The notes beneath the pieces were generated by a model. The model worked only from the letters and a program-made list of their open reading frames with translations. It ran no database searches and had not been told where the DNA came from. A program made the translations under genes and the position numbers. 15,266 nucleotides of DNA from Bdellovibrionota bacterium FG-2. Lineage in GTDB: Bacteria; Bdellovibrionota; UBA1018. The DNA lies in NCBI GenBank assembly GCA_051382305.1, contig JBBCAV010000329.1, positions 1 through 15,266 on the forward strand, in the 5' to 3' direction. Shown one piece after another: positions 1 to 15,266 of this stretch (within the stretch, counting starts at the first letter, position 1; every line of letters starts with the position of its first letter).

Positions 1-1
1 C

Positions 2-289
2 GCGTCCAGGTATCTTTTGCTGAGACCCGGAATCTCATACACTCCCTTGGATCCGTTGCATTTGGGCGTGATGGTGGGACGAAAGGCGAGTTGGAACTAT
101 GCAGGCATTGAAACCGATTCTTTTTCCGTAGGCGGTTCCGTCGCCTTTGATATTCTCTCAAACCTAAACATCTATGCCGGCCTGGACACCAAGGGAAGCC
201 TGTTAAAACCCAATGGGCAAGATTTGAACTTCACCGTTGTGGATGGAAACACCTCTGAGGCCTCACTTGGCGTGACCTATAGTTTCTAG
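2..289 (+). CDS. C-terminal fragment of an outer-membrane beta-barrel protein (5' end outside window)
   Basis: Frame open from base 2 (ASRYLLLRPGISYTPLD...). Alternating amphipathic strands and C-terminal ASLGVTYSF ending in Phe, the usual BAM-substrate signature. TAG at 287-289. Confidence 0.75.
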   Translation, partial: ASRYLLLRPGISYTPLDPLHLGVMVGRKASWNYAGIETDSFSVGGSVAFDILSNLNIYAGLDTKGSLLKPNGQDLNFTVVDGNTSEASLGVTYSF

Positions 290-290
290 C

Positions 291-319
291 TACACAAAGG
301 CCCCTGAGTCAGGTATATT
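291..319 (+). promoter_or_regulatory. Putative sigma70 promoter of tRNA-Leu
   Basis: TACACA (291-296), 17 bp, TATATT (314-319), then a GC-rich discriminator-like GCCGG just upstream of the tRNA. Confidence 0.45.
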
Positions 320-328
320 GCCGGATGT

Positions 329-412
329 GCCCGGGTGGTGGAATTGGTAGACACACTCGTTTCAGGGGCGAGCGCCAAAAGCATGCTGGTTCGAGTCCAG
401 TCCCGGGCACCA
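329..412 (+). tRNA. tRNA-Leu, anticodon CAG
   Basis: Acceptor GCCCGGG/CCCGGGC, discriminator A, encoded CCA (410-412). D arm GTGG-AATTGGTAG-ACAC; anticodon stem CTCGT/GCGAG with loop TT-CAG-GG; long variable arm; T arm GCTGG-TTCGAGT-CCAGT. Confidence 0.97.
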
Positions 413-443
413 TTTTATATAATCAAAGAGGCTCCCATTAGCC

Positions 444-470
444 TAAACCCCTTCAAAATAAGACCGATTT
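444..470 (+). promoter_or_regulatory. Possible sigma28 (FliA)-type promoter
   Basis: TAAA (444-447)-N15-ACCGATTT (463-470) versus consensus TAAA-N15-GCCGATAA. A weaker second match TAAA-N15-AACGAAAA at 518-544. Confidence 0.3.
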
Positions 471-533
471 CGAAAAACTTCCTGTCGAAAATCAAAATGA
501 TTTCACAGAATCCTTTTTAAAGGGTCAGATTCC

Positions 534-713
534 ATGAACGAAAAAAAAAACAAAGCTAAGCTCCTAGAGATCAAAGAAGCGATGAAGAACTTCCCTAAGG
601 AAGTTCGCCGTCAAGAACGGGCTCATCGCGAGGACATGAAAGTTCAAAAAGCATTCGGGACATTGTCTCTAAAACCAGAAAAGTCAAATAAAAGCCCCCG
701 CCAGGGCTTCTGA
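534..713 (+). CDS. Small basic hypothetical protein, 59 aa (not in ORF track)
   Basis: ATG 534 to TGA 711-713: MNEKKNKAKLLEIKEAMKNFPKEVRRQERAHREDMKVQKAFGTLSLKPEKSNKSPRQGF. Fills the tRNA-regulator gap; only a weak SD (AAAGGG). Confidence 0.5.
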   Translation: MNEKKNKAKLLEIKEAMKNFPKEVRRQERAHREDMKVQKAFGTLSLKPEKSNKSPRQGF

Positions 714-731
714 AGGTATAACGGACAAACT

Positions 732-1493
732 ATGCCTCATGAAGCCGGAGCCAGAAATATTCAAGTGCTAGCGGTAGAGGACAACGCGGTCAACCAAATG
801 GTCATTGCGCGCATTCTGGAGAAGCTAGGTTGTTATGTCGAAGTGGCCGCGGATGGCATTCAAGCACTCAAAAGAGCACAGCTTGAGGGACGCTTTTGCG
901 AATTTGATCTCGTCTTCATGGATTGTCAGTTGCCTTTGATGGACGGGTATGAAGCGACACGGCAGCTGCGAGCTTTGGGCCGGGGCTGGGAGCGTGTTCC
1001 CATTGTTGCGCTCACTGCCCATGTCATCGCGGGAGAGCGTGAAAAATGCCTCGCGGCCGGCATGACTGATTATTTGCCAAAACCCTTTCAAAAGGACGAT
1101 TTGCAACGCATCATTCACAAATACACAAAGGAAAATGCTACGCAGGACATCCTCGAGTCTGTATTGCTACGCATAAAATCATTCACAGAAGTCATGGGCG
1201 AGGATTCCGCCCAAGAAATCCTAAAGGTGTTTATTTCTGAAACTCCTGCTAAGCTGGAAATATTAGAAACACTCCTGGTTGGAAAAGACTTTTTGGGGGC
1301 TGCGCGCATTGCGCACACTTTGAAGGGCAGTTTTGGAAATATCGGAGCAAAGGCGATCTCTTTGGCTTGCGATAAACTTGAGCACTTTCAGAGTGGGGAC
1401 GTTCAAGAGGCGCTAAGTTTATTGGGGGAGATCCAAGTCGGTTTTGGAATAATTAGGGAGAAGGCTCAAAATGGCTCAGATTCTAGTCGTTGA
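732..1493 (+). CDS. Response regulator receiver plus Hpt domain protein
   Basis: REC: VEDNAVNQ, FDLVFMDCQLPLMDG, PIVALTA, GMTDYLPKP. Hpt: AHTLKGSFGNIGA with the phospho-His. Confidence 0.92.
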   Translation: MPHEAGARNIQVLAVEDNAVNQMVIARILEKLGCYVEVAADGIQALKRAQLEGRFCEFDLVFMDCQLPLMDGYEATRQLRALGRGWERVPIVALTAHVIAGEREKCLAAGMTDYLPKPFQKDDLQRIIHKYTKENATQDILESVLLRIKSFTEVMGEDSAQEILKVFISETPAKLEILETLLVGKDFLGAARIAHTLKGSFGNIGAKAISLACDKLEHFQSGDVQEALSLLGEIQVGFGIIREKAQNGSDSSR

Positions 1494-2163
1494 AGATGCG
1501 CTGGACATTCAGAAAACGGTTCAAGGAACTCTCAGAGAGCACACAATTGTCCTAGCAGGTTCCCTTGCAGATGCAAAAACCCGTTTAAAAGGAACACATT
1601 TCGATTTGATGCTTTTGGATGTGACTCTTCCGGATGGCGATGGTTTTGAGTTTTTTTCTAAGCTGGATGAATTCACGGCAGAACGTGTCCCCGTGGTATT
1701 TCTGACTTCAAAAACGGACGTCACCGATAAAGTTTTAGGCTTCTCTATGGGAGCCGATGATTATATCACCAAGCCTTTTGAACCTCTGGAGCTCAAGGCA
1801 CGGGTCGAATCGCATCTTCGAAGGACCGAAGAGTCTCGCCAAAAGGAGACCGTAATTACATTGGGTGGCCTCACCGTAGATTTGCGTTCACAACGAGCAA
1901 CGATGAAAACAGGAAACAAAGACGTCAGCATGGATCTCACCCCCGTTGAGTTTCGCCTTTTGCTCTTTTTTTGTAAGCGCGTCGATCAGGTTATCAGTCG
2001 TGAACAAGTTTTGGCTGCCGTGTGGGGACACGAAATCCACGTTTCGGATCGCGTCGTCGACACACATGTAAGTCACCTTCGCAAAAAGCTCCTCGGTGGA
2101 AGCTGTGCGGTCGAACCCGTGTATGGGATGGGATATCGATTCGTCATGAATGAACGACCGTGA
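1471..2163 (+). CDS. OmpR/PhoB-family DNA-binding response regulator
   Basis: ILVVED, LLDVTLPDGDG, GADDYITKPF; winged helix LTPVEFRLL...SREQVL..VWG...RVVDTHVSHLRKKL...VYGMGYRF. Overlaps the upstream gene by 23 bp. Confidence 0.95.
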   Translation: MAQILVVEDALDIQKTVQGTLREHTIVLAGSLADAKTRLKGTHFDLMLLDVTLPDGDGFEFFSKLDEFTAERVPVVFLTSKTDVTDKVLGFSMGADDYITKPFEPLELKARVESHLRRTEESRQKETVITLGGLTVDLRSQRATMKTGNKDVSMDLTPVEFRLLLFFCKRVDQVISREQVLAAVWGHEIHVSDRVVDTHVSHLRKKLLGGSCAVEPVYGMGYRFVMNERP

Positions 2164-2172
2164 ATTGCCCGC

Positions 2173-3087
2173 CTACCACTTCCCGGAAACACCGAACAGA
2201 ACTTGGAAAGCAAGGGACTTGTCCGTAAAAGTGACTTCCTCACGCGTTGTATCTCGCATATAGACGACAAAGTTCGGTGAGGCAAAAACCGCGAAGTTTT
2301 TTGAAATATCGTAGGTGAGATCTAAATAGGTCTTGGATTGAAATGACAGATCTCCCGTCACGGTCTTATAATTATCCGTGCAGGACTCTGTCCAATATCC
2401 ACCTTCTTCATAACCATATTCGTCGATATAACTATCGACATAAACACTATCGCAAGTCGTATCGACGTAGCGACTGCTATCCACTGATTCCACCATATCC
2501 AACTTCTCGCCGAAGACGATTCGGAAATATTTTGCGATTACCGCGCCGACCTCAAACTGACCGCCCATGCCGACGCCCGATTTGATTTCGTTAGCGACTT
2601 TGTGAAACCCGATAGCCATCATATCAATCGACCCGTTTAGGAAGAATTTGAAATTTTGAAAAACATCTTTACTGAAGTTTCCAAGAACTCCCAAAACAGT
2701 CACTCGCATCATCAGGTTATTTCCCATCGGAATATTGCGCGGAATATCCAAGCCACCCAGGGTAAAAAACGCTCCACCGTTTTGATTCACGACCCCCTCT
2801 GCAAGAGTTTCGAAGTGAATGTCGACGTCATCAGCGAAATGGCCTCCATCGAGAAAACTGGTTGCGCCTTTGAAACGAGCTCAAACCAACGAACCGCCGA
2901 ACGGAACCAGACCCGGAAATTCGACTTTCAGGAGTGCTTCAACAGGAGCATCGCCCCCTATAGCTGCGGCACCGACACCCACTTCAATCAGGGGGGCATC
3001 CTCCATGGGGACCTCATCAAAGAAGGCCTGTGCTGGGAAAACTCCAAATAGCGAACTAATGATCAGAGATAAAAATATGCGTTTCAC
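2173..3087 (-). pseudogene. Outer-membrane beta-barrel-like protein (304 codons) interrupted by an in-frame TGA at 2881-2883
   Basis: SD AAGGAG plus GTG at 3087; signal peptide MKRIFLSLIISSLFGVFPAQA. The two track ORFs share a frame and are joined by an open 30-codon stretch (GGSLV*ARFKGATSFLDGGHFADDVDIHFETLAEGVVNQNG). C-terminus LAFQVLFGVSGKW ends in an aromatic residue. Confidence 0.75.
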
Positions 3088-3144
3088 GATCGGTACTCCT
3101 TCTGGGGACTCTTGGGGGTTTATGGAATTCTTTTGGCCGGTATC

Positions 3145-3160
3145 AGCAATAGGTGTGCCT
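3145..3160 (-). promoter_or_regulatory. sigma54 (-24/-12) promoter of the OMP gene
   Basis: Minus strand AGGCAC-ACCTA-TTGCT, matching TGGCAC-N5-TTGCW with GG-N10-GC spacing, about 60 bp upstream of the GTG. Confidence 0.7.
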
Positions 3161-3247
3161 GCGTCAAATCGAATATAGGCGAGCTGACGCAATGAGACGG
3201 GGCCAAATGGGGGCCTTAGGGTCGGGTTGATACCGGGATAGGTAATA

Positions 3248-3275
3248 GAAACTAGAGCCGTATTTCTCGAGTTTC
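3248..3275. promoter_or_regulatory. Palindrome, candidate enhancer for the sigma54 promoter at 3145-3160
   Basis: GAAACTAGAG-N8-CTCGAGTTTC (9/10 inverted repeat), about 90-115 bp upstream of the -24 element. Confidence 0.3.
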
Positions 3276-3280
3276 CCAAA

Positions 3281-3375
3281 GAGGGAAGCTGGAAGCCTCA
3301 ACCCCTCCCCCTTAACGCCTCCGGCTTCCTCATTGCGGAAACTCGCGGACACTCCGTACTCCGCGAGCACGCAAT
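3281..3375. repeat. Cluster of GC-rich palindromes (REP-like)
   Basis: GGAAGCTGGAAGC...GCCTCCGGCTTCC imperfect stem within 3281-3331, and nested ATTGCG-GAAA-CTCGCGGA...TCCGCGAG-CA-CGCAAT (3332-3375). Confidence 0.45.
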
Positions 3376-3411
3376 AAAAAACCGGCGCCCCCCACTCAAG
3401 AGAGACGCCGG
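3376..3411 (-). terminator. Rho-independent terminator of fadBA
   Basis: Minus strand CCGGCGTCTCTC-TTGAGT-GGGGGGCGCCGG-TTTTTT: 12-bp stem whose G-U pairs form only on this strand, followed by U6. Confidence 0.85.
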
Positions 3412-3448
3412 AACCAATTCTGCAAAACGACTAAACTAGCGAAACGCT

Positions 3449-4624
<1,176 letters not shown>

Positions 4625-4639
4625 CTATTTCTTAATTAC

Positions 4640-6790
4640 TTAGTAAAAACCTTTGCCGGTTTGAGCCTGGGTACGAATTTGCGCCGTGGGTTCATAGAGT
4701 TTGCCAAGAGAGGTGTACTTCTCCGCCGTCTGGCAAATCACTTTAGCCGTCACCGCATCCGCGTACCGCATAGCCCCTCCTCGGAACGGAGGGAAACCCA
4801 AGCCATAAACCAAGCCCAAATCGACTTCGACGGGCGACTCGACGATCTTATCTTCCAAGCAACGTGAGCACTCGAAGATCATCGGGAGCATGATACGATC
4901 AATGATCTCTTGATCCGTAATCGTTGCGCCCAGATCTTTTTGAACGAGAGGTTTAAGCATCGTGTAAACGGCTGGATCAGCTTCTTTTTTCGGACGGCCC
5001 TTTTTATCAGGCGTGTACGAATAAAAACCCTTGCCGTTTTTCTGACCAAAGCGATTGTTTGCAAACATCACTTCGATTGCGGTTTGGCCGGTCTGCGACA
5101 TCCGATCAGGGAACTCTTTGGCCATCACTGCATCTGCATGATGGGCGGTATCGATCCCGACGACATCGAGCAAGTAGGCAGGACCCATAGGCCAGCCGAA
5201 CTTCTCCATCACCTTGTCGATCTTCACGAAGTCCACGCCATCGGCTAGGAGTTTCATGAAGCCTGCGAAGTAGGGGAACAACACGCGATTGACCAAGAAA
5301 CCTGCGCAATCATTGACCACGATCGGGGTCTTGCCCATGGCAAGTGCGTAACCCACAGTCGTTGCCACTGCTTTTTCGCTGCTCTTTGCACCACGAATGA
5401 CTTCAACTAAAGGCATGCGGTGAACGGGGTTGAAAAAGTGCATTCCGCAAAAGTTCTCAGGACGCTTCAAGCCTTCGGCTAGACGCGTGATTGAGATCGT
5501 CGAAGTGTTGCTCGTGATAATGGTGTCGTCTTTCATCTGGCCTTCGAGTTCGGCCAAGACTTTCTTCTTCACGCCTTCATTTTCTACAACCGCTTCGACA
5601 ACAAAATCCACGTGTCCGAAATCGCCGTAGGAGAGGGTCGAACGAATTTTACCGAGGACTTCACCCATCTGTGCAGGCGTCATCTTCTTTTTTTTGACTT
5701 GTTTATCAAGGATCTTCGACGCTTCATTAAATCCTAAATCCAGGGCTTTTGACGCAATATCCTTCATATAAATCGGAATCCCTTTAGACGCCGACTGATA
5801 AGCCACGCCGCCACCCATGATCCCAGCACCCAAGACGGATGCGGTGGTCACAGGACGACCGGCTTTAGATAATTTCTTGCCAGACTTCTTGATATATTGA
5901 TCAGCCAAGAAAATACTCACGAGCGAATGCGCCGTGGGTGTCTTTGCGATCTTCGCAAAGGTTGCGGCTTCAATAGCTAAAGCTTCGTCACGAGATTTCC
6001 CCGCGCCTTTTTGCATGACTTCAATAGCGGCAACAGGAGATGGGTAATTCGGGCCGGCTTTGGCGCCTACAAATCCTTTGGCGATTTCGAACACCATGGT
6101 GGATTCAAGCGGATTGAGTTTAAGTGGAGACGTCTTTTCGGTGCGACGTGCTTTCCAATCCAATTTTCCGTCCATGGCCGTTTTCAATAAATCAATCGCG
6201 ACTTCGCGAAGTTTCGCAGGAGCAGCGATGGAGTCGATTGCGCGAATTTTTAGCGCGCTTTCGGCATCATATTGTTCGCCACCACAGATCCATTCAATCG
6301 CATTGTCGGCACCTGAGAGGCGAGAGAGTCTGACGGTCCCCCCCCAGCCCGGGAAAATTCCGAGCTTTACTTCGGGCAAACCAATTTTTGTATTAGCTGC
6401 CATCACGCGATAACTCGTTGAGAGCGAGAATTCCATCCCGCCACCGAGTGCCACACCATTGATGGCGGTTACGGTTGGGTAATCTAAATCTTCAATGTCT
6501 GAAAAAAGCTGATCCACCCACTTGAGCCAGCCGACAAGTTCAGTTTCAGATTTCTTGAAGTGATCCAAAAATTCCATCACATCTGCTCCCACAACGAAGC
6601 AGTCCTTGGCGCTCGTGACTAAGAGCCCGCGGATGGATTTATCGGCCTTGATCTGGTCGACCGCTTCACGCAATTCTTTAAGCGTGAGCGTATTGAACTT
6701 ATTGACGGAATCGTCTTTCAAGTCGAACTTGAGTTCAGCGATGCCTCCGTCGAGCATTGAACACTGAATGGCTTTGCCTTCGTATTTCAT
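4640..6790 (-). CDS. fadB: Fatty acid oxidation complex alpha subunit FadB (enoyl-CoA hydratase/3-hydroxyacyl-CoA dehydrogenase), 716 aa
   Basis: Start reassigned to ATG 6790 ([17 protein letters not shown]...SVNKFN). Crotonase motifs GGGMEF and [15 protein letters not shown]; Rossmann [43 protein letters not shown]. Confidence 0.96.
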
Positions 6791-6899
6791 ACCCGTGACT
6801 CCTGTGTAGATAAAAAGTTGAAATGCAGAGAAAAGGGTAAACGAAGTTTCGGGTGAAAGCGACTCATAAGAAGAAAATCTGATGCCGTTTTGCGTTAAC

Positions 6900-6930
6900 G
6901 GTTCCGATCTGGAACCAGTCAGAATACAAT
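6900..6930 (+). promoter_or_regulatory. Putative sigma70 promoter with overlapping palindrome in the fadB divergent region
   Basis: TTCCGA (6902-6907), 17 bp, TACAAT (6925-6930), 7 nt before ATG 6938. Palindrome GGTTCC-GATCT-GGAACC at 6900-6916. Confidence 0.35.
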
Positions 6931-6937
6931 GCACATT

Positions 6938-7879
6938 ATGACAAAAACGTTCTCAATACTGTTGTTTGTATTTTCCGTGTGCGCCCAAGCTTCGAATACT
7001 CCCCCTCGGGTATCCCCACCCTCTTCACCTCAACCCTCTGGATCAACACTCAAGCTAGATGCGGCCCTGGGTAGGGTCGTAAACCAGTGCAAATTCGTTT
7101 CCGGCAAACGTCACATTTGGCTATTCAAACAATGGCACCTCGCGCCAGCCGTAGATACCCATAATTTAGCCAAAGCTATTGAACTCCCGCAGCAAGAAAA
7201 TCAGCGCGCGATTTTTCGACAACTCGATCACTGGGTTAAAGACAAGCAAATGCCGATGATCATTGGCGAGGGGTGTTCAGGTGAAATCTTAGAATCGACG
7301 CCCATGGTCTTCAATGGCTGGGGCGCTCCCGAACTTCGAAAAAATGCGATGCTGCCGCAGTACGATGACATTACCACGCATATTCCGCTGAAGCTTGAGG
7401 TCAAGTATGGGAGTCGTGTGCTCACACTCTGCGGTGATGACGATGTATTGATAAAGGAAACGAGTTTGGCTTTTTCAGACGCGCGCGGTTCGGCTGGATT
7501 CTTGGGCCGACTCGTACAACACCGCATGGATCCTGTGAAATCTAAACTCTACCTCGACGGCGTAATGGAAGCGTTCAAACTCCCACCTGCGACCACGATC
7601 GAAGACGCAGTCGAATTTTTGAAAAGCGATCTGCGAAGAACTATTGAACGAATTAGAAAGTTATTGGACAAGCGAAATCGTAAGGTGATCGAGACATTGA
7701 AAAAAAAGGAAACGCCCGAGGCCGCAATCGTGTTCGGCGGCCTTCACGCTGGCGGAATCAAGACCTTGCTTGAAGAAACCGGGTTCAACTGTACGATGGT
7801 CGAACCCGCAGGTTACCCTGGGGGATCGGGTGGAGACGAAGAATCGCTGTTGACGAGGCTTGATCAGATTTTAAAGTAG
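6938..7879 (+). CDS. Secreted protein, probably TraB/GumN-TIKI/ChaN/EreA-like superfamily
   Basis: Signal peptide [18 protein letters not shown] and Pro/Ser linker. Motifs in superfamily order: [48 protein letters not shown] is secure; the family call is tentative. Confidence 0.7.
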
Positions 7880-7957
7880 AGTTTCGACCGTCAAACCATT
7901 GGCGTATATTCGGCATATTGTCCTAGATGCGGACTACATTTCAGGAATTTTTGAAAA

Positions 7958-8171
7958 CCAAATCAAGCAGCTCTCCTCGTGAGAGTCCTTGGTTAAAGCT
8001 GTACCGAGACACCCCTCGCAAAGACGATAAGTAGCCAGGTTTTTGCCTTAAGTTTTTCTAGTGCGATCCGATGAACAAAATAGTTGGTTGGACTATTATC
8101 TTTCATAGGCATCACCTCCTTTCCTAGTAAGAAGGGAGGTGGTTCCATCCACTCTGCTTGATTTGGCAGAG
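7958..8171. ncRNA. Structured RNA element closed by a perfect 13-bp inverted repeat (type I TA-like mRNA or sRNA)
   Basis: CCAAATCAAGCAG (7958-7970) is the exact reverse complement of CTGCTTGATTTGG (8154-8166). Internal hairpins include CTCTC/GAGAG (7971-7985), ATCACCTCCTTTC/GAAGGGAGGTGGT (8111-8143) and an alternative CTCTGC/GCAGAG (8152-8171). Confidence 0.5.
7993..8106 (-). CDS. 37-aa peptide with very long, hairpin-sequestered SD (candidate type I toxin-like peptide)
   Basis: GAAAGGAGGTGAT-GCCT-ATG, then MKDNSPTNYFVHRIALEKLKAKTWLLIVFARGVSVQL and TAA at 7993-7995. Confidence 0.5.
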   Translation of the reverse strand: MKDNSPTNYFVHRIALEKLKAKTWLLIVFARGVSVQL

Positions 8172-8174
8172 GAC

Positions 8175-8195
8175 CGCAAAGCAAGGGCCATGCCC
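8175..8195 (-). promoter_or_regulatory. sigma54 promoter (two overlapping GG-N10-GC matches) upstream of the structured element
   Basis: Minus strand GGGCAT-GGCCC-TTGCT (8180-8195) and TGGCCC-TTGCT-TTGCG (8175-8190). Predicted +1 falls at the start of the inverted-repeat arm. Confidence 0.55.
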
Positions 8196-8239
8196 TAGAG
8201 CCAATTCAGGCGCTTTGCATTCGGGCAGCAAATTGCAAT

Positions 8240-9076
8240 CTACTGGCAGTCTTGAATAATCATATAATCATACATAACGGTCACGTCCCCAGACGCTAAA
8301 CCCATCATCGTGGCAGTCGCGTTAGTTCCGTTCGTATAAATGTGAGAATACGATGATCCTGTCGCTTGCGTAACTGTTGCAGTGATTTGAGTCGGAGTCA
8401 CATCAAGTCGTATCACGTCACCGGCAGTTGGAGTGACACCAGCGAACGTGCTTCTTCCATCTTCCATATGGAGCACTGAGGGCGCAGAGACATCGACCAA
8501 TTTATATCCGGTCGCCTGATCAGCAGTATTTCCCAGCTCAGGCATAGTCAATCCTTTGCCTGTGTCCGCAAAGAAAAATAGCTGGCTCTCCCAACTCACA
8601 GCACGAACAACAAACCCCGCAAGGGCAGTAGCCGCAGGCAACGAGGAAAGCTTCGATATTAGAGTACATGTCGTAAAGCCCGTATCAATGAAGAGCCCCC
8701 CAGAGATTCCCGGCACTGGCGCCATTACATGCGCTTGATTCGATGTAATCCCCCAGACGGAGGCCGAAGGGCTCATGACGTAAGGTTTCGCAATCCCCCC
8801 AAGCCCAAAATCTGTGAGGGCAGGCGATGGAAGTGTCGAAGGCGAAGCTCCAGGGTTCCTATCAAAAGTGTCTGAGGTAAAAATCACGGGAGTCGGTGAA
8901 ACCTCAGGGCTCGCCGCTACTTCAGGCGATACCGAAGGACTTGGTGAAGCGGCGACGTCGGCGGCAGGGTCAGCTTTCTTGCTGCAGCCGCCAATCACGC
9001 CTATTGCAATCGTATAAGCAACCATCACACTAACGGACACTACGCCCAACCGAATCAACCCTTTTTTATTCTTCAT
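8240..9076 (-). CDS. Lipoprotein with Pro/Ser-rich stalk and beta-rich C-terminal domain
   Basis: Basic N-terminus, hydrophobic stretch, lipobox-like IGG-C31; linker VAASPSPSVSP/EVAASPEVSPTP; Thr/Gly-rich beta-type domain with two Cys (TTCTL, QDCQ). Confidence 0.8.
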   Translation of the reverse strand: MKNKKGLIRLGVVSVSVMVAYTIAIGVIGGCSKKADPAADVAASPSPSVSPEVAASPEVSPTPVIFTSDTFDRNPGASPSTLPSPALTDFGLGGIAKPYVMSPSASVWGITSNQAHVMAPVPGISGGLFIDTGFTTCTLISKLSSLPAATALAGFVVRAVSWESQLFFFADTGKGLTMPELGNTADQATGYKLVDVSAPSVLHMEDGRSTFAGVTPTAGDVIRLDVTPTQITATVTQATGSSYSHIYTNGTNATATMMGLASGDVTVMYDYMIIQDCQ

Positions 9077-9082
9077 AACAGA

Positions 9083-9110
9083 ATTCTACTGACACCTAAG
9101 AAGTTGTAAA
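9083..9110 (-). promoter_or_regulatory. sigma70 promoter of the lipoprotein gene (leaderless configuration)
   Basis: TTTACA, 16 bp, TAGAAT, 6 nt, ATG; no SD. Confidence 0.55.
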
Positions 9111-9141
9111 GCCCCAATTGTTTGGTAATTAGCCCTCCACG

Positions 9142-9162
9142 TGTAAACATGGTGGACACCCC
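9142..9162 (+). promoter_or_regulatory. Candidate enhancer (bEBP) site
   Basis: TGTAAACATGGTGGACACCCC. The 10-mer TGGACACCCC also occurs, in the same orientation relative to its promoter, at 14566-14575. Confidence 0.45.
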
Positions 9163-9241
9163 AGACTCGTCGCATACCCACCTTAGCGATGTAACAGTGC
9201 GTTTTGTAACAGCTTTTACTTAGACTCATCCTGCCGTGACT

Positions 9242-9257
9242 TGGCCCCCCTCTTGCT
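9242..9257 (+). promoter_or_regulatory. sigma54 promoter of the small secreted protein gene
   Basis: TGGCCC-CCCTC-TTGCT (GG-N10-GC), 26 nt upstream of ATG 9284 and its SD AAGAGGAGG. Confidence 0.65.
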
Positions 9258-9283
9258 CTTATACCGAGTAAGAGGAGGTCCCA

Positions 9284-9547
9284 ATGAGAGTTCAAAGTCA
9301 GATCTTATCCGCACTCGTTTTGTTCACCGGGCTCTACGCCCTTGCAGGATATGTCGAAACGCAGGCAGACACCTCCACCCATCGCTCATTGGTAACCCGC
9401 GCCCAAAGAATTTTTGATTTCGACAATCTCAACCAAAACAAGCTTCCCCGCTCACACGTCATTGCACTTTCCATTGCACTGGAATTCAAAGACGACCGCG
9501 GCGCAGAACCCTTGCTTCGACAACTCGAACAGCGAATGGGAAACTAA
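9284..9547 (+). CDS. Small secreted or membrane-anchored hypothetical protein, 87 aa
   Basis: Strong SD AGAGGAGG; hydrophobic N-terminus ILSALVLFTGLYALAG; stop overlaps the dps stop (CTAA 9544-9547). Confidence 0.7.
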   Translation: MRVQSQILSALVLFTGLYALAGYVETQADTSTHRSLVTRAQRIFDFDNLNQNKLPRSHVIALSIALEFKDDRGAEPLLRQLEQRMGN

Positions 9548-10062
9548 CGTTTCACTTCACTCAAAACGTGTTTTCGCACAGGTTCCTTTATCGGCAAATT
9601 TGACTCCACTAACCAAAGATACTTATCCATCGATCGAGTAGCTGACACAATAATATCTTCTGTGACTCTGTCTTCATAATCTTCGCAAACCAGAATGCAC
9701 TCGCGACACGACTTTGCAAACGCGGCAATCGCACTGGAGAGCGCATTAAGATGATCCGCACACTCAACAATGTCCCTCGGATACTCTTCAATTTGTGACC
9801 GTTCCGAAACGATCCATGCCGTCCCTTCGGCATGTCCCCCGAGTTGCGCGATGCGCTCTGCAATCGTATCAACATGCTCAGAAATTCCTTTCGTGACTTC
9901 ATCAAATAGTTTGTGAAGCTGAAAAAATCCCCGGCCCCGTAAGTTCCAGTGCGCTTGTTTAGTCTGAAGCATCAACTCAATTCCGTCGGCAAGCCGATCG
10001 TTAAGCATCTGCACAGTTTTGGAACGGACGGATTCAGTAATATCAATTCGAGTCGCCAGCAT
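9544..10062 (-). CDS. dps: DNA starvation/stationary-phase protection protein Dps, 172 aa
   Basis: KQAHWNLRGRGFFQLHKLFDE and VDTIAERIAQLGG ferroxidase motifs, DKYLWLVES. Start reassigned to ATG 10062 (SD AGAAGGA). Confidence 0.93.
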   Translation of the reverse strand: MLATRIDITESVRSKTVQMLNDRLADGIELMLQTKQAHWNLRGRGFFQLHKLFDEVTKGISEHVDTIAERIAQLGGHAEGTAWIVSERSQIEEYPRDIVECADHLNALSSAIAAFAKSCRECILVCEDYEDRVTEDIIVSATRSMDKYLWLVESNLPIKEPVRKHVLSEVKR

Positions 10063-10094
10063 AAATGGGATCCTTCTTTCTGGCGTCTTGTGTG

Positions 10095-10110
10095 TGCAAG
10101 ATTTGTGGCA
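10095..10110 (-). promoter_or_regulatory. Degenerate sigma54 promoter upstream of dps
   Basis: TGCCAC-AAATC-TTGCA matches TGGCAC-N5-TTGCA except the invariant -24 GG reads GC; correctly placed ahead of the dps SD. Confidence 0.4.
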
Positions 10111-10127
10111 GGGACACCGCACCATCT

Positions 10128-11510
10128 TCAAACGAAATATTCTCGCTTTTGAATCTCGTGCTGCTGAATCTTTTTGTGCAGATAGGTCCTTTCGATCTGC
10201 AGCATTTCAGAGGCTTTTGAAATGTTTCCGTCAGTTATTTTCAGAACCGATACCAAATAGTCTCGCTCACTGCGATCCTTGAAGTCTTTGAGAGATAAAC
10301 CCGCGTAGTCATTTGCAGCGGGCACAGCGTTATCAAAAAGATAGGCCGGCAGATCTGCTTTCCCAATTTGATCTCCACTCATAATCACAATTCGCTCAAC
10401 GAGATTCTGAAGCTCGCGAACGTTTCCAGGCCATGAGTACTTGCGGAGTTCCGAAAGTACGTCTTCGCCAATAACTTTTTCTTTGAAACCATTCTGAGTG
10501 CATGCCCTTTGGGCAAACCAAACCACAAGCAGCGGAATATCCTCTGGCCGCTCACGAAGCGGGACCGAATGTAGGGGAACCACACTAATTCGATAATACA
10601 AATCCTCGCGAAACCGCCCGGCCTCTACCTCCGCCTTGAGATCTTTGTTCGTTGCAGCCACTATTCGTATGTTGACAGAAATCACGCGCTCCGAACCCAA
10701 CTTTTGGATCTCGGCACTTTGAATCGCCCTTAATACCTTGGCTTGAGCACCCAGCGACATGTCGCCAATCTCATCAAGAAATAAGGTCCCATGATTTGCC
10801 TGTTCAAAAAAACCACGTTTTGCAAAAGCCGCACCCGTAAAAGCCCCTTTTTCAAAACCAAAAAGCTCGCTCTCAATTAGGGTTTCGGGGATGGCCGAGC
10901 AATTCACCTTAATGAAAGGCTTATTTTTTCGCTCACTTTGTTCGTGAATTAGTTTGGCGAGCAGCTCTTTGCCCGTACCGCTCTCGCCCTCAAGGAGAAC
11001 CGTCGCATTTGATTTAGCGACTTTAGTGACTTCTTGCAAAAGTCTCTCTGTTGCTTTGGATTGACATACAAAATGTGTTCGGCCCGCGTTCGCGTCCTGC
11101 GCCTGAAGCACTTCAACCTTGCGTTTCAAATCTTGATGCTCCAGGCACCGCTGCACAGTGATGCAGAGTTTTTCACTGGTAAAGGGTTTTTCGAGAAAAT
11201 CAAAAGCTCGCAGCTTCACCGCTTGAATGGCTTCGGTGACAGAAGCGTTACCAGAGATAAAGATCACGGGTGTCGGTATCCCATTCTCCACCATCCTCTG
11301 AAAAAGCTCCAACCCAGCAACTCCATCCATTTTGATATCGAGAATGGCTAGGTCATAATCTTGCGTGGCAATCTGCTGATAGGCCGTAACCGGCGATTCG
11401 TAAGGATGAACACGGTAGCCGTCATTTTGTAAGGAGAGCTGCACCTCCCGGCGAATATTGGCTTCGTCATCTACAACAATGATTTTAATGGCGTCCTTAT
11501 TAATCTCCAT
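10128..11510 (-). CDS. sigma54-dependent response regulator (REC-AAA+-HTH; NtrX/NtrC family)
   Basis: IIVVDDE, ILDIKMDG, ISGNA, FDFLEKP; Walker A GESGTGKE; intact GAFTGA; LFLDEIGDM; FREDLYYR; WPGNVRELQN; Fis-type HTH GNISKASEMLQIERTYLHKKI. Confidence 0.96.
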   Translation of the reverse strand: MEINKDAIKIIVVDDEANIRREVQLSLQNDGYRVHPYESPVTAYQQIATQDYDLAILDIKMDGVAGLELFQRMVENGIPTPVIFISGNASVTEAIQAVKLRAFDFLEKPFTSEKLCITVQRCLEHQDLKRKVEVLQAQDANAGRTHFVCQSKATERLLQEVTKVAKSNATVLLEGESGTGKELLAKLIHEQSERKNKPFIKVNCSAIPETLIESELFGFEKGAFTGAAFAKRGFFEQANHGTLFLDEIGDMSLGAQAKVLRAIQSAEIQKLGSERVISVNIRIVAATNKDLKAEVEAGRFREDLYYRISVVPLHSVPLRERPEDIPLLVVWFAQRACTQNGFKEKVIGEDVLSELRKYSWPGNVRELQNLVERIVIMSGDQIGKADLPAYLFDNAVPAANDYAGLSLKDFKDRSERDYLVSVLKITDGNISKASEMLQIERTYLHKKIQQHEIQKREYFV

Positions 11511-11513
11511 AAA

Positions 11514-12650
11514 CTAGATGCCTCCCGCAGTTTGATCGACTCTCGGGAGTTCAATGACGAATCCTGCACCCTCTCCACGATCCCAGCACGCAATCCGCCC
11601 GCCATGATCCATAACAATCTTCTTCACCACCGACAGGCCCAAGCCCATATGGTCATGATCGGATTTAGTAGAAAAGTAGGGCTGAAAAATCTTCTCACGA
11701 AGCGCCACAGGAATCACGCGTCCGGAATTTGTAACTTCAATTTGAATCCCGCTTTGGGATTCAGCGAGCCTAAACCGGATTTCGATTGGAACTTCTGCAT
11801 TAGCCTCTGTTGCATTATTGATCAGGTTCATAAAGACTTGGCGAAAAAGCCCGCAATCAAGCGCGACTATTGCGGGCTCCAACAGTGATGATCCATCAAA
11901 AGTGATCGTGACATTGGGCCATGAAGATCCATAGGCATCGAGATATGATGTGATGAAAGGCTGAAGGGCAATATTCTCAAACTGCGGTGCGGGAAGCTTA
12001 GAGAAACTCGAAAAGTTATGAACCATTTTTCGGAGATGACTGATCTCCTCAGAAACAATTTTGTGGGTCTCTTTGAGTTGCTCACCGAAGGCGCCGGCCT
12101 CTTTCGTAGCGTGAGACTTTACAAGATCAGAAACCAAAATTTCAATCGGCGTCAAAGGCCCCTTGATCTCATGCGCAAGTTTTCGGGCTACCTGTTGCTA
12201 TTGCGAAATCTCCTCTAAGTATTTCACCCGGTCTTTTTGCTCGAACAATTGTTTAAGCGTAAGCGTAAAAGTTCGCGAGACACTCCGATTAAGGAAAAAT
12301 GCGCTAAGCACGGCCGCCAGAAAGACGAGCGAGATTCCGCCCGCAAAGTAGGTGAACAGCGTACTATTCAGTGCGGCTTTGACGGCCGAGTTATCTGAGT
12401 AAACCGCCTGTAGGCTTCTACTTTCCTCGAATTCCCGCCGATAGTCGTTTTGTCTTTCGGGCTTCAGAACCCTCAGTTCCTTGAGATGTTCTTGATGGCG
12501 ATCAAGAAACTGAGAGATACTCGGATTGAAACCAAGATTGAGGGACCGACCGACGACATCACGCACGAGGATGTAGGCGGTTGCCATCGGCAGAACCGCG
12601 AGGATCAAAATTCCAATATAAAGTTTAAATCTGACTTTATTCTTAATCAT
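11514..12650 (-). pseudogene. NtrY-like membrane sensor histidine kinase (378 codons) with in-frame TAG at 12198-12200
   Basis: Track ORFs 12198..12650 and 11514..12155 share a frame: LEEISQ*QQVARKLAHEIKGPLTPIE (H-box). Two TM segments upstream; N box NLINNA, F box IFQPYFSTK, G2 box GLGLSVVKKI. Confidence 0.9.
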
Positions 12651-13324
12651 GCAATGCTGTAATCCTAAACTCTTTAGAGCGAACCGTGGTCTTCCATTTT
12701 GTACTCGAAAGTCCCTCGCTAAGATACTCTGAAAAAAGAGCGCCCATAATCCGATTAGAACTCATGCTGCCTATTTGGCCTTGTCCCGGGTTGGGCGCCC
12801 CTGAGCCGTTCCCTTGGGCCGGACTAATTCCGGTGTTTACATTATTTTCTGAAACCCACTTTCGAATGACCTCTGCGCGGTCTTTTTGAATAGGATCCAA
12901 GAGGACCGTAACTTCAAGCGAGTAGGATGTCGCCGGATTAAGCACCGAGATTTTTTCAATCGGAAATAGCTTGATCGACTCCAGCCACGCAAGAACCTCA
13001 TCGGAAGATCTAAAGACGCGACTCTCTTTTCCCGAAGCGCCAGAAGAAAGCGAGGATAGAAATACCTCATCCCAGAGGTCATAGAAAACCCCAAAAATAT
13101 ATTCCTTTGAAAACGCCGCCTGCTTTCCATGGGTAAGTTTGAGCTGGAACACGACGGTTGTAGTAAAGCCGCTTTTTAAGCCCTTTTGAAGCTCGGCCTT
13201 TGGAATTTCAATTCTAGATAAAAGTACACCCAGAGAGTCGCCACCACGAAATGGAGTAAGAGTTCCAGCGGAGGCAAACCACGCTCGAATACAAAAAAAC
13301 AACCAGGACGATGAGCGGTCTCAT
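12643..13324 (-). pseudogene. DUF4390-like periplasmic protein, probably frameshifted in its signal peptide
   Basis: Body (LQKGLKSGFTTTVVF...FYDLWDEVF...YSLEVTVLLDP...IRKW) resembles DUF4390 proteins found before NtrY/NtrX-like pairs. ATG 13324 overlaps the upstream TGA (ATGA) and reads MRPLIVLVVFLYSSV but is one base out of frame with FASAGTL. T7 run at 13293-13299. Confidence 0.6.
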
Positions 13325-14438
13325 CGTTGCCCCTGCCAAGAAGCGATTTCGTGCGCATAAAGCAAAAACAATTTGACCGTTCCAATGACAGGAACATCAA
13401 GAGTGAGACCCGTCCTTGCTCCAGGCGCAATGACTGAATAAAAACCTTGAACGCTGCCATAACCCAGACCGAAAGCTTTAAATCCGAGATCAAAATTAAG
13501 TCTCGCATTTTGGGTCGCATCAGAATCATGATGCCGTTTTAGATCGTAACCATAACCCAGAGAAAATGGAAGTGTATCTATATTCGTATATCGAGCCAAT
13601 CTGAAGATCCCATCCCCAATCGGATTCCAGCTTCCGAGGTTTAGGTTTAGGGTCGAAGTTTCAGTCAGGGACCAATATTTGCGGTAACTTACATCAGAAG
13701 AAAAATAGTCCATATCGGGGAAATTGAAACCTACCCCGGCCTGGAAAGTCGAACCCTGAGTTGAAAAATTCGCATCATCAACCGAGTTCCATCCGTAGGT
13801 TAGTGAAACTCCGTTTTTCCCAAAAAAATCGTTAAGATCTCTTCCGTCAAAATCGATATATTTGGTATGCAGGAAGCGTTGATATCGCAGGGACAAGTAG
13901 GAAAAGCTCCCCACTCTGAAGCCAAGATCCCCAGAGGCGCCCAAAGACCGCCAAACGTACTATCGTTTCTTGCTGTCCAGGCACCCTGAAAGATTTTGCC
14001 ATTTCCGAAAAGGTTTCGATTGCCGATAGTTCCGCTAAAAACTTTAGCTGAACCGTAGGTATCATAGATAGCACCTGCAGTCAGTTCAGAATAATACGGT
14101 GCCCCCTCGACGACCCCAATATCGACAATCACTTGACCGCGCGTGCCGCCTTTTTTGAGCGTTATATTGATTTCTTTAAACAAACCCATCAGATTAAGAC
14201 GGATCCTGGCATTCTCGATTTCTTTTTCGTTGAGTTTTTCACCGGGTATCAAGCGGAGTTCCTTTTTTAGGAGTTCGCAATTCGTAGATTCATTGCCCGA
14301 GCAGGTGATTGCCTCGACCACGAGTTGATCCGGTGTCAGTACTTCCGGAGACGCCCATACTGCGCTGGCGATGGTCGAAAATACCATTAAAAATAAGCCA
14401 GCAAACAGCGCGATGGATCTCATACGGTTTTCTCTCAC
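13321..14438 (-). pseudogene. Short Omp85/BamA-TamA-family protein with one POTRA domain (~372 aa), split by a 1-nt frameshift near 13945-13958
   Basis: SD AGAGGAG plus GTG 14438 (or ATG 14423); signal peptide; POTRA (ITCSGNEST...LIPGEKL...LNLMGLFKEINI); barrel start GNRNLFGNGK. Second frame continues with YGWNSVDDANFSTQG (DTRD..PTxG-like). One added base (e.g. GGT[T]CT) joins them as STFGGSLGASGDLG. Confidence 0.75.
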
Positions 14439-14481
14439 AAAAACTCCTCTCATCAAATGTGTAATTTCTGAGAACCCTTAG

Positions 14482-14497
14482 AGCAAGCATGGGGCCA
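14482..14497 (-). promoter_or_regulatory. sigma54 promoter of the Omp85-DUF4390-kinase-activator operon
   Basis: Minus strand TGGCCC-CATGC-TTGCT (GG-N10-GC), about 45 nt upstream of the start. Confidence 0.7.
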
Positions 14498-14565
14498 GCG
14501 GCGGAGCGATCGCAATATTCGCAAGTGCATGTAAATACTCATGAGAACTTTTCCCTGGAAAACAG

Positions 14566-14608
14566 GGGGTGTCCATTATTGTAGACAGTTGTTGAGGTAT
14601 TTTGGACA
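14566..14608. promoter_or_regulatory. Tandem enhancer sites (TGTC-N10-GACA type)
   Basis: TGTCCATTATTGTAGACA (14570-14587) and a half-degenerate GTTGAGGTATTTTGGACA (14591-14608), 21 bp apart, 74-112 bp upstream of the -24 element. Confidence 0.55.
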
Positions 14609-14645
14609 TCTCTGAACTTTGAACAAGATAGAATAGATTGAAGCG

Positions 14646-15139
14646 ATGTCTAGGACTTCATTCTCGCTTTCACTCTTTATTCACCTCCTTATGCTAGGGA
14701 GCCTATTTTGCTACACTTCTTTGAAACCGAAAGATTCACAAAGATCCGTTGAGACCTTTATTGTTGAGACAGGCACGGCAGATCACACAGGCCCACACAA
14801 CCAGAAAACTCAAAAAGTGACTCATGCCCGCGCGAGTCGTCGCACACATATTGCAAAAAAATCAATCCGATTTGGGGATGGCGATTTCAAAAAGATCGAG
14901 AAGCCTGGACGCGGCGGTGAAGCCCGCCAGGACGGCTATGACATCGCTCGATCCTTAAAATGGTCAGAAGAAAATAGATCCTACCCCTTCTTTCAAGCGC
15001 TTTGGAAAAGAATCGACTCCAGCACCAACTATCCTATCGACCTCGCAAAGAGGAGGATCACGGGTTCAGTCGAAGTCCAATTTACAGTGAACCGACAGGG
15101 TGAGTTTACAAGAGAGTTTCTATCCGCCGAATCGGACAG
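14646..15139 (+). pseudogene. TonB-family energy transducer truncated by IS insertion
   Basis: N-terminal TM with SLFIH (S..H motif), charged linker, TonB_C start LWKRIDSSTNYPIDLAKRRITGSVEVQFTVNRQGE. Similarity stops after SAESDS; the last ~36 track residues are IS read-through. Confidence 0.8.
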
Positions 15140-15266
15140 CCTACATTCCGCAGTTGAAAAGTGTAAAGCGACTCCCGCTTTCCGACCAGACTATGCGCCG
15201 CGCAAGTATTGTTCTGGCGGCACTCCGAGGAGCGTGATGATCTGTGCCTGAATCGGCGTCAGGGGA
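15140..15266 (-). mobile_element. Right end of an IS1634-family (IS4-like) insertion sequence
   Basis: Terminus CCTACATTCCGCAG (minus strand CTGCGGAATGTAGG) resembles IS1634-type ends as I recall them, and lies about 50 bp after the transposase stop. Exact boundary uncertain by about 1 bp. Confidence 0.7.
15191..15265 (-). CDS. C-terminal 24 aa of an IS1634-family transposase (partial)
   Basis: PLTPIQAQIITLLGVPPEQYLRGA* matches the LTPxQxxILxLLGvp..Y tail typical of IS1634/IS4-type transposases. Confidence 0.7.
   Translation of the reverse strand, partial: PLTPIQAQIITLLGVPPEQYLRGA

Follow-up and report, generated by a model that had tools for sequence, protein, structure and literature searches.

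A candidate sigma-54-controlled family of self-closing small mRNAs with type I toxin-like architecture in Bdellovibrionota

Contig JBBCAV010000329.1 of Bdellovibrionota bacterium FG-2, analysed here over its whole 15,266-nt stretch (the window), carries on its minus strand (8194-7954) a compact arrangement composed of a sigma-54 promoter, a 14-bp end-to-end helix, a hairpin formed by an anti-Shine-Dalgarno (anti-SD) and a Shine-Dalgarno (SD) sequence, and a small open reading frame (ORF). The original prediction for this DNA saw in it a candidate new type I toxin-antitoxin system or dual-function small RNA, and all the sequence features that it listed were located on the minus strand.

The RNA of the window element has a minimum free energy (MFE) of -73.6 kcal/mol, compared with -55.7 +/- 4.7 kcal/mol in 200 shuffles (z -3.85; 0 shuffles as good), and the folding check suggested with the original prediction was thus passed. 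Because the MFE lies below that of all 200 shuffles and most of the features are conserved and covary in 28 other copies, the features of the window are beyond chance. Good folding was seen for both strands of the element.

In silico searches placed the element in an undescribed, order-restricted, multi-copy family, which no database or paper searched describes. Copies are present on 16 other contigs of this genome and, by DNA search, in 11 of 41 relatives, while a peptide HMM detected the family in 25 of 127 genomes of the class and in 23 of 401 genomes of a phylum sample. All family hits fall within five families of one order (the order of Bacteriovorax), and none was found among 309 genomes of other Bdellovibrionota families. 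A covariance model of the leader (71 positions) recovers almost the same 25 of 127 genomes as the peptide HMM, and leader and peptide always co-occur. The genomes hold from 1 to 26 peptide matches each, with tandem arrays, many broken copies and a patchy spread, and copy-to-copy identity is only 66-82%. Copies often lie at contig ends. No conserved neighbour genes or flanking RNA were found across the family loci; a cluster of neighbours at nine loci was rejected as an artefact, made up of the antisense frame of the element and, in one lineage, a MazG gene. The sister-genus genome G001 shares a 316-aa gene and has neither the element nor a lipoprotein-like gene at the locus, where an empty site is undefinable because there is no synteny with G001.

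The following structural features were distinguished (columns refer to the alignment of 29 copies, A1):

8154-8167, minus strand: 5' arm of the closing helix, GCCAAATCAAGCAG (A1 columns 4-17; 14 pairs)
7957-7970, minus strand: 3' arm of the closing helix, CTGCTTGATTTGGT (A1 columns 329-342), followed by TTTT
8171-8166 / 8157-8152, minus strand: candidate 5' hairpin CTCTGC/GCAGAG, drawable, named in the original prediction
8139-8152, minus strand: small hairpin GUGG-AUGGAA-CCAC with a conserved A-N-GGA loop (A1 columns 21-24 with 31-34)
8077-8099, minus strand: ORF-internal hairpin AUAAUAG / CUAUUUU (A1 columns 106-112 with 134-140)
8052-8061, minus strand: CUAGAAAAAC, 5' strand of a 10-bp family helix (A1 columns 155-164 with 223-232), the partner being deleted in the window copy
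8014-8039, minus strand: hairpin CCUGG...CGAGG in the ORF (A1 columns 190-194 with 211-215)
7971-8007, minus strand: two 3'-UTR hairpins, GG(U)-ACAGCUUUA-ACC and CUCUC-ACGAG-GAGAG

The paralogs and the covariation that the original prediction had proposed to look for were both found. Over the whole alignment, 58 pairs are formed (91.7% paired), and compensatory changes occur in 28 of them, against 15.8 +/- 2.3 in shuffles (0/500 reach 28) and 8-12 in slid controls. The closing helix comprises 14 pairs, with 98.5% of cells paired and compensatory changes in 8 pairs across the 29 copies, so what had been described as a perfect 5'-3' pairing of 13 bp is seen here as 14 bp, conserved with covariation. 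It represents a 5'-3' long-distance interaction of the hok/aapA type. Distant copies add more compensations in both the closing helix and the SD/anti-SD helix. Since the pair 8167/7957 is G-U in 27 of the 29 copies, the minus strand is the RNA strand. The metastable 5' hairpin (CTCTGC/GCAGAG) of the original prediction was not supported: its conservation does not exceed chance (76.6% paired, a value reached by 184/500 shuffles), and it begins upstream of the +1 to which the -12 element points.

Covariation extends into the interior of the RNA. The middle pair of the GUGG/CCAC hairpin changes from A-U to G-C in 7/29 copies, and positions A23, G25, G26 and A27 of its A-N-GGA loop are invariant; that this loop is a CsrA site is speculation, with csrA found in 4/4 genomes checked. 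Four of the seven pairs of the AUAAUAG/CUAUUUU hairpin compensate, including Tyr-to-Cys codon changes that keep the pair, as do 5 of the 10 pairs of the helix 155-164:223-232, whose partner columns are absent from the window row. For the CCUGG...CGAGG hairpin, a U-A / C-G switch splits the copies 13 to 12, and the window forms 4/5 pairs. Two of the four pairs of the first 3'-UTR hairpin (A1 columns 277-280 with 298-301) compensate and its loop ACAGC is nearly invariant, while the second (CUCUC-ACGAG-GAGAG) is present in the MFE fold. A further covarying helix (204-208:254-258) crosses the covarying helix 155-164:223-232, and the family RNA should therefore contain a pseudoknot or adopt alternative folds.

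The start and end of the putative transcript are marked by the following features:

8181-8194, minus strand: sigma-54 promoter GGCAT-N5-TTGC (-24 GG at 8194-8193, -12 GC at 8182-8181), homologous to the promoters of the paralogs
8176-8190, minus strand: second GG-N10-GC motif, 5 nt downstream, the one named in the original prediction; it does not align with the paralog promoter
8167-8171, minus strand: predicted start of transcription at about 8169, 2 nt ahead of the closing helix, placed by the general sigma-54 rule given below
7954-7957, minus strand: U tract (TTTT) that follows the closing helix and probably marks the end of the transcript

Two overlapping GG-N10-GC motifs (8194-8181 and 8190-8176) are thus present on the minus strand of the window. 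The claim that a sigma-54 promoter directly precedes a self-closing, SD-locked small mRNA holds, with its exact register shifted by 5 nt, since it is the 8194-8181 motif that can be aligned with TGGCAY-N5-TTGCT of the other copies. The 8190-8176 register was rejected: it is out of line with the paralog promoters and its +1 would fall inside the 5' arm. The accepted motif has the -24 GG and -12 GC at canonical spacing in a genome that encodes the sigma-54 machinery, namely one rpoN gene and about 20 activator genes (27 activator-domain matches), and a GG-N10-GC motif scoring at least 7/9 stands at the expected place in 44/49 copies. The sigma-54 rule counts 12 nt from the C of the -12 GC to +1; the closing helix starts 1-3 nt downstream of the +1 predicted in this way in 26/26 copies with a promoter call. 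From these sequence relations we infer transcription from the sigma-54 site. At the other end, at least 4 T occur in the 5 nt from the last closing-helix pair in 17/29 copies, and a terminator scan gave no canonical local terminator for the window element. A search of 41 non-redundant upstream segments (up to 190 nt) for a shared enhancer revealed no k-mer or spaced palindrome beyond shuffles (top 8-mer in 5/41 segments, shuffle maximum 5; top 6-mer in 15, shuffle maximum 13), a result with which an activator without DNA binding, or an enhancer site located elsewhere, may be compatible.

Translation of such a transcript would depend on two adjoining segments:

8129-8141, minus strand: cis anti-SD CACCUCCCUUCUU, which pairs with 8125-8113
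8111-8125, minus strand: over-long SD (A)GGAAAGGAGGUGAU, complementary to the 16S 3' tail of two relatives

The helix between them is conserved, with compensating changes where the SD varies. The SD is complementary to up to 15 nt of the 16S tail (taken from two relatives; the 16S rRNA is unassembled in this genome and in G001), and its 13-mer occurs 10 times in this genome, all 10 within family copies. The predicted unpaired probability is 0.003 for the SD core of the window and, across the family, has a median of 0.003 in the full-length RNA (maximum 0.21) and of 0.000 in the nascent RNA. The sequestered over-long SD of the original prediction is therefore borne out as a conserved and compensating pairing that is predicted to be closed; SD sequestration as in type I toxin mRNAs was found in silico and by covariation, and the folding model suggests a translational lock in vivo. 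No release of the SD was predicted on removal of the 3' arm or 3' UTR, the SD staying paired (medians 0.002, thermodynamic prediction). The 5'-3' helix was accordingly rejected as the controller of the SD, which is paired in silico with or without the 3' arm, and since removal of the 3' arm leaves it locked in silico, a switch of the hok/aapA type does not apply as such.

The coding part of the element includes:

7993-8106, minus strand: ORF of 37 aa plus stop (ATG 8106, stop 7995-7993), a truncated member of a 41-53-aa family
8010-8011, minus strand: internal deletion junction seen in the alignment, with ~53 nt gone relative to full-length paralogs (A1 columns 219-274)
8042-8052, minus strand: equivalent of a group II intron homing site, after CTTAAxC in paralogs; no intron in the window copy

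The 37-aa ORF noted earlier is real and conserved in the family; its length is that of a truncated derivative of a 41-53-aa peptide. The ORF is open in 29/29 copies, encodes 41-53 aa in 27/29 and has indels in whole codons. Its third codon position is the most variable and its second is conserved in the hydrophobic half (codon-position entropy 0.73/0.63/0.96; rough pN/pS 0.54). Judged from the alignment, the ORF is under selection. A full-length member measures about 270 nt and encodes a peptide of 41-53 aa (roughly 46). The N-half of this peptide is cationic (N-terminal net charge +4 to +9) and its C-half hydrophobic and helical; the peptide as a whole was predicted to form a single helix (residues 4-45, pLDDT 82). 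The original prediction had cautioned that the peptide lacks a full transmembrane helix. This caveat was resolved by the full-length paralogs, which reach a median Kyte-Doolittle value of 2.12 (17-residue window) versus 1.19 for the window copy, and which encode small hydrophobic/membrane peptides (under about 60 aa).

The window copy itself is a decayed and probably inactive family member. With its ~53-nt deletion it has lost the family stop codon, the greater part of the hydrophobic helix and, from each of two covarying helices, the 3' strand, and its peptide matches the HMM over positions 1-30 only (E 3e-12). A search of public sequencing runs found this DNA in a single run and in no RNA run. 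The deletion junction is crossed without differences by one unitig (7600-8158) from that run, whose unitigs break inside 8129-8167, a segment common to paralogs, and the linkage of the promoter side to the body of the element thus depends on the assembler; this linkage is also backed by a copy-specific matching U-A pair (8161/7963). Elsewhere in the family, the ORF is the homing target of a group II intron, whose 5' junctions on three contigs (C232, C244 and C317) lie at the same position. One C leaves the intron/exon boundary ambiguous, and no exact complements of the exon-binding sites were found in the first 450 nt of the intron.

Database comparisons gave no functional name to the peptide. 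There were 0 hits in Pfam at E up to 1 and 0 in NCBIfam, PADLOC and PDB sequences, two matches to unnamed families in PHROGs (E 0.058 and 0.12), and no profile match to the named toxin families (Hok/Gef, TisB, Ldr, Fst and others). In the ESM Atlas, the best similarity was 0.85, to unnamed clusters; the nearest named cluster was TisB (0.76), a level rated 'often chance' by the tool. A word-indexed protein search returned 5 proteins and a profile search of 1.84 billion representatives returned 79 at E up to 1e-3, all short; in the clusters of 10 of these 79 matches, 4 of the 14 members listed are named 'hypothetical protein' and 10 are unnamed. The window had 0 Rfam matches at gathering scores, and the element of paralogs L005 and L003 was unmatched at E up to 0.01.

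A type I system in the strict sense requires an antisense RNA, for which the best local candidate was:

8072-8099, plus strand: weak antisense sigma-70-like site TGAACA-16-TATTAT (9/12)

A comparable site (8/12) occurs in 19/29 copies and 9/12 is not reached in the full-length paralog L005; because it overlaps with both the Tyr-Tyr codons and the hairpin in the ORF, this site is not independent evidence. No antisense terminator was found in the window or in paralog L005, and a sequence scan of the element, its paralogs and the flanks gave no convincing antisense RNA antitoxin. Of the proposed type I toxin-antitoxin system, it is thus the mRNA architecture that matches, whereas no antitoxin RNA was found, and the term remains an analogy, not a membership.

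What the family encodes can be read in several ways. It was suggested with the original prediction that many copies with target-site duplications would point to a MITE. Many copies per genome do occur, often at contig ends, and inverted repeats near both ends, together with folding of both strands, might be expected of a MITE or other selfish repeat whose terminal inverted repeats mimic a 5'-3' helix and whose ORF and promoter are accidental. Target-site duplications were not found (longest shared flank word, mean 4.75 versus 4.39 +/- 0.95 in controls; at least 7 in 3/28 copies), homology among the copies begins at the promoter, about 27 nt upstream of the 5' arm, rather than at the repeat, and the strand-specific G-U pairs likewise speak against this highly improbable reading, as does copy-by-copy covariation of the arms, which is unexpected for a transposase-binding site. 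Given the lack of target-site duplications, the 66-82% identity, the covarying arms and the selected ORF, the element is a gene family and not a MITE. An improbable, though less remote, reading is that of a mainly regulatory, possibly dual-function RNA that would act through its GGA loop, anti-SD or over-long SD, for instance by CsrA titration or 30S competition, the peptide being secondary. It would explain why the A-N-GGA and ACAGC loops are conserved, which neither coding nor pairing accounts for, and why nucleotide constraint overrides amino acids at the Tyr-to-Cys positions, and it suits the presence of csrA and the long complementarity of the SD to the 16S tail; yet the ORF is open in every copy with the codon pattern described above, leader and peptide always occur together, and SD and anti-SD are paired to each other, not exposed.

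The peptide might also belong to a benign family of small membrane proteins, such as a sigma-54-controlled envelope or stress modulator made from a stable, throttled mRNA, with no toxin or antitoxin involved. We regard this as possible but on balance unlikely. The coding, hydropathy and structure evidence fits it equally, neither an antitoxin nor a toxin family match was found, and sigma-54 regulons often govern cell-envelope functions. Housekeeping-type small proteins, however, are usually single-copy and syntenic, whereas this family is multi-copy (1-26 per genome), patchy, tandem, non-syntenic, often broken and invaded by mobile elements, and its double lock, in which the ends are closed and an over-long SD is sequestered, exceeds what throttling needs.

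Comparison with known systems shows which parts of the architecture have precedents. In hok/sok, of plasmid R1 and enterobacterial chromosomes, a 5'-3' fold-back closes a stable, inert message for a ~50-aa peptide, alternative pairings are conserved within the mRNA, and chromosomal copies are multiple and often decayed, all as in the present family; however, the overlapping leader ORF mok, 3' exonucleolytic activation and the Sok antisense RNA have no counterpart seen here, the peptide does not match the Hok family (Pfam 0 hits), and the hydrophobic helix of Hok is N-terminal. In the Escherichia coli systems tisB/istR-1, zorO/orzO, dinQ/agrB and shoB/ohsC, structure in the 5' UTR blocks the 30S subunit and cleavage in the 5' UTR activates the message. 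These systems differ from the family in having a standby site, a trans-encoded or divergent sRNA and a single copy; transcription of tisB and dinQ is stress-gated by LexA, whereas the gate of the family would be sigma-54 plus an activator, and the similarity of the peptide to the TisB cluster is only the ESM Atlas value given above. Short RNAs transcribed directly from sigma-54 promoters, multi-copy or tandem and ending at a terminator, are known from Vibrio (Qrr1-4) and Myxococcus (Pxr), but these are non-coding, while members of the family code for a conserved peptide and keep their SD hidden.

The timP/timR system of enterobacteria comprises the mRNA of a small inner-membrane toxin that is controlled through mutually exclusive RNA conformations, including a pseudoknot (PMC11228461), to which the crossing covarying helices 204-208:254-258 and 155-164:223-232 form a parallel; timP differs in its known antitoxin sRNA, in having no end-to-end helix and in the lack of homology. 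The AapA1 peptide of Helicobacter pylori has a charged N-part and a hydrophobic C-part, like the family peptide. In aapA1/IsoA1, moreover, the SD is sequestered, several chromosomal copies exist and it was conserved mRNA structure that revealed the family (PMC5416894). This system has, according to the same source, a proven antisense antitoxin (IsoA1) and 3'-end processing that frees the SD (PMC5416894), whereas in the present family no antisense RNA was found, the SD is locked in silico without the 3' arm and the promoter is of the sigma-54 type. There is also no sequence similarity between the two, which belong to different phyla.

The reading that we favour, and hold to be somewhat better than an even bet, is a sigma-54-gated, type I toxin-like module with an unproven antitoxin. 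The population traits of the family are toxin-like: tandem arrays, patchy spread, no conserved neighbours, non-synteny and many broken copies. In most type I toxins the hydrophobic helix is N-terminal, unlike the C-terminal helix of the family peptide, and this counts against our reading. The determinants described for type I toxin mRNAs are SD/anti-SD pairing, a 5'-3' long-distance interaction and 3' stem-loops (PMC8594479), and the type I-like architecture claimed in the original prediction matches key determinants of that literature. An inactive primary transcript followed by processing is named as a further hallmark (PMC5416894, PMC11228461).

Under the favoured reading, the cassette would be a unit running from promoter to terminator, in which transcription from the sigma-54 site starts 1-3 nt before a helix that zips the 5' to the 3' end of an RNA of ~270 nt, a cis anti-SD locks an SD of 13-15 nt, and the ORF itself is folded into covarying helices. 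The gene would be silent until an enhancer-binding protein fires the promoter. Both nascent and full-length RNA would then be translationally inert, because the SD hairpin is proposed to form ahead of the emergence of the start codon, and the closed ends would make the RNA stable. Translation would await an additional step, for which cleavage or a factor that takes away or displaces the anti-SD is the likeliest candidate, and the product, a single helix of 41-53 aa whose N-half is strongly cationic and whose C-half is hydrophobic and of the membrane type, would be a small membrane-active, growth-inhibiting peptide; activating step and toxicity are both proposed by analogy. For toxins of the tisB kind, an inactive primary transcript activated by 5' processing is put forward as a general statement (PMC11228461). 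By the same analogy, cleavage in the 5' UTR is the most likely activation route of the family, favoured because the anti-SD precedes the SD, from which a small A/U-rich loop separates it.

A bolder version, which we consider doubtful, takes the family as type I-like toxins without an antitoxin, in which three cis locks (the enhancer-dependent sigma-54 promoter, silent in the absence of its activator, the zipped ends and the 16S-complementary SD held by a decoy anti-SD) replace the antisense RNA and a dedicated ORF-homing group II intron adds a fourth, splicing-dependent lock, the peptides serving programmed growth arrest or membrane permeabilisation in the Bacteriovorax-type predator life cycle.

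The family has so far gone unannotated: its peptides go under the name 'hypothetical protein' or have been missed by gene calling, and it has no entry in Rfam, Pfam or NCBIfam. In the literature searched, neither this family nor any type I toxin driven by sigma-54 was found, and the original prediction likewise knew of no sigma-54-controlled example. Whatever its function, the family is unusual in (i) the overlap of coding and RNA-structure constraint, including a covarying pseudoknot or alternative helix, (ii) an SD of 13-15 nt private to the family, and (iii) a group II intron whose homing is specific to the ORF. So far, type I toxin-like modules have been known chiefly in enterobacteria, Firmicutes and Helicobacter/Campylobacter, and control by antisense RNA is part of their definition; this Bdellovibrionota family, which is structurally well supported, follows the same RNA logic, but its enhancer-dependent sigma-54 promoter stands flush with the closing helix and an antitoxin is not evident. 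Should the peptide prove toxic, transcriptional silence and cis RNA locks could stand in for the antitoxin, and the family would provide up to about 20 inducible membrane peptides for studies of predatory bacteria.

All features named in the original prediction were located on the minus strand of the window, between positions 8194 and 7954, and the following elements were read from the sequence:

8194-8181 and 8190-8176, minus strand: two overlapping GG-N10-GC motifs
8167-8154 with 7970-7957, minus strand: closing helix of 14 bp (GCCAAATCAAGCAG with CTGCTTGATTTGGT), followed by TTTT
8141-8129, minus strand: anti-Shine-Dalgarno (anti-SD) sequence CACCTCCCTTCTT, pairing with the SD region at 8125-8111
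8106 (ATG) to 7995-7993 (TAA), minus strand: ORF of 37 aa

A second in-frame ATG (8112) is placed upstream of the ORF start, within the SD. No Rfam match at gathering scores was found in the window. The RNA spanning 8172-7950 has a minimum free energy (MFE) of -73.6 kcal/mol, compared with -55.7 ± 4.7 in 200 shuffles (z -3.85; none as good), and the end-to-end helix is present in both the MFE and the centroid fold. The opposite strand is about equally stable (z -4.58), as is expected of any set of helices; strand-specific G-U pairs mark the minus strand as the RNA strand.

DNA searches of the genome from which the window comes placed the element on numerous contigs; with full-length paralogs added as blastn queries, parts of it were recognized on 16 other contigs, several of these copies being located at contig ends and contig C236 carrying a tandem pair. 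A separate GG-N10-GC motif accompanies each copy whose 5' part is kept; the flanks upstream are unrelated. The family was detected by DNA search in 11 of 41 related genomes (as many as 21 matches in G001, the sister species, and 17 in G019). Across bacteria and archaea, a search for the exact pattern in one genome of each species returned 27 stretches, all from Bdellovibrionia, Oligoflexia, Bacteriovoracaceae or Bacteriovorax records. A peptide profile was positive in 25 of 127 genomes of the class (1-26 matches each) and a leader-only covariance model (71 positions) also in 25 of the 127, an almost identical set, with leader matches stopping where peptide matches start. In a phylum-wide sample the profile was positive in 23 of 401 genomes; the 22 besides the window's own all belong to five families (f1, f2, f6, f9 and f10) of the window's order, and none of 309 genomes of other families was positive. 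Among 1.84 billion representative proteins, 79 matched the profile at E up to 1e-3, almost all of 38-83 aa (exceptions: one of 31 and one of 131); the clusters of 10 of these listed 14 members, 4 named "hypothetical protein" and 10 unnamed. A diverged subfamily (L038; G019:C22:72178-73403) comprises three tandem copies with a 449-nt period, in which promoter, leader, closing helix and 3' hairpins are as in the family and the 49-aa peptide has diverged. The object is a real, conserved, unannotated family combining a gene with an RNA structure.

No recurring neighbor genes were found around the copies, and the window locus shares no synteny with the sister species past the adjacent 316-aa gene, the break starting directly after this gene at 7879. 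Many copies with target-site duplications had been named beforehand as evidence against the proposed module; the copies are indeed many, but direct repeats are not in excess around them (longest shared flank word on average 4.75 vs. 4.39 ± 0.95 in controls). The full-length copy L005 of the tandem pair (C236:105-480) has an 11-nt direct repeat on both sides, which is probably a duplication scar and not a target-site duplication, since it is the only one of 28 copies with a repeat this long.

For the structural analysis, 29 full copies from seven genomes were aligned (A1, 346 columns). RNAalifold recovered the closing helix. Eight helices (A1 columns) came from a search for column pairs that stack and are mostly canonical, together with a formal count:

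4-17 : 329-342, closing helix, end to end
21-24 : 31-34, small 5' hairpin
35-44 : 79-88, anti-SD/SD helix
106-112 : 134-140, ORF hairpin
155-164 : 223-232, CUAGAAAAA/UUUUUCUAG helix
190-194 : 211-215, CCUGG/CCAGG helix
204-208 : 254-258, crossing helix
277-280 : 298-301, 3'-UTR hairpin

Across the 58 pairs, 91.7% of cells are paired, and 28 pairs carry two-sided changes, against 15.8 ± 2.3 in 500 shuffles (none reaching 28) and only 8-12 when partners were slid by 1-3 columns. Paralogs and covariation, which the original prediction proposed to look for, were both found. The 5'-3' pairing, originally put at 13 bp, comprises 14 bp, is 98.5% paired and shows compensating changes in 8 of 14 pairs. 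The predicted CTCTGC/GCAGAG hairpin at the 5' end fared worse, with 76.6% pairing over its five pairs; 184 of 500 shuffles matched or beat this. The architecture is kept in 20 more distant copies from 14 further genomes, with new closing-helix compensations in, e.g., G125, G057, G004 and G077. The helix 204-208:254-258 crosses the helix 155-164 and so represents a pseudoknot or an alternative fold, which suggests that the RNA may adopt two conformations; two conformations are described for timP (PMC11228461). In the loop of the small 5' hairpin (window 8139-8152, minus strand) A-N-GGA is kept in nearly all copies. This sequence resembles the CsrA binding motif, and a csrA gene is present in all four genomes checked.

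The sigma-54 promoter assignment held, although not in its original register (8190-8176), as the promoter homologous by alignment is 8194-8181. Of 49 copies, 44 carry a motif with a score of 7 or more out of 9 against GGCAC/TTGC where it is expected; the five misses include one cut by a contig end and one with a single mismatch. Sigma-54 transcripts start 12 nt past the C in the -12 GC, and the closing helix begins 1-3 nt downstream of this rule-predicted +1 in all 26 copies with a promoter call. Because of this spacing, promoter and RNA structure form one unit, the transcript being predicted to start almost flush with the closing helix (window +1 at approximately 8169). Counting 5 nt from the last pair, 17 of 29 copies have at least four T residues. 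As judged from sequence, the element is a compact cassette reaching from promoter to U-tract. The genome has a single rpoN gene, and the sigma-54 activator domain gave 27 matches in it; in 41 non-redundant upstream segments no shared k-mer or spaced palindrome was found beyond shuffles. One activator-domain match lies within the window, in an NtrC-type regulator 2 kb upstream of the element, which belongs to an operon-like run (9544-12650):

9544-10131, minus strand: Dps/ferritin-like gene
10128-11510, minus strand: NtrC-type response regulator with sigma-54 interaction domain
11514-12155, minus strand: histidine-kinase ATPase part
12198-12650, minus strand: separate 150-aa membrane ORF, before the kinase part

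The histidine kinase of this run may be split. Elsewhere on the minus strand, 8240-9076 encodes a 278-aa lipoprotein-like product (signal peptide with Cys, Pro/Ser-rich linker) for which neither Pfam nor the DNA of the sister species gave a match. The long ORFs 13321-13944 and 13800-14456 (within 13321-14456) overlap in different frames, perhaps because a single outer-membrane-type gene is frameshifted or because the assembly is wrong here.

Given the 16S 3' ends of two relatives (GGATCACCTCCTTTCT... and GGATCACCTCCTTTCA...), 13-15 nt of the tail are complementary to the family SD. All 10 occurrences of the 13-mer GAAAGGAGGTGAT in this genome are in family copies. In partition-function calculations the median unpaired probability of the SD core was 0.003 for the complete RNA, 0.002 when either the 3' arm or the 3' UTR was removed, and 0.000 in the nascent RNA ending 12 nt past the AUG (highest value ~0.2). 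These values indicate a lock that is local, precedes emergence of the start codon and is independent of the end-to-end helix. The SD is predicted to be sequestered at every RNA stage, and the anti-SD changes along with the varying SD in the distant copies of G091, G057, G114 and G125.

Read from the aligned ATG, all 29 copies have an open frame, which encodes 41-53 aa in 27, with the consensus MKNNxxxYYxxRIxLEKLKQKTWxLxVLAKxLxFLVNLVxxYLRQx; the two short ORFs (window, 37 aa; G001_C150, 29 aa) are internal-deletion derivatives, and indels within the ORF are whole codons. Codon positions 1/2/3 have mean entropies of 0.73/0.63/0.96, position 2 is almost invariant across the hydrophobic half, and pN/pS is roughly 0.54. 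In the ORF hairpin, AAU to AAC on one arm accompanies UAU to UGU (Tyr to Cys) on the other, which implies an RNA constraint on the ORF. Selection on the peptide and selection on the RNA fold overlap. The N-terminal part has a net charge of +4 to +9, the Kyte-Doolittle score of a 17-residue window has a median of 2.12 (range 1.56-2.76; only 1.19 in the copy of this DNA stretch), and AlphaFold2 with the alignment predicts a single helix (residues 4-45; mean pLDDT 82).

The window copy is a degenerate family member. It is ~53 nt shorter than the full-length copies on C40 and C236 (A1 columns 219-274 are absent), and one unitig of the sole public run containing the stretch crosses the deletion junction without differences. 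Promoter, closing helix, 5' hairpin and SD lock are retained, as are residues 1-30 of the family peptide (positions 1-30 in its HMM). Two covarying helices lack their 3' strands, the family stop codon and most of the hydrophobic helix are gone, and the ORF runs on into the 3' UTR as far as a TAA. The predicted ORF is genuine, its 37-aa length being a product of the deletion, and this copy is most likely dead or weakened. Other copies of the same genome are interrupted or rearranged:

C232, C244, C317, C125, C414: group II introns in family copies
C119: different intron-like 3' end at about the same site
C342, C270, C293: other element with shared terminal sequence (GTAAGCATTCAGTAAACCC on one strand), adjoining family sequence at three different positions
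C337: promoter fused to 3' half
C292: 5' truncation
C76, C370: divergent 3' parts

The group II intron occupies a constant position inside the family ORF, after CTTAAxC (boundary ambiguous by one C), with 5' junctions on C232, C244 and C317 and 3' junctions on C125, C414 and C317. All three assembled 5' ends are in family copies, and visual reading through the junction indicates that two of three 3' exons would return to the family frame. In the C317 copy a TGG has become TGA, and the hairpin partner carries a compensating change. The intron (L068:395-2292, minus strand; Rfam RF02005 and RF00029 matches) encodes a protein of 455 aa in which RVT_1 and GIIM domains are present and an endonuclease domain is absent. 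A further group II intron (RF02005, 89.5 bits) is located on C40 (L003:362-590, plus strand), ~800 nt from an intact family copy.

The features from which T1TAdb built its descriptors of toxin mRNAs (PMC8594479), namely stem-loops at the 5' and 3' ends, SD and anti-SD sequences and long-distance 5'-3' pairing, are all present in the family. The original interpretation is partly supported. This RNA architecture agrees with the type I-like module originally proposed; the 3'-processing switch of type I toxin mRNAs does not, as in silico the SD of the family RNA stays paired without the 3' arm. On the antisense strand only a weak sigma-70-like promoter site was seen (9 of 12 in the window, 8 of 12 in 19 of 29 copies), and no antisense terminator. 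The peptide matches no toxin family in Pfam, NCBIfam, PADLOC, PDB or PHROGs. A type I-toxin-like element is the best fit, favored with moderate confidence, although the family is not yet a proven member of the type I toxin-antitoxin systems. The main rival, a benign small membrane protein, is less likely. Literature searches on type I toxins with sigma-54/RpoN, Bacteriovorax with group II introns, Bdellovibrio with toxin-antitoxin systems and small RNAs, and the Bacteriovorax transcriptome with sigma-54 and small RNAs returned nothing relevant.

In the proposed mechanism, transcription would occur only once an activator fires the sigma-54 promoter, the RNA would be stable because both of its ends are paired, and co-transcriptional translation would be prevented. 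Activation would require an event removing or displacing the anti-SD; the favored candidate is a cut in the short A/U-rich loop that separates anti-SD from SD. The 5'-processed toxin mRNAs of E. coli are activated by cleavage of this kind. The peptide would then insert into the inner membrane with its N-terminus inside. A general two-step scheme for toxin mRNAs is stated in PMC11228461. Compared with the known type I systems, the sigma-54 promoter flush against the closing helix, the family-private SD of 13-15 nt, the phylum and the intron are new.
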